Part shown: positions 1-63,915 of the stretch, piece after piece
Position numbering within the stretch: position 1 is the stretch's first letter
Layout: each line of letters opens with the position of its first letter
Assembly: GCA_027067555.1 (NCBI GenBank)
Contig: JAMOVU010000009.1
Coordinates: forward strand, 1-63,915
Length of the DNA: 63,915 bases
Reading direction: 5' to 3'
Source: Candidatus Aminicenantes bacterium
GTDB lineage: Bacteria; Acidobacteriota; Aminicenantia; JAMOAD01
Made by a program: the position numbers and the translations under genes
The notes under the pieces: generated by a model
What the model was told of the DNA's origin: nothing
The model's database searches: none
The model's input: the letters and a program-made list of their open reading frames with translations, nothing else

Positions 1-568
1 CTCTTCTTTCCCTTATTTTTAATCCGTAAAAATCAACTTGCTCACTCCATCCTTCATAAACAGTTCTATTCCTTTCTCCTCTTCTTAATAATAAGCTCTT
101 ATTCTTCAGTGTTTTATTATAATTTAAAAGGTAATTTATGTAAAGATTGTCAATCCCCGCTGCAAAAGAATCAAATAACCTTCTCTTCTCTCTTCTCTCC
201 TTAAAAAAACTAAAAATCCTCTCACTATTTACAAAAATAACAAAAAAAAGATCCAGAATTTCCGAAAATTTTACCCTTTTACCATCTAACAATTTTCTAA
301 CCTTCCCTTTTTCAAATACTGCTTCCATAAGAAAATCACTCCCCTCATAAATCTTAATTACAGCAGAAAAACTTTCTCCCCGCGCCAGATCCCAAATCCT
401 CTTTGTTCTGAAAGACTTTCCAAAATTCAAATAATATATAGCCTCCAACAGCGTGGTCTTTCCTTTCCCATTCCCCCCATATATAATATTTATACCATCT
501 TTAAAATAAAACTTTCTCTCTTTAAAAATCCTAAAATTATTTAGATATACCTCTTTTATTTCCGACAA
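1..568 (-). CDS. recF: DNA replication/repair protein RecF (partial, runs off the window start)
   Basis: Not in the ORF track. Manual translation from TTG at 568 gives SEIKEVYLNNFRIFK...INIIYGGNGKGKTTLLEAIYYLNFGKSFR...YNKTLKNKSLLL...WSEQV, with a Walker A motif and RecF-like N-terminus. It lies directly downstream of dnaN. Confidence 0.9.
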   Translation of the reverse strand, partial: MSEIKEVYLNNFRIFKERKFYFKDGINIIYGGNGKGKTTLLEAIYYLNFGKSFRTKRIWDLARGESFSAVIKIYEGSDFLMEAVFEKGKVRKLLDGKRVKFSEILDLFFVIFVNSERIFSFFKERREKRRLFDSFAAGIDNLYINYLLNYNKTLKNKSLLLRRGERNRTVYEGWSEQVDFYGLKIRERR

Positions 569-571
569 AAC

Positions 572-1684
572 TTATTGAAAGGGGATTACCATATATGTAT
601 AATCAAATTTCTGATCTCCCTCTTTAACTCCGTCTTCAGGCTTGAATCTTACTATTGTTTTCTCATCGGAAAACTCCATAATAACCTTTTCACTTTCTAT
701 ATTTTCCAGAAACTCCTTTATAAAAATGGCATTAAAGGAGATAATAATATCATCCCCTTTATACCCTTCCGCTCGAAGTTCCTCTTCTCCTCTTCCACTA
801 TCAACACTATCATAACTAAGTATAATCTTATCCTCTTTTATCACCATGTTCACCTGTTTTATTTTAGAAGATATTATATTTAATATCCTTCTAAGAGCCT
901 TATTCGTTTCCTCTCTATAAAATATAACCTTTTTCTCCCTCTCCATATTCACATAATCATAAAACTCAGGGAATTTTTTTTCTATAACTCTTGAAGTTAA
1001 AATCCTGTTACCATAAACAAAAAAATAATTATTAACTCCTTTAATAACTTCAATCTTCCCCTCATCTTCAAACTTTAGTATTTCATTTAAAGCTTTTCTA
1101 TAAATAAGAAAATCTATTTCTCCAAAATTTTCACCAACCTCTGTCTTTACATAAGCCAATCTATTATAATCAGAAGAGACCGCCTCTATCGTCTTTCCCT
1201 TAAAAATAAAATATCCTCCTCCCATCGCCGTATAATGTTCCTCTGAGATAGCATATTTAATCATTTTTATTAGTTTCTTAAAGATTTTTATATCAATAAT
1301 TACCTTTTCTTCATTTTCCGGAAGAGGAATAGTTGGAAAATTATCAGGGGAAAGACCATAAAGAGTATAAAAACTATTTCCTCCCCTTAATTCAACAACT
1401 GAATCCTCTTTCTCTTCTATCTCAATATATTCTGTTTCCATTTCCTTTATAAGATTATACAGTAAAGAAAAAGCAACTGTAATACTCCCTTCCCTCTCAA
1501 TTTCCGCGTTGATTTCAATCACTATTCCTATTTCCAGATCTGTTCCTGAAATTTCTATCTTTCCACCTTCTTTTGATTTCAGAAGAATATAATTAAGAAT
1601 TGGCATTGTACTTCTCTTTTCAACAATACCATTCATGAGATCAAGCTCTTTTAATAAAAGGGTTCTCTCAATTTTTACCTTCAT
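572..1684 (-). CDS. dnaN: DNA polymerase III beta sliding clamp
   Basis: Motifs IVEKRSTMPILNYILL, GTDLEIG, SDYNRLA and FNAIFI; lies downstream of dnaA. Start placed at MKVKIER (1684), after an AGGAAAGGTGG SD-like sequence; the ORF track extends to 1702. Confidence 0.95.
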   Translation of the reverse strand: MKVKIERTLLLKELDLMNGIVEKRSTMPILNYILLKSKEGGKIEISGTDLEIGIVIEINAEIEREGSITVAFSLLYNLIKEMETEYIEIEEKEDSVVELRGGNSFYTLYGLSPDNFPTIPLPENEEKVIIDIKIFKKLIKMIKYAISEEHYTAMGGGYFIFKGKTIEAVSSDYNRLAYVKTEVGENFGEIDFLIYRKALNEILKFEDEGKIEVIKGVNNYFFVYGNRILTSRVIEKKFPEFYDYVNMEREKKVIFYREETNKALRRILNIISSKIKQVNMVIKEDKIILSYDSVDSGRGEEELRAEGYKGDDIIISFNAIFIKEFLENIESEKVIMEFSDEKTIVRFKPEDGVKEGDQKFDYTYMVIPFQ

Positions 1685-1701
1685 TTTTCCACCTTTCCTC
1701 A

Positions 1702-1834
1702 TAATTTATTGTACTATTAATCTTATAATATATTATTTATAAAATCAATATTATAATAACCGTTCAAAAGTTGAAAAATACGAAAAGCATCTTTTCTTCT
1801 ATCTCTTTGAAAAAAAAAAGTGTTGAAATTTTTA
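1702..1834. other. Probable oriC unwinding region (dnaA-dnaN intergenic)
   Basis: Nearly pure A/T tract at 1702-1759. Degenerate DnaA boxes at 1769-1777 (TTTTCAACT on minus) and 1821-1829 (ATTTCAACA on minus), followed on minus by GG and TTA-TTA-TAA-TAT trio-like repeats. Confidence 0.55.
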
Positions 1835-3130
1835 CTAAATATCTTTAAATCTCCTAATGTAAGATTCTATCTCTTTTTCAAAAGCACTATCACTTTCCAT
1901 TTTGCTTTGAATCTTATTTATTGAGTGGAGAACAGTTGAATGATGTTTGTTTCCGAACTCTTTTCCTATTTTATTTAGGGGCATATCAATAATTACTTTC
2001 AGGAGATACATAGCTATTTGTCTTGGAAAAGAAACTCTCGGAGAATTGTTTTTTGAGCTTAATTCATTTACTTTTACTCCATATTTTTCAGCTATAAAAT
2101 TCTTTATTCTTTCGGGTGTTACTTCTTCTTTGTTTTCATCAACATAATCTTTTATCTCTTCTCTAACAAGCCCTATTGTTATGGGAATACCTCTTATAGA
2201 GGCAATAGCTCCTATTCTTGAAAGCGCTCCCTCAAGTGTTCTGACATTTCTCTTTATTTTTGATGCTATATATTCAGCTATATCTTTTGTTATAGGGATA
2301 TTTTTTTCTCTTGCTTTTTCCATAAGAATTGCAATCCTGTTTTCAAGATCAGGAGGTTCTATCTGAGCTATTATTCCCCATTCAAAACGGGATCTTAATC
2401 TTTCCTCCAATTTTTTTAAATCTTTTGGTGGGCAATCGCTTGAAATTATTATTTGTTTATTTGCTTCGTAAAGTTCATTAAAAATAAAGAAAAGTTCTTT
2501 TTTAGTAGCTTCCCATGTAGACATAAGTTGTATATCATCAATTATCAAGATATCAGCATTTTTATATTTATTTTTGAATTCCGTATATTTTTTGTTTTGA
2601 AGATGATAAACCATTTCATCCATAAAATCCTTTGAGCTTTTAAACATTACATTTTTACTTTTGTCGTTTTTTAAAATATAGTTTGCTATTGCTGTTAAAA
2701 GGTGTGTTTTTCCGAGGCCGACATCTCCGTAAATATATACAGGGTTATAGTTAGATTCTCCCTTTGCAACGCTATAGGCGACAGCGAATGCAAATTTGCT
2801 TCCCTCCCCCGGAATAAAATTGTCGAAAGTATAATTTTCATTTATATTTGGATATTTGGTTGAAGAAACTTTTTTTCTCTTACCTTTTTTTGCTTCGGGA
2901 TAAATAAATCTTATTTTCAGGTTTGGGTCATAGCTTATGAGCAGGGAGTTAATGAGGTCTATGTATTTTCCTTCTATAAAGGAAAAGAAATTTGAGTCGG
3001 GAACTTTTAGATAGAGCTCATTTTCATCAGTTCCTATGAATTTTATTGGTGAAATCCAGAGATTATATTCTCTTTCATCTTTAATTGTTTTCTTTAGCTC
3101 TTCTTTAATTTTAGTCCATATAGATTCCAT
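1835..3130 (-). CDS. dnaA: Chromosomal replication initiator DnaA
   Basis: YTFDNF, YNPVYIYGDVGLGKTHLL, IIDDIQ, RLRSRFEWG, NVRTLEGAL, and domain IV RQIAMYL...IGKEFGNKHHSTVLHS. Confidence 0.98.
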   Translation of the reverse strand: MESIWTKIKEELKKTIKDEREYNLWISPIKFIGTDENELYLKVPDSNFFSFIEGKYIDLINSLLISYDPNLKIRFIYPEAKKGKRKKVSSTKYPNINENYTFDNFIPGEGSKFAFAVAYSVAKGESNYNPVYIYGDVGLGKTHLLTAIANYILKNDKSKNVMFKSSKDFMDEMVYHLQNKKYTEFKNKYKNADILIIDDIQLMSTWEATKKELFFIFNELYEANKQIIISSDCPPKDLKKLEERLRSRFEWGIIAQIEPPDLENRIAILMEKAREKNIPITKDIAEYIASKIKRNVRTLEGALSRIGAIASIRGIPITIGLVREEIKDYVDENKEEVTPERIKNFIAEKYGVKVNELSSKNNSPRVSFPRQIAMYLLKVIIDMPLNKIGKEFGNKHHSTVLHSINKIQSKMESDSAFEKEIESYIRRFKDI

Positions 3131-3145
3131 TAGATTTCCACCTTT

Positions 3146-3165
3146 TTTTCCACAATTGTGGAAAT
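3146..3165. promoter_or_regulatory. Inverted pair of DnaA boxes in the dnaA 5' leader
   Basis: TTTTCCACA at 3146-3154 matches TTWTNCACA; TGTGGAAAT at 3157-3165 has one mismatch. Together they form the perfect palindrome TTTCCACAATTGTGGAAA. Confidence 0.8.
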
Positions 3166-3168
3166 CTT

Positions 3169-3197
3169 ATTTTATATATTGAAAGCTATGTTGTCAA
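3169..3197 (-). promoter_or_regulatory. sigma70-type promoter of dnaA
   Basis: On minus: TTGACA (3197-3192), 17 bp, TAAAAT (3174-3169). Confidence 0.8.
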
Positions 3198-3242
3198 GGA
3201 GTTATTAGTTTTGATAAAAAAGCATTTATTTGAAAAATATAT

Positions 3243-3271
3243 TTCTTAGTATAAAATTTTTTTGCTATAAT
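3243..3271 (+). promoter_or_regulatory. Extended -10 promoter of dsbD
   Basis: TGcTATAAT at 3263-3271, with TTCTTA 17 bp upstream and an AGGAG SD before ATG 3302. Confidence 0.6.
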
Positions 3272-3301
3272 AGAACTTCAAAAAGTTTAGGAGATTTAAA
3301 G

Positions 3302-4927
3302 ATGATAAAAAGGATTTTAATGGTACTATTTTTGTCTCTTTTTTCGGTAACCCTTCTGGCTGAAGGTATGAAGACTGTTTCTAAAAAGATTTACAGGGAA
3401 AAAGAGAAGGTTAAGTTCCTTCTTGAGTTCGAAATTCCACCAGGTCTTGATATTTCAGATGTAGATAAAGATCTAAAAGTAAAAGTGAAGGAGAAAGTAT
3501 TTTCAATTGAGAATATCAAAAAGGATAAAGTAGATTTTGGACATATAAAAAATATTGAAATTAAGGGAGACATTCAGATAAATGATAAAGAGGGGTTTAA
3601 TAAAAGGAGCATAACATTTATTATAGATTATGAGCTTTGTGACCCAATAACTAAAGCGTGTATGGTTTCTGAGAAAAAGGAGATAGAGGTCAGGTACGAC
3701 TTTTCCAAGTTGAAGAAGAAGTCATTCAATTTTTTGTCTCTTGTTTTACTGTTTCTTTCGGGAATAGCGACATCTTTTACACCTTGTGTTTTTCCACTTA
3801 TCCCTCTTGTTTTCGGTTTTATAGGTGCGACGGGAAAAAACCCTAAAAGAGCACTTGCCCTTTCTTCAACAATGGTGCTCTCGATGGGAGTTGTTTATTC
3901 TGCTCTTGGTGTTTTTGCCGCTCTTTCCGGGAAAGTGTTCGGTTCATTAACTAAAAGCCCTGGTTTTCTTGTGGGAGCAGGCATGATAATGGTTTTGATG
4001 GGGGTTTCTCTGATGGGATACTTACCATTTAAAACACCCTCTTTTGTTTCAAAGGGAATGAGAACATATAAGGGGAAAGGTTTTCTTTCAGCTATAACGA
4101 TGGGACTTTTCCTTGGAGCTATCGGTGCTCCATGTGTTGGTCCTGTTCTTGTTTCAGTTTTAACATATGTTTCAACAACTCAGAATGCTCTGGTGGGTGC
4201 TCTCATGTTGTTTTCATACTCAATGGGAATAGGATTAATTTTTGTAATTATAGGAACACTTTCTCAAAGCCTTGGAAAGAGTTTTTCTCAGGGAAGATGG
4301 ATGGAGTCTTTAAAGAATTTTTTCTCTCTCTTAATTATAGGAGGGGGTTTTTATTTTATGGGTATGGGACTCAAGACAAACCTCTTAATTTACGTTTTTC
4401 TTCTATTTGTGGGCTTGTGGATAATAAAAGAGTCTTTTAAGGTTGAGGGAAAAGTTGTGAAAGGCAGTCTGATTCTGATTGCAATTCTTACGATTGCTGT
4501 TCCCTCTTACAAATTATATAATGTAATACACCATCACGGAGGCAAAATTTTCGGGGGTAAGGGTGTAGTTGGATGGGAGAGTTCTTACAAAGGGGCTTTA
4601 GAGAAGGCAAGTAAAGAGAAGAAAATTGTTTTTATAGATTTTTACGCTGATTGGTGTGAGAATTGCCATAAGCTTGAGAAGTCGGTGGAGAAGGTCTATC
4701 CGGAGGTGAAGAATAAGGTAGTATTTTTGAGAATAAACATGGAGTCTCAGGATAAGGTAAAAGAGAGTTTAGTTAAGAAATACAATATAGTCGGCCTTCC
4801 GGGAGTTGTTATGGAGTGCCCTGAGGGACAGGAAATAGGCTCGTTTTTTGGATATAAGGATGAGAGTTCTTTAAAAGAGATTATAAGAAAAGCTATAGAA
4901 GATAGTAGTAAAAGGTGTGGAGGTTAA
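3302..4927 (+). CDS. dsbD: Thiol:disulfide interchange protein DsbD (alpha, transmembrane and thioredoxin domains)
   Basis: Signal peptide, LCDPITKAC pair, transmembrane domain with SFTPCVFP and APCVGP, C-terminal DFYADWCENC. Start placed at ATG 3302 after the SD; the ORF track starts at 3230. Confidence 0.9.
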   Translation: MIKRILMVLFLSLFSVTLLAEGMKTVSKKIYREKEKVKFLLEFEIPPGLDISDVDKDLKVKVKEKVFSIENIKKDKVDFGHIKNIEIKGDIQINDKEGFNKRSITFIIDYELCDPITKACMVSEKKEIEVRYDFSKLKKKSFNFLSLVLLFLSGIATSFTPCVFPLIPLVFGFIGATGKNPKRALALSSTMVLSMGVVYSALGVFAALSGKVFGSLTKSPGFLVGAGMIMVLMGVSLMGYLPFKTPSFVSKGMRTYKGKGFLSAITMGLFLGAIGAPCVGPVLVSVLTYVSTTQNALVGALMLFSYSMGIGLIFVIIGTLSQSLGKSFSQGRWMESLKNFFSLLIIGGGFYFMGMGLKTNLLIYVFLLFVGLWIIKESFKVEGKVVKGSLILIAILTIAVPSYKLYNVIHHHGGKIFGGKGVVGWESSYKGALEKASKEKKIVFIDFYADWCENCHKLEKSVEKVYPEVKNKVVFLRINMESQDKVKESLVKKYNIVGLPGVVMECPEGQEIGSFFGYKDESSLKEIIRKAIEDSSKRCGG

Positions 4928-4928
4928 A

Positions 4929-5249
4929 ATGAGCAAATATTTAATTAAGGGTGATGAGTTAAAGAAATATCTTGAAGAGGAAGAAGTTGTGCTTGTGGAT
5001 TTTTCAAGCCCTTTTTGCGCTCCCTGTAAAAAAGTCCCACCTATTTTTGAGGAGTTGGAGGGGGATTTTGGAGAGAGAGTGAGCTTCTTAGAGATAAATG
5101 TGGCTGAGGACAATGATCTTGCTCTAAATTATGATGTGTTTTCAGTTCCCACGATCATTGTTTTTAAAAAAGGAGAGGAGAAAGAAAGAATCTCCGGTGT
5201 TCCCAATAGAAAAAAGTTGTCTTCTGTTTTAAATAAGCTTATTTCCTGA
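4929..5249 (+). CDS. Thioredoxin (FCAPC active site)
   Basis: VLVDFSSPFCAPCK, VFSVPTIIVFKKG; GGAGGT SD before ATG 4929. Confidence 0.9.
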   Translation: MSKYLIKGDELKKYLEEEEVVLVDFSSPFCAPCKKVPPIFEELEGDFGERVSFLEINVAEDNDLALNYDVFSVPTIIVFKKGEEKERISGVPNRKKLSSVLNKLIS

Positions 5250-5260
5250 TATTCTTTTAT

Positions 5261-6445
5261 ATGGATGAGTTTTTAAAGGCAACTCTTCTTATAGTCTTTT
5301 TCATTCTCTTCTCTTTTGCCGCTTCTAAGCTTTTTGTAAGAAGAGAAAAGGAAAGTTTTTTATACTTTTTGGGGGTGACAGGGGAGCCTTTCGTGATTAT
5401 AGGAATTCTTTTCTCTTTTCTGATAAAGAGAATCTTTCCCCCTGGTAAAGCTCTGGAAATCTTTGCTCCCTTCATGATAGTGATAATAGCGTTTGTTGGT
5501 TTCTTGTATGCGAGTAATTTTGTCGTAAAGTATATCAGGGGATTGGAGGTTAAAAACCTGATTTATGTCTTTCTATTTTTTGCTCTCTCCTATTATGGAG
5601 CCTTCTTTATGCTTGATGCAGGACTTAAGGCCTTTTTTGGAGGATGTACAATAGTTGTGGGTGACTTAAAGGTTTTGGCTCTGTCGGTTACTTTATTTTC
5701 TCCTTTTTTCCTTTATATGGAGAAAAAGGAAGGGGATGGAAAGAAAGAGCATTCTCTGACGCTTTTCATCTCATATTTTTCATCCTTTTTTGCGATAATT
5801 TTTTTCGGGTTTCTCTTCTATAGAGAGAGGGTAATAAGGATAGAAACTTTCTCTATAAAGCTCTCCTTTCTGCTTTTTGGTATAATTCTTTTATTATCAG
5901 TAAGTCTTTTCTCCCTTTTGTCTTCGAAATTAAAAAGGGAGGAAGTTATGACTTTAAGTATTGGCATCCTTGCTATAGCGGGAGGAATGGCTGTTTTCAC
6001 CACGACGAGCATTATCACTATTGCTGCGGTTTTGTCCTTTTTGTATGTAAATATGCCTTATAGAATAAAGGAATTTAAACTTATCCCGCACCTTCTTATG
6101 TTTGAAAAACCTGTTTTTATTCTTCTTTTACTTCTTACCCCTATGTTTTTGTTTAAAGTAGAGGGATTTCAGATTTTTAAAATAGGGATACTTCTTGTTT
6201 TTATAAGATTTTTCCTGAGAGCGATTTTTATTCTGTTTTTAAGAGTATTAAAAAGAGATATAAGTTTTGGAGCTCTTCTCCCTTATGGGCCTTTACCTCT
6301 TGCAATCGCTGTTTCATATTTTTTCATTGTGGGAGAGGGTAGCTCAGTTGTGGTGGGGAGCTTGATTATCTCTCAATTGTTAGGGGATTTTTTAAGTTCG
6401 CTTTACTTTTTTTATAGCAGGAAAAGAGGTGCGGTGGAAAAATGA
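5261..6445 (+). CDS. Multi-pass membrane protein, probably a divergent cation:proton antiporter-fold subunit
   Basis: About 12 hydrophobic segments, FEKPVFILLLL and LLPYGPLPLAIA reminiscent of late CPA helices; overlaps the next gene (ATGA). Confidence 0.55.
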   Translation: MDEFLKATLLIVFFILFSFAASKLFVRREKESFLYFLGVTGEPFVIIGILFSFLIKRIFPPGKALEIFAPFMIVIIAFVGFLYASNFVVKYIRGLEVKNLIYVFLFFALSYYGAFFMLDAGLKAFFGGCTIVVGDLKVLALSVTLFSPFFLYMEKKEGDGKKEHSLTLFISYFSSFFAIIFFGFLFYRERVIRIETFSIKLSFLLFGIILLLSVSLFSLLSSKLKREEVMTLSIGILAIAGGMAVFTTTSIITIAAVLSFLYVNMPYRIKEFKLIPHLLMFEKPVFILLLLLTPMFLFKVEGFQIFKIGILLVFIRFFLRAIFILFLRVLKRDISFGALLPYGPLPLAIAVSYFFIVGEGSSVVVGSLIISQLLGDFLSSLYFFYSRKRGAVEK

Positions 6446-7749
6446 TAGTTTCAATTTCTCTAATTCTTTTCGCTCTTTTGTTAAGCAGAGTTTCGTTTCA
6501 GAGTATTCTTCCTCCTTCAGGCGAACTCACTTTTTTACTGGGGCTAATTCTTATTGTATCCTTTCTTGTTGGAAAGCTTTCTCTTAAAATAAAAATACCT
6601 ATGATAACCGGATTTTTGCTGACCGGAATCTTTCTGGGTCCATATCTTTTGAACATTATAACAAGAGAGGGGGTGAAGAATTTTGCTCTTATAAATGAAA
6701 TAGCTCTTTCAATAATAGCTCTTTCTGCAGGTGGGGAGTTGGATTTGAGGGAGCTTGCAAAGAAAATAGGATCTCTTTCAACGATTATTTTTTTTCAGGT
6801 TTTTATGGCTTTTATAGGGGTTGGCCTTATCTTTCTTTTATTGTTTAAGTATATTATTCTTCCTCCGATTGTAAAGGAATCAGCTGTAGCTTCTCTTTCA
6901 GTAGCATTTGCCCTTTTAATGGGTACTATAGCAACAGCCAAGTCACCATCAACTACAATTGCTATAATAATGGAAACGGGTGCTGAAGGAAACCTGACAG
7001 ATACTGTTCTTGCAATTACTGTCTTAAAGGATGTTGTTATAATAGTTCTCTTTACACTTTCAATGGCCTTGGCCTCAGAGATAGCTCTTGGAAGGGGAGG
7101 GCTTGATATTTCTCTTTTTTATGAACTTTTCCTTGAGATTATAGTGGCGATTCTTATTGGTCTTTTTATAGGGCTTTTGCTTGCTCTCTATTACAAGTTT
7201 GTAAACAGATACAATCTCCTTTTTCTTATAGCCCTGAGTTTCCTTATTTCAGCCTTTTATTTTCAGTTCCACTTTCACTTTTTGCTAAGTTGTATGTTTG
7301 CGGGGGCTTTCGCAACAAACTTTTTTAAGGAAATCAGGGAAGATTTTCATTCCTCTGTTAAGGAAGCATCATTGCCCATTTTTATTATCTTTTTTACAAT
7401 AACGGGGGCAGACTTGAATCTCTCTATCTTTAAAAAGTATTGGATATTTGCCCTGTTATATGTTTTTATAAGAGCCTTAATGACTTTTTTGGGAACTTAT
7501 ACAGGTGCAGCTCTTAAGAAGGAAAGCAGGGAGGTAAAGCATCTGAGCTGGTTGGGTTTTCTGGGGCAGGCAGGACTAACCATTGGTTTTCTTACGATAA
7601 TAGAAAGACAATTTCCTTCAGGTGGGGGGATCTTAAAGGATATTGCTCTTGGAGGGATTATTTTAAATCAAATCTTTGGGCCAATAGGTTTTAAGTGGGC
7701 TCTTGTAAAAGCAGGTGAGGCAAGGGAGAAGTTGAAGGTCTCCCTTTGA
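6442..7749 (+). CDS. Cation:proton antiporter (CPA2 / Na+/H+ exchanger family)
   Basis: IPMITGFLLTGIFLGP, AGGELD, ATAKSPSTT, FFTITGADL, QAGLTIG, NQIFGP. Confidence 0.85.
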   Translation: MIVSISLILFALLLSRVSFQSILPPSGELTFLLGLILIVSFLVGKLSLKIKIPMITGFLLTGIFLGPYLLNIITREGVKNFALINEIALSIIALSAGGELDLRELAKKIGSLSTIIFFQVFMAFIGVGLIFLLLFKYIILPPIVKESAVASLSVAFALLMGTIATAKSPSTTIAIIMETGAEGNLTDTVLAITVLKDVVIIVLFTLSMALASEIALGRGGLDISLFYELFLEIIVAILIGLFIGLLLALYYKFVNRYNLLFLIALSFLISAFYFQFHFHFLLSCMFAGAFATNFFKEIREDFHSSVKEASLPIFIIFFTITGADLNLSIFKKYWIFALLYVFIRALMTFLGTYTGAALKKESREVKHLSWLGFLGQAGLTIGFLTIIERQFPSGGGILKDIALGGIILNQIFGPIGFKWALVKAGEAREKLKVSL

Positions 7750-7803
7750 AAGCTTTAAAGAAGAGCTCTTTTATGTTATATTTTTATGGTAATAGGAGGA
7801 AAA

Positions 7804-8055
7804 ATGAGCGCTGCAGATAAAATAATAAGTGTTGGGTTTAATAATTATGTAATGGTGGATAAAATAGTGGCTATAACTTCTGTTAACACCATACCTATAA
7901 AAAAAATAATTAAAAAAGCAAAAGAAGAGGAGAAATTAATAGATGCTTCAATGGGAAAAAAGGTAAAAGCGGCAATATTTTTTGTTTCAGGACAGATTGT
8001 TCTCTCTGCTCTTGCTCCCCAGACGATTTATCAAAGGCTTTCAGGAGAAGAATGA
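7804..8055 (+). CDS. remA: RemA/DUF370 family regulator
   Basis: ISVGFNNYV...IVAI...LIDASMGKK...IVLSALAPQTI; sits upstream of gmk; AGGAGG SD before ATG 7804. Confidence 0.85.
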   Translation: MSAADKIISVGFNNYVMVDKIVAITSVNTIPIKKIIKKAKEEEKLIDASMGKKVKAAIFFVSGQIVLSALAPQTIYQRLSGEE

Positions 8056-8648
8056 GAAAAAATCTTTTTTTTGTACTAACAGGACCTTCTGGAGCTGGTA
8101 AGTCAACTTTGATAAAAGGTATAAAGGAAAAGTTTGATCTTGCATTTTCTGTTTCACATACAACAAGAGCTCCCAGGGAAGGAGAGATAGAGGGAAGGGA
8201 TTATTATTTTGTGGAAGAAAGTGTTTTCGAGAAGATGTTAAAGAGAGGAGAATTTATTGAATGGACGGAAGTTTATGGCAATAAATATGGAACCACGAAG
8301 AAAGAAGTAGAAAGGCTTTTAAGAGGGGAAAAGGATATTGTTCTTGATCTTGATTTGAGAGGTGCTTTAAGAGCAAAGACGGTTTTTAAGGATGCTATTG
8401 TTATCTTTATTGGCACAAAATCTTTCGAGGATTTAAAAGAGCGCTTGAGGAAGAGGGGAGAAAAGGATATTGAGAAAAGAATCTCCCTTGCGAAGGAGGC
8501 TATAGATCTTATAGCAAATTTTGATTATCTTGTCATAAACGGAGAGCTTGAGAGTTCTTTAAGAGAAGTGGAAAGTATTTTTGTTTCTGAGCACCTGAGG
8601 ACAAGAAACATAAATTTGTCGAAATATAAAGAGGATTTTTTCAAATGA
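8052..8648 (+). CDS. gmk: Guanylate kinase
   Basis: GPSGAGKST, SVSHTTRAPREGE, DYYFV, YGNKYGT. Confidence 0.97.
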   Translation: MRKNLFFVLTGPSGAGKSTLIKGIKEKFDLAFSVSHTTRAPREGEIEGRDYYFVEESVFEKMLKRGEFIEWTEVYGNKYGTTKKEVERLLRGEKDIVLDLDLRGALRAKTVFKDAIVIFIGTKSFEDLKERLRKRGEKDIEKRISLAKEAIDLIANFDYLVINGELESSLREVESIFVSEHLRTRNINLSKYKEDFFK

Positions 8649-9847
8649 AAAAAATTGTTTTAGGTGTGAGTGCCTCTATCTCTGCATACAAAGCGGTGGA
8701 GATTGTGAGACTTTTGAAAAAAAAGGGGGTATGGGTTAAAGTTCTGATGACAAAGGATGCCACAAGATTTGTATCTCCCCTAACTTTTGAGGTTGTTTCA
8801 GAGGAAAAAGTAATAGTTGACCAATTTGAGGATGCTAATAACAGAGAAGTGGAACATATAAAACTTGCAAGGGAGGCGGACCTTTTTCTAATAGCGCCGG
8901 CTTCTCTTGATTTGATAGGAAAACTATCTACAGGTATAGCTGATTCTTTTCTTTCTCTGTTTTTCTTTGCTTTTGAGAAAAAAGTTTTGATTGCCCCTGC
9001 TATGAATAGTTCAATGTTTAAGCATCCGGTTAACCAGAGGAACATTGAGTCTTTAAAGGAAATCGGAGTGGAGTTTTTGGAGCCTGATAGTGGTTCTCTT
9101 GCCTGCGGGGAAGAAGGAATCGGGAGGCTTCCTGAGCCGGAGTTTATTGTTGAGAGGGTGATTTTTGAGACAGAAGAAAAGTTTTTTTCAGGAAAAAAAA
9201 TCATAGTGACGGGTGGCCCAACGAGGGAAAAACTTGATGATTTTAGATTTATAAGCAACCCGTCCTCTGGTAAAACCGGTTATTACCTCGCAAAAAAAGC
9301 AAGGGATTTTGGAGGAGAGGTTCTTTTTATATCGGGAAAAACTTGTTTTAATAGTTTGTGGGGAGTGAATTATGTTGAGATAGAGTCTGCAGAAGAGATG
9401 AAGAGAGAAGTTAAAAAAGGTATCTCAAATGCTGATATTTTAATTATGAGTGCAGCTGTTGCGGACTTTAAGCCTTCTGAATACAGGAGAGGAAAGATAA
9501 AAAAGGATGAGGTTTCTTCTTCTATGGAGATAAAACTTGAAAGAACACCTGATATTCTTAAGGAGATTTCCGGGGATAAAAAGAAAGGTCAAATTTTTGT
9601 TGGTTTTTCTGCTCAGGACAATAAAAAAGTGGAAGAGGCTGAGAGAAAACTTAAGGAGAAAAAACTTGATTTGATTGTTTTAAACAATATTATGGAAAAG
9701 AGAGGGGGCTTTGAGTCAGAAGAGAATAGAGTTATTTTAATTTTTAATGACGGAGAAGTAAGAAAAACGGATTTTATATTGAAAGAGGAGTTAGCAGAGA
9801 TAATTTTAAGAGCGATTTATGAAAAATGGATAAAAGGGATAAAATAG
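8645..9847 (+). CDS. coaBC: Bifunctional phosphopantothenoylcysteine decarboxylase/synthetase
   Basis: SISAYKA, HIKLA, PAMN, LACGEEGIGRL, TGGPTRE, RFISNPSSGKTG, AAVADF. Confidence 0.97.
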   Translation: MKKIVLGVSASISAYKAVEIVRLLKKKGVWVKVLMTKDATRFVSPLTFEVVSEEKVIVDQFEDANNREVEHIKLAREADLFLIAPASLDLIGKLSTGIADSFLSLFFFAFEKKVLIAPAMNSSMFKHPVNQRNIESLKEIGVEFLEPDSGSLACGEEGIGRLPEPEFIVERVIFETEEKFFSGKKIIVTGGPTREKLDDFRFISNPSSGKTGYYLAKKARDFGGEVLFISGKTCFNSLWGVNYVEIESAEEMKREVKKGISNADILIMSAAVADFKPSEYRRGKIKKDEVSSSMEIKLERTPDILKEISGDKKKGQIFVGFSAQDNKKVEEAERKLKEKKLDLIVLNNIMEKRGGFESEENRVILIFNDGEVRKTDFILKEELAEIILRAIYEKWIKGIK

Positions 9848-10569
9848 AGAAGTTTTTTTTTCTTAAAGAGATAGGGGTGAATATGCTTTCTCCGGAAGAG
9901 GCTGAGAAAATGAGAAGGGTTCTTCTTATAAAACCTCCTTCGGAAAGATTCAAAAAGGAAGAGGAAAATAAACAAAAAGAAGTTCTTTCATCCGGTCTTT
10001 CTTTAAAGGAAAAATTTTTGTCAGAAATAGAAAAAGAGATTGCTCAGTGCAAAAAATGCCCTCTTTTTAGCACGAGAAAAAACTATGTTTTCGGGGAAGG
10101 GAGTATGGATGCTGAAATAATGTTTATCGGGGAAGCTCCCGGCGAAGAGGAGGATAATCAGGGAAGGCCATTTGTGGGAAAGGCCGGAAAAAAGCTCACA
10201 GAGATGATAAAGGCTATGGGGTTTGAAAGAGAGGATGTTTTTATTGCAAACATAGTTAAATGTAGACCTCCCGGAAATGCTACTCCTACACCTCAAATCA
10301 GAAGAACATGCTTTCCATATCTTCAGAAGCAAATAGCTATTATTAAACCAAAAGTTTTAATTGCTTTGGGGAATGTTGCTGCTCAGACACTTCTTGATAC
10401 AAAAGAAACAATTACAAGGCTCAGAGGAAAATTCGGAAAATATCAGGGAATCCCCGTAATGCCAACTTATCATCCCTCCTATGTAATAAGAAATTATACT
10501 GTTGCAGTTAGAAAAGCTGTCTGGGAAGATTTGAAAAAAGTTTTGGCTCTTCTTAATGAAAATCGCTGA
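9826..10569 (+). CDS. Uracil-DNA glycosylase family 4 (Fe-S)
   Basis: CKKCPL, GEAPGEEED, PFVG, KCRPPGN, YHPSY. Confidence 0.93.
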   Translation: MDKRDKIEKFFFLKEIGVNMLSPEEAEKMRRVLLIKPPSERFKKEEENKQKEVLSSGLSLKEKFLSEIEKEIAQCKKCPLFSTRKNYVFGEGSMDAEIMFIGEAPGEEEDNQGRPFVGKAGKKLTEMIKAMGFEREDVFIANIVKCRPPGNATPTPQIRRTCFPYLQKQIAIIKPKVLIALGNVAAQTLLDTKETITRLRGKFGKYQGIPVMPTYHPSYVIRNYTVAVRKAVWEDLKKVLALLNENR

Positions 10570-12364
10570 AGTCTTTGTAAATCTTCCTGTTTACAAAAGT
10601 TTTTCCTACCTTATAGAGGATGAGCAAGCTGAGGAAATTCTTTATAAAAGAGTTAAGGTCCCCTTCGGAAAGAGAATTTTGAATGGTTTTGTCTTCAATA
10701 TCAAGGATTATGAAGAGAGTAAAATAAAGTATAAGAGAATATCAACTGTTTCTGATGAACAAAGTTTTATTAGCAGAAAGGATGTTGCTTTTTTAAGTGC
10801 TCTTTCGGATTCTCTTTTGCTTCCAAAGGGAAAAGTCTTTTTTCTTTCTTTTCCCCCTTTCCATGGAACAGAAGAAAAATTTTCTTTATATGAGGAGGAA
10901 GAAAAGGGAGAACTCTTTTTAAGAATTGGTGCCTTTGGTTTTCAAAATATCTTTCAGGAGATAAGCAAAGATATTAAAAAGGGAAAGGATCCTTTCTTGG
11001 TTTTTTCCGATTACTCTGTTCAGGATTATTTTTTAAAGGAGTTTTCCAAAAAAAGTGATTATAAGATTTTAAATTTCAGCAATTCCTCAAGATTAAAGAA
11101 AACATGGAGAGAGTTCCTGGAGGGAAAGGGAGATATTCTTTCTGGTATCCTCTATCCCTTTTTTCTTCCGAGAAGAAAGCCAACGATTTTTTATCTGATA
11201 GACGAAGGTCCTCAAAAATTTTACCTGACATACCCTTTTAGAATTGATTTGAGAGAAGTTGCTCTGTTTTCGTATAAGAGAGGGAGAGGAGATTTGAAAA
11301 TATTTTCATTTTCTCCTTCTTTAAGAATGTTTGATTTTGCAGAAAATTCAAAGGGTAAAATTGTTTATGAAAGAACAGAAAAAAAGAATGTTTTTCTTGC
11401 TCAGGTTAAAAGAAATGTTTTTAGCAAAGAGCTAAAAGAAAAAACAGAGGAGAAACTCTCAAAAGGGAAGATTCTTTTCTTTATCAATAGAAATGCAAGA
11501 AAAAAGTTTCTTTTTTGTCCTAAGTGCAAAACACTTGCTACCTGCGAAAAGGATGGGGCTGTTCTTCATCTTGATGAAGAGGGAAAAGCCTTTTGTCCCC
11601 TTTGTAAGCAGAAGTATGAGCTTCCTCTGAAGTGCCATATTTGCGGGACAGAGCTTATTAAAATAGGTGGAACGGGAATAAGCACCCTCGAAAAAAGTGT
11701 AAAAAAAGCTTTTCCGGGTATAAATTTATTAAAATTTTCAAGGGAAGCAGTAAAAAAAAGCAAAAAGGAAACAGAGTTAATAATGTCTTTTTTGAAAGGA
11801 GATTTTTCTCTCTTGATAGGTACGGAGGTTATTTTAAAACCCTTTCTTCTGAAAGATTTGTCTCTCGTTTTCTATTTCTTTCCAGAGCTCGATTTAAAAG
11901 ATGAAAATCCGGAGATTTCAGAGAAGATTTTTTACAATCTTACGGTTTTGTCTCAAATGGTAAGTGAGAAAGGTGAGCTAATTATAAAAAGTAAAAACCC
12001 GGATTTTTATGTGATAGAGGAGTTTTTAAGAGGGAATTATAAAAGTTTTGTGAAAAAGGAAAAAGAGATAAGAGAAAAGTTAAAGTACTTTCCTTTCTAC
12101 GATATGATAGTAATAAAAAATTTTTCACGAACAAAAGTTACAGCACTGAAAAAAGTTAGAAAATTTAGGGATATACTTGAGGATGTAAGGGAAAAAGAAG
12201 AAAAGCTATTCGGACCTTTTTATAAAAAGGGTGAAAACGGAGGACATATTTTTTATCTGATTTTCAGGGGAAAGAGCAGCTCTTCTCTAAAGAGGAAAAT
12301 AAAGAAACATATTTTTCCAATTTCAGACTCATCCACCTCTTTTTTGATAAATAGGTTTATTTGA
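10556..12364 (+). CDS. priA: Primosomal protein N' (PriA)-like protein with degenerate helicase motifs
   Basis: N-terminal FSY...RVKVPFGKR..GFV, FINR, Cys-rich region CPKC/CEKD/CPLC/CHIC, C-terminal YFPF; usual position after coaBC. No Walker A, DEAH or motif VI recognisable. Confidence 0.8.
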   Translation: MKIAEVFVNLPVYKSFSYLIEDEQAEEILYKRVKVPFGKRILNGFVFNIKDYEESKIKYKRISTVSDEQSFISRKDVAFLSALSDSLLLPKGKVFFLSFPPFHGTEEKFSLYEEEEKGELFLRIGAFGFQNIFQEISKDIKKGKDPFLVFSDYSVQDYFLKEFSKKSDYKILNFSNSSRLKKTWREFLEGKGDILSGILYPFFLPRRKPTIFYLIDEGPQKFYLTYPFRIDLREVALFSYKRGRGDLKIFSFSPSLRMFDFAENSKGKIVYERTEKKNVFLAQVKRNVFSKELKEKTEEKLSKGKILFFINRNARKKFLFCPKCKTLATCEKDGAVLHLDEEGKAFCPLCKQKYELPLKCHICGTELIKIGGTGISTLEKSVKKAFPGINLLKFSREAVKKSKKETELIMSFLKGDFSLLIGTEVILKPFLLKDLSLVFYFFPELDLKDENPEISEKIFYNLTVLSQMVSEKGELIIKSKNPDFYVIEEFLRGNYKSFVKKEKEIREKLKYFPFYDMIVIKNFSRTKVTALKKVRKFRDILEDVREKEEKLFGPFYKKGENGGHIFYLIFRGKSSSSLKRKIKKHIFPISDSSTSFLINRFI

Positions 12365-14780
12365 TTTCTTCCAAAAACTTGTCAATTTTTCTTACGGTAT
12401 CCATAGCATCTTTGCAATAGGCATCAGCGCCTATTTCCCTTGCAAAAGAGGGAGAAACCGCGGCTCCTCCGATGAAAACTTTTGCCTTAAGCTTTTTTTC
12501 CCTTTTTAGATTTACAACAACACCCATTTCTTCCATAGTTGTTGTCATCAAAGCGGAAAGACCTATAAAGTCAGCTTTTTCTTTTTCAGCTGTTTCGATA
12601 ATTTTTTCAGAGGGAACATTTTTTCCAAGGTCAATAACTTCATATCCGTAATTTCTCAGCACTAAAGCCACTATGTTTTTTCCAATATCATGAAGATCCC
12701 CTTTAACAGTGGCAATTACTATTTTTGCCTTTTTATTTGTTTTACCTTCAACTTTTAAATTCTTTTCTATTATTTCCGATGCTGATTCCATAGCTTCAGC
12801 AGACAGGATTAACTGGGGAAGAAAATATATTTTTTGTTCATAGTAGTCTCCGACCTTTTTTAGAGCAGGAGATAAGATTTCTTCAAGAACATCAAGGGGT
12901 GCTCTTCCCTCTTTTATAATCTCCTCTGTAAGTTTTCTTGTTTCCTCTTTTTCCCCTTCTAAAACAGCCTCAAAGAGTCTTTCCTCTTTTGTTTTTTCTT
13001 TTTTTTCTTCCTTTTTCTCAACCTGTATTTCTATTTTTTTGTATGTATTCACATAATTTACGAGCCCCCTATCCCTTCCTGTTATTGCATCTGATGCTTT
13101 AATAATATTAATGATTTCCGGGTCAAGAGGGTTCAGGATAGCAGAATCAAGTCCATTATAGATAGCGTTTGCTAAAAAGGTCCTGTTTAAAATATCTCTT
13201 GCAGGAAGGCCAAAAGAGAAGTTTGAAAGACCGATTACAGTGTTAAGCCCCATTTCCTTTATCATCCTAATGGCTTTTATTGTTTCCTCTCCGTTTTTTT
13301 GAGAAGTAGAAATAGTTAAAACAATAGGGTCCACTAAAAGCTCTTCTCCTGTTAAACCATAATCAAGGGCTATTTTATAGAGTTTTTCTATTATCTTTAC
13401 CCTATCTTCGGCTTTTTCCGGGATTCCCTTTTCATTGAGAGCAAGGAGAATCACGCCGGCTCCATATTCTTTTGCTATGGGAAAGAGCTTTTCATAGGAT
13501 TCGGGATCTCCTGTTATTGAATTTATAAAGGCTTTTCCACTGTAAACTTTTAGCGCCTCTTCTATTGCTTCTTTTTTATTGTTATCAATGAAAAGGGGTA
13601 TTTTTGTTATGCTTTGAATCTGTTTTATGGCTTTTGCATAAAAAAGGGGCCTCTTTTCCCCTGTTCTTCCGAAATTTACATCAAGGGCATGGGCTCCCGC
13701 TTCTTCCTGCTTTCTTGCAAGCTTTCTTACTGTATCAAGTTTTTCCTCTTTTAATTCTTTTAAAAGTTTTTTCTTGCCGAAAGGATTTATATTTTCTCCT
13801 ATTATTTTAAAAGGAAGAAAAGAACCGCTTTCAAATATGGAGTTTCTGCTTGTTGCTATTGTAATTTTTTTGCTATCTTCTTTTATTTTTATGGGAGCTC
13901 TACCCTTATATTTTTTTGCGATTTTTTTTATATGTTCAGGCGTTGTCCCGCAGCATCCCCCTATTATATTTGCTCCATTTTCGTAGAAAACATCAACATA
14001 TTCAATATATTCCTCTGGTGTCATAGGAAATTCAATCTTTCCCTCTATTTTCTCGGGAATACCGGCATTTGCATAAATAATCATCGGTTTTTTCCAGTAA
14101 GCTCTTATTTCCTTTACAAAATTTACAAATTCATTAGGGTGTCCTCCACAATTTACACCGAAAATATCTAAATTTGTGGCATTAAAAGTTGCGGCTGAAA
14201 TGGAGGGAGAGGAGCCTGTTAAGGTAAGGCCACCTTCGAGAGGATAAGAAATTGAGACAGCAACAGGTTTTTTTGTTGCTTTGTTTGCAGCTCTTAGAGC
14301 TATTTTGGCTTCCAAAATATCTATTTGAGTTTCAATTAAGATAAAGTCAACACCACCTTCATCAAGAACCTTTACCTGCTCAAAGTAAACATCAAAAACA
14401 GTTTGCTCATCAAGCTCCCCCAATGGAGAGATTAGTTTTCCCAGGGGACCGACGGAGCCTGCTATGAAGATATTTTTTCCTGTGTCACGAATGGCTCTTT
14501 TAGCCAACTCAACACCTGCAATATTAAGCTCTCTTACCCTGTTTCCCAAACCATATTCTTCCAATTTTAGTCGGTTTCCTCCGAAGGTATTTGTTTCTAT
14601 AATATCTGCTCCCGCTTCTATGTAGCTTTTGTGAATATTGATTATAAGTTCTTTGTTTTCAATATTCATCAGTTCCGGACAACCAAGATTGGAGGAGCCT
14701 ATTTTTTTCATTATCTCTGTTCCCATTGCTCCGTCCAGAATCAAGATTCTTTTGTTTAACTCTTCTAATAAAAACTTCAT
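12357..14780 (-). CDS. metH: B12-dependent methionine synthase (Hcy-binding, pterin-binding, cap and B12-binding domains; no reactivation domain)
   Basis: ILDGAMGT, ETNTFG, GVNC, GGCCGTTPEHI, IIGENINP, GLSNFSFGLP, GDLHDIGKNIV, LSALMTTT. Confidence 0.95.
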   Translation of the reverse strand: MKFLLEELNKRILILDGAMGTEIMKKIGSSNLGCPELMNIENKELIINIHKSYIEAGADIIETNTFGGNRLKLEEYGLGNRVRELNIAGVELAKRAIRDTGKNIFIAGSVGPLGKLISPLGELDEQTVFDVYFEQVKVLDEGGVDFILIETQIDILEAKIALRAANKATKKPVAVSISYPLEGGLTLTGSSPSISAATFNATNLDIFGVNCGGHPNEFVNFVKEIRAYWKKPMIIYANAGIPEKIEGKIEFPMTPEEYIEYVDVFYENGANIIGGCCGTTPEHIKKIAKKYKGRAPIKIKEDSKKITIATSRNSIFESGSFLPFKIIGENINPFGKKKLLKELKEEKLDTVRKLARKQEEAGAHALDVNFGRTGEKRPLFYAKAIKQIQSITKIPLFIDNNKKEAIEEALKVYSGKAFINSITGDPESYEKLFPIAKEYGAGVILLALNEKGIPEKAEDRVKIIEKLYKIALDYGLTGEELLVDPIVLTISTSQKNGEETIKAIRMIKEMGLNTVIGLSNFSFGLPARDILNRTFLANAIYNGLDSAILNPLDPEIINIIKASDAITGRDRGLVNYVNTYKKIEIQVEKKEEKKEKTKEERLFEAVLEGEKEETRKLTEEIIKEGRAPLDVLEEILSPALKKVGDYYEQKIYFLPQLILSAEAMESASEIIEKNLKVEGKTNKKAKIVIATVKGDLHDIGKNIVALVLRNYGYEVIDLGKNVPSEKIIETAEKEKADFIGLSALMTTTMEEMGVVVNLKREKKLKAKVFIGGAAVSPSFAREIGADAYCKDAMDTVRKIDKFLEEIK

Positions 14781-15403
14781 TTTTCAACTCCTATGATGGC
14801 TGTTATTGTTTTTTGGGGTAAAAGAAGGTTTGTAGGAAGTATTTTTATGTCTAAATTTTCAAGAGAAAGCTCTTTGTAAAGCTCTCTCTGAAAGGAAATA
14901 TTTAAATCCCCATATCCGGGACTGAATCTTTTTGTTAGGGTAAATCTATTTTGCCTTGCTTCTATGTCAAGATGATGGTTAAGAGAATTTGCTGCTCCTT
15001 CAACAGCTTCACTTCCCACCGCATCATAGATTAAAGCTTCATTGTACTCCCTCTTTTCATTTAGTTCTGCTATCTTATTATCAATCCACCAGCCAATTGT
15101 TATTCCCATGAAAATGACGGCAAAAGATTCCGAGAGTAGGGAAGAGATATCTTTACTCTCTATCTTTATTTCAGAGTTAAAGAAAGAAATTGTGTTCTTT
15201 TCAATTTTTTCTATTTTTCTTATTATATACAGAGCCTTTGCTGGAGACTTTTGCTGGGTTTGCTCAAGTATTTTTTCAATTTTTTCCGCAAAAATTTTTG
15301 ATACTTTTGTTTTCTCTCTTTTATAACCTAAGATGGATAGAACATCCTTTTTGTTTATTATGTAGCTGATGTTTTCTTTTAAAACAATCTTATCAAATAT
15401 CAT
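14777..15403 (-). CDS. Stand-alone methionine synthase reactivation (AdoMet-binding) domain
   Basis: DAVGSEAVE, RFSPGYGD, LLPQKTITAIIG; overlaps the metH start. Confidence 0.88.
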   Translation of the reverse strand: MIFDKIVLKENISYIINKKDVLSILGYKREKTKVSKIFAEKIEKILEQTQQKSPAKALYIIRKIEKIEKNTISFFNSEIKIESKDISSLLSESFAVIFMGITIGWWIDNKIAELNEKREYNEALIYDAVGSEAVEGAANSLNHHLDIEARQNRFTLTKRFSPGYGDLNISFQRELYKELSLENLDIKILPTNLLLPQKTITAIIGVEK

Positions 15404-15493
15404 CTTACTTTCCCAGAAGATTATACTATTGGATGAAAAAAAATGAAAGATGTATAGAAAACCTTATTTTTGTAGGGTTTTCAAAGATAAAGA

Positions 15494-15522
15494 TTGACAA
15501 AAGCTAACTAATTTGCTATTTT
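15494..15522 (+). promoter_or_regulatory. sigma70-type promoter of the hrcA-dnaK operon
   Basis: TTGACA (15494-15499), 17 bp, TATTTT (15517-15522) preceded by TG; ATG follows 9 nt later. Confidence 0.7.
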
Positions 15523-15531
15523 AAAAGAGAG

Positions 15532-16548
15532 ATGTGGTTAACAAAGAGAGAGAAAGAAATCCTAAGGATTGTTATTGAACTTTATATGGAGAAGGGAACC
15601 CCTGTCTCTTCCCGTATGGTTTCAAAAAAAAAGAGGGATTTTTTTAGTCCTGCGACAATAAGAAATGATATGCTTTCTTTGGAAGAAAAGGGTTATCTTT
15701 ATCAACCGCATTCTCAATCAGGGCGAATTCCAACAACAAAAGCTATTAACTATTATTTAAAAAATTTAATTGATGAATCAAAGATAGAGATACCAGAGCT
15801 TAATTTCAGAGACCTTTCTGGAGAATTTACCGATCTGACAAATTTCTGGAAAGCTGTTTCCCAGAACCTTTCATCTTTTTCTGAGAACATCGGTTTTATT
15901 GTTGCCCCTTCTTTCTTTTCTCTCTCTTTTACGAATGTAAAGTTTTTAAAAATAGGCAAAGGTAAGATTATAATCATAATAGAAACTCCGGGAGGTTTGG
16001 TAGCTACAAGAGTTGTTAAAGTTAAGGAGGAGCTTTTACAGAGAGATCTTGATGAGTTTTCTGTTTATATAAATACCCATTACAGGGGAAAAAGCCTGGA
16101 TTATGTTTTAAAAGATGTTTATATTAATGCGAAGAGGGAGCAGAAAAAGCTTTTGCTATTTATCTCTGTTTTAAAATCTTATGTGACAAACAGAGACTCA
16201 AAGTTTGAGTTTTATTTTGATGGTGAAGAGAAGATGTTAGAGAAGACCATAGATGATGATGTTAAAAGAATAAAAGAGCTCGTTCAGATTCTTGAGAACA
16301 GAGATAAGTTAATAAAACTTTTAAGCGAGGCAAAAAACCAGGAGGATGTGAGTGTTTTCTTCTCTCCTCTTATAGGGGAAGAAACATACGAAGATTTTAG
16401 TCTTTTTGTTTCGGATTATCAGTGTGGAGATGAGATGGAAGGTAAAGTTGGGATTTTGGGGTTTAGGAGGCTAAATTATCCCATTGTTTACAATCTTGTT
16501 AAAAAGACAGCAAAAAGTCTGTCAGGTATATTGGGAGAAAATTTATAG
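15532..16548 (+). CDS. hrcA: Heat-inducible transcription repressor HrcA
   Basis: LTKREKEIL, PVSS, SPATIRNDM..LE..GYLYQPHSQSGRIPT, GILGFRRLNY. Confidence 0.95.
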   Translation: MWLTKREKEILRIVIELYMEKGTPVSSRMVSKKKRDFFSPATIRNDMLSLEEKGYLYQPHSQSGRIPTTKAINYYLKNLIDESKIEIPELNFRDLSGEFTDLTNFWKAVSQNLSSFSENIGFIVAPSFFSLSFTNVKFLKIGKGKIIIIIETPGGLVATRVVKVKEELLQRDLDEFSVYINTHYRGKSLDYVLKDVYINAKREQKKLLLFISVLKSYVTNRDSKFEFYFDGEEKMLEKTIDDDVKRIKELVQILENRDKLIKLLSEAKNQEDVSVFFSPLIGEETYEDFSLFVSDYQCGDEMEGKVGILGFRRLNYPIVYNLVKKTAKSLSGILGENL

Positions 16549-16559
16549 GAGAGGGAAGA

Positions 16560-17219
16560 ATGAGTGAAGACAAAAAAAAGGTAAATGATAATGCAGTTAG
16601 CGTGGAGATTTCAGAAGAGGGCAAAGAGAAAGCCCATTTTGAAAAAAAGAATGGAGAGCATAAAAAGGAGGATTCTGAAAAAAAGAAGAAGAGAGAAAAA
16701 GCTAAGAAACTTCTTTTGGAGTTGGAAAAGTATAAAAGGGAGAATAAAGAGCTGAATGAGAGACTTCTGAGAAGGTTGGCGGATTTTGAAAATTACAAGA
16801 AAAGAGTTCAGCAGGAAAAGGAGCAGTACCTTAAAGAGAAGATGGGGGTTTTTATTTTAGATCTTTTAACTGTTGTTGATAATTTTGAAAGGGCGATTCA
16901 ACATTTGACAGAAGAGGAAAAGAAAACGCCTCTTGCCCAGGGGATTCAACTCACTTACAAACAATTAAAGGATCTTTTAAATAAATATGAAGTTTATGAA
17001 ATAGATACCTCAGATGGGGTTTTTAATCCTCACTTTCATCAGCCTTTGGATAAGGAAGAAGTGGATGAAGAATTAGAACAGCCTATGATTTCACAAGTAT
17101 ATCAAAAGGGATACCTTTTCAAGGGAAATGTCTTGAGACCTGCTCTTGTAAAGGTTAAGGTGAAAAGAGAGGAGGAAAAAGAAAACAATGAGGAGGTGGG
17201 GAATGAAGAGAAAGATTAA
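16560..17219 (+). CDS. grpE: Nucleotide exchange factor GrpE
   Basis: RRLADFENYKKR, VDNFERA, FNPHFH, QKGY...LRPALVKV. Confidence 0.96.
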   Translation: MSEDKKKVNDNAVSVEISEEGKEKAHFEKKNGEHKKEDSEKKKKREKAKKLLLELEKYKRENKELNERLLRRLADFENYKKRVQQEKEQYLKEKMGVFILDLLTVVDNFERAIQHLTEEEKKTPLAQGIQLTYKQLKDLLNKYEVYEIDTSDGVFNPHFHQPLDKEEVDEELEQPMISQVYQKGYLFKGNVLRPALVKVKVKREEEKENNEEVGNEEKD

Positions 17220-17230
17220 AGGGGGTAAAG

Positions 17231-19123
17231 ATGGGAAAAACCATAGGAATTGACTTAGGCACAACGAATTCTTGCGTTGCTTATATGGAAGGAGCTGAGT
17301 CTAAGATAGTTCCATCTTCTGAAGGAAGCAGAACAGTTCCCTCTGTTGTCGGTTTTTCTTCAGACGACACTAAAATAGTAGGAAATATTGCTAAGAGACA
17401 AATTCTCACAAATCCAAAGAGAAGCTTTTATTCAATAAAGAGATTAATAGGAAGAAAGTATGACTCAAAGGTCGTCCAGGAGCTCAAGAAAAGAGTGACT
17501 TATGAGATAATTCCCGCTGAAAATGGTGATGTTAGATTAAAAATGGGTGATAAAATACTGAGTCCGCAGGAAATTTCAGCATATATCCTAATGTATCTCA
17601 GGGATAATGCAGAAGAGTTTTTAGGAGAGGAAATAAACAAAGCAATAATCACTGTTCCTGCAAACTTTGATGATTCTCAAAGACAGGCAACAAAGGATGC
17701 AGCAACTATTGCGGGCATAGAGGTTTTGAGAATAATAAATGAGCCTACAGCAGCATGTCTTGCATACGGTTTTCACAAGAAGAGGGAGGGAAAGTTTTTT
17801 ATATATGACCTTGGAGGTGGAACCTTTGATGTTTCAATTTTGGAGATAAATGAAGGTGTTTTCAGAGTTTTGTCAACAAGGGGAGATTCCTTTTTAGGTG
17901 GGGATGATTTTGATAGAAGAATTGTTGATTGGATTCTGGATGAGTTTAAAAGGGAAAATGGGGTTGATATTTCCAATGACCCCTTTGTTTTTCAGAGAGT
18001 TTTGGAAGTCTCTGAGAAAGCAAAAATGGAATTATCCTATGCAACTGAGACAGAGATAAACCTTCCATATGTTTATATTGATGACAGTGGACCAAAACAC
18101 ATAATAAAAACTCTCACGAGAAAAAAATTAGAAGAACTGACGGAGGACCTTGTTGATAGAACCATACCATATATGAAAGAGGCCTTGAGCAAAGCGAATC
18201 TTACAATAAATGATGTAGATGATATTATTTTAGTGGGGGGACAGACAAGAATGCCTCTTGTTAAAAGAAAAATAGAGGAATTTTTCGGAAAGGCACCGAG
18301 AGCTGATATAAATCCGGATGAAGTTGTTGCAATGGGAGCGGCTGTCCAGAGTGCAATTTTAGCAGGGGAAATTAAGGATATAGTTCTTCTTGATGTTACG
18401 CCCTTATCTCTCGGCATTGAAACAAAAGGAGATGTTTTTACAAGGATTATCCCTATGAACACAACAATTCCTGTGAAAAAGCAGAAAATATTTACAACGG
18501 TTACAGATAACCAGTCGGTAGTTAAAATTCATGTTTTACAGGGGGAGAGAGAGATTGCATCTGAAAACAGATCTTTGGGATGGTTTGAATTGGTAGATAT
18601 CCCTCCTGCACCTAAAGGTGTTCCTCAAATAGTTGTTACCTTTGAAATTAATGCTGATGGTATAGTTCAGGTTTCCGCAAAGGACAAAGCTTCGGGGTTT
18701 GAACAGAAAATAAAGATTAATCCATCGTCAGGGCTATCCCCTGAGGAAATTAAGAGAATGAAGGAAGAGGCAGAAAAGTATAAAGAAAAAGATATGCTGA
18801 AAAAATTGTTGAATAAAGAGAAAAATGCGCTTGCGTCTATTGTAGAAGCAATCTCTCACTCATATAATAATCTTAAGGATAGAATGAAAAATGAGCACAG
18901 GGTAGAAATAGAGGGGTTTATAAATAGAGCAAAAACAGCTCTTGAAGGAGAAGATTTAAAAACTTTAGAGAAGGTGAGAGAGGAAGGAGAATATTTTCAG
19001 GATAAGATTTATGATATAATAAATGAAATTTATAATAAAGGCATTTTAGGAAATATTGGTTCTGAGGTGAAAAAGGAGGAAGAAGACAAAAGTAAGGAAG
19101 TAGAAGAAAAAGATGAGAAATAA
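17231..19123 (+). CDS. dnaK: Chaperone DnaK (Hsp70)
   Basis: [59 protein letters not shown]. Confidence 0.97.
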
Positions 19124-20243
19124 AGATTTGTATGTCATCTTGGGCATATCAAGAAATGCTACTCAGGAAGAGATAAAAAGAGCCTATCGGAAGAAAGCTC
19201 TTGAATATCATCCGGATAGAAATCCTGATGATCCGGAGGCTGAAGAAAAATTTAAGGAAGCTTCAGAGGCTTACTCTATATTGTCGGATCCTCAGAAAAG
19301 GGAAATTTACGATAGATATGGTTATGATGCTCTAAAAAATAATGGGGGTTTTAGCGGATATACGGATTTTTCATCAATTTTTGATGATTTTGGTGATATT
19401 TTTGGTGATATATTCGGAGATTTCTTTGGCTTCGGACATTCTTCAAGAAGACGAAAGAGAGGACCTAAAAAGGGAGAAGATCTTTGGATTGAACTTAATC
19501 TTGAATTTGAAGAAGCTATTTTAGGGACAGAAAAAGAGGTTGAGATTCCGAGAAAAGAAGTTTGTGATGTATGTAATGGCAGCGGGGTTGAGCCCGGCCA
19601 TAAAAAAGATATTTGCCCTACCTGTAAAGGAAGGGGTACAATAAGAATATCTCAAGGCTTTTTTTCAATAACTCAGACCTGTCCCACCTGTAATGGTTAT
19701 GGTGAGATAAACAGGCATCCCTGCAAAAAGTGTAATGGAAAGGGCTATGTTTATAAAAACAAAAAGTTAAAAGTTAAAATACCTGCTGGAGTTGATACTG
19801 GAACCAAAATTAGAATAGAAGGGGAAGGAGAAGCAAGTGTAAATGGTGGAAAAAGAGGGGATCTCTATATTTCAATAAATGTTTCTCCCCACAAATTTTT
19901 CAGAAGAGAGGGAGATGATCTTTATATTGATGTAAATATAAGTTTTTCACAGGCAGCCTTGGGAACAATTGTTTCTTTGCCAACTGTTGATGGGAAAAGC
20001 TTTGATTTTAAGATTCCTGCGGGAACACAAAGTGGAACAACCTTCAAGATAAAAGGAAAAGGAATAAAATCATTAAGAGGATATGGAACTGGAAATATGA
20101 TAGTTAAGGTAAATGTTGTTACCCCTACAAAGCTCAGCGAAGAGGAGAAGGAAATTTTCAGAAAACTTGCGAAAATAAGGGGAGAATCCTTTTTGGAAAA
20201 TAAGGGAACTTTGTTTAATAGAGTAAAAGATTTCTTCAATTGA
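19113..20243 (+). CDS. dnaJ: Chaperone DnaJ
   Basis: J-domain HPD, G/F region with DIF repeats, four CxxCxGxG repeats. Confidence 0.98.
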
Positions 20244-20953
20244 GCAGGTTTTTCTCTTTTTTTATAAAAGATGATAATAATTTCATTGTAGAGGGAGAGG
20301 AGTTTCATCATTTATATAAGGTATTAAGGTTAAAAGAGGGGGAAGATGTTCGTTTGTTAAATGGGAAAGGGAAAATATTTTTGGGAAAAATAAGAAAAAT
20401 AGAGAAGGACAAGGCCTTTGTTTATGTTGAAAAAGAATTTTTATTTGAGAGAAAAAAACCTTTTTTAAGCTTTTTTGTTTCTCTTGTTCCTCAGGATAAG
20501 AGAGCTATTATAGTACAAAAACTAACGGAATTGGGTGCTTTTTCTATATCTTTTTTTCCTTCGGAATTTTCTAAAGTAAACATAAAGGGTGAGCTTTCGA
20601 AAAAAGAGGAGAAATTAAGAAAAGTAGCTATTGGAGCTATTAAACAATCGGGAAATCCCTATCTTCCGAATATAAAAATATTGAAGTCCTTTAAAGAAAT
20701 TTTTGATTTTAAAGGAGATAATTTTTTACTTTCTCAAAATGGCTCTTTTTTGATAAAATCAAATATGAAAAAGAAAAAAAATATAAATATTTTTATAGGG
20801 CCGGAAGGAGGCTTTAGTGAAAAGGAATTGAATGAGTTTAGAAAAAGAGATATAGAAGAAATTAAAATTTCTGAGAATGTTCTTAGAACAGAAACTGCTG
20901 CTATTTCTTCTGCTGCTATTTTTTCTTACTTAAAGGAGACAGAATGTTTTTAA
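20240..20953 (+). CDS. rsmE: 16S rRNA m3U1498 methyltransferase RsmE
   Basis: [33 protein letters not shown]; TTG start overlapping the dnaJ stop. Confidence 0.93.
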
Positions 20954-21885
20954 AGGGAGAAAGAGTAGGAAAATATGAGATTATCGATGCTATTGGAAAT
21001 GGTGGGTTCGGGGCAGTCTATCTTGCTATAGATACATGGCTTCAGCAAAAAGTAGCATTAAAAGTCCCCCATCAGCAGAGTGAAGAATTTTTTGAATTGG
21101 TTAAGGAAGCGAGGCTTCAGGCCTCTTTAAATCATAAAAACATAGTGAGGCTTTTAACAGTTGAGAGGATAGATGGTGTTTTTTTTATGGTAATGGAGTA
21201 CATTGACGGGGAGACATTGGAAAGTATAATAAAAAGAAAGGGAAGACTCCCTGTTTACAAAGCTCTGGTTTATTTTGAGCAAATTCTTGATGGCGTAAAT
21301 TTTGCCCATAAGAAAAATGTTTTACATAGAGATCTCAGATCATCAAATATAATGATAGATAAAGAGGATAATGTTAAAATTACGGATTTTGGAACATCAA
21401 GAATTCTTCAGACCCAGCAATATGCTTCAACAAAGATAGGAACACCTCCCTATATGGCTCCTGAGCAATTTGACGGAAGGGCGACTTTTGCTTCGGATAT
21501 TTATTCTGTAGGATGTATCTTTTATGAAATGGTAACAGGAGCCCCTCCTATCATTGATAATAATCCTTATAAAATAAAAGAAAGGGTTTTAAGAAGAGAA
21601 ATTAAATCCTTAAGCTCTTTAAACGCTGATATAACCCCTGAACTTAATAGAATCATTATGAAAATGTTAGAGCCTCAGGTTGAAAAGAGGTACAAGGAAG
21701 TGGAGGAAATACTTTACCATCTTAAGATTTACTTAAAGGATGGAGAGAGAAAGGAATTTGTTGATAAAATAAGGGAAAGAATAAAAGTTAACGAAACACC
21801 GGGGGTGAGAACTTTTTGCTGGAATTGCAAAAGAGAAATTCCTCCCTTTTCAAAGGTTTGCCCTTTCTGTGGTGTTGAGCAATAG
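20944..21885 (+). CDS. Hanks-type protein kinase with C-terminal zinc ribbon
   Basis: GNGGFGAVY, VALK, HRDLRSSN, DFG, GTPPYMAPE, SDIYSVG; C-terminal CWNC...CPFC; no transmembrane segment. Confidence 0.93.
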   Translation: MFLKGERVGKYEIIDAIGNGGFGAVYLAIDTWLQQKVALKVPHQQSEEFFELVKEARLQASLNHKNIVRLLTVERIDGVFFMVMEYIDGETLESIIKRKGRLPVYKALVYFEQILDGVNFAHKKNVLHRDLRSSNIMIDKEDNVKITDFGTSRILQTQQYASTKIGTPPYMAPEQFDGRATFASDIYSVGCIFYEMVTGAPPIIDNNPYKIKERVLRREIKSLSSLNADITPELNRIIMKMLEPQVEKRYKEVEEILYHLKIYLKDGERKEFVDKIRERIKVNETPGVRTFCWNCKREIPPFSKVCPFCGVEQ

Positions 21886-21888
21886 AGG

Positions 21889-22536
21889 ATGAAAAAATTT
21901 AAGGAACTTGATAAGCTCGATAAACCGAGGGAAAAACTTCTTAAAAGGGGAGAGAAAGCTTTAAATGAAATAGAGCTTATTTCAATTATAATAGGGAGCG
22001 GGACAAAAGGTAAAGATCTTTTTAAAATATCAGAGAAAATTTTGAATTTGATAAAAGATAAAAGGGATGTGAATGTTAAGGAACTTATGAAAATAGATGG
22101 TCTTGGCCTTGCAAAAGCTTCCAAAATAATAGCTTCAATGGAATTATTTAGAAGAATTTTTATGGAATCAGAAGAGTTGAAGATAAGAAGGCCTGAGGAT
22201 ATATATACTCTTGTTTATGATATAAAAGATAAAAAACAGGAGCATTTTATTCTTTTTACCCTTGATGGTTCCAACAGGGTTATAAAGAGGAGGATTCTTT
22301 TTATAGGAACTCTTACCCACAGCATAGTTCATCCGCGTGAAATTTTTGCCCATGCTCTTAATGACAGAGCAGCTTCCATAATTATAGTTCACAATCATCC
22401 TTCAGGAAATCTTGAGCCCAGTGAAGATGATTTGAGAATAACCGAAAGGATAAAAGAGGCCGGAGAGATAATGGGAATAGAACTTTTGGACCATATAATT
22501 ATTTCAAAAAAAGGATTTAAAAGTTTATTTCAATAG
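21889..22536 (+). CDS. radC: RadC family JAB-domain protein
   Basis: PREKL, HhH GLGLAKA, VHPREIF, HNHPSG...SEDD, LLDHIII. Confidence 0.95.
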   Translation: MKKFKELDKLDKPREKLLKRGEKALNEIELISIIIGSGTKGKDLFKISEKILNLIKDKRDVNVKELMKIDGLGLAKASKIIASMELFRRIFMESEELKIRRPEDIYTLVYDIKDKKQEHFILFTLDGSNRVIKRRILFIGTLTHSIVHPREIFAHALNDRAASIIIVHNHPSGNLEPSEDDLRITERIKEAGEIMGIELLDHIIISKKGFKSLFQ

Positions 22537-22545
22537 AAAGAAAAA

Positions 22546-22577
22546 GTCTTCTTTAAGGAGAAGAGAATTGTTCTCTT
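22546..22577. terminator. Weak hairpin(s) between convergent radC and arsC, possible bidirectional terminator
   Basis: AAGAGAA-TTG-TTCTCTT at 22561-22577 and an overlapping TCTTCT...AGAAGA; the stems are AT-rich. Confidence 0.25.
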
Positions 22578-22594
22578 TGAGAATTTTGTGGTTT

Positions 22595-23011
22595 TCAGTA
22601 AGCTTTTTTCATAAGTTTGAAAATCTTATCTTTTAAAATATCTCTTACCTCTCTGAATTTTTCAATTGGTTGTCCCACAGGGTCTTCTATTTCCCACTCA
22701 ACAAGCTCTTTGTGAGGGAACCAAGGACAACTAACCCCGCATCCCAAAGTGATTAAAAAATCGGTTTCTTTTATTGGTAGCTCATCAAGATGTTTTGAGT
22801 ATTGAGATGATATATCTATACCGACCTCTGCCATTGAAAGCACAGCTCCTTCTGCTACCCATCCTGCAGGATGGGTTCCCGCACTATATATTTTAAACTC
22901 ATTGTTAAAAATTTTTTCATTAAAGTATTTTCCCCAACCTTCGGATATTTGGGATCTACAAGAATTTCCGATACAAACAAAAAGAAGTGTTCTCATTTTT
23001 TTATCATCCAT
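22595..23011 (-). CDS. arsC: LMW-PTP-fold arsenate reductase ArsC-like protein
   Basis: LFVCIGNSCRSQ (CX5R P-loop), SAGT, TLGCGVSCP redox cysteines, WEIEDP. Confidence 0.8.
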   Translation of the reverse strand: MDDKKMRTLLFVCIGNSCRSQISEGWGKYFNEKIFNNEFKIYSAGTHPAGWVAEGAVLSMAEVGIDISSQYSKHLDELPIKETDFLITLGCGVSCPWFPHKELVEWEIEDPVGQPIEKFREVRDILKDKIFKLMKKAY

Positions 23012-24152
23012 CTTTTTTCTCCTTTAATTCTTCCCAGATAGATAAAGCTAATTTTTCTGATGCTTTGAAATTTACATTATTATAAAGAGATAGTATTTTT
23101 TTATATTCTTTTATAAGGGTTTCTCTTCTTTCTTTATTTTCGAGGAAAGAAAAACTCTCTTTGAAAATATTTTCTCCTGTTAGCTTATCCTGAATAAGCT
23201 CAGGTATGATTTCTTTTCCGGCAAGGATGTTTACTATTGAAAATTTTCTTATTTTAACAAAATGTTTTCCCAAAAGATAACTTAATTTACTGAGTTTATA
23301 GATTACGATAACGGGCTTTTTTAATATCATTGCTTCAAAGTTAGATGTTCCACTTGTTGAAATTATTAAATCCGCGGAATTCATCACTGAGTATTTTTCT
23401 TTTTCTATAATTAAAATTTTTTCTTTTTCATAAGGTTTGTAAAAGTTTTCTTTTATATGGGGAGCCTTGATTAGAGAAATAAAAAGCCTTTTACCATATC
23501 TGTTTTTTAATTTTTTTATGGCATCAAGAAGGGCCGGAGTGTGAAATTTTAGTTCTGTATTTCTGCTTCCCGGCATAAGCACAATGTGAAGTTTATCTTT
23601 TATTCCGTGTTTTTCTCTTATCTCTTCCGGTGTTTTTTCAGGTTTTACTATTTCAAAAAGAGGATGTCCAACAAATTCATAGTTTATTCCCTCTTTTTCA
23701 TAAATTTCTTTTTCAAAGGGAAAAATAAGAAAAATCTTATCAATATATTTTTTTATTTTCTTTACCCTCCCATACCTCCATGCCCAGACAGTGGGAGAGA
23801 TATAGTGAAACTTTAATGTCTTTTCATTTTTCAATTTTTTTGCAAGACTAAGGTTAAAATCGGGAAAATCCACGAATAAAATAGCCAAAGGTTTTCTTTT
23901 TTTTATTTCCTTAAGAAGCTCTTTTCTTATTTTTATAATTCTTCTGAGATGAAAGACTATTTCAAAAAGCCCTATTAAAGAGAGTTCTCTTATATGATAA
24001 AGAGCTTCAAAGCCTTCTTCCTCCATTTTCTCTCCGCCAGTTCCCCAGAGGTTTGTAAATGGGTCAAGCTTTTTAAATTCTTTTATAAAGAGGGAAGCAT
24101 AAAGATCAGCAGAGCTTTCACCTACAATTATCATAATATTATCTTTAATCAT
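23004..24152 (-). CDS. lpxB: Lipid-A-disaccharide synthase
   Basis: GESSAD, VDFPDFN, YISPTVWAWR, IFPFE, FVGHPL, PGSR, SGT, PELIQ. Confidence 0.96.
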   Translation of the reverse strand: MIKDNIMIIVGESSADLYASLFIKEFKKLDPFTNLWGTGGEKMEEEGFEALYHIRELSLIGLFEIVFHLRRIIKIRKELLKEIKKRKPLAILFVDFPDFNLSLAKKLKNEKTLKFHYISPTVWAWRYGRVKKIKKYIDKIFLIFPFEKEIYEKEGINYEFVGHPLFEIVKPEKTPEEIREKHGIKDKLHIVLMPGSRNTELKFHTPALLDAIKKLKNRYGKRLFISLIKAPHIKENFYKPYEKEKILIIEKEKYSVMNSADLIISTSGTSNFEAMILKKPVIVIYKLSKLSYLLGKHFVKIRKFSIVNILAGKEIIPELIQDKLTGENIFKESFSFLENKERRETLIKEYKKILSLYNNVNFKASEKLALSIWEELKEKKDG

Positions 24153-24649
24153 TTTTCTTTTCCCAGAACCGTGAAAGGTGGTATTTTATCCTTTATCCCA
24201 TATGCAAAGAGCCATTCATCATAGTATTCCTTTTCCTTATAAACTTTATAACCCTTTTTATGAACAGAGCTTACCACACCCACAATTCTATAGCTTCCCT
24301 TAAGACTTTTCCATAGGGAATGAGGTATTACCACATATTTTTCCTTTCCAGTCATTTTTGGAAAGCTTACTATATTCCATTCTCCGTTTTCAGAAACAGG
24401 ATCTTTATAAAGTTTTCTTAGATATTTGTTTTTGTATAATTCTTCAAGTGTTTTCGGAAAAGCACCCTTTTTTCTATTGTATTGTGTTATTGCGTTCACG
24501 ATTTGTTCACCTCTAAATATAAGCTCTGCTTCTTTGTCTCTATCAAGCAGGTATTCCCAGCTTTCAAAGGTTTTTAGCATCATTATGGAAATTACAACAA
24601 TTGCAAAAAGAACCATTATATATAAAAAACCCTTGTTTTTCTTAAGCAT
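24149..24649 (-). CDS. Type II secretion / type IV pilin-like (pseudopilin) protein
   Basis: Basic leader KKNKG|FLYIM followed by a hydrophobic helix; KEAELIFRG, FPKTLEEL, YLRKLYKDP. Confidence 0.75.
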   Translation of the reverse strand: MLKKNKGFLYIMVLFAIVVISIMMLKTFESWEYLLDRDKEAELIFRGEQIVNAITQYNRKKGAFPKTLEELYKNKYLRKLYKDPVSENGEWNIVSFPKMTGKEKYVVIPHSLWKSLKGSYRIVGVVSSVHKKGYKVYKEKEYYDEWLFAYGIKDKIPPFTVLGKEK

Positions 24650-24654
24650 TTGAA

Positions 24655-24663
24655 ATTATAGCA
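24655..24663 (-). promoter_or_regulatory. Extended -10 promoter, leaderless-type, for the pseudopilin-lpxB-arsC unit
   Basis: TGcTATAAT on minus, 5 nt upstream of ATG 24649; no SD. Confidence 0.6.
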
Positions 24664-24781
24664 TTTTAAGAAAATTTTGTAATTATCAGTAAATATTAAA
24701 AATTCCCCACCCCAGAATAAAATTATTTTTATAAGGATTGAGAAATATTTAATGATCATTTAAATTTATGGAAATAGAGTA

Positions 24782-24810
24782 TTGACAAAGGAGGTTATTT
24801 TTATTATTAT
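24782..24810 (+). promoter_or_regulatory. sigma70-type promoter of the rpmH operon
   Basis: TTGACA (24782-24787), 17 bp, TATTAT (24805-24810). Confidence 0.75.
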
Positions 24811-24843
24811 ACGACATAATTAGAAAAGAAGAGGGAGAGAAAA

Positions 24844-24978
24844 ATGAAAAGAACCTTTCAACCGAACAATAGAAAGAGAAAAAAGACTCATGGTTTTTTG
24901 GTAAGAATGAGAACAAGAGCGGGAAGAGCAGTTATCAGAAGAAGAAGGAGAAAGGGAAGAAAGAGATTAGCTGCTTAA
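24844..24978 (+). CDS. rpmH: 50S ribosomal protein L34
   Basis: Not in the ORF track (44 aa). Manual translation: [44 protein letters not shown]. Confidence 0.98.
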
Positions 24979-24984
24979 TCTTTA

Positions 24985-25335
24985 ATGGACTATAGATTAA
25001 GAAAGAGAGATAGGATAAGAAGTCGAAAAGAGATTATATTATTGCTGAAGAGTGGAAAAAGAATTGAAAACAAAGAGTTTAAAATCATATTGAGAGAAAG
25101 AGAAGAGAATTCAAGAATAGGTGTTTCTGTAAAAAAAAACATAGTTAATTCTGTAAAAAGAAATAGAATAAGAAGAGTGCTAAAGGAAATTTTTAGAAAG
25201 AACAGGGAAAAATTGAAAAAGGATTATGATCTTTTTATTATTGTTAAGAAGGATATAAGTTCAAAAACTTATCATGAAATAGAAAGTGCTTTTTTTGCTC
25301 TTTTGGCAAAGGGAAAGGCTCTTAAGGAATGTTAA
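24985..25335 (+). CDS. rnpA: Ribonuclease P protein component
   Basis: RIGVSVKK...[17 protein letters not shown] (RNR motif); follows rpmH. Confidence 0.95.
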
Positions 25336-25577
25336 AAAAGATTGAGATTTTATTAATCAAATTTTATAAAATTTTTATCTCTCCTGTTTTAGGACAGAGA
25401 TGCAGGTTTTATCCGACGTGCTCTTCTTATTATATGGAAGCTCTTGAAAAGCACGGTTTTTTATATGGAAATTATTTGGGAATAAAAAGAGTTTTAAGGT
25501 GTCATCCTCTTAATCCAGGAGGGTATGATCCTGTTCCCGACCCAAGAAAAAAGGAGAAAAAATGGAAAGAAACTTAA
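25329..25577 (+). CDS. yidD: Membrane protein insertion efficiency factor YidD
   Basis: [31 protein letters not shown]. Confidence 0.97.
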
Positions 25578-27235
25578 CCATTGCAATCATTTTAACCATT
25601 ATTTTTCTATTTTTTTATCAGCAAGTTATTTTAAAGAAGTACACACCACAGAAACCTGTTCAAAAAGTAGAGAGAATTGACTTAAAAAAAAGTGAAAAAG
25701 CCAAAGAGGTTAAAACAAAGGAAAAAGAGGTAACAGCTGAAAACAACCAGGTTTTGAAAAAAGAAGAGGCAAAAATAGAAGTAAATAATGAAAAGGTAAT
25801 AAGAGCACAAAAAGAAATTAAGGAAATTGTTGAGACAGATCTATTCAAAGCTGTTTTTTCAAACAGAGGTGCTTCTTTAATTAGCTTTAAATTAAAAAAA
25901 CACTTAGGTTCGGATAAAAAACCTCTTGAACTTGTTTCCGATCTTTCTAAAAAACAAGATCTTTTCCCTTTTATGGTTTATGGGGAGGGTGCAAAAATCT
26001 TTAATTCCACTCTTTACAAAGTTGAAAGGAGAGAAGAAGGCTCTAATATTGTAATATCTTTTGAATACAATGATGGAAATGGAGATTATTCAAAAAAAGA
26101 ATTTATTATCCCCAAATCAGGAAGATATTTGATGAATTTAAAAACAGAGTTTGAAATAAAGGGAGTTAAAACAGAACCATATTTAATCTGGGGACCTGGA
26201 TTAGGTGAAATTCAACAGGAAGATAAGAACAAAGCTGCTTTTGAATTTGATCAAAAAATAGGAACTTTTGATGGGGCAAAGGTTCATAAAAAGAATGTTG
26301 CTAAAATTGAGAACAATGAAAGATTTGTGAGCAGAAAATGGATAGATCTTGATATAAAATACTTTGCAGTAATAATGTTTTCGAAAGGAATAGATGTTGA
26401 TGCAAAGGTTTTTATTGTAAACACCGATAATAAGATAAAGAAACTTAGAAAGAATGCTGTTTTGGCAGTCAAAAATATTTCAAAGGTTTATATTGGTCCT
26501 AAAGAGTATAAGAGATTAAAAGCTTTAGGTTATAAGATTGAAAATATAATAGATTACGGATTTTTTGGCTTTATAGCAAAAATATTACTTTATCTTTTAC
26601 TTTATGCCTACAAAATATTCCCTAACTATGGTGTTGCCATTATTCTTGTGACCCTTTTCTTAAAATTAGCTCTTTTACCTCTCACATATTCCAGTACTAT
26701 TTCAATGGCTAAAATGCAGGAGCTTCAGCCCCAGATAAAGAAAATTCAGGCAAAATACAAGAAGTTTCCCAAAAAGGATCTGGAAGCAAGAAAGAGGATG
26801 AATCAGGAGATAATGGATTTGTACAAAGAGAAAAAAGTAAATCCAGCCGGAGGTTGTTTGCCTCTTTTCATTCAGATTCCTTTTCTTTGGGGGTTTTACA
26901 GATTGCTCTGGGTTGGAATTGAGATAAGACATCAACCCTTTATATTGTGGATAACTGATTTATCACAAAAAGACCCATACTATATATTACCAATACTGAT
27001 GGGACTTTCTCAGATAATAATTCAAAAGATGACCCCCTCTTCAGGCTCGGACAAAAGTCAAAAATTTATGAGTTATGGAATGGCTTTCTTTTTTACCTTC
27101 CTTTTTGCAAACTTCCCGAGCGGACTTGTTCTTTACTGGCTTACAAACAATGTTTTGCAAGCAGCACAGCAGTTTTTTGTTAATAAGAGCTTAAAAAAGA
27201 AGAAATTGGCAATAGCAACAAAAGGTAAAAAATGA
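25562..27235 (+). CDS. yidC: Membrane protein insertase YidC (long, with periplasmic domain)
   Basis: N-terminal [52 protein letters not shown]. Confidence 0.97.
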
Positions 27236-27846
27236 TTGAGATAGAGGCAAAGAATATAGACCTTGCAATAAAAAAGGCGGAAAAGGAGTTGGGCTTGAGC
27301 AGAAAATTCATAAAGTATGAGATTGATACGGAAAAAAGTTCTCTTTTTTCTGCTAAAGAGAAGAAAATAGTGATAAGAGCTTTTCCGAATGAAGAGTATT
27401 ACAATAAGGATCTTTCCCCTTTTCTTGAAGAATTTAAGAAAAGGACGAGATTTAATGTTAATTTTAAATTTGAGAAAAAAGAAGATAATTTAATAGATGT
27501 GATAATAACCGGAAAAGATGTAAGATGGTTTGAAAAAAATGATGGAGAATTATTAATAGCTTTTCAATACCTTTTAAATAAAGTTATAGGGGAGAGAATC
27601 GGTATAGTTATAAGAATAGAAACAGAAAACAATTTCAGAAAGAGAAAAGAAATCAGAATAAATCGTTTACTTGAGAAAGCGGAAAAGGAACTTGATGGAA
27701 AGGAAGAATTTATAACAAACAGATTAAATCCTTATGATAGAAAATACCTTCACATAAAAGCTTCTGAAAAGGGGTTTACAACAGAAAGTATTGGGGAAGG
27801 ATATTATAAAAAGGTCAAAATAAAAAGAGATGTTTCCGCAGGATGA
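27232..27846 (+). CDS. jag: Jag/EloR (KhpB) RNA-binding protein
   Basis: Jag_N-like AIKKAEKELG, KH-like AFQYLLN, R3H YDRKYLH...TESIGEG; lies between yidC and mnmE. Confidence 0.85.
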   Translation: MIEIEAKNIDLAIKKAEKELGLSRKFIKYEIDTEKSSLFSAKEKKIVIRAFPNEEYYNKDLSPFLEEFKKRTRFNVNFKFEKKEDNLIDVIITGKDVRWFEKNDGELLIAFQYLLNKVIGERIGIVIRIETENNFRKRKEIRINRLLEKAEKELDGKEEFITNRLNPYDRKYLHIKASEKGFTTESIGEGYYKKVKIKRDVSAG

Positions 27847-29191
27847 AGATACAATCATTGCGCTTTCAACCCCCCCCGGAAGTTCTGCAATAGCAGTTAT
27901 TAGAATTTCGGGAGATAAGGCCCTTTCCTCTGTAAAGGAAATTTTTAAGGGAAAAATATATCCGAAAAAAATAAACCACGGTATGATAGAGATAGAGAAG
28001 AAGATAAAGGATGATGTTCTGCTTCTCTATTTCAAGAAACCACATTCTTACACAGGAGAGGATCTTATAGAAATTCACACTCATGGAAATATGTTAATTG
28101 TTGAAAGCATAATCCATCAGCTTAATAAAAAAGGTGTAAGGACAGCTCTTCCAGGAGAATTTACTAAAAGAGCTTTTTTTAATGGGAAATTGGATTTAAT
28201 ACAAGCAGAGGCACTGGAGAAACTTATAAATAGTTCCACCTATGAAGGGTTAAGGCTTTCCTTTTCAAACCTTGAAGGCAAACTTTCAAAAAAGGTGAAA
28301 GAACTAAGAAATTCAATAATAGAGATTCTCTCTCAATTAGAGGCAAACATAGATTTCCCTGATTATGAAGTGGATGTTGATTGGTCTCTTTTTGACAGAA
28401 CTCTTTCAATGATTTCCTCTTGGACTGAGAAAATTTTAAGTTCAAGCAAATTTTCAGATACAATTTTCAGAGGGCAAAATATAATTGTTGCAGGAAAGGC
28501 AAATGTTGGAAAATCTTCTTTGTTAAATGCAATTATTCAAGAAGAGAGAGCTCTTGTAAGTGAATATCCGGGAACAACGAGAGATTTTTTAAGAGAAAGA
28601 ATAGTTTACAAGGAAAAAGCTTTTAATATAATAGATATTGCAGGTATAGAAGAGAACGAAAAGCGGGAGATTGAGGAAAAGGGGATAAAGAGAGCCTTAA
28701 AAATAGTGAAAGAAAATGAAAATATATTATTTTTAGTGGATGCTTCACAAGAACCCGATGAAAAGGATTTTAATGTCTTTGAAAAGATAAAGGGAAAGAG
28801 GATAATTCTTGTTTTAAATAAGATAGATAAAAAGAGAAAACTAAAAAAGGAAAAGGCAAAAAAATTATTTAAGGGAATTTTGGATATTGTTGAAATTTCT
28901 GCAAAGTATGAGAAAAACATAGAAAAATTACTTGATAAGGTGCTATACTATTTTGGTGAAAACAAAAGGGAAGATGAGGAAATTGCTTTCACGCAAAGAC
29001 AGAAAGAGCTTTTATTGGAATTAAAGGAAGAGGCAGGGAAAGTAAAAGAAAAAAGAGAAAATGGCTTTGGAGAGGAGATTTTGGCGGAGCATGTGAGAAA
29101 AATGTTGGAAATTATCGGAAAATTAACTGGAAAAGTTCACACTGAAGATATTCTTGAAAAAATTTTTTCATCCTTTTGTATAGGGAAATGA
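27830..29191 (+). CDS. mnmE: tRNA modification GTPase MnmE
   Basis: [43 protein letters not shown], terminal FCIGK. Confidence 0.97.
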
Positions 29192-31005
29192 TAATAAAAG
29201 AAGCTGATGTTGTTGTTGTTGGAGCCGGTCATGCAGGTATAGAGGCTGCCTATGCTTCTCAGAAAATAGGTGCACACACTATTTTGGTAACAATGAACCT
29301 AGAAACTATAGGGCAGATGTCCTGTAATCCTGCAATAGGAGGGCAGGCAAAGGGGCAGGTTGTTAAAGAAATTGATGCAATGGGCGGAGTGATGGGTTTT
29401 ATGGCAGACAGAGCGGGGATTCATTTTAAAATTTTAAATAGAAGCAAAGGGGTTGCAGTAAGAGCTCCGAGAGCACAACAGGATAAAGGACTTTACAGAG
29501 AGTTAATGAAAAACTTTCTCGAAAAGCAGAAAAATCTTGAAATTTATCAGGGAATAGTTACAGGAGTGGAGATAAAAGAGGGTAAGGTTTTTGGTGTAAG
29601 ATTGAAAGATGATTCAATTATAAAGGCAAAGGCAGTTGTTTTGACAACAGGGACTTTTTTGAATGGTTTGATACACATTGGTATGAGCTCTTACCCTTCG
29701 GGAAGAGCGAATGAGCCGGCTTCTATTGAGCTTTCCAAAAATTTAAAAGCATTGGGTTTTGAAATGATAAGGCTTAAAACAGGAACTCCAATGAGATTGA
29801 AGAAAGATACTATAGATTGGAGTAAGTTCGAGGAGCAGCCTGGAGATAAAAAACCAAGACCATTTTCATGGAGAACAGAAAAAGTTAAAAATAAGATAAT
29901 TTGTTATATTGGTAGGACAAATAAAAAGGTTCATGAGATAATAGAAAGGAATCTCACACTTGCACCCCTTTATGCGGGAAAAATTGAAGGAATTGGAATA
30001 AGGTATTGTCCTTCTATTGAAGATAAAATAGTGAAGTTTAAAGATAAGGACAGTCATGTGTTTTATCTTGAACCTGAAGGTCTTAATACAGAGGAAATAT
30101 ATGTAAACGGACTTTCCACTTCTTTGCCTGTTGAAGTTCAAAGGCAGATGTTGGATGCAATCCCGGGTCTTGAAAACTCTGAGATAATGAGGCCTGCCTA
30201 TGCCATAGAATACGATGCAATAAGACCCCATCAGATAAAGGAAACACTTGAGACAAGGAAAATAGAGGGGCTTTATACAGCCGGTCAGATAAACGGCACT
30301 TCAGGTTATGAAGAGGCTGCAGGACAGGGTTTGGTTGCAGGTCTAAATGCAGCTTTGAAGATTATGAAAAAAAAGCCTTTTATATTAACAAGAAGAGAAT
30401 CTTTAATTGGGGTTATGATAGATGATTTAATCAAAAGATCCATTGATGAGCCATACAGACTTTTTACATCAAGAGCAGAATACAGGCTTCTTTTAAGAGC
30501 TGATAATGCCAAACAGAGGCTTAGCGAGAAGGCTTTTTCAGTGGGGATGTTAAATGAAGAGGAGATAAAAGAAATAAGAGAGAGAATAAAAAAGGCTGAA
30601 AAGCTTGTCTTTCTGATGAATGAAAAAAAATTTAAATACAAGGGAAGGAGAATAACTTATTCAAAATATGTAAAAATGCCAAAATCTTCTTTTAGTCGGG
30701 TGGTAAAGGATTTTAAAGAATTTTTTAAAATATTAAAGGAAGATGAAAAAGATTATATTGAGGCTGAAACAAAATACGAAGGTTATATAAAAAAGATGTT
30801 AAATGAAATAGAAAGGGTTGAAAGGGAGGAAAAAACAAGAATTCCAAAGAATTTTGATATTAATAGAATTAATGGAATATCAATTGAGATAAGAGAGAAA
30901 TTTACAAAGTACAAGCCTAAAACAATCGGGGATTTGAAAAAGATTCCGGGAATAACCCCGGCAGCAATATCTTTAATTCTTTTGCACATAAAGAGGAAAA
31001 AATGA
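29188..31005 (+). CDS. mnmG: tRNA uridine-5-carboxymethylaminomethyl modification enzyme MnmG (GidA)
   Basis: [60 protein letters not shown]. Start placed at ATG 29188, overlapping the mnmE stop. Confidence 0.98.
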
Positions 31006-31604
31006 AAGAGAGAATTTTTGAAATAGTGGAAGACAGAGAAAAGGGAGAAAAGCTCTTTCTTTATTATAATGAAATAAGGAATTGGTCCGAGAAGATAAAC
31101 CTTATTTCAAGAAAAGATATTGAAGGAAATTTTTTAAATCTTTTAAAAACATCCATTTTTCTTTATAAAAAATTTTCTGAATTTAATTCTTTTGTGGACA
31201 TAGGGGCAGGAGCGGGTTTCCCTTCCGTTCCCGGGAAAATTCTTTATCCTGAAAAAACATTTGTTTTAATAGAGCCTGGGAAAAGATACTCTTTTTTAAA
31301 GCATTTAATAAAAACCCTATCTTTAAAAAATATAGAGGTTGAGAAAAAAAGTTTCATGGAATATTTCTCAAAAAAAAGGCAGAAAAGCTTTGATTTAGGG
31401 GTTTCCTGGGGAGTGAAGGACAAAGTTTCTATGTTGAAGACAGGGAGAAATTTTGTTAAGATAGGATATGTTTTTATTACAGGTCCCAAGGAGATTGAGA
31501 AGATGAAAAAATTAAAAAGGTTATATGATGTTAAAGCTGAAAAGATAGAGGGTAAAAGCAAGCTATTTATTGCTTTTGCAAAAAAAGTTCCACGTGGAAC
31601 ATAA
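31002..31604 (+). CDS. rsmG: 16S rRNA m7G527 methyltransferase RsmG (GidB), divergent
   Basis: [20 protein letters not shown]; lies between mnmG and parA. Confidence 0.85.
31586..31601. promoter_or_regulatory. parS centromere-like site
   Basis: AGTTCCACGTGGAACA, with perfect 14-bp palindrome GTTCCACGTGGAAC; one mismatch to TGTTCCACGTGGAACA; ends 4 nt before the parA ATG. Confidence 0.9.
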
Positions 31605-31605
31605 A

Positions 31606-32361
31606 ATGGGAAGAGTAATAGTAGTTGCCAACCAAAAGGGAGGGGTTGGTAAAACAACCACTGTTGTTAATTTAGGAGCTGCTCTTTCACTTGCAGAAAA
31701 AAAAGTTTTAGTAATAGATATGGATCCTCAGAAAAACAGTACATCCGGAATAGGAGCAAAGGTTGATGGTTCTACCTCGGTTTATAATGTTTTAATGGAG
31801 GTTTCCTCTGTAGCTGATAACATAATTGAAACAGAGCTTCCATTTTTAAAGCTCTTGCCATCAACAGATGAGATGCAGGGTTTTGAAGTGGAGGTTCTTG
31901 AAAAAGAAAACAGAGCTTTTCTTTTAAAAAAGGCTGTCGATAAAATAAAAGATGAATATGATTTTATTTTAATCGATACTCCTCCATCTTTAAGTTTTAT
32001 AACAGTTAATTCCCTTGTAGCCGCCGAAGAGGTTTTAATTCCTTTGCAGGCGGAATATTATGCGCTTGAAGGACTTTCCCAGCTTCTTAAAACTATAAAT
32101 GAGGTCCAGCAGGCATATAATCCTGAACTTGAGATTTTGGGGGTTGTTATTACTATGTTTGATGAGAGAACAAACCTTTCAAAGCAGGTGGAGGATGATG
32201 CAAGAGCTTTTTTCGGAGAAAAGGTTTTTCAAACAAGAATTCCAAGAAATGTAAGATTGTCAGAGGCTCCCAGTTTTGGAAAACCAATATTTTTGTATGA
32301 TGTTAAATCAAGGGGAGCTATTTCATATTTAAATTTAGCGAAGGAGATTATAAGTGGTTAA
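31606..32361 (+). CDS. parA: Chromosome partitioning ATPase ParA/Soj
   Basis: NQKGGVGKTT, DMDPQ, DTPPSL, EYYALEG, PRNVRLSEAPSFG. Start placed at ATG 31606; the ORF track begins at TTG 31570. Confidence 0.97.
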   Translation: MGRVIVVANQKGGVGKTTTVVNLGAALSLAEKKVLVIDMDPQKNSTSGIGAKVDGSTSVYNVLMEVSSVADNIIETELPFLKLLPSTDEMQGFEVEVLEKENRAFLLKKAVDKIKDEYDFILIDTPPSLSFITVNSLVAAEEVLIPLQAEYYALEGLSQLLKTINEVQQAYNPELEILGVVITMFDERTNLSKQVEDDARAFFGEKVFQTRIPRNVRLSEAPSFGKPIFLYDVKSRGAISYLNLAKEIISG

Positions 32362-33190
32362 AAAGAAAGCATTGGGCAAGGGTTTAAAAGCATTGATTGA
32401 TGATGATTTTTTGATGAAAAAGGAGAGGTATGCACTTATTGATATAGATAGAATTAAGGAAAATCCTCTTCAGCCGAGAAAAAAGTTTGATGAAGAAAAA
32501 ATAAAGGAGTTGGCTTCTTCAATAAAGGAAAGAGGTGTTTTGCAGCCTATAGTTGTTGTTAAAAGTAATGATGATTTTCTTCTTGTTGTTGGCGAAAGAA
32601 GATTAAGGGCCTCTAAACTTGCGGGCTTAAAAAAGATCCCGGCAATTATAAGGGAATTTGAGGAAAAAGATCTTTTAATAAATGCTGTGCTTGAAAACCT
32701 TCAGAGGGAAAATTTGAATCCGGTGGAGATTTCCGATGCTCTCTTTGAAATGAATAAAAAAATGAATATGACGCAGGAAGAAATAGGTAAACTTCTCGGA
32801 ATAGACAGGGCAACGGTTTCAAATTTTATTAGACTCCAGAACCTTGCCAAAGAAGCGAAAGAGGCTTTAATTGCTGGAAAGATTACATTAGGACATGCAA
32901 AAGTTTTGCTTCAACTTGAAAATAAAGATAAAGAACCCTCTATCGTTAAAGAGATAATAAGCAGGAAATTAAGTGTTCGAGAGCTTGAAAAATTGATAAA
33001 GGGTGAAAAGAAGCGAAAGAAGGGTGAAAAAGAAGAGGATCTCTATTTTAAAGCTCTTGAAGATGAATTAAAAACCTATGTTGGAACAGGGGTAAAAATT
33101 AAAAAGAAGAGAAAAGGTGGGGAAATTGTTTTTATTTTTAAAAATGATGATGATTTAATTTCTTTTATAAATAAACTTAAGGAGAAGTGA
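32354..33190 (+). CDS. parB: Chromosome partitioning protein ParB/Spo0J
   Basis: ALGKGLKAL, NPLQPRK, VGERRLRA, ENLQRENL, HTH TQEEIG...RATVSN. Confidence 0.97.
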   Translation: MVKKKALGKGLKALIDDDFLMKKERYALIDIDRIKENPLQPRKKFDEEKIKELASSIKERGVLQPIVVVKSNDDFLLVVGERRLRASKLAGLKKIPAIIREFEEKDLLINAVLENLQRENLNPVEISDALFEMNKKMNMTQEEIGKLLGIDRATVSNFIRLQNLAKEAKEALIAGKITLGHAKVLLQLENKDKEPSIVKEIISRKLSVRELEKLIKGEKKRKKGEKEEDLYFKALEDELKTYVGTGVKIKKKRKGGEIVFIFKNDDDLISFINKLKEK

Positions 33191-33191
33191 A

Positions 33192-33601
33192 ATGCCAAAA
33201 AACATTGGGAGTGAAAGATTATCAGGATTTCTTGACAAGGATACCTCTTTTGTAGGGGAAATCAAGTTTAACAATACCTTAAGAATTGATGGGAATTTTG
33301 AAGGCAAAATAATGTCCTCTTCAACTCTTCTTATCGGAGAAACGGGGAGGGTGAAAGCAGATATTGAAGTTGGTGTGATTTCCATTAATGGTTATGTTGA
33401 AGGAAAGATAAAAGCTAAAACAAAAGTTGAAATTTTTAGCAAAGGTAAAGTTTCAGGAACAATTATAACTCCCAAATTGATGATAGAAGAAGGTGCATAT
33501 TTTCAGGGTGAGTGTAAAATGGAAGAAGGAAAAAAACCAGAGCTCAAACCCTCTGTTCCTCCTTTGGAGAGTAAAGGGGAAGAGGAGAATAAAAAGAATA
33601 A

Positions 33602-33605
<4 letters not shown>
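33192..33605 (+). CDS. Bactofilin (polymer-forming cytoskeletal protein)
   Basis: Beta-helix repeats LRIDGNFEGKI, IGETGRVKADI, INGYVEGKI, LMIEEGAYFQGECKM. Confidence 0.92.
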
Positions 33606-36732
<3,127 letters not shown>

Positions 36733-36736
<4 letters not shown>

Positions 36737-37686
36737 GGGAAATAGGTAAAAAAGTCCTTGAGATAGAAGGAAAAGCTCTTTTAAAACTTTCGGAGATTTT
36801 GGATGATTCTTTTGACAAAGCTGTCGAAATAATTTATAAAGCAAAAGGAAGGATAATTCTTACCGGTATAGGAAAAAGCGGGCTTATTGCCCAGAAAATA
36901 GCGGCAACTCTTACCTCAACCGGAACCCCCGCAATTTTTCTTCACGCGGCAGAGGCTGTTCACGGGGAATTGGGTTCGATCTTGCCTGATGATATTGTTA
37001 TAGCCTTATCATATTCAGGGGAAACAGCTGAAATCAAAAACCTTTTGGAATTTATTAAGAGGAATGGGAATGTTTTAATTTCCTTAACAGGAAGCAAAGA
37101 CTCAACACTTGCAAGGTATTCTGATATTGTTATTCCAATTACAATTGAAAAGGAAGCTTGCCCCATAGGTCTTGTTCCGACAACCTCGACTACAGCCACT
37201 CTTGCCATGGGAGATGCCATTGCGGTGGCTTTAATGGAAAAAAGAGGTTTTACGAGGGATGATTTTGCTTATTTTCATCCTGGTGGAAAAATAGGAAAAA
37301 AAATTGTAAAGGTAAAACATCTGATGCACAGAGGAGAGGATTTACCTCTTGTTGAAGAGAAAATGAAAATGCTTGATGTTGTAAAAATTGTAAGTGAAAA
37401 AAGACTCGGTGTTGCAATTGTAGTAAAAGAGAATAATGTTTTATCAGGGATAATCACGGATGGTGATATAAGGAGAGCTCTTGTAAAGTACGGAAGCATT
37501 GAGGACAAGAAAGCTGCTGACTGTATGCATCCTGATCCTCTCACAATTTCGCCTGAAGAGATAAGTGTTAAAGCTTTAAATATTATGGAGAAAAAGAAGA
37601 TAACATCATTGATTGTTGTAGATAAAGATAAAAAAGTCATGGGTCTTATTCACCTTCACGACCTCTGGCGGACGCAGATGTTTTAG
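36733..37686 (+). CDS. kdsD: Arabinose-5-phosphate isomerase (KpsF/GutQ; SIS plus CBS domains)
   Basis: GIGKSG, STGTP, EAVHG, SYSGET, PTTST, HPGG, TDGDIRR, HLHD. Confidence 0.95.
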
Positions 37687-37687
37687 G

Positions 37688-38653
37688 ATGAAGAAGGAAC
37701 TTATTGATAAATTTGGAAGAAGGGTTACCTATTTAAGACTTTCGATTACTGATAGATGTAATTTCAGATGCTTTTATTGTAAACCTATCAAGGATTTTAA
37801 GTATATTCCCCACGAGCAGATATTAAGATATGAAGATTTACTCTTTATGGCAAGAGTTTTAAGAGAATATGGAATTGAGAAAATAAGACTTACCGGCGGA
37901 GAGCCTTTTATTAGAAAAGGCTTTCTTTCTTTTTTGGAAAAATTAAGAGAAATTTTTGAAAATATTTACATAACAACAAATGGTTATTTTTTAAAAGAAA
38001 GTGCAAAGGAGCTTAAAAGAATAGGAGTGAAAGGGCTTAACATTAGCCTTGATACGCTTGATAGAAATCTCTTTGAAAGAATTACAAAAGTTGATGCTCT
38101 TGATAAAGTTTTGGAGGGGATAGAAGAATCCGTAAATGCAGGCCTGAATGTTAAACTTAACTCTGTTTTAATGAAGTCAAATATTGAGGGTATAATTCCT
38201 TTGATTGAGTATGGAGCTAAAAAGAATATTCCTGTGAGATTTATTGAGCTTATGCCGATAAGTTCTGAAGTCAGAAAGGAGTTTTTATCTGAGGACAGTG
38301 CTAAGGCTCACATAAGAAAAAGATATGGATTTATTCCTGTAAAGGAAAAATTCGGAGTTGGCCCTTCAAAATATTATAAAATAGAGGAGATTAATGCTAT
38401 TGTTGGCTTTATATCTGCCCTTACCCATAATTTTTGTGAAACCTGCGATAAGATAAGAATAACATCGGACGGAAAACTTAGAGTTTGCCTTGCACTTGAT
38501 GATGAAGTTTCCGTAAAAGAGGCTATTTTGAAAAGAGATGAAAATGCTCTTATTTTTGTTGTAAAAAAAGCCCTTGAGAAAAAGCCTCTCTCACACAATA
38601 TGTCTCTTGAAAGCATAATTTCAGGTAAAAATATGTATCAGATAGGAGGATAA
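37688..38653 (+). CDS. moaA: GTP 3',8-cyclase (radical SAM)
   Basis: YLRLSITDRCNFRCFYC, TGGEP, FCETCDKIRITSDG...CL, terminal IGG. Confidence 0.96.
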   Translation: MKKELIDKFGRRVTYLRLSITDRCNFRCFYCKPIKDFKYIPHEQILRYEDLLFMARVLREYGIEKIRLTGGEPFIRKGFLSFLEKLREIFENIYITTNGYFLKESAKELKRIGVKGLNISLDTLDRNLFERITKVDALDKVLEGIEESVNAGLNVKLNSVLMKSNIEGIIPLIEYGAKKNIPVRFIELMPISSEVRKEFLSEDSAKAHIRKRYGFIPVKEKFGVGPSKYYKIEEINAIVGFISALTHNFCETCDKIRITSDGKLRVCLALDDEVSVKEAILKRDENALIFVVKKALEKKPLSHNMSLESIISGKNMYQIGG

Positions 38654-39196
38654 ATGTCTTTAACTCATATTGATAAAAAGGGAAATGTGAATATGGTTGA
38701 TGTGGGAGATAAGGAAATTAGCGAGAGGGTAGCAATAGCCTATGGTAGGATAAAGCTTTCAGAGAAAGTTATTTCTCTGATAAAAGAAGATGGGTTAAAA
38801 AAGGGAAATGTTCTTGAGATTGCAAAGGTTGGAGGAATTTTCGGGGCAAAAAACACTTCCAATATAATCCCTTTGACACATCCTATTCCGATAGAAAAAA
38901 TAGCAATAGAATTTTTTGTAGAAGAAAATTTGATTCATTGTTTTTCTTTTGCAAAAACACATTATAAAACCGGGATTGAGATGGAAGCCATTTTTTCTGT
39001 TTTATCTGCTCTTTCAACTGTTTATGATATGGTGAAAGCTGAGGAAAGAGGTGCTATTATTGAAAGCGTAACTCTTCTTTATAAAAGCGGAGGAAAGAGT
39101 GGAACTTTTCTCAACAATTCCAATCTTGATTTTGAGATAAAAAAGGGAGAAAATAATAGCTTTATTTTTAAAGGAAAAACAATTTTTATTTTTTAA
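38654..39196 (+). CDS. moaC: Cyclic pyranopterin monophosphate synthase
   Basis: LTHID..G..NMVDV, KKGNVL, IPLTHP, TGIEMEA, YDMVKA, KSGGKSG. Confidence 0.95.
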   Translation: MSLTHIDKKGNVNMVDVGDKEISERVAIAYGRIKLSEKVISLIKEDGLKKGNVLEIAKVGGIFGAKNTSNIIPLTHPIPIEKIAIEFFVEENLIHCFSFAKTHYKTGIEMEAIFSVLSALSTVYDMVKAEERGAIIESVTLLYKSGGKSGTFLNNSNLDFEIKKGENNSFIFKGKTIFIF

Positions 39197-39205
39197 GGAG
39201 AAAAG

Positions 39206-40624
39206 ATGACACATGTTAGATTATACTCTTACGGAGCTGTTCAGGAAGTAACAGGTTCAAAACACATACTTGAAGTGGATGGGAAAAAGATTCTTGTTGA
39301 TTGTGGTATGTTTCAGGGAAGAAGAGAGGAAACTTACAATAAAAACAAAAATCTGCCGTTTGACCCCAAAGAAATAGAGGTTGCTTTTTTAACCCACGGT
39401 CACTTTGATCATACCGGAAATTTTCCATCTCTTATAAAGGGTGGCTATGAAGGTGTTATTTACTCAACTCCTGCTACCTATGATCTTGCATCCTTGGTGC
39501 TTTATGATAGTGCTCATATACAGAAAAGAGATGCAGAGTTTATTAAAAAATTAATTAGAAAAGGAAGAAAAGATTTAAAAGTATATGGTCCTATTTATGA
39601 TGAGGAAGATGTTACAGAAACTCTCTCTCATTTTGTAACATATCCTTATAACAGGAGATTTAAGGTTTTTGATAAGGTGGAAGCAGAATTTTATGATGCG
39701 GGACATATTCTTGGCTCATCAATGATTCTCTTTAATATAGAGCTCGATCATTACAAAACCTTAAAAGTTGGTTTTTCAGGTGATCTCGGAAGAAAGGGGC
39801 TCCCCTTTTTAAGGAATCCTCAAAAACTCCCTGATCTTGATTATTTTGTACTTGAAAGCACTTATGGAAACAGACTCCACGATGATCTTTCAACAGTAAA
39901 GGAAGAGTTATCTGAAGTTATAAATTCAACATACAAAAAGGGAGGAAAAATTATAATACCTGCCTTTGCGATAGAAAGAACCCAGGAGATTATCTATCAT
40001 ATTCATGAGCTTTTACTTGAGAACAAAATACCCAAACTACCGGTTTACATTGACAGCCCCATGGCTGTTCATGCCACTTCTATTTTTAAAAGTCATCCCG
40101 AGTGTTTTGATAGAGAGACATTTAAGACCTTTTATGATAAAAAGGAAAGCCCCTTTGATTTTGATGGGGTTAATTATATTGTTAATGTTGAAGATAGTAA
40201 AAAGCTTAATTACTTAAAACACCCTGCCATTATTATTTCCGCAAGCGGGATGTGCGAACACGGAAGAATAGTTCATCATTTGAGGAATAATATTGAAAAT
40301 CCTGCTAATACAATTTTAATAGTTGGCTTTATGGCACAGCATACTTTGGGAAGAAGATTGGCAGACAGAGAGCCTGAGGTTAAAATTTTCGGTGAAAAGC
40401 TAAAAGTTAATGCAAGGATAAAAATTATTAATGCTTTCAGTGCTCATGCAGATTACAATGAAATGAAAGAGTATGTTTCCCAATTTGATCTTAGTAAATT
40501 AAAGAGAATTTTCCTTGTTCATGGTGAGCCAGATGCTCAGGAGCATCTTGAAAAAGTTCTTGAAGGTGTAGGTGTAAAGGATGTTAAGAGGGTTTTTTAT
40601 AATGAAAAATATAAATTGGCTTAA
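39206..40624 (+). CDS. MBL-fold beta-CASP ribonuclease
   Basis: GAVQEVTGS, DCGMFQG, THGHFDH, AGHILGS, SGDLG, ESTYG, SGMCEHGR, FSAHAD, LVHGE. Confidence 0.93.
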   Translation: MTHVRLYSYGAVQEVTGSKHILEVDGKKILVDCGMFQGRREETYNKNKNLPFDPKEIEVAFLTHGHFDHTGNFPSLIKGGYEGVIYSTPATYDLASLVLYDSAHIQKRDAEFIKKLIRKGRKDLKVYGPIYDEEDVTETLSHFVTYPYNRRFKVFDKVEAEFYDAGHILGSSMILFNIELDHYKTLKVGFSGDLGRKGLPFLRNPQKLPDLDYFVLESTYGNRLHDDLSTVKEELSEVINSTYKKGGKIIIPAFAIERTQEIIYHIHELLLENKIPKLPVYIDSPMAVHATSIFKSHPECFDRETFKTFYDKKESPFDFDGVNYIVNVEDSKKLNYLKHPAIIISASGMCEHGRIVHHLRNNIENPANTILIVGFMAQHTLGRRLADREPEVKIFGEKLKVNARIKIINAFSAHADYNEMKEYVSQFDLSKLKRIFLVHGEPDAQEHLEKVLEGVGVKDVKRVFYNEKYKLA

Positions 40625-40635
40625 AGGAGAAAAAA

Positions 40636-41652
40636 ATGGCAATTTCATATAGGGATTCCGGTGTAAATATTGATGAAGGAAACAGAACAGTTGCTCTTAT
40701 AAAAAAAGTTCTTTCAAAATACAAGGGGAAGGAACAGATAGGAAGATTCGGTGGAATGTACAAAATCCCCGAAAACTTTAGCTCACCCTATCTTATTTCA
40801 AGTGCTGACGGTGTTGGAACAAAGATTAAGGTTGCAATAATGGCCGGGATTTATGATACTGTGGGGCAGGATTTAGTAAATCATTGTGTTGATGATATTC
40901 TTGTTATGGGAGCAAAGCCGCTTTATTTTCTTGACTATTTTGCAACAGGGAAGCTCAAAGCGGAGATAGCAGCCTCCGTGGTCGAAGGTCTTGCCAAAGC
41001 CTGTAGTGAAAACAATTGTCTTCTTTTGGGAGGGGAGACCGCTGAAATGCCCGGTTTTTATGCTGAAGGGGATTTTGATCTTGCGGGATTTATAACAGGT
41101 ATTGTTGAGGAAAATGGAGTGATTGACGGGAGTAAAATAGAAAAGGGAGATATTCTTATAGGTTTTCCCTCTACCGGACTTCACACAAATGGCTACTCTC
41201 TTGCGAGAAAGATTTTTTTTGATAAACTAAAGATGGATATTAACGATATATTTACACCCACCGGAAGAACAGTCGGAGAGGAACTTCTATCAATTCACAA
41301 GAGCTATCTTAATGAACTTTTCCCCCTTGTAGAGCAAGGATTTATAAAAGGTCTTGCTCATGTAACCGGGGGAGGCTTTTATGAGAATATTCCGAGAATT
41401 CTTCCTAAAAACAGAGGAGTTAAAATAAAAATTATATGGGATATCCCCCCTCTTTTTGATTTTCTCGTAAAGGAGAGTGGAATTTCAATGAGAGAAGCAT
41501 TCAGAACTTTTAATATGGGAATAGGAATGATTGCCATTGTTTCAAAGGGAAAGGAAGAGCTTTTCAGCTCTCAATTAAAAGAAAAAAAAGCTTTTTTAAT
41601 CGGGGAGATTACAGAGGGAGATGGAAAAGTTTTAATAGATGGGATAGATTAG
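40636..41652 (+). CDS. purM: Phosphoribosylformylglycinamidine cyclo-ligase (AIR synthetase)
   Basis: SYRDSGVNI, DGVGTK, GGETAEMPG, GLHTNGYSLAR, AHVTGGG, TFNMGIG. Confidence 0.98.
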   Translation: MAISYRDSGVNIDEGNRTVALIKKVLSKYKGKEQIGRFGGMYKIPENFSSPYLISSADGVGTKIKVAIMAGIYDTVGQDLVNHCVDDILVMGAKPLYFLDYFATGKLKAEIAASVVEGLAKACSENNCLLLGGETAEMPGFYAEGDFDLAGFITGIVEENGVIDGSKIEKGDILIGFPSTGLHTNGYSLARKIFFDKLKMDINDIFTPTGRTVGEELLSIHKSYLNELFPLVEQGFIKGLAHVTGGGFYENIPRILPKNRGVKIKIIWDIPPLFDFLVKESGISMREAFRTFNMGIGMIAIVSKGKEELFSSQLKEKKAFLIGEITEGDGKVLIDGID

Positions 41653-41655
41653 TAA

Positions 41656-42807
41656 ATGCTTTTTTCCGAATTTAAAGAGAGAACAGATTTTTTTGAGATA
41701 AAAATTGCCAAAGGGCTCAGAAACTATATTAACAGAAGAACTGAAGGAAAATCCCAAACCCATTATTCTAAAAATGGAGACAAAAAGCTTGAGGTACTTG
41801 AAGAAAAAGATCTCAGAGGACCATTCAGTTTTCTTTTTCCGGAGAGGGATAAAATAGAAGCTTTTTTAAAAAGATGGCCTGACTCAACAGCAGTGTTCAG
41901 AATAATTTCAAGTGAAAAGGAGATTCTTTCCCCTTCCGGAGAGAGAGTGGAAAAAAGCGAGTATTTGGAAACTTTTAAAGTTTCTGTTAAAAAAGGTAAT
42001 AATATTTTTGAAGATAGTGATTTTAGCTTTGAAAAAGGGGGGATTGATTTTAGCAAAGTTGAAAAAACCTTTTCCCTTTATCTTGAAAAATCAAAAAATT
42101 GTTTAAAAGTTAAAAATGGGAAATACCCTGTTTTATTCAGAGGACAGGCGGCAGGCCTGATTATTCATGAGTTTTTCGGCCATCTACTTGAGGCTGATCT
42201 TGCTGAAAAATCAAAATCTCCATTTAAAAAGGAAAACTTTGGAAAGCTCATAGTAAATAAGAATATTTCCATTGAAGATTACTCCTCTTTACCCGATGAT
42301 GAAGGCTTTTTTGAGGAAAAGATGGTGTTAATAGAAGAGGGTGTATTAAAAGGTTTTCTCTCTGATTTTTCCTTTTCATTAAAGGATTTTGGAAAAGCAG
42401 GGAGAGGAAGAAGGGAGAGTTTTAGGACAGTGCCTCTTCCAAGACAAAATCTTCTTATTTTGAAAGCTTTGAAGACAAAAGAGGAAAAAACTCTTTTGAA
42501 TGAAATAAAAGAGGGTTTTTTTGTTGAAAGAATTAAATCCGGTGCTTTGAATTTTGAAACATTGGATTATGAATTTTTAGTCACAGCAGCCTATTATATT
42601 AGGGATGGAGAAATAGCAGGTTTTACGGATAATTTTTTAATAAAGGGTAACTTTCTTTCTGATTTTCTTAAAATTTCGGAGTTTTCCTCTTCTGTTTATT
42701 GCAATGGTTATGAAGGTGTTTGTACCAAGAATGGACAGACTGTAAGGGTTGGATATAAAACTCCCTCTTTTATTGCTGAAAATATTTTAATTAAATCAAT
42801 CGTTTGA
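41656..42807 (+). CDS. TldD/PmbA family metalloprotease, N-terminally shortened
   Basis: IHEFFGHLLEAD, DDEG, LIEEGVLKG, GRGRRESF...PRQN, C-terminal CTKNGQTVRVG..TP. Confidence 0.85.
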   Translation: MLFSEFKERTDFFEIKIAKGLRNYINRRTEGKSQTHYSKNGDKKLEVLEEKDLRGPFSFLFPERDKIEAFLKRWPDSTAVFRIISSEKEILSPSGERVEKSEYLETFKVSVKKGNNIFEDSDFSFEKGGIDFSKVEKTFSLYLEKSKNCLKVKNGKYPVLFRGQAAGLIIHEFFGHLLEADLAEKSKSPFKKENFGKLIVNKNISIEDYSSLPDDEGFFEEKMVLIEEGVLKGFLSDFSFSLKDFGKAGRGRRESFRTVPLPRQNLLILKALKTKEEKTLLNEIKEGFFVERIKSGALNFETLDYEFLVTAAYYIRDGEIAGFTDNFLIKGNFLSDFLKISEFSSSVYCNGYEGVCTKNGQTVRVGYKTPSFIAENILIKSIV

Positions 42808-43548
42808 ACCGGATAGAATGTCTATAACTGCTCCCAATCCTGTTGCTTTTCCACCACCTGGCTTTGCAGCATAAAGCCCTAACTCTCTTCTGAGTTTTGA
42901 AAGAGTCATTGATTGAAGAATTACCTTTCCCGGCCCTTTTACAGTTGTTAGAAAGAGCCCTTCTCCTCCGAAAAGAGCAGTTTTAATTCCACCCACAAAC
43001 TGAATATCATAATTTACGCTCTCTTCAAAACCTACCACAGACCCTGTGTCTATTTGCATTGTTTCTCCGGGCTGAAGCTCAAAAGTGATAAAGTCTCCAC
43101 CTGCATGGATAAAAACAATTCCCTCTCCTGAGAATTTTTCTAAAATGAAACCTTCTCCTCCGAAAAGACCTGCTCCAATCTTTTTTTGGAATGCGATGGA
43201 AAAATTAACATTTTTTTCTGCTGCTATAAAGGCATCTTTTTGAGCTAAGAAAGCTGTTTTGCTAACATCTATTGCTTGAATTCTTCCGGGGTAATCCCCT
43301 GCAAAGCCCACTTCTCCCTCTGTTCCTGAGTTTAAGGTAAAGTGTGTTGTAAAAAGAGATTCCCCTGCTATTTTTCTCTTTACAGCTCCCCAGATTTTTT
43401 CTCCCAGAGAGCCTCCCTGCATTTTTGTGTCCATATTAACATTATCTGTTTTATAGACCATCTTTCCCGCTTCAGCATAAACTTCCTCGCCGGGCTTTAG
43501 AAAAATTCTTAAAACCTGTAAATTGTCTCCTTCAATTTTGTAATCCAT
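42796..43548 (-). CDS. AIM24 (TIGR00266-like) family protein
   Basis: AEAGKM, GESLF, FAGDYPGRI, QKDAFIAA, repeated FGGEG(F/L), IDTG, GPGKVILQS. Confidence 0.9.
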   Translation of the reverse strand: MDYKIEGDNLQVLRIFLKPGEEVYAEAGKMVYKTDNVNMDTKMQGGSLGEKIWGAVKRKIAGESLFTTHFTLNSGTEGEVGFAGDYPGRIQAIDVSKTAFLAQKDAFIAAEKNVNFSIAFQKKIGAGLFGGEGFILEKFSGEGIVFIHAGGDFITFELQPGETMQIDTGSVVGFEESVNYDIQFVGGIKTALFGGEGLFLTTVKGPGKVILQSMTLSKLRRELGLYAAKPGGGKATGLGAVIDILSGSND

Positions 43549-43557
43549 TATAGCCTC

Positions 43558-44616
43558 CTAAAAAATATTGTTTAATTTTCTTAAAGCTTCCATTTTTTCT
43601 CTATTACCCAATTTTGCTTTTTTTATAGCCTTTTCAATTATTTCTATTGTTTCATCATAGCCTTTCCTGTTTACCGGATAAGGTGTTCCGTCTTTACCTC
43701 CATGGGCATAGCTAAAGACAACAGGATCTTCAAAACTCGGTTTTTCACCGTAGATTACAGCTGAGGTAAGTGATAGTGCTCTTAATGCTTTGGCTCCCGT
43801 GCCCTTTATTTCAAGGAGCTCTTCAAATTTTTTTACCTGTTTTTCATAGGCTTTCTCCGATATTCTTTTTAAATTTTTCAGATTCATATCCGAAAGCTTA
43901 ATCCAGTGATGCTCTGGCATTATGATTTTTTTTATGTTTTTTTCAAATTTTTCAGGTTTTTCTTTAATTATTTCCAGAATTCCATCCTTGTTTTTTTTAG
44001 AGTTTTTTGAAACAAGGTTTAGCACATTTTTTTCTCTTTTTCCGTCTATTCCAGAATGGGGTTCTTCTGTCATATCCTCTATTTTTTCTGAAAACCAGTG
44101 ATATCTTCTTGCCCTTCTTATCTCCTCTTTTATTCCCTGCTGGACCACTGTCCACTTTCCCGTATCAGTAAAAAAAATCGTATGATGGTAAATTGAGTAG
44201 CCATCCTGAATGCAGGAGCTGTCAACCTTTGCCGAAATTTTACTTGCTTTTATAAGATAATTGTAATCAAATGAGTATTGCTCTCCCAAAACCTCTATTG
44301 TTTTAGGTGTTCTTAAAGCGGCTTTTCCCTTTCCCCCGGCAGCAAATATTTTAGCTTCCTTTGAAATTTTATTTATTGCCTCTTTTACAGCACCTGCTGT
44401 TACTGTTGAAAGCCCTGAAGAATGCCAATCAAAACCCAAAACATTTCCAAGAGACTGAAACCAGATAGGATCTGATAATCTTTCAAGTAAAGTTTCCCTT
44501 GAAAATTCGGTTAAAATTGCCTCCACTATTACAGTTGAAAGTCTTACCATTCTGTTGAAAAGCCACCGGGGAGCTTTCCCATAGTGGAGAGGAGAGTCAA
44601 CATAACCGGTTTTCAT
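43558..44616 (-). CDS. DUF763 family protein
   Basis: PLHYGKAPRWLF.RM, LSDPIWFQSLG..LGFDWHSSG, AGGKG, QDGY..YHH, WTVVQQG, ARRYHW, SYAHGGKDG.PYPV. Confidence 0.9.
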   Translation of the reverse strand: MKTGYVDSPLHYGKAPRWLFNRMVRLSTVIVEAILTEFSRETLLERLSDPIWFQSLGNVLGFDWHSSGLSTVTAGAVKEAINKISKEAKIFAAGGKGKAALRTPKTIEVLGEQYSFDYNYLIKASKISAKVDSSCIQDGYSIYHHTIFFTDTGKWTVVQQGIKEEIRRARRYHWFSEKIEDMTEEPHSGIDGKREKNVLNLVSKNSKKNKDGILEIIKEKPEKFEKNIKKIIMPEHHWIKLSDMNLKNLKRISEKAYEKQVKKFEELLEIKGTGAKALRALSLTSAVIYGEKPSFEDPVVFSYAHGGKDGTPYPVNRKGYDETIEIIEKAIKKAKLGNREKMEALRKLNNIF

Positions 44617-46310
44617 TATTCCTCTTTTTTGGTTATTATGTTCAGGTAAGGATATGGAATTTCAATTCCTGCTTTTTCAAATTTTTCTTTTAACCTTTTT
44701 CTCATTTCTCTTGCAAGTGCCCACTGATTACCTGCCTTTACTCTCCCTATTACAGTATAAACTACCGCAGAATCTCCGAATGAATCTATCCCGAGGCAGG
44801 AAGGGGCTTCAAGAAGCTTTCTTTTCCACTCTTTCTCTTCATAAAGCTCTTTTCCTGTTTCATTTATAATTTTTTCAACTTGTTCCGGGTTTGCATCATA
44901 GGAAAGCCCTACTTTTAAGACTGTTCTTGCCCAATCATAGGTTAAATTTGATACATTGCCAATACTTCCATTGGGAATAATATGAACAGTTCCATCAAAT
45001 GCCCTTATTGATATTGTTCTAAGAGAGATTTTTTCAACTGTTCCCACTTTTCCGTTTATGTCAACCACATCTCCTATAGCAAGCTGCTCTTCCATGAGAA
45101 TGAAAAAACCTGAAATTATATCCTTTACCAGAGATTGGGCTCCGAAGCCAACAGCAAAGGATAATCCTCCTGCGGCCACTAAAAGTGGTTTATAGTCAAG
45201 ACCAAGCTCCCCCAGGACCCAGAGTATTGCAAAAACCCATAAACTTATCTTTATTGCCAAAAGCACAACGGAAAATAAGGTTTTATATCTTTTTTTCCTG
45301 TCCTCTGAAATTTCAGAACCTTCTAATTTTTTCAAAATTCTGTTTCCCATATTTTTTGTCAGTTTTATAAGAAAGATAACAATTAAAAGAGCTGCAAAAA
45401 GAACAATTAATCCTCTAATGATTTTCTTTCTTAAAAGTTCTCTCTTTTTTTTGTTTATCAACCTTATCTCTTTGTCAATTAGTTTTATCTTCTCATTAAT
45501 TTCCTCTACTTTGTTTTTTGAAAGATAGATAAAAGCTCTTATCGTGTTTAACTTTGGTATTTCAAGACCCAATACTCTAAGCTTTCTTACCTTTGCGAAA
45601 TTTTTGTATATTTTTTTTTGAACTATGTTTTTTGCTTTCTTTGCTTTTTTATCGTACTCTTCAGCTTCACCCTCTTTTTCCTTGATTTTTGAAACCTGCT
45701 TTTTCTCTTTTTTTATTAAATCTTCAAGATTCTTTTTCTCTATTTCAAGAACCTTTTTTAATTCCTCTCTTTCACTTAAAAGAGAATCTTTTTTTTCAGA
45801 TAGAGTTTCTCCTTTACTCTCAGCCTTTTCTTTCATCAAATCCTTTTTTCTTGAAAGAGCTTTATATCTGTTAATTTCATTCTCAAGCCTTTCAATTAAA
45901 AGACCGATTCCATTTATTCTCTTCTGGACGGATAAAATGCTTAAAGGAGCATTGTCCGTATAATTCTTGATTTTTTCATAGATAAATTGAATTTTTGAAG
46001 GCTTTTCATTTGAGAGTTTTAAAGCTTCGGGAAAAATAATATCTTCCAGAATATTGTACTGTTTTATAAGTAAGTTAAACTTTCTTTTGTTAAAATCAAC
46101 CTTTTCAACTAACTGATTAATTTTATCGAGCTCTTTAAAACCCGGCATCTTTTCCGGAGAAAAATCATCAAGAGCATTGTATTGGGCGTAAATGTCAGCA
46201 AGCTCTTTTTCTGCCTTTAAGAATTTTTTCGAAAGAATGTTATTATTTTGAGCTGATAGAAGCCCTGAAAGTATGATAAAAACTATTATTAATATTAATC
46301 TCTTTTTCAT
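44616..46310 (-). CDS. MscS-family mechanosensitive channel with long N-terminal coiled coil
   Basis: Signal-peptide-like N-terminus, ~270 aa coiled-coil-like region, GFGAQSLVKDIISGFFIL, GDVV, IIPNG, GIEIPYP. Confidence 0.92.
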   Translation of the reverse strand: MKKRLILIIVFIILSGLLSAQNNNILSKKFLKAEKELADIYAQYNALDDFSPEKMPGFKELDKINQLVEKVDFNKRKFNLLIKQYNILEDIIFPEALKLSNEKPSKIQFIYEKIKNYTDNAPLSILSVQKRINGIGLLIERLENEINRYKALSRKKDLMKEKAESKGETLSEKKDSLLSEREELKKVLEIEKKNLEDLIKKEKKQVSKIKEKEGEAEEYDKKAKKAKNIVQKKIYKNFAKVRKLRVLGLEIPKLNTIRAFIYLSKNKVEEINEKIKLIDKEIRLINKKKRELLRKKIIRGLIVLFAALLIVIFLIKLTKNMGNRILKKLEGSEISEDRKKRYKTLFSVVLLAIKISLWVFAILWVLGELGLDYKPLLVAAGGLSFAVGFGAQSLVKDIISGFFILMEEQLAIGDVVDINGKVGTVEKISLRTISIRAFDGTVHIIPNGSIGNVSNLTYDWARTVLKVGLSYDANPEQVEKIINETGKELYEEKEWKRKLLEAPSCLGIDSFGDSAVVYTVIGRVKAGNQWALAREMRKRLKEKFEKAGIEIPYPYLNIITKKEE

Positions 46311-46326
46311 CTTTCCCTCCTCTCAA

Positions 46327-46335
46327 ATTATACCA
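46327..46335 (-). promoter_or_regulatory. Extended -10 promoter of mscS-DUF763-AIM24
   Basis: TGgTATAAT on minus, then GAGGAGGG SD and ATG 46310. Confidence 0.6.
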
Positions 46336-46378
46336 AAATGAAAGATAGATTTATAGTAAAAAAAGGTAAGACTTTTCT

Positions 46379-48487
46379 TTAAAAATGCAAATTAAGTGGT
46401 GATGTTTTCGGATAAAGCTCTAATTTTTTAATAAGGTTTTGGTTTTTATCCCAGATGAGAAGACCATACTTTCCATAATGGACTATTCTCGGGAGGATTG
46501 AAGAGGGGAAGCTAAAGTTTGATGTTGATATTAGCATATAGAAACCATTTGCCTCTTTAGTTGTTAAAATAATACTGAGCTCTTTTATATTATATTCCAA
46601 ACCATCAATATTTACCTTTTCCCCTTTTGTGGAAAGACCCAGTTCCTTTAATTTTTCAAGGACTATCTCTTTTTTGGGATTTATTATAATAATTCTATTT
46701 GATGCATTGTCTATTTTTTTATTGGGAAAAGCATCTGCTATTTCCTTGTCAAATCTATTTTTCTCCCCTGTTATCTCAACACTATTTTTTCCCAAAAAGA
46801 GAGATATTGAAGGAGGAACCTCTTCTTCATAAAGTTTTCTGAATATTTCATAATCCGGATCAAGGTAAAAACCAACAGCTTTTTTGTTAAGTTGAAGTGA
46901 TATTTCCTGTTCTTTGCTATAAATTGATAGCGTGTGTTTTATATTGCTGCCGTCCTCCGCAAGTATTAATGCCGGAATCTCCAGAATATAGGGATCACCT
47001 TCCTGGAGTTGAGAAATTTTTATCTTTAAAATAAAAAAGTTTCCACTTTTATACTGTTTTATAAAATCCACTTTAAATTTTGGAGCTCCCTTTCTATCTA
47101 TCCACTGCTCAAAAAAGTAAGCAAGGTTTTTGTCCGAAACACCTTCCATAATTTCTCTTATATTATCAAATGAGGCTTTTTTAAATTTGTAAAGAATTGC
47201 CAGTCTTCTTAATCCCTTTTCAAAAGTATCCTTTCCAATTAAATTTCTGAACATATAAAAAAACATCATTGATTTTCCGTATCCGATTGTTCTTGTTGCC
47301 GGGTTTGTTCTTGATTTAAACTCTTTTATACTTATTTCATTTTCAGGGGTTACATAGGAGTAATAATCCTTTAGGATTTGAAATCTGTAAGATCTTCCCT
47401 TTCCTTTCATATCAGAGTAAAGGTAATCTGCATAGAAGACTGTTAACCCTTCACACCAATTTCCACCTGAATAGTCAACATAGACAGAGTTTCCCCACCA
47501 ATTGTGTAGAATTTCGTGCCCCAAAGAGGTATCAACTATAAAGGGAAGTCTGATTACTTTGTTTCCTAACAGTGTAAAGGATGGCATTCCGTATCCTGTT
47601 TGAAGAAAGTTTTCCACCGTAAGGAACTTAGAAAAGGGGTACTTTGTAAAGATTCTTTCGTAAAGGTCTATATATGATTTTGTTTTTTCAAGGTAAAGTG
47701 GGGAGAGTTTTGATTCTCTTAAAAAGAAGTATGTTCCTATCTTTATTCCATTGTGAATCTCCTCGGAAATCATGTAATCACTTCCTGCAAGATCAACTCC
47801 TTCTGCAGGATAGTTTACATCAAAGAAAAAAGTATTGTTAAAAGTATCTGAAATTTTTCTCATCTTTCCCTCTGAGACAACTTTGTAAGGTCTGGGGACA
47901 TTAACTTCCAGATTATATGTCGCAAGATGCCCCGGTACAAAGGGATACCATAAATTTCCGTATGTAAGAAAAATACCTCTTTTATCAATAACGCCTTTGG
48001 GTTCACCTTCTTTTTTTAGATGGGAAAAGGAGATATTTCCTTCCTCAGCTCTCTCTTTCATAAGAATTTTATAAGAAATATCCAGGTGGGAAAATTTGTC
48101 TTTTTCTTCATCCAAAGTTATCTGATACACTTTTGCATTTTGGAGGGTTTCTTTATCTATCTCTTCATAATTCAGGTTTAGTTTATTTATACTCTCTTCA
48201 TCTGTTAAAACAGTAATTCTTGTTCCTCTGGTTCCTGTTGAAATTTTGGAAATCAGGGCTCTTTTGTCAAGAAGCAGGATGATTTTGTTTATAGGACTGA
48301 AGTTAATATTTACCTCTCCCTGTAAAAAGCTCATTTTTGGAATGATTTTGATCTTCATTGAGTACTTTAAAACTTCCTCTTTTGGGAGCAAGTATTCCTT
48401 TTTCTTTTCCTGATTTGCCTCTGAAAACAAAATCGTATTTATAAGAAAAAATAAGCCTGCAACTAAAAATAATCTTTTCCCTTTCAT
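46379..48487 (-). CDS. Secreted M1-family (gluzincin) metallopeptidase
   Basis: Signal peptide, GYGMP, HEILHNWWGN...WCEGL (HExxH...E), GYGKS. Confidence 0.85.
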   Translation of the reverse strand: MKGKRLFLVAGLFFLINTILFSEANQEKKKEYLLPKEEVLKYSMKIKIIPKMSFLQGEVNINFSPINKIILLLDKRALISKISTGTRGTRITVLTDEESINKLNLNYEEIDKETLQNAKVYQITLDEEKDKFSHLDISYKILMKERAEEGNISFSHLKKEGEPKGVIDKRGIFLTYGNLWYPFVPGHLATYNLEVNVPRPYKVVSEGKMRKISDTFNNTFFFDVNYPAEGVDLAGSDYMISEEIHNGIKIGTYFFLRESKLSPLYLEKTKSYIDLYERIFTKYPFSKFLTVENFLQTGYGMPSFTLLGNKVIRLPFIVDTSLGHEILHNWWGNSVYVDYSGGNWCEGLTVFYADYLYSDMKGKGRSYRFQILKDYYSYVTPENEISIKEFKSRTNPATRTIGYGKSMMFFYMFRNLIGKDTFEKGLRRLAILYKFKKASFDNIREIMEGVSDKNLAYFFEQWIDRKGAPKFKVDFIKQYKSGNFFILKIKISQLQEGDPYILEIPALILAEDGSNIKHTLSIYSKEQEISLQLNKKAVGFYLDPDYEIFRKLYEEEVPPSISLFLGKNSVEITGEKNRFDKEIADAFPNKKIDNASNRIIIINPKKEIVLEKLKELGLSTKGEKVNIDGLEYNIKELSIILTTKEANGFYMLISTSNFSFPSSILPRIVHYGKYGLLIWDKNQNLIKKLELYPKTSPLNLHF

Positions 48488-48506
48488 TTTTTCCTCCCTC
48501 TATTTT

Positions 48507-49679
48507 TTACCTTTTTTTAGCATTTTCAAAAATTTTAAAATATTTTCCCGTTATTTTGTCCCATGTATAATTTTGTTCATAAAATTTTCTCCCGTTTTCC
48601 CCCATCTTATTGTAGATTTCTTTGTTTGTTAATATGTACTCCAGAGCCTCTTTAAATTCAAAATAATTTTCATAATAAAGACCACCTTTTGATCTGATTA
48701 CCTGGTCTTTTAGGACAGGACAACCTCCGTTTACTATTACAGGTTTTTTAAGAGCCCAGCTCTCTATTGTTACCATTGATAGGGATTCATAAAAAGATGG
48801 CATGATAAGAAGCTCTGCTGCTGCAAGGGCATTGTATTTATCCTCATCTGATACAGCTCCCACATAGATAATATCCTCATGCTCAGGAATGGGATAGACA
48901 TCTTTTCCTATTAAAACAAGTTTTAATTCTCCTTTGTTTTCTTTTTTATACTTTATGAAAAAATCAAAAAGGTGATCCACTCCCTTGTTTTTATCTATTC
49001 TTCCAATGTACAGTATAAACTTTTCTTTTATTCCATACTTTTTCCTGAAATCCGAAGCACTGTATTTATAAGGAATTTCTGAACCAACACCCACCACTTC
49101 TCCGTAAGTTTCGTGATTTCCTGAATAGATATTAATTATTCTTTTTTCTTCCCATGAGTTATAAGCTATACCCCTTGGAAGATTGAAAATAGGTCTGAAG
49201 ATTTTCAGATAAAGGGTTGGATCCGGCTCTGCAGTTGGGACTAAAATCGCTTTATTGGGGAATTTTTTTATCCCAAAATATGAATGATAGTATCTGAATG
49301 AGAAAAATACGAAAAAATCAAATTCTTCCTCCCTCTTTTCTAAAGTTTTTATAAGAGAGGGAAGATTTGGTCCTTCCTCATCAAGCCATTTAAGCTCATC
49401 TTTTTCTGTATGCTCTCTGTTAAAAACCTTTTCCTGAATTTTTCCGAATTTCACAGGGTTCCTCTTTTTTTTAACTGAAAATCTGTTTACTTTTATTCCA
49501 TCAACATAGGAAACCTTTTCTTTGTAATAATCTTTCCATGTTATATAATCATTTGCCTTTGATGTGAACACCTCTATGTCAAAGTAAGGGCTTAGTTTTT
49601 TTACAATTAAACGGCAGTGATATTCTGCTCCTCCTATTATATCTTCTCCATACCTCTGAACCACAAAACCTATTTTCAT
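48507..49679 (-). CDS. Glycosyltransferase family 4
   Basis: VVQRYG...GGAE, YIGRIDKNKG, MPSFYESLSMVTIESW (EX7E). Confidence 0.93.
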   Translation of the reverse strand: MKIGFVVQRYGEDIIGGAEYHCRLIVKKLSPYFDIEVFTSKANDYITWKDYYKEKVSYVDGIKVNRFSVKKKRNPVKFGKIQEKVFNREHTEKDELKWLDEEGPNLPSLIKTLEKREEEFDFFVFFSFRYYHSYFGIKKFPNKAILVPTAEPDPTLYLKIFRPIFNLPRGIAYNSWEEKRIINIYSGNHETYGEVVGVGSEIPYKYSASDFRKKYGIKEKFILYIGRIDKNKGVDHLFDFFIKYKKENKGELKLVLIGKDVYPIPEHEDIIYVGAVSDEDKYNALAAAELLIMPSFYESLSMVTIESWALKKPVIVNGGCPVLKDQVIRSKGGLYYENYFEFKEALEYILTNKEIYNKMGENGRKFYEQNYTWDKITGKYFKIFENAKKR

Positions 49680-50854
49680 AAGAGGCTCTCCAGGAAATTT
49701 AAAAAGCCTTCCAGTATTATTTCTTCTCTGTATCTATTTCTGTATAAATTGTAAGCTCTCCTGTTTAATTTTTGTCTTATCTCTTTGTTATTAAGAAGAT
49801 AATTTATTCCTTCCTGAAACTCAAAATAGCTTGAATATCCTATTCCTGCTTTTGTTCTATCAATAAAATCCTTGTAATTATGATTTCTTACATCTGCGAT
49901 AAATGTTTTTCCGGCTTTTAAAGAGAGCATCATATCATAAGAGAGAACATCTTTTAACGAAGGATGGACACTGAAAAGAGCTCCTTTAAGAGCAGTGAAA
50001 ACAGCTTTATCATCATAAATTTCAAGTATTGTTATGGACGAATCTTCCAAAAGTGGCATTTCTCTTTTTCCCATTAAGAGGAGATCAAGGGATGCAAAAT
50101 TAAGCTTTTTGTAATAGAGAAAGTACTTCAAAAGTCTTCCCACACCCGAAGTTTCATTCAAAGGACCATAGTAAAATAAATATGGGTTATTTATTCTATG
50201 TTTGAATTTGAAATTGGCAATATCATCACTTCTTACCTTTTCCTCTGTTATTGGGTATATAATATAATTTTTTTTATCCTTTATTGAATCAAAAATCCTG
50301 AAATAAAGCTCTTTTTGGGCTTGAGAGTAAAAAACTAAAACATCGCTGTTTTCAAGAGTCTCTCTGAACATATCGAGCCTGAGAACTTCACTTTTATCTT
50401 CCAAAACAAATAGAATTTTTGGCTTTTTTATCTTTTTTACTATGTTTACATTTAAAAATGAATGCTCTCCATAAATAAAAAAATAATCAAAATTATCTTC
50501 AAGTTCCTGTATTCTATTTAATAACTCGGGCACTACAGGGCCTGCCTGCCTGTGCCAATTGTTTTCATCCCTTCGCGAATGAAGACCTGAAAAAAGCCAT
50601 TTTGTGAACAGTTGAAAGCTGCTGTACTGTTTTTTTATCTTTGAATCAAATCTCAGAATATCTATTCCTTTGTAAATAAATTCTCCCTTTTTAAAGTAAG
50701 GTTTATAAGTTCTTGTGCTCAAAGCTGTTGTTGTAAATACTGTTACCCTGCATCCGAGATGAAAAAGTTTGTTTGATAGATTTACGATATTTCTTATCTT
50801 TCTATCTTCACTTTCAGGATCAAAAACAGGGGTAACAATTGCTATCCTTTTCAT
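49676..50854 (-). CDS. GT4-fold paralog lacking catalytic motifs
   Basis: Aligns by eye along its length with 48507..49679, but has YYGPLNETSGV and HPSLKDVLSYDMMLS in place of GR..K.KG and EX7E. Confidence 0.75.
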   Translation of the reverse strand: MKRIAIVTPVFDPESEDRKIRNIVNLSNKLFHLGCRVTVFTTTALSTRTYKPYFKKGEFIYKGIDILRFDSKIKKQYSSFQLFTKWLFSGLHSRRDENNWHRQAGPVVPELLNRIQELEDNFDYFFIYGEHSFLNVNIVKKIKKPKILFVLEDKSEVLRLDMFRETLENSDVLVFYSQAQKELYFRIFDSIKDKKNYIIYPITEEKVRSDDIANFKFKHRINNPYLFYYGPLNETSGVGRLLKYFLYYKKLNFASLDLLLMGKREMPLLEDSSITILEIYDDKAVFTALKGALFSVHPSLKDVLSYDMMLSLKAGKTFIADVRNHNYKDFIDRTKAGIGYSSYFEFQEGINYLLNNKEIRQKLNRRAYNLYRNRYREEIILEGFLNFLESLL

Positions 50855-51918
50855 AAAATATCCTCAATTAATTTTAAAAACTTTTCAGGAGAGCTCTCCT
50901 CTTTTATTCTTGTAAGTCTTTTCTTTTGTAATGAGACTATTTTAGCATTTAATTCCCTGTTTTTCCATATTTCATAAATCAGCTCTCCCACAAGGGCAGG
51001 GTTTTTTGTTTTTACTTTAACACCGGCCTCTCCGAGAGTATAGGGAATAGCAGTGCTTTTATATGCAACAACAGGAAGTTCGTAAACCATGCTTTCCACA
51101 AGTGGAAGACAAAAACCTTCATGTTCACTGGCGCTTATAAAGATGTCCGAGACTTGATAGTATGTTAAGAGCTCATCGTATGGAATGTGTCCTGTAAAGA
51201 AAACATCTTTTGTTGTAAGAAAAAAGAAGTTTATGTAATCTAAAAGAGCATAGTAGTATTTTTTATCCGCTGAAGTGTTTCCCACTATAATTAATCTTGA
51301 GTCTTGGTGTACATATTTTTTTAAGTAAAAAAAGATTTTTATTATATCTTCGTATTTTTTGTTTGCAACAATTCTTCCCACTGTCAAAAGATTTAATTTT
51401 CCATCATTAAAGATTTTTTTTAGCAAAGGCACAGGTTCTTTTTTGTATTTTGAAAAATCTACCATAAGGGGAAAAACAGCTGTTTTTTTAAACCCTATCT
51501 CTTCAAGCTCTTTTCTGTTGTATTCAGAATCACCGATAGCCAATGAAATAACTGATTTTAAATAATTCAGTTCTTTCCTTCCGTAATAACCTATCCTGAA
51601 TAAATCTTTTCTGAATTTATAAAAAAAATTATGAGGGGTGATGTTATGGTGAATCAGGATTTTTTTTCCTTTTGAATTTAAGAAAAAATCAGTAAGAGAG
51701 GATGGAATTGCAAAATGGTATATTTTCACATCTTTTTTATCCTCATACTCTTCAAAGTATTTTGCTTCCGAACTTACAGCAGAATCAATATGATAAGCAT
51801 ATATTTGTGATTTAATTCCTTTTGATTGGAAATATTTTTTTAGACTTAAAGCTTCAAATCCGATGGCATCTCCATAATGGAAAGCTGGCAAAAATTGATT
51901 TATCTCAACTATCCCCAT
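50851..51918 (-). CDS. Glycosyltransferase family 4
   Basis: GDAIG, HNITP, DSEYN, VGRIVANK, SEHEGFCLPLVESM (EX7E). Confidence 0.93.
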   Translation of the reverse strand: MGIVEINQFLPAFHYGDAIGFEALSLKKYFQSKGIKSQIYAYHIDSAVSSEAKYFEEYEDKKDVKIYHFAIPSSLTDFFLNSKGKKILIHHNITPHNFFYKFRKDLFRIGYYGRKELNYLKSVISLAIGDSEYNRKELEEIGFKKTAVFPLMVDFSKYKKEPVPLLKKIFNDGKLNLLTVGRIVANKKYEDIIKIFFYLKKYVHQDSRLIIVGNTSADKKYYYALLDYINFFFLTTKDVFFTGHIPYDELLTYYQVSDIFISASEHEGFCLPLVESMVYELPVVAYKSTAIPYTLGEAGVKVKTKNPALVGELIYEIWKNRELNAKIVSLQKKRLTRIKEESSPEKFLKLIEDIL

Positions 51919-52751
51919 TTTAATTTTTCCCTTAGTATACTGAAATAATCTCTTTCAGGATTACTTATTACTTTCAGCTTTTTTTCATCCTCTTTAACCT
52001 CAACTATATCACCTTCTCTTACAGTTATTCCCTTTTGCCCATCTATTGTTATGAAGGTATCATCTCCTTTCAAAACTTCAACTTTTATTTTGCAGCCTGA
52101 AGAAACAATGACCGGTTTTAAAGTTAAAGAGTGGGGACAGATAGGAGTAATAATAAGATTTTTGCTGATTGGAGTTACAATGGGTCCTCCTGCTGAAAGA
52201 TTGTAGGCAGTGGAGCCTGTGGGCGTTGATATTATTAATCCATCCGCTCGTATATTTGAAAAAAATGTATCATTTACTGTTACTTTTAGAAAGATCATTC
52301 TGGCAATTTTTTCTTTGCTGAAAACAACATCATTTAAAGCTATGTATTTTTTTGAGTTAAGCTGAACACTTAACAGGGATCTTGTGCCAATTTTTATTTT
52401 ATTCTTTTTTAAACGTGGAATAAAGTTGAGAAACTCCTCTTTTGTGAACTCTGTTAGAAAACCTAAAAAGCCCATATTTATGCCGAGAATGGGTATCTCC
52501 TTTTCAGCTGCTTTTGTGGCCGCACTTAAAAAGGTACCATCCCCTCCGAGAACTATTATTATATCTGAGTTTTCAAAAATTAAATCTTCCGAAGCCGTTG
52601 GAATCTTTTTTATATTATCTTTTATCTTATCAGGGAAAACATACTTTATTTCATTTTTCTCAAGTTCTTTTGTAACCTTTCTTACATATTCAACCAAACC
52701 CTTTGCATGGGGTTTTACAATAAAACCCAGTCTTTTATATCCCAAAGACAA
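51909..52751 (-). CDS. nadK: NAD+ kinase
   Basis: LGGDGTFL, GFLGFL, ALND, DGLIISTPTGSTAYNLSAGGP, PICPH. TTG start at 52751, or at 52745, which has better SD spacing. Confidence 0.97.
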   Translation of the reverse strand: MSLGYKRLGFIVKPHAKGLVEYVRKVTKELEKNEIKYVFPDKIKDNIKKIPTASEDLIFENSDIIIVLGGDGTFLSAATKAAEKEIPILGINMGFLGFLTEFTKEEFLNFIPRLKKNKIKIGTRSLLSVQLNSKKYIALNDVVFSKEKIARMIFLKVTVNDTFFSNIRADGLIISTPTGSTAYNLSAGGPIVTPISKNLIITPICPHSLTLKPVIVSSGCKIKVEVLKGDDTFITIDGQKGITVREGDIVEVKEDEKKLKVISNPERDYFSILREKLKWG

Positions 52752-53517
52752 CCTCCTCTATCCTTTTTTCTATATTCTTATTAAAAGATTCGGTTTCTGT
52801 ATTAAGAAGAAAGAGAAACTCTGTGTTTCCTTTTTGTCCTTTTATAGGCGAAATTTCAATATCTTTAAGAAATAGCCCCAATTCAAGTAATTTTTTATAA
52901 ACAGTGAATATTATTTCAAACAGATGCTTTTTGTCTTTAACAATTCCCTTTTTTAAAAACTCCCTCTTTCCTTCAAATTGTGGTTTTATCAGTGATATAA
53001 AGATAGCATCAGAGTTTATTTTTAAGAGAGCCGGAAAAATTTTGAGTACAGAAATAAAGGATACATCCATAGTAAAAAGCTCCGGTTTTCCGAATTTAAA
53101 ATCTTCGGGTAAAAGATATCTTGCATTTTTTTCTATTTTTATTATTTTTTCATTATTTTGAAGTTTATAGTGTAATTGTTTTGTGTTTACATCAACTGCA
53201 TATACCCTTTTTGCCCCCTCTTTTAATAAAACCTCGGAAAACCCACCTGTTGAGGAACCTATATCTGCGACAATCTTGTTTTTAACGTTTATTTTAAAAA
53301 TTTCCAGAGCTTTTTTTATCTTTAATGCACCCCTGCTAACATAGGGAAAAGGCTCCTCTATTTCTATTTCAGAATCTGTTTTTACTAAAGTGCCGGGTTT
53401 ATCTATAATTTCTCCTTTTAGCCGGACCCTTCTCTCTCTGATGTATGCCTGAGCTCTTGCTCTGCTCTCCACCATTCCTTTTTTTACAAGAAGCAGATCT
53501 AACCTCTCTTTCTCCAT
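52735..53517 (-). CDS. tlyA: TlyA family rRNA 2'-O-methyltransferase (S4 plus FtsJ-type domain)
   Basis: RLDLLLV..G..ESR, YVSRGALK, DIGSSTGGF, DVSFIS, LIKPQFE, SPIKG..GN.EF. Confidence 0.96.
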   Translation of the reverse strand: MEKERLDLLLVKKGMVESRARAQAYIRERRVRLKGEIIDKPGTLVKTDSEIEIEEPFPYVSRGALKIKKALEIFKINVKNKIVADIGSSTGGFSEVLLKEGAKRVYAVDVNTKQLHYKLQNNEKIIKIEKNARYLLPEDFKFGKPELFTMDVSFISVLKIFPALLKINSDAIFISLIKPQFEGKREFLKKGIVKDKKHLFEIIFTVYKKLLELGLFLKDIEISPIKGQKGNTEFLFLLNTETESFNKNIEKRIEEVVFGI

Positions 53518-53522
53518 AATTT

Positions 53523-53531
53523 ATAATATCA
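53523..53531 (-). promoter_or_regulatory. Extended -10 promoter, leaderless-type, for the tlyA operon
   Basis: TGaTATTAT on minus, 5 nt upstream of ATG 53517; no SD. Confidence 0.55.
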
Positions 53532-53575
53532 TAATAGAGTTTTTAATAAAATTATGGAAATTAGTTGGTTTTTGC

Positions 53576-54487
53576 TTATAAAGAGGTTATAAGTCTCATT
53601 TTATTTGCTATATAGCCAGGGGTTGAGACTATTTTCATAAAAGTTCCCATGGATAAATCGGGAAAAGAAAGAGCAATTCTGTATCTTCCGTGTAGCATTA
53701 CTACTTTGTTTTCCATTACCAATAATTCATAAGGGAGGAAAGTTATGTGTTTGGGGTTTTGTATATCTATTTTTGGTAAAAATAGTTTTTCTCCCTTTTC
53801 CCCAAGGAGTCCTATCCCAAATAGAGTTAGATGTTTTGCTGGATAATCTATCTGATATACCTTTTTTATTCCTCCTATTTCTCTTTTCAGGTTTTTGTTT
53901 ATTTTTTTTATTATGGTTTGATAATCAGTCTTTTTCTTTATTATTACAACATCATCGAAATAGGGCATTCCAAACATATAGTGATAGTTTCTTAGTTTTT
54001 TGACCGATAATCCTTTTTTGGAACCATAAGGTGTGAATTTTCCATTTTTAAGCCATCTAAGGGAAGCTCTTATTAGAGTGTCTATTTTTTCATAATTTTT
54101 TGAAACAACGGGATAATTTTTCCTGAAATAAGCATTTCCCCAGTAAAATGGATTTGTGTAGGATATTTCTATATTTCCTTCTCTGTTTTTATATAATCCT
54201 ATTCTTAGAACGGAAGCGAATGCTGTTAAGCCTCCTATTTTCTTTACGGTCTGCTTGATTAGGTCATGTGTTATGCAAATTATAAGTCGGTTTTTATCAT
54301 TCATTGGCGAATATTTTCCTGCTATAACAAAATTTTCTTCTATTAACTTTTTAGTTAATGTTTTCTCTACATTTTCTATTTCTCCTTTTTCTATTCCTGC
54401 TAAAATATAGGGTTTTAACAGGTTTTGCCCATTTAAAAATATTGCAAAAATGATGATAATAGTAAATAAGATAACAAATTTTTTCAT
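53576..54487 (-). CDS. Exported conserved hypothetical protein (possibly tandem DUF302-like alpha/beta domains)
   Basis: Signal peptide, AAAGGAGG SD; conserved-looking blocks ISYTNPFYW, LRNYHYMFGMPYF, LPYELLV, GRYRIALSFPDLSMGTFMKI. Confidence 0.6.
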   Translation of the reverse strand: MKKFVILFTIIIIFAIFLNGQNLLKPYILAGIEKGEIENVEKTLTKKLIEENFVIAGKYSPMNDKNRLIICITHDLIKQTVKKIGGLTAFASVLRIGLYKNREGNIEISYTNPFYWGNAYFRKNYPVVSKNYEKIDTLIRASLRWLKNGKFTPYGSKKGLSVKKLRNYHYMFGMPYFDDVVIIKKKTDYQTIIKKINKNLKREIGGIKKVYQIDYPAKHLTLFGIGLLGEKGEKLFLPKIDIQNPKHITFLPYELLVMENKVVMLHGRYRIALSFPDLSMGTFMKIVSTPGYIANKMRLITSL

Positions 54488-54702
54488 TAAAACCTCCTTT
54501 CTTTTTTATATTATAAAGGAAAAAAATTAATATTCAAAAAAATTATTAAAATGAAAAGATTTCTTTATATAAAGTATTAAGTAGATATTGTTTAAAAAGG
54601 TTTTATGTATGTACTTTTTGCTTTTTAAGGAAAAATTATTTTAAACATTTGGTTTTTGGCAGATTTTCCAAAGTGAAAGGTTTCGGATTAATTAATATAT
54701 GG

Positions 54703-54731
54703 TTGCAAGCCTGAGGTTTTTCCTATAAAAT
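54703..54731 (+). promoter_or_regulatory. sigma70-type promoter, leaderless-type, for the DHH-like/YgjP pair
   Basis: TTGCAA (54703-54708), 17 bp, TAAAAT (54726-54731), then ATG after 5 nt; no SD. Confidence 0.6.
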
Positions 54732-54736
54732 AATTA

Positions 54737-55786
54737 ATGCCTATTGAAAAATTTGAGTTTGTGGATTATGGAGAAGAGCTTTTTCCTCAGGAAGGTACAA
54801 TAATTGTTGATGTAGGGAAAAAACTTGAAGAGGGGATTTTAGATCACCATCAGCCTGATGCAGAAAATGAGTGTGCTGCCACCTTGGTAGTAAAACATCC
54901 CGAACTTATTCTAAATCACCTGAAAGGGGGAAAAAGTTTCAGACTGATAACCCATCGTTATCCTGATTTTGATGCTGTTTCATCTGCGTTTTTAGTTGAA
55001 AAAGTTGTGGAAAGAGGAAAAGTGACAAATTCAATGAAAAAAATTGCGGAATACGCCAAGGTTGTTGACTCCTCCAACCTTCCTCCCTCCATTCCTCTTG
55101 AAGATACTCCCTACGCTGTTCTATACTCGATGTTTCATCAGATAAATTATGACAGGGGAACCAATCAAAAGAATAAGGTAGATTTTATAGGAGAAAAGAG
55201 AATGAAAATAGGGTTTGAGCTTTTAACAAGACTTGAAGAGCTTGCTGAAAGAGGAGAGGATATTTTTACTGCAATGAGATTAATGTCCGGATACAGAGAT
55301 TATGAAAGAGCAAGGAAAAATATTTTTGAAGATTATAAAAATTATTTAACAGATACTATGAGGGCTTCTACAGGAGAGATAGAGCTTTTAACAAATGATG
55401 GAAAAGCTCTTAAAAAGGTTGACTATTTTTTTATTATAAACCCCTCTTCTTATCTTTTAAAGGACTGGATAAAAAGAGATTATACAAATTCACCTTCAAA
55501 AAGAGGTTTTTCTCTTTTAATGAGTTCTCTTTATCCGGGAAATTTCATAATTGCAACATCACCTTCTTCAGGTACCTATTTAAAAGGCCTGGGTGAAATT
55601 TTAAACAGAGTGGAGAGAGAGAAGAGAGAAGAAGCGAAGAAGCCAGTGGCAGAGTGGTACAAGGGGGATTCTCCTTTTTTTAATTACAGAATAGTTGCAA
55701 GTCCGAGTGATGGAACCGTGCTTACGAAAGAGGAAGTCATATCCTGTTTTAAAGAATACCTTGAAGCAATTAAGAAACTTGTTTAA
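54737..55786 (+). CDS. DHH-like phosphoesterase with permuted motif order (uncharacterised)
   Basis: IIVDVG (aa 22-27), ILDHHQ (34-39), CAATLV (46-51), LITHRYPDFDA (70-80). Confidence 0.65.
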   Translation: MPIEKFEFVDYGEELFPQEGTIIVDVGKKLEEGILDHHQPDAENECAATLVVKHPELILNHLKGGKSFRLITHRYPDFDAVSSAFLVEKVVERGKVTNSMKKIAEYAKVVDSSNLPPSIPLEDTPYAVLYSMFHQINYDRGTNQKNKVDFIGEKRMKIGFELLTRLEELAERGEDIFTAMRLMSGYRDYERARKNIFEDYKNYLTDTMRASTGEIELLTNDGKALKKVDYFFIINPSSYLLKDWIKRDYTNSPSKRGFSLLMSSLYPGNFIIATSPSSGTYLKGLGEILNRVEREKREEAKKPVAEWYKGDSPFFNYRIVASPSDGTVLTKEEVISCFKEYLEAIKKLV

Positions 55787-56349
55787 TGAAAAAAGTAAAA
55801 ATAGAGGGGATTGAATTTAATATTCTTTTTAAAAATGTTAGATATTATAGGCTGAGTTTTGAAGAAGGTCTCTTTTATCTCACGCTTCCGAAAACTTTTC
55901 CTGAAGGAAAAATAAAAAATTTGATAATAAAACACAAAAGATGGGCAAAAAACAGATTATTGGAGTATAAAAAGATTAAGGAATTAGAAAAAGGAGAGGT
56001 TATTTATCACAGAGATGTTTTTGATTTTGAGAATATGGTTTTATCTATTTTAAAAGAGGGAAGCAAAAAAATGGGCGTACATTTTAATAATATTAAATTC
56101 AGATATATGAAATCAAGATGGGGTAGCTGCTCTTCTAAGGGAAACATAAGTATTAATAGGTATTTAATGTTTTTTCCCTATGAATTAATTGAATATGTTG
56201 TTTACCATGAGCTTGCTCATCTTAAGTATAAAAATCATGGAAATGGGTTTAAAAATTTTTTGTCAAAGTATCTTCACGATTGGGAAAGGAGAAAAAAGGA
56301 ACTTAAACTTTGGGGGCTTCTTCTAAAAGAGAGAAAGTTTATCCCTTGA
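55786..56349 (+). CDS. YgjP/DUF45 (SprT/M48-like zincin) family protein
   Basis: MKSRWGSCS..G.I.IN, IEYVVYHELAHL...NH..F. Confidence 0.9.
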   Translation: MKKVKIEGIEFNILFKNVRYYRLSFEEGLFYLTLPKTFPEGKIKNLIIKHKRWAKNRLLEYKKIKELEKGEVIYHRDVFDFENMVLSILKEGSKKMGVHFNNIKFRYMKSRWGSCSSKGNISINRYLMFFPYELIEYVVYHELAHLKYKNHGNGFKNFLSKYLHDWERRKKELKLWGLLLKERKFIP

Positions 56350-56374
56350 AAGGGGTGATACAATAATTTATAAT
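56346..56374 (+). promoter_or_regulatory. sigma70-type promoter of nnr-tsaE-lepB
   Basis: TTGAAA (56346-56351), 17 bp, TATAAT (56369-56374); AAGGAGGTG SD before ATG 56400. Confidence 0.7.
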
Positions 56375-56399
56375 CTTTTAAATTATAAGGAGGTGAAAA

Positions 56400-57974
56400 A
56401 TGTATGTTTTAACCGTAAAAGATTCAAGGGCTGTTGATAGTATTGCAATGGGTGATTATAGATTTCCAAGTGAGCTTTTAATGGAAAATGCCGGAAGATC
56501 GGTGGTTGATGCAATAGAAAATAGCTTCGGAGAGGTTGAAGGAAAGTTAATAACAATTGTTTCGGGAAAAGGAAACAATGGAGGGGATGGAATTGTTGTG
56601 GCAAGACATCTTTACAATAGAGGGGCTATTGTTTACCTTATTCTTTTAACTTCTCCTTCAAAGCTTAACAGGGATCCCCGGATAAATTATAAGATTCTGA
56701 AAAATTATAATGTTGATATTTTTATTGTTAAGGATGAAAAAAAATGGAAAAAGTATCTGGATTTGATAGAAGAATCCGATATTGTTGTTGATGCTATCTT
56801 TGGAACCGGATTTAAGGGTAGTGTGAAAGGCTTTTATAATGCTGTTATAAGAGATATTAATGATAAAGCAAAAGCGATAGTTTCCATTGATATTCCTTCG
56901 GGTATCAATGGGGATACTTTGATTCCTGAGGGGAATCATATATATGCGGATCTTACGGTAAGCATGGCAAGTTTTAAACCCGCCCATGTATTGCCTCATT
57001 CGGAGGAATATTGCGGACACACTGTTGTAGGAGATATAGGAATCCCACCTGAAATCATACAGGAAAGAGCTCTTTTTAAAATTCTTTCCCCCGAGGATTT
57101 TCCATTTTTTCCGATTGAGAGAGATTTAAATTCTCACAAAGGTGATTTTGGGCATCTTGTTATTTTGGGAGGAAGCAGAGATAAGAGCGGAGCTGTTATA
57201 ATGGCTGCAAAAGCAGCACTGCGAGCAGGGGCCGGTTTGGTAACTGTTGCCTCTGTACCATCTGTAATTGAGAGAGTGGCAAATAGTGTACCTGAAGCTA
57301 TGTTTTATCCTTTGGAAGAAAGGGATGGCCTTATTTATTGTAAAGATCAGAAAGAATTTTTGAATTTTTTAAAGGATAAAACAGCTCTTGTAATAGGACC
57401 GGGAATGGGTGTAAGCGATGAACTTAAGAAACTTATTTTAAAACTTACCAAGGAGCTTTCCATTCCAATAATAATAGATGCAGATGGTCTCAATAATTTG
57501 AAAGAAGGTGTGAAAAAAATAAAAAAGAGAAACATAGTTTTTACACCGCATCCCGGAGAATTTGAAAGAATTTCGGGAATAAAAAAAGAGAAAATAAAAA
57601 ATAACAGATGGGTTGAGGGAATAGAGTTTTCAAAGAAATACGGAACAAATCTTGTATTGAAAGGATATAAAACACTGATATGTTTCGGGGATGGGGATTG
57701 TTATGTAAATCCTGCCGGAAACCCGGGAATGGCAACAGGAGGAAGCGGAGATGTGCTTTCAGGAATTTTGGGAGGTATTTTGGCTCAGAAAGAGGCATCA
57801 TCTCTTTTTGAATCCTCTGTCCTCTTTTCTGTTTTTATTCACTCTTTGGCTGCTGATCTTGCAGTGGGTGAAAAAGGGGAAGATTCTCTTATTGCAACAG
57901 ATATAATCGATTATCTTCCTAAAGCTTTTGGATATTTAAGAGAGGACTATGAAGGTTATGATGAAGAAGTTTAA
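56400..57974 (+). CDS. nnr: Bifunctional NAD(P)H-hydrate epimerase/dehydratase
   Basis: LMENAG, GKGNNGGDG, DAIFGTG, DIPSG, SHKGDFG, GPGMG, DADG, TPHPGE, ATGGSGDVLSG. Confidence 0.97.
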   Translation: MYVLTVKDSRAVDSIAMGDYRFPSELLMENAGRSVVDAIENSFGEVEGKLITIVSGKGNNGGDGIVVARHLYNRGAIVYLILLTSPSKLNRDPRINYKILKNYNVDIFIVKDEKKWKKYLDLIEESDIVVDAIFGTGFKGSVKGFYNAVIRDINDKAKAIVSIDIPSGINGDTLIPEGNHIYADLTVSMASFKPAHVLPHSEEYCGHTVVGDIGIPPEIIQERALFKILSPEDFPFFPIERDLNSHKGDFGHLVILGGSRDKSGAVIMAAKAALRAGAGLVTVASVPSVIERVANSVPEAMFYPLEERDGLIYCKDQKEFLNFLKDKTALVIGPGMGVSDELKKLILKLTKELSIPIIIDADGLNNLKEGVKKIKKRNIVFTPHPGEFERISGIKKEKIKNNRWVEGIEFSKKYGTNLVLKGYKTLICFGDGDCYVNPAGNPGMATGGSGDVLSGILGGILAQKEASSLFESSVLFSVFIHSLAADLAVGEKGEDSLIATDIIDYLPKAFGYLREDYEGYDEEV

Positions 57975-58380
57975 AAGTTTTTCTCCTGATAATACAAAAA
58001 GAATAGCGGAAGAATTTGCTAAGGAGTTAAAAGGGAATGAAATTGTATATTTAAGCGGAGAGCTTGGAGCAGGAAAAACACTTTTTATAAAAGGAATGGC
58101 AAAGGTTTTTGGGGTGGATGAGATAGAGGTTAATTCTCCAACTTTTACTTTAATGAATGTTTACAAAGGCAAAGTTGAGATATATCATCTTGATCTTTAC
58201 AGGCTTTCTCCGGAGGAAGCAGAGGAGATGATAACTGACTTTGTGGGTAAAGGCCTTATTATTCTTGAATGGGGGGATAGGCTTAAGGATGATATCTTTG
58301 ATCTTCCCGGTTTTTTTATTGAGATAGATATAATTAATGAAAATGAAAGGGATATTAAAATAGAGAAAATTGAAAAATAG
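57949..58380 (+). CDS. tsaE: tRNA threonylcarbamoyladenosine biosynthesis ATPase TsaE
   Basis: GELGAGKT, SPTFTL, YHLDLYRL, LEW; follows nnr. The true start may be 57958 or 57961. Confidence 0.95.
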   Translation: MKVMMKKFKSFSPDNTKRIAEEFAKELKGNEIVYLSGELGAGKTLFIKGMAKVFGVDEIEVNSPTFTLMNVYKGKVEIYHLDLYRLSPEEAEEMITDFVGKGLIILEWGDRLKDDIFDLPGFFIEIDIINENERDIKIEKIEK

Positions 58381-58843
58381 ATTTTTGTTTTTTCTTTTAA
58401 TCTTTATTTTTGTAATTCTTTTTTTGACTGTTGAGAATTTTTTTGTCTTCAGAGTATCCGGAAGCTCTATGTATCCCACTTTTAAGGATGGAGACTACAT
58501 TCTTGTGATGAAAAGCAAAAATTTTAAAATTGGAGATATTATTGTATTTTTCAGTGGGGAAAATGGAAGCAGTGAAAAATTGGTTAAAAGAGTGGTGGCT
58601 GAGAAAGGGATGGCCCTTGAGTATGTAAAGGATGGGAAATACATAAAAATATCAAGCGGAAAGGAATTTAATAAAGATTCTTATATAATACCCGATGGTT
58701 TTCTCTTTGTTATGGGAGATAATCTGCAAACTTCTTATGATAGCAGGGAGGGATGGCTTATTAACAGGAATCTTGTTATTGGAAAAGTGATCTGTCGCCT
58801 TTTTCCACCGAAACTATTTTTTGTTAATTTCTTGAAAAAATGA
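58370..58843 (+). CDS. lepB: Signal peptidase I (short S26 type)
   Basis: TM helix, SGSSMYPT (catalytic Ser), GDIIVF, LVKRV (Lys), MGDN..SYDSR; TTG start. Confidence 0.9.
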   Translation: MKNRFLFFLLIFIFVILFLTVENFFVFRVSGSSMYPTFKDGDYILVMKSKNFKIGDIIVFFSGENGSSEKLVKRVVAEKGMALEYVKDGKYIKISSGKEFNKDSYIIPDGFLFVMGDNLQTSYDSREGWLINRNLVIGKVICRLFPPKLFFVNFLKK

Positions 58844-58860
58844 GAAAAAATTGCTATAGT
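58832..58860 (+). promoter_or_regulatory. sigma70-type promoter, near-leaderless, of the nuo operon
   Basis: TTGAAA (58832-58837), 17 bp, TATAGT (58855-58860) with TG extension; ATG follows 8 nt later; no SD. Confidence 0.6.
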
Positions 58861-58868
58861 TTAAAACA

Positions 58869-59219
58869 ATGATCGAGATTTTAGTGGCAATAACTTTTTT
58901 CGGAATAATTGCTTTTATATCTGCTAATATCTCGGGTGTTTTAGGTCCGAAAAGTGATAATCCAACAAAGGAAACTCCTTTTGAGTGTGGCTCTCCCCTT
59001 ATTGAAAAATTCAATGTTTCCTACACACCCATCTATTTTTTTGTGGCAATTGCATTCCTGATTTTTGATGTTGAAGCTTCATATCTTTTGATGTGGGCAT
59101 TAATATTGAGGGGAGTAACGGATAAACTAACACTATTAATTGTTGGCGGACTCTTTTTTCTTGTGATAATAATAGCTTTTGCCTATATCTGGAAAAAGGG
59201 AGGCTTTGAGTGGGAGTAG
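58869..59219 (+). CDS. nuoA: NADH-quinone oxidoreductase subunit A
   Basis: PFECG, FLIFDVE, YIWKKGGFEWE. Confidence 0.95.
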   Translation: MIEILVAITFFGIIAFISANISGVLGPKSDNPTKETPFECGSPLIEKFNVSYTPIYFFVAIAFLIFDVEASYLLMWALILRGVTDKLTLLIVGGLFFLVIIIAFAYIWKKGGFEWE

Positions 59220-59686
59220 AGAGCGGCAATTTTATAACCACCAAATTTGACAGTATCCTTGGTTGGGCAAGAAAATACTCTATGTTTGTTTATCCATTCG
59301 TTACAGCTTGCTGTGGAATGGAGTACATTGCTGCAGCTTGCTCCCATTTTGATATAGATAGATTTGGTGCCGGGCTTACACGATTTTCCCCGAGGCAGTC
59401 TGATGTTTTAATGATTGTAGGTACCATTTCCCAAAAGATAGCTCCTGTTTTAAGAAAGATTTATGATCAGATGGCAGAGCCAAAGTGGGTTGTGGCATTC
59501 GGGACCTGTGCTGTCAGCGGGGGTATTTATGATAATTATTCAACCGTTCAGGGAGCTGATAAGATTGTTCCTGTTGATGTTTATATCCCGGGATGTCCTC
59601 CGAGACCCGAGACTGTTTTTGAAGGAATTATGAAGCTTCAGGAAAAGATTCAAAACCAACCGCAGGATTGGAGATGGAAGAAATAA
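59210..59686 (+). CDS. nuoB: NADH-quinone oxidoreductase subunit B
   Basis: TACCGME, SPRQSD, QMAEPKWV, GTCA, VDVYIPGCPPRPE; GTG start. Confidence 0.97.
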   Translation: MGVESGNFITTKFDSILGWARKYSMFVYPFVTACCGMEYIAAACSHFDIDRFGAGLTRFSPRQSDVLMIVGTISQKIAPVLRKIYDQMAEPKWVVAFGTCAVSGGIYDNYSTVQGADKIVPVDVYIPGCPPRPETVFEGIMKLQEKIQNQPQDWRWKK

Positions 59687-60153
59687 TAGATAAGATTAAA
59701 TCTGCATTTAAGGAGACCATTCTCTTTTTTGAAGAGAGAGAGATGCCGGTTTTTATAATAAAAAAGGAAGATGTTTTAAGTTTTGTTAGTTTTCTTAAGG
59801 AAAGCAGTTTTTCAATCCTGTTGGATATAACAGCGGTAGATTATTTGAAATGGCCCGAGCAAAAAGAGAAAAGGTTTGAAATTGTTTATCACTTTTTCTC
59901 ACTTGAATACAATCTTAGAATAAGAGTTAAATTTTCAATAGATGAAAAGGAGAAATCTCCGTCTCTTACAAGCTTTTACAAAAATGCAAACTGGCTTGAG
60001 AGAGAAGTTTATGATATGTATGGAATTAAATTCGATGGTCACCCTGATCTCAGGAGAATTTTGATGTATGATGAATTTAAAGGCCACCCTCTGAGAAAAG
60101 ATTATCCGCTGAAAAAAAGACAGCCGAGACTTGAAGGTTTGAAAGATGATTAA
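59668..60153 (+). CDS. nuoC: NADH-quinone oxidoreductase subunit C
   Basis: DITAVDY, RFEIVYH, ANWLEREVYDMYG, GHPDLRRIL, GHPLRKDYP. Start is TTG 59668 or ATG 59674. Confidence 0.96.
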   Translation: MEMEEIIDKIKSAFKETILFFEEREMPVFIIKKEDVLSFVSFLKESSFSILLDITAVDYLKWPEQKEKRFEIVYHFFSLEYNLRIRVKFSIDEKEKSPSLTSFYKNANWLEREVYDMYGIKFDGHPDLRRILMYDEFKGHPLRKDYPLKKRQPRLEGLKDD

Positions 60154-61474
60154 GATAAAAAAAGAGTCTGATAATAGTTTTATTCTGAATATTGGACCTT
60201 CTCACCCTGCAATGCACGGTACCATAAGAATAGTTGTTGAGACAGAGGGAGAAAAGGTTATAAATTCGGATGTTGAGATAGGCTATCTCCACAGAGGATT
60301 TGAAAAAACCGCAGAGCATAAGTCTTATCCGAAGATAATTCCATATACTGACAGATTAAACTATACCTCCCCTCTTATAAATAATCATGGATTTGCCCTT
60401 GCTGTTGAAACTCTTTTGGGTATTGAAGTTCCCGAAAGGGCAAAAATCATAAGAGTTGCAATGGATGAAATTGCAAGAATTACGGATCATCTGATTGATG
60501 TTGCTGCAATGATAAATGAAACCGGAGCAATTACTGTTTTGCTTTATATGATGGAAGCAAGAGAATACTTCTGGGATGTAATAGACAGCACCACAGGAGC
60601 AAGGGTTACTACCTCTTATATTAGAATAGGAGGTGTTAAGGCTGATGTTCCCGAAAATTTCAGAGAGCTTACGGAAAAAGCCATTAAAGAGACAAGGAGG
60701 ATACTGAGGGAAGTTGATGGCCTTATTTCAAAAAATTCCATATTTTTAAAGAGGACAAAGGGAATAGGAGTGCTTTCAAAAGAGGATGCTCTATCCTATG
60801 GCTTTACAGGTCCTCTTTTAAGGGCAACCGGTATTTTCTATGATGTTAGAAAGTTTTCCCCTTATGCTGTTTATCCTAAAGTTGAGTTTGAGGTGCCTTT
60901 GGGTGAAAACGGAGATGTTTATGATAGATATAAGGTCAGAATGCAGGAGATGGAACAGAGTATGAAAATAATTGAACAGTGTCTTGATCTTCTTGATGAG
61001 ACAGCACCGGAAAGAGTGAGCAATAGGGATGTGGATGCTGCTGAGGCTCTTTCAAAAAGCAAATTTGATAAAGGGGTTAAAACTGAAAGGATTAAACTTT
61101 CCCCCAATCTTGAGGGAATGGAGAGGGAAAGTTACGATGGAATTTATTCAAAAAACAGAAGATTTGTTCCCCCTCCGAAGCAAACGGTTTACAATAGTAT
61201 AGAAGGTATAATACATCAATTTTTATATGTTATGGATGGATACGGTATAAGACCGCCTAAGGGAGAGGTTTATGCTGCTGTTGAAGGGGGAAACGGAGAA
61301 CTCGGGTTTTACCTTGTATCGGATGGGTCGGATATTCCCTATAAACTCCATGTGAGAGCCCCTTCTTTTCACCTTATGAGTTCTCTTTCTGAAATGATTA
61401 AGGGGCACTACATTGCTGACATAATACCGATCTTCGGTTCAATAAATATGATCGGAGGAGAGACTGACAGATGA
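60146..61474 (+). CDS. nuoD: NADH-quinone oxidoreductase subunit D
   Basis: NIGPSHPAMHG, GYLHRGFEK, TDRLNY, GDVYDRY, GELG, RAPSF, GETDR; no NiFe-binding CxxC motifs. Confidence 0.96.
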   Translation: MIKIKKESDNSFILNIGPSHPAMHGTIRIVVETEGEKVINSDVEIGYLHRGFEKTAEHKSYPKIIPYTDRLNYTSPLINNHGFALAVETLLGIEVPERAKIIRVAMDEIARITDHLIDVAAMINETGAITVLLYMMEAREYFWDVIDSTTGARVTTSYIRIGGVKADVPENFRELTEKAIKETRRILREVDGLISKNSIFLKRTKGIGVLSKEDALSYGFTGPLLRATGIFYDVRKFSPYAVYPKVEFEVPLGENGDVYDRYKVRMQEMEQSMKIIEQCLDLLDETAPERVSNRDVDAAEALSKSKFDKGVKTERIKLSPNLEGMERESYDGIYSKNRRFVPPPKQTVYNSIEGIIHQFLYVMDGYGIRPPKGEVYAAVEGGNGELGFYLVSDGSDIPYKLHVRAPSFHLMSSLSEMIKGHYIADIIPIFGSINMIGGETDR

Positions 61475-61944
61475 AATTTTTAACAGGTGAAACAGAAAAA
61501 ACAATTAAAGAGTTGATGGGAAAATACGAAGATCCGAGATCAGCTCTTCTTCCGATTTTGCACACTGTTCAGAGAGATTACGGATATATTTCAAAAGAAG
61601 CAATAGAGGAAATTTCAGAAATTTTGGATATACCCAAAGTTGAAATAAAAGGTGTTATAACATTTTATTCAATGCTGAGAGAAAAACCTGCAGGCAAATA
61701 TCACATTCAGCTCTGCAGAAATGTAGCCTGTTATCTTAATGGTGGAAAAGAATTGGTTGAATTTTTGGAAAAGGAGTATGGTCTTAAACCGGGAACTTTT
61801 ACGGATAATATGAAATTTTCGCTTTCTTTGGTTGAATGTATCGGTCAGTGTGAAATAGCTCCGGCTGTTCAGATTAATGATAAATTTTACGGGAATCTTA
61901 CTCCGAAAAAGCTGAAAGAAATTTTAAGCAAGTTGGAAGGATGA
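61471..61944 (+). CDS. nuoE: NADH-quinone oxidoreductase subunit E
   Basis: SALLPILH, VITFY, CRNVAC, ECIGQC..AP. Confidence 0.95.
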   Translation: MKFLTGETEKTIKELMGKYEDPRSALLPILHTVQRDYGYISKEAIEEISEILDIPKVEIKGVITFYSMLREKPAGKYHIQLCRNVACYLNGGKELVEFLEKEYGLKPGTFTDNMKFSLSLVECIGQCEIAPAVQINDKFYGNLTPKKLKEILSKLEG

Positions 61945-63212
61945 CAGAAAAGCTTGAGAATAAAATATTTGAGCCCCTTTTTAGTATTGAAGGTATAGAG
62001 AATATAGAAGTTTACGAAGAACACGGAGGCTATAAGGCTTTAAGAGAAGCCCTTAAAATGAAAAGGGATGAAATAATAGAAGAGGTTAAAAATTCCAATC
62101 TCAGAGGTAGAGGAGGAGCGGGCTTTCCTGCTGGTATGAAGTGGAGCTTTATGCCTATGGATGATAAGATTGAAAAATTTCTTATTGTGAATGCTGATGA
62201 AGGTGAGCCGGGAACCTTTAAAGATAAATACATATTGAGCAGATTACCCCATCTTTTGATAGAGGGAATGGCAATAACAGCGTATGCCGTGGGAATAAAA
62301 AAAGGCTATATTTATATAAGAGGGGAATACGAAGAGTATGCTCGAATTCTTGAAAAAGCCATAGAGGAAGCAAGAAGAAAGAAATACATAGGTAAAAATA
62401 TACTTGGGGAAAAGTTCACATTTAATATTGTTGTTCACAGAGGGGCGGGAGCATATATATGCGGAGAGGAAACAGCCCTTATTGAATCTCTTGAAGGAAA
62501 AAGAGGTCATCCGAGATTAAAACCTCCTTTTCCTGCCAATGCGGGACTTTACGGAAAACCAACCTTAATAAACAATGTTGAAACAATAGCCTCAATTCCC
62601 GCAATAATTAAAAACAAAGGTTTTTGGTTTGCTTCCCTTGGTAGTCAAAAAAATGGAGGTACAAGGCTTTTCGGTGTTTCGGGAAAGGTTAACTCTCCGG
62701 GAATTTATGAGCTTCCGATGGGAACAAATTTGAAAGAAATCATTTATAATTATGCAGGTGGTATTAAGAAAGATAAAAAGCTTAAAGCGGTTATTCCCGG
62801 GGGAATTTCAGCGCCGATTTTAAAAGCTGATGAGATAGATATTCCTATGGATTTTGATTCATTGATGAAAGCAGGCTCAATGTTGGGTTCAGGCGCTATA
62901 ATGGTCTTTGATGAAGATGATTCAATGTTGGAAGTTTTGAGAATTATGATAAACTTTTATCATCACGAAAGCTGCGGTCAATGTGCTCCCTGCAGATATG
63001 GGACGGATGTGATTAAAAAACTTGTTGATAAAATTTTAAATAAAGAGGCAACAGAAGAGGATATTGATTTGATCATCCAAACAGCTCAGTCGATTATTGG
63101 AAAAACAATTTGTCCTTTCGGAGATGCGGTGGGAATGGCAGTTGGAACGCTTGTTAGAAAGTTTAAGGATGAAATCCTTGATTTTTTGAGAGAGGAAAAT
63201 GCCGAAAGTTAA
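61941..63212 (+). CDS. nuoF: NADH-quinone oxidoreductase subunit F
   Basis: LRGRGGAGFP, NADEGEPGTFKD, GAGAYICGEETAL, NNVET, ESCGQCAPCR, TICPFG. Confidence 0.97.
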   Translation: MTEKLENKIFEPLFSIEGIENIEVYEEHGGYKALREALKMKRDEIIEEVKNSNLRGRGGAGFPAGMKWSFMPMDDKIEKFLIVNADEGEPGTFKDKYILSRLPHLLIEGMAITAYAVGIKKGYIYIRGEYEEYARILEKAIEEARRKKYIGKNILGEKFTFNIVVHRGAGAYICGEETALIESLEGKRGHPRLKPPFPANAGLYGKPTLINNVETIASIPAIIKNKGFWFASLGSQKNGGTRLFGVSGKVNSPGIYELPMGTNLKEIIYNYAGGIKKDKKLKAVIPGGISAPILKADEIDIPMDFDSLMKAGSMLGSGAIMVFDEDDSMLEVLRIMINFYHHESCGQCAPCRYGTDVIKKLVDKILNKEATEEDIDLIIQTAQSIIGKTICPFGDAVGMAVGTLVRKFKDEILDFLREENAES

Positions 63213-63915
63213 GATAAAGATTAATGACAGAGAGTATGAGGTAGAGCAAGGATTAACAGTCCTTGAAGCTGCCGGAAGAGTGGGTATAGAGATTCCGCAC
63301 TTTTGTGCTCATAAATACCTTAAACCTGCCGGTCTTTGCAGAATGTGTCTTGTAGAGATAAAGGGTGCAAGAAAACTTCAGACATCCTGTACAACGCCGG
63401 TGAAAGAGGGAATGGAAGTTTATACTGAGAGTGAAGCTGTTGTCAAAGCAAGAAAGGAGATTTTGGAACTTCACCTTGCAAATCATCCGCTTGACTGCCC
63501 TGAATGTGATCAGGCAGGTGATTGTTATCTGCAGAAGTATTATGATAAATACGGGCTTTACGAAAGAAGATTTTACATAGAAAGAACCCATTTTGAAAAG
63601 GATATTATTTTATCCGATAATTTAATTCTTGACAGGGAAAGATGTATTCTCTGTCAGAGATGCGTAAGGTTTGCAGAGGAGATTTTGGGAGAAAAACTTT
63701 TAGCTGTTTTTGAAAGGGGAAGCAAAAGCTATATATCCACATATGATAATGAAAAAATTGATACTCCATATTCCGGAAACTTTGCTGAAATCTGTCCTGT
63801 GGGAGCCATTACTGACAGAAGATTCAGGTTTAAAATAAGAAACTGGTTTCTTGAAAAGAGAGAAAGTATCTGTCCTCTTTGTGAAAGAGGTTGTAATATC
63901 TATGTTGAAACACCA
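63199..63915 (+). CDS. nuoG: NADH-quinone oxidoreductase subunit G (partial, runs off the window end)
   Basis: Not in the ORF track. Manual translation: MPKVKIKIND...IPHFCAH...GLCRMCLVE...SC...NHPLDCPECDQAGDCYLQ...RCILCQRCVRF...EICPVGAI...SICPLCERGCNI. Confidence 0.95.
   Translation, partial: MPKVKIKINDREYEVEQGLTVLEAAGRVGIEIPHFCAHKYLKPAGLCRMCLVEIKGARKLQTSCTTPVKEGMEVYTESEAVVKARKEILELHLANHPLDCPECDQAGDCYLQKYYDKYGLYERRFYIERTHFEKDIILSDNLILDRERCILCQRCVRFAEEILGEKLLAVFERGSKSYISTYDNEKIDTPYSGNFAEICPVGAITDRRFRFKIRNWFLEKRESICPLCERGCNIYVETP

Follow-up and report, generated by a model that had tools for sequence, protein, structure and literature searches.

We conclude that the 349-aa protein encoded at 54737..55786 of a Candidatus Aminicenantes contig (a stretch of 63,915 nt that was analysed as a whole and is called the window here) is probably a stand-alone, two-domain divalent-metal phosphoesterase, and putatively a nucleotide phosphodiesterase, from a DHH-superfamily branch with rearranged motifs. 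DHH enzymes such as RecJ, NrnA, GdpP, Pde2, PggH and NrN have a central part in the turnover of nucleic acids and switch off c-di-AMP, c-di-GMP and CRISPR signals, and all described members have, to our knowledge, a single common motif order. The family to which the 349-aa protein belongs has a non-canonical order, II, III, I, IV, that is conserved family-wide. This large branch of the superfamily is unnamed and uncharacterised; clustered at 50% identity, it has 638 representatives at E <= 0.001 and 264 at E <= 1e-10, and it escapes annotation by Pfam, NCBIfam and PADLOC. A branch of at least 638 clusters that keeps all catalytic residues yet has a rearranged core offers a natural case for how a binuclear active site tolerates changed chain connectivity.

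The gene and its motifs

The features of the region are as follows.

54703..54731, + strand: promoter-like pattern TTGCAA-17-TAAAAT, 9/12 consensus, ending 5 nt ahead of the ATG
54737..55786, + strand: 349-aa ORF with ATG start, rearranged DHH/DHHA1-like phosphoesterase of an unnamed family
54800..54817, + strand: IIVDVG (aa 22-27), equivalent of DHH motif II, with D25 at a strand end
54836..54853, + strand: ILDHHQ (aa 34-39), DHH motif III (D36, H37, H38)
54950..54973, + strand: THRYPDFD (aa 72-79), DHH motif I (H73, D77, D79), standing after motif III
55046..55069, + strand: AEYAKVVD (aa 104-111), with the probable motif IV aspartate D111
55328..55783, + strand: DHHA1-like C-terminal domain (aa 198-349)
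55784..55788, + strand: TAATG, the DHH-like stop overlapping the YgjP-like start
55786..56349, + strand: YgjP-like (DUF45) zincin, 187 aa, PF01863, E 8.8e-37
56346..56374, + strand: promoter-like pattern TTGAAA-17-TATAAT ahead of nnr, 11/12 consensus

Reading of the translation bore out the motifs that the first-pass annotation had given (aa 22-27, 34-39 and 72-79, and the later AEYAKVVD, here placed at aa 104-111), so that along the protein motif II (25) is followed by III (36-38), I (73-79) and IV (111). The 349-aa translation has no DxD motif ahead of D25 and no second DHH past D79. The start given in that annotation, 54703, is the first hexamer of the promoter-like pattern; the ORF starts at 54737.

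Profile searches recovered chiefly the motif I stretch. Positions 4-29 of the Pfam DHH model match aa 70-102 only, at 18.2 bits against a cut-off of 28.1, and searches with the 349-aa protein gave neither a Pfam DHHA1 match nor a match to any NCBIfam model. All 28 homologues examined match Pfam DHH at E <= 0.1, weakly and through motif I only (best E 8.3e-6). In a PDB profile search the motif I stretch matched residues 9-36 of 9r7o, and a second stretch, motif III, matched residues 109-121 of the same chain (HMMER). With hhalign, aa 58-93 aligned to residues 11-46 of an NrnA-like profile, where its motif I lies (E 7e-5), and aa 35-43 to the IDHH motif of that profile, approximately 100 residues beyond the motif I match (E 0.0024, a weak match of nine columns). 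The whole-length alignment recovered the motif I stretch alone; it took a separate alignment of the N-terminal segment to bring out the DHH stretch. IIVDVG was placed by hhalign, weakly, at the site of motif II in NrnA-like proteins. In the Protein Atlas the cluster of the 349-aa protein is labelled "hypothetical protein" and has 266 members. Feature matches in the same resource to a viral cluster (0.95) and to DUF6687 (0.93) are leads only, without Pfam backing.

Conservation of the motif residues

Judged on sequence, the motif matches in the 349-aa protein exceed chance. D25, G27, D36, H37, H38, H73, P76, D77, D79 and D111 are invariant in the alignment of 28 homologues, which extends down to 27% identity. 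A wider count covered 163 aligned domain stretches from 150 proteins, i.e., the one from the window and 149 that represent clusters at 50% identity. In that set D25 of motif II is kept in 132 of 137, and the motif III residues D36, H37 and H38 in 138, 125 and 135, respectively, of 139. Comparable values were obtained for motif I (H73 140/141, D77 137/141, D79 140/141) and for D111 (129/139).

Predicted fold and nature of the rearrangement

The AlphaFold2 model of the 349-aa protein (pLDDT 94.9, pTM 0.92) predicts a two-lobe DHH/DHHA fold. The first-pass annotation had proposed AlphaFold and Foldseek as a check, and all 14 PDB matches at E <= 0.001, which include TM1595, GdpP, PggH, Rv2837c, PAP phosphatase, PPX1, PF0399 and GAN, are, judging from their entry titles, DHH-superfamily proteins. 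With the full model, the aligned part of these chains begins past motif I (5o4z 41, 9r7o 41, 7d62 27, 8a8k 24, 5cet 63, 2zxo 100, 3w5w 51). When only aa 54-349 were modelled (pLDDT 91.6), the alignment of each of these chains started at its N-terminus (5o4z 0, 9r7o 0, 7d62 5, 8a8k 0, 5cet 22, 2zxo 57, 3w5w 11). These two registers, compared by first and last aligned residues alone, are consistent with a transposed motif I unit in the predicted structure. In addition, VIA-align rows starting at model residues 107-111 fall on a region of GdpP and Bacillus NrnA that is presumably the one around motif IV.

Motif IV and the DHHA1-like domain keep their canonical place after motif I, which points to two segments having changed places within the N-terminal domain. 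A helix-strand-helix unit carrying motif I (H73, D77, D79) would have moved behind the strands of motifs II and III. The remaining parts would keep the usual order: motif IV (D111), then a helical linker, then the DHHA1-like domain lacking GGGH. The earlier description of a circularly permuted DHH enzyme stands as regards superfamily and non-canonical motif order, although circular permutation of the entire chain would not by itself account for the change.

Several differences separate the 349-aa protein from known relatives. NrnA, TM1595, Rv2837c/CnpB, DhhP, PggH and GdpP have the order I-II-III-IV, whereas it has II-III-I-IV, and compared with stand-alone DHH/DHHA1 enzymes it has approximately 85 extra helical residues between motif IV and the C-terminal lobe. 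The DHH domain of PF0399, archaeal RecJ/GAN and Cdc45 are unlike it in being larger and of canonical order, and Cdc45 is inactive, whereas the catalytic residues are conserved in the family studied here. The DHHA1 enzymes NrnA, RecJ and GdpP differ in turn by their GGGH motif and Pfam DHHA1 match. The GGGH motif is absent from the whole 349-aa sequence, and based on the alignment and the model a conserved LKGLG (282-286) is found in its stead, at a helix start. E293, W307-Y308-x-G310 and P323 are conserved in the C-terminal domain along with LKGLG. Since this domain has no GGGH, its specificity may differ from that of all known DHHA1 enzymes.

Proposed activity and fusions in distant relatives

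By analogy with canonical DHH enzymes, the eight motif residues may share one metal site, in which the aspartates and histidines of motifs I-IV would hold one or two ions of the Mn2+/Mg2+ type in the cleft between the lobes. A metal-activated water would then cut a phosphoester bond, and the C-terminal lobe would provide substrate binding. The most likely class of substrate is a small nucleotide, because the nearest structures are enzymes of that kind and because distant members of the family are fused to cNMP cyclase, CorA-like, kinase, TIR and caspase domains. Candidates include short oligonucleotides with a 5' phosphate, linear or cyclic (di)nucleotides, and other signals derived from nucleotides.

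A fusion scan of the 88 family members of at least 450 aa identified a recognised partner in 68 and none in the other 20. The partners were cNMP cyclase (22), CorA-like (20), Pkinase (12), TCAD9 (7), TIR (6) and caspase (1). As these fused relatives have only ~25-37% identity, the evidence they provide may not transfer to the stand-alone form. Our best guess is a role in nucleotide or second-messenger turnover, a proposal based on the fusions in distant relatives and not on the locus in the window. Because 68 of the 88 long members scanned join this module to a domain that makes a signal or acts as an effector, the family is a concrete candidate, open to assay, for missing signal-degrading enzymes. 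More tentatively, and with the balance somewhat against it, the family may be a widespread, unrecognised class of phosphodiesterase that was recruited into signalling and conflict fusions to reset nucleotide signals, and the first naturally rearranged DHH branch. If so, the fused modules would reset, or set the threshold of, a possibly novel nucleotide signal, and the Aminicenantes gene would encode the free-standing form of that signal phosphodiesterase.

The cyclase fusions, in which the cNMP cyclase domain lies directly N-terminal to the DHH-like module in all 22 cases, also fit a pyrophosphatase or polyphosphatase (family II PPase- or PPX1-like) that clears the PPi released in the cyclase reaction. 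The fold matches include PPX1 and family II PPases, and the absence of GGGH would suit a specificity other than that of DHHA1 enzymes; nevertheless, we regard this activity as very improbable beside a nucleotide phosphodiesterase.

Among models of known anti-phage defence systems, PADLOC has no family for the protein from the window or for two stand-alone relatives, and its matches in fused relatives are to the partner domains only (PycC, CorA-like, kinase, caspase). NrN-CorA pairs and fusions are known from CRISPR type III, where they act in SAM-AMP signalling (PMC10600005). The DHH motif of NrN is at residues 85-87, a position that by itself points to the canonical order. We found eight metagenome loci of the X-CorA kind and scanned the ORFs of six (L117-L122), five of which have an X-CorA-type match and one, L122, a TCAD9 fusion. 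Whereas NrN-CorA sits with CRISPR type III, the five X-CorA loci and their flanks revealed no cas genes and no signal-making cyclase in NCBIfam and Pfam searches. Some neighbours in the X-CorA loci are defence-like, and in two loci they are plainly housekeeping. The DHH-like gene of the window has neither a CorA part nor a CorA neighbour. Searches of plasmid and phage collections with the protein (tblastn) gave no match, and of 81 pattern matches to the family alignment in viral contigs none was confirmed.

We found no description in the literature of a permuted DHH phosphoesterase, although a 2015 NAR paper on nucleotide-centric conflict systems could bear on this, nor of an uncharacterised fusion between a DHH domain and adenylate cyclase. 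The literature on TCAD9 yielded nothing related, and "DHH" is absent from the main text of eLife 52696.

Distribution and genomic context

The rearranged DHH-like gene is present as a single copy in this genome, which also encodes canonical DHH proteins: a 318-aa NrnA-like ORF with the usual motif order and GGGGH, and frames of 569 and 554 aa. Among 121 genomes of the class, the gene occurs in all sampled genomes of six families and was not found in 84, including 49 of 50 genomes of family f4. It is inherited vertically within several families of the class. Its neighbours in the window are housekeeping genes (nnr, tsaE, lepB, nadK and a tlyA-like gene).

Single copy, vertical pattern and such neighbours would suit a housekeeping nanoRNase, pAp phosphatase or dinucleotide phosphodiesterase that works beside NrnA and has no signalling role here, as would the closest structures, which include the nanoRNase/pApA/pGpG enzymes TM1595, Rv2837c and PggH as well as PAP phosphatase. 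However, the canonical NrnA-like gene, the 569-aa DHH frame and others are already in the genome, the C-terminal domain lacks GGGH, and the gene is dispensable, as searches failed to find it in 84 of the 121 class genomes. We therefore consider a purely housekeeping role rather unlikely, albeit the strongest competitor to a nucleotide phosphodiesterase with a part in signal turnover.

Outside the genus of the window, the DHH-like gene is preceded by mutY or a GAF-GGDEF gene, and in some loci by DUF4340 and other genes. The gap to the MutY-like gene is <= 20 nt in 27 of 29 loci, which hints at DNA repair, e.g., by a RecJ-like 5' exonuclease or a dRP-removing enzyme acting after MutY. These mutY loci are related, so all 29 may represent one ancestral event; moreover, the window has no such link to mutY, nor do the loci where GAF-GGDEF, DUF4340 or other genes lie upstream. 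A fused repair domain is absent from all 88 long relatives, and the protein itself lacks an OB-fold or DNA-binding extension. A repair nuclease is accordingly an improbable reading of the gene.

A class III cyclase was considered for co-distribution with the DHH-like gene and set aside, as the two show no relation across the 121 class genomes: it is present in 96, including families lacking the DHH-like gene, and was not found in family f43, which carries that gene.

The YgjP-like neighbour

The final A of the DHH-like stop codon (TAA, 55784-55786) is also the first letter of the ATG that opens ORF 55786..56349, so the TAATG overlap described earlier was confirmed in the ORF list and in the sequence. 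The identity of the downstream gene as a YgjP/DUF45 zincin was likewise upheld, its PF01863 match reaching 127.6 bits (cut-off 26), with HELAH (HExxH) at aa 141-145 (56206-56220).

The larger claim made for this pair, that enzyme and zincin are translationally coupled and make up a dedicated module for nucleotide processing or defence, is largely refuted by synteny. In its favour are the overlap and the single promoter-like site for the pair; in addition, the closest two relatives, L001 and L002, share the arrangement, as do three genomes from the genus to which the window belongs. Against it, adjacency is limited to that one genus: ygjP adjoins the DHH-like gene in three of 81 loci (the window and those two relatives) and in 4 of the 37 carrier genomes of the class, and homologues at large show no linkage to YgjP. 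In two genomes of other genera of the same family (G075 and G064) the genes are on different contigs. Their distributions are uncoupled, with YgjP in 91 and the DHH-like gene in 37 of the 121 class genomes, and run in opposite directions in family f4 (DHH-like gene 1/50, YgjP 49/50) and families f47 (2/2 and 0/2) and f44 (3/3 and 1/3). Furthermore, the scan of 88 long family members found no fusion to a YgjP-like domain, and PADLOC gives no match for the protein. The pairing with ygjP is a genus-level arrangement, a local accident and no conserved system; a dedicated module is quite improbable, and the practical outcome for the window is negative in that the pair is no new two-gene system.

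Separate promoters had also been proposed for the pair and for nnr (ORF 56400-57974, YjeF_N and Carb_kinase). Patterns are present ahead of both, but they are pattern matches only, and the one at 54703..54731 is not significant on its own because the 2-kb region has 11 promoter-like sites versus 7.7 +/- 2.7 in shuffles. Judging from its position, this pattern would yield a leaderless or near-leaderless mRNA; the sequence upstream of the ATG at 54737 has no Shine-Dalgarno-like purine run.

E. coli YgjP has been reported to have UTP pyrophosphatase activity, on which a literature search yielded nothing related. The YgjP-like ORF of the window shares a clear family match and the HExxH motif with PF01863 zincins and is a short form, its strong match spanning positions 116-205 of the 207 in the profile.

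Motifs and conservation of the DHH-like protein

The four motifs of the DHH-like protein were found exactly where the first-pass annotation had placed them, as were the overlap between its ORF and the next and the HExxH motif of that downstream YgjP/DUF45 gene. The locus is arranged as follows.

Features of the locus (nucleotides of the window) and motifs in the translation of the DHH-like ORF (aa)
54703 (first hexamer), + strand: promoter-like pattern TTGCAA-17-TAAAAT, 9/12, ending 5 nt 5' of the ATG
54737–55786, + strand: DHH-like ORF, 349 aa, ATG start (ORF listing)
aa 22–27: IIVDVG
aa 34–39: ILDHHQ
aa 72–79: THRYPDFD
aa 104–111: AEYAKVVD
55784–55788, + strand: TAATG, in which the TAA of the DHH-like ORF shares an A with the ATG of the YgjP-like ORF
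55786–56349, + strand: YgjP-like ORF, 187 aa, PF01863 (E 8.8e-37), HELAH at aa 141–145
5' of nnr, + strand: promoter-like pattern TTGAAA-17-TATAAT, 11/12, a better match than TTGCAA-17-TAAAAT
56400–57974, + strand: nnr (YjeF_N + Carb_kinase), the gene after the YgjP-like ORF

Canonical DHH enzymes carry their motifs in the order I, II, III, IV; the 349-aa protein reads II, III, I, IV, with no DxD motif N-terminal to D25 and no second DHH C-terminal to D79. A word-seeded search returned 57 homologues, none with a functional name and only two with a precomputed Pfam DHH match. When 28 of these were aligned (identity down to 27%), D25, G27, D36, H37, H38, H73, P76, D77, D79 and D111 proved invariant, as did G284, L285, G286, E293, W307, Y308, G310 and P323 in the C-terminal part. 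Exhaustive HMMER searching of 1.84 billion cluster representatives recovered 638 proteins with an E-value of 0.001 or below, 264 of them reaching 1e-10 or lower. Alignment of 150 proteins to a profile built on those 28 aligned sequences gave 163 domain stretches, and the motif residues were retained in 93–99% of those in which the position was covered: D25 in 132/137, D36 in 138/139, H37 in 125/139, H38 in 135/139, H73 in 140/141, D77 in 137/141, D79 in 140/141 and D111 in 129/139. The family thus looks catalytically competent nearly throughout, and the unusual motif order is a trait of the whole family. Pfam, NCBIfam and PADLOC hold no model for it and its members are called hypothetical by their sources; a full-text literature search on permuted DHH, covering main texts, returned no description, and the term DHH is absent from the main text of a 2020 eLife study of NTP-dependent conflict systems.

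Fold and probable motif rearrangement

Searches of Pfam and of PDB sequences reached the DHH superfamily through motif I only: the Pfam DHH match (18.2 bits against a cut-off of 28.1) spans aa 70–102 and is equally weak in all 28 alignment members, and a profile search of PDB sequences reached DHH proteins through the motif I stretch alone (best 9r7o, E 0.014). NCBIfam and PADLOC scans of the window's protein gave nothing meaningful. The AlphaFold2 model from the 28-sequence alignment (pLDDT 94.9, pTM 0.92) has an N-terminal part with helices and a small sheet (strands 3–9, 21–24, 34–35 and 68–73), four linker helices (125–209) and an alpha/beta C-terminal lobe (211–349). Foldseek gave 14 matches at E ≤ 0.001, every one a DHH-superfamily chain, including TM1595, GdpP, PggH, Rv2837c, PAP phosphatase, PPX1, PF0399 and GAN, with low TM-scores (0.23–0.41). 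As the first-pass annotation had anticipated, the protein very probably belongs, by its fold, to the DHH superfamily.

Two comparisons bear on the motif order. The first used an NrnA-like profile made from the canonical 318-aa DHH/DHHA1 ORF of the same genome, which carries ...SHIRPDGDSIGS..., ...LIDHH... and ...GGGGH..., and 28 relatives from the phylum (a G049 locus was left out). With hhalign, aa 58–93 fell, at a segment E of 7e-5, onto NrnA 11–46 (a helix, strand 1, motif I and helix 1), aa 35–43 (LDHHQPDAE) onto the NrnA IDHH at 109–117 (E 0.0024, only 9 columns), and IIVDVG was weakly placed at the motif II position. The second comparison was structural, its ranges being first and last aligned residues only. 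Alignments of the full model begin at model residue 1 and at chain residues beyond motif I (5o4z from 41, 9r7o from 41, 7d62 from 27, 8a8k from 24, 5cet from 63, 2zxo from 100 and 3w5w from 51). When aa 54–349 were folded alone with 30 homologous segments (pLDDT 91.6), the same seven chains aligned from their N-termini (from 0, 0, 5, 0, 22, 57 and 11, respectively) with Z similar to that of the full model (7d62, 9.7). The two registers point to residues 1–53 as the equivalent of canonical strands 2–4 (motifs II and III), which they would replace, and to residues 54–93 as that of the canonical N-terminal unit (motif I). Alignment rows starting at model residues 107–111 fall on chain positions of GdpP and Bacillus NrnA that we take to be the motif IV region, and D111 is therefore likely the motif IV aspartate.

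In the models, then, the motif order is probably rearranged in three dimensions, so that this part of the earlier proposal of a circularly permuted DHH enzyme stands. A permutation of the whole chain does not, because everything from motif IV onward, linker and C-terminal lobe included, is where it is in canonical enzymes; the change would instead be a swap of two segments inside the N-terminal lobe.

Relationship to YgjP

The first-pass annotation had joined the two overlapping genes into a two-gene module. Among 80 loci from species-representative genomes, a YgjP homologue adjoins the DHH-like gene only in L001 and L002, the 79%-identical relatives, and clustering of the three genes on each side agrees. 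Of 121 sampled genomes of the class, 37 have the DHH-like gene and 91 a YgjP-like gene; adjacency is confined to the window's genus (G000, G061, G069 and G080). The two other genera of the same family have the two genes on different contigs, and the other carriers with both places listed have them on different contigs or, in G086, 87 kb apart. Their distributions are uncoupled: in family f4 the DHH-like gene is present in 1/50 genomes and YgjP in 49/50, in f47 in 2/2 and 0/2, and in f44 in 3/3 and 1/3. No YgjP-like domain was found in any of 88 long relatives scanned for fusions. YgjP is thus most unlikely to be the functional partner of the DHH-like protein, and with homologues scored as unlinked beyond a single genus the two-gene system is rejected as not real; it is the DHH-like enzyme family that is worth biochemical study. 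Promoters of their own had also been ascribed to the pair and to nnr; the patterns are present, but with 11 observed in the AT-rich stretch against 7.7 ± 2.7 in shuffles they are barely enriched and serve as descriptions, not evidence.

Gene neighborhood and inheritance

Coupling to mutY is much more common than coupling to YgjP. The most frequent upstream same-strand neighbor, in about 31 loci (L004, L012, L018, L026, L027 and about 25 more), is a MutY-like gene (HhH-GPD + NUDIX_4), at a median gap of 5 nt and within 20 nt or overlapping in 27 of 29 measurable loci. In 16–17 loci of another lineage (including L005–L007, L011 and L013–L017) a GAF-GGDEF protein is encoded upstream (median gap 58.5 nt); it may be degenerate and non-catalytic, as the one sequence inspected (L015:3845-4930) has GEYEF, not GG[DE]EF. 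A Ser/Thr kinase gene is divergent and upstream in 13 loci, and downstream genes are variable and mostly on the opposite strand. Since the loci are related, each pattern may represent a single ancestral event.

In six families of the class sample of 121 genomes every genome has the DHH-like gene, and in three others nearly every genome gave no match to it, a pattern that fits vertical inheritance with loss and not a mobile defense gene. Homologues were not found in collections of plasmids, phages and viral contigs. Class III cyclase presence is unrelated to that of the DHH-like gene within the class.

Several minor features of the locus were also noted. The divergent upstream ORF of the window (53576–54487, − strand; 303 aa, hydrophobic N-terminus) has no Pfam family at E ≤ 1 and is not conserved beside the DHH-like gene in other loci; its position is occupied in the closest relatives, L001 (4257–4814, − strand) and L002, by an unrelated gene for an HD_4 (RelA/SpoT-type HD) protein of 186–199 aa. 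Downstream, a tsaE-like ORF (57949–58380) begins 26 nt inside the end of nnr (57949–57974) and is overlapped by a lepB-like ORF (58370–58843), and the order nnr-tsaE-lepB is common to the window, L001 and L002.

Domain fusions in the wider family

Among the 150 best representatives, 90 are at least 450 aa long, of which 88 were scanned (P0101 and P0085 were left out). Their fusion partners are typical of nucleotide signaling and conflict systems. A class III cNMP cyclase lies directly N-terminal to the module in 22 (20 by Pfam, two by PADLOC PycC models), several with TPR repeats; a C-terminal CorA-like domain occurs in 20 (from PADLOC CorA-like models, with Pfam CorA in one), a Ser/Thr kinase domain, N- or C-terminal to the module, in 12, TCAD9, a kinase-like "ternary complex associated domain", in seven, TIR in six (two also with HD-CE) and a caspase domain in one. 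Twenty have no recognized partner, twelve of them being 1316–1420 aa long with the module at the N-terminus (P0069, P0080, P0084, P0086, P0087, P0091, P0093, P0097, P0104, P0117, P0120 and P0130); the roughly 950 residues that follow it gave no Pfam or PADLOC match, and P0069 and P0084 are also blank in NCBIfam.

For the CorA fusions, the NrN-CorA pairs and fusions of type III CRISPR systems (PMC10600005) are a direct precedent for pairing a DHH-type protein with CorA. The NrN DHH motif at residues 85–87 suggests a canonical order, in which case the CorA fusions of this family would be a separate, though analogous, solution. Eight metagenome loci were retrieved for the CorA form, and the ORFs of six of them, when scanned, contained no cas gene and no cyclase. 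In L119 (1–13952) the fusion gene, with a STAND-like NTPase + TPR, two DUF4145 proteins, a Band-7/SPFH protein and three more ORFs (203–726 aa) without any family, has surroundings that look like a conflict island. Neighbors include DUF4145 and TPR proteins in L117 and a WYL regulator in L121. L122 is itself a TCAD9 fusion, with an AAA_16 protein after it, and ordinary metabolic genes surround L118 and L120.

Potential mechanism and substrate

In solved DHH enzymes the motif Asp and His residues bind divalent metal, and activated water cleaves the phosphoester. By analogy, the Asp and His side chains contributed by all four motifs would coordinate one or two divalent metal ions at the N-terminal sheet's edge, and a water activated by the metal would attack the phosphoester that the C-terminal lobe holds. 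That lobe would offer LKGLG, E293 and WYxG where GGGH stands in DHHA1. There is perhaps an even chance that the substrate is a small nucleotide or nucleotide signal. Because the genome already holds a canonical NrnA-like gene, DHH frames of 569 and 554 aa and a weak DHH match beside a long ORF, a distinct substrate is more likely than plain redundancy. The weak match, a 291-aa frame scoring 25.5 bits at L085 (G000:C167:1-2365), may be an 8a8k-type PAP phosphatase and adjoins a 378-aa ORF that resembles sulfate adenylyltransferase by eye.
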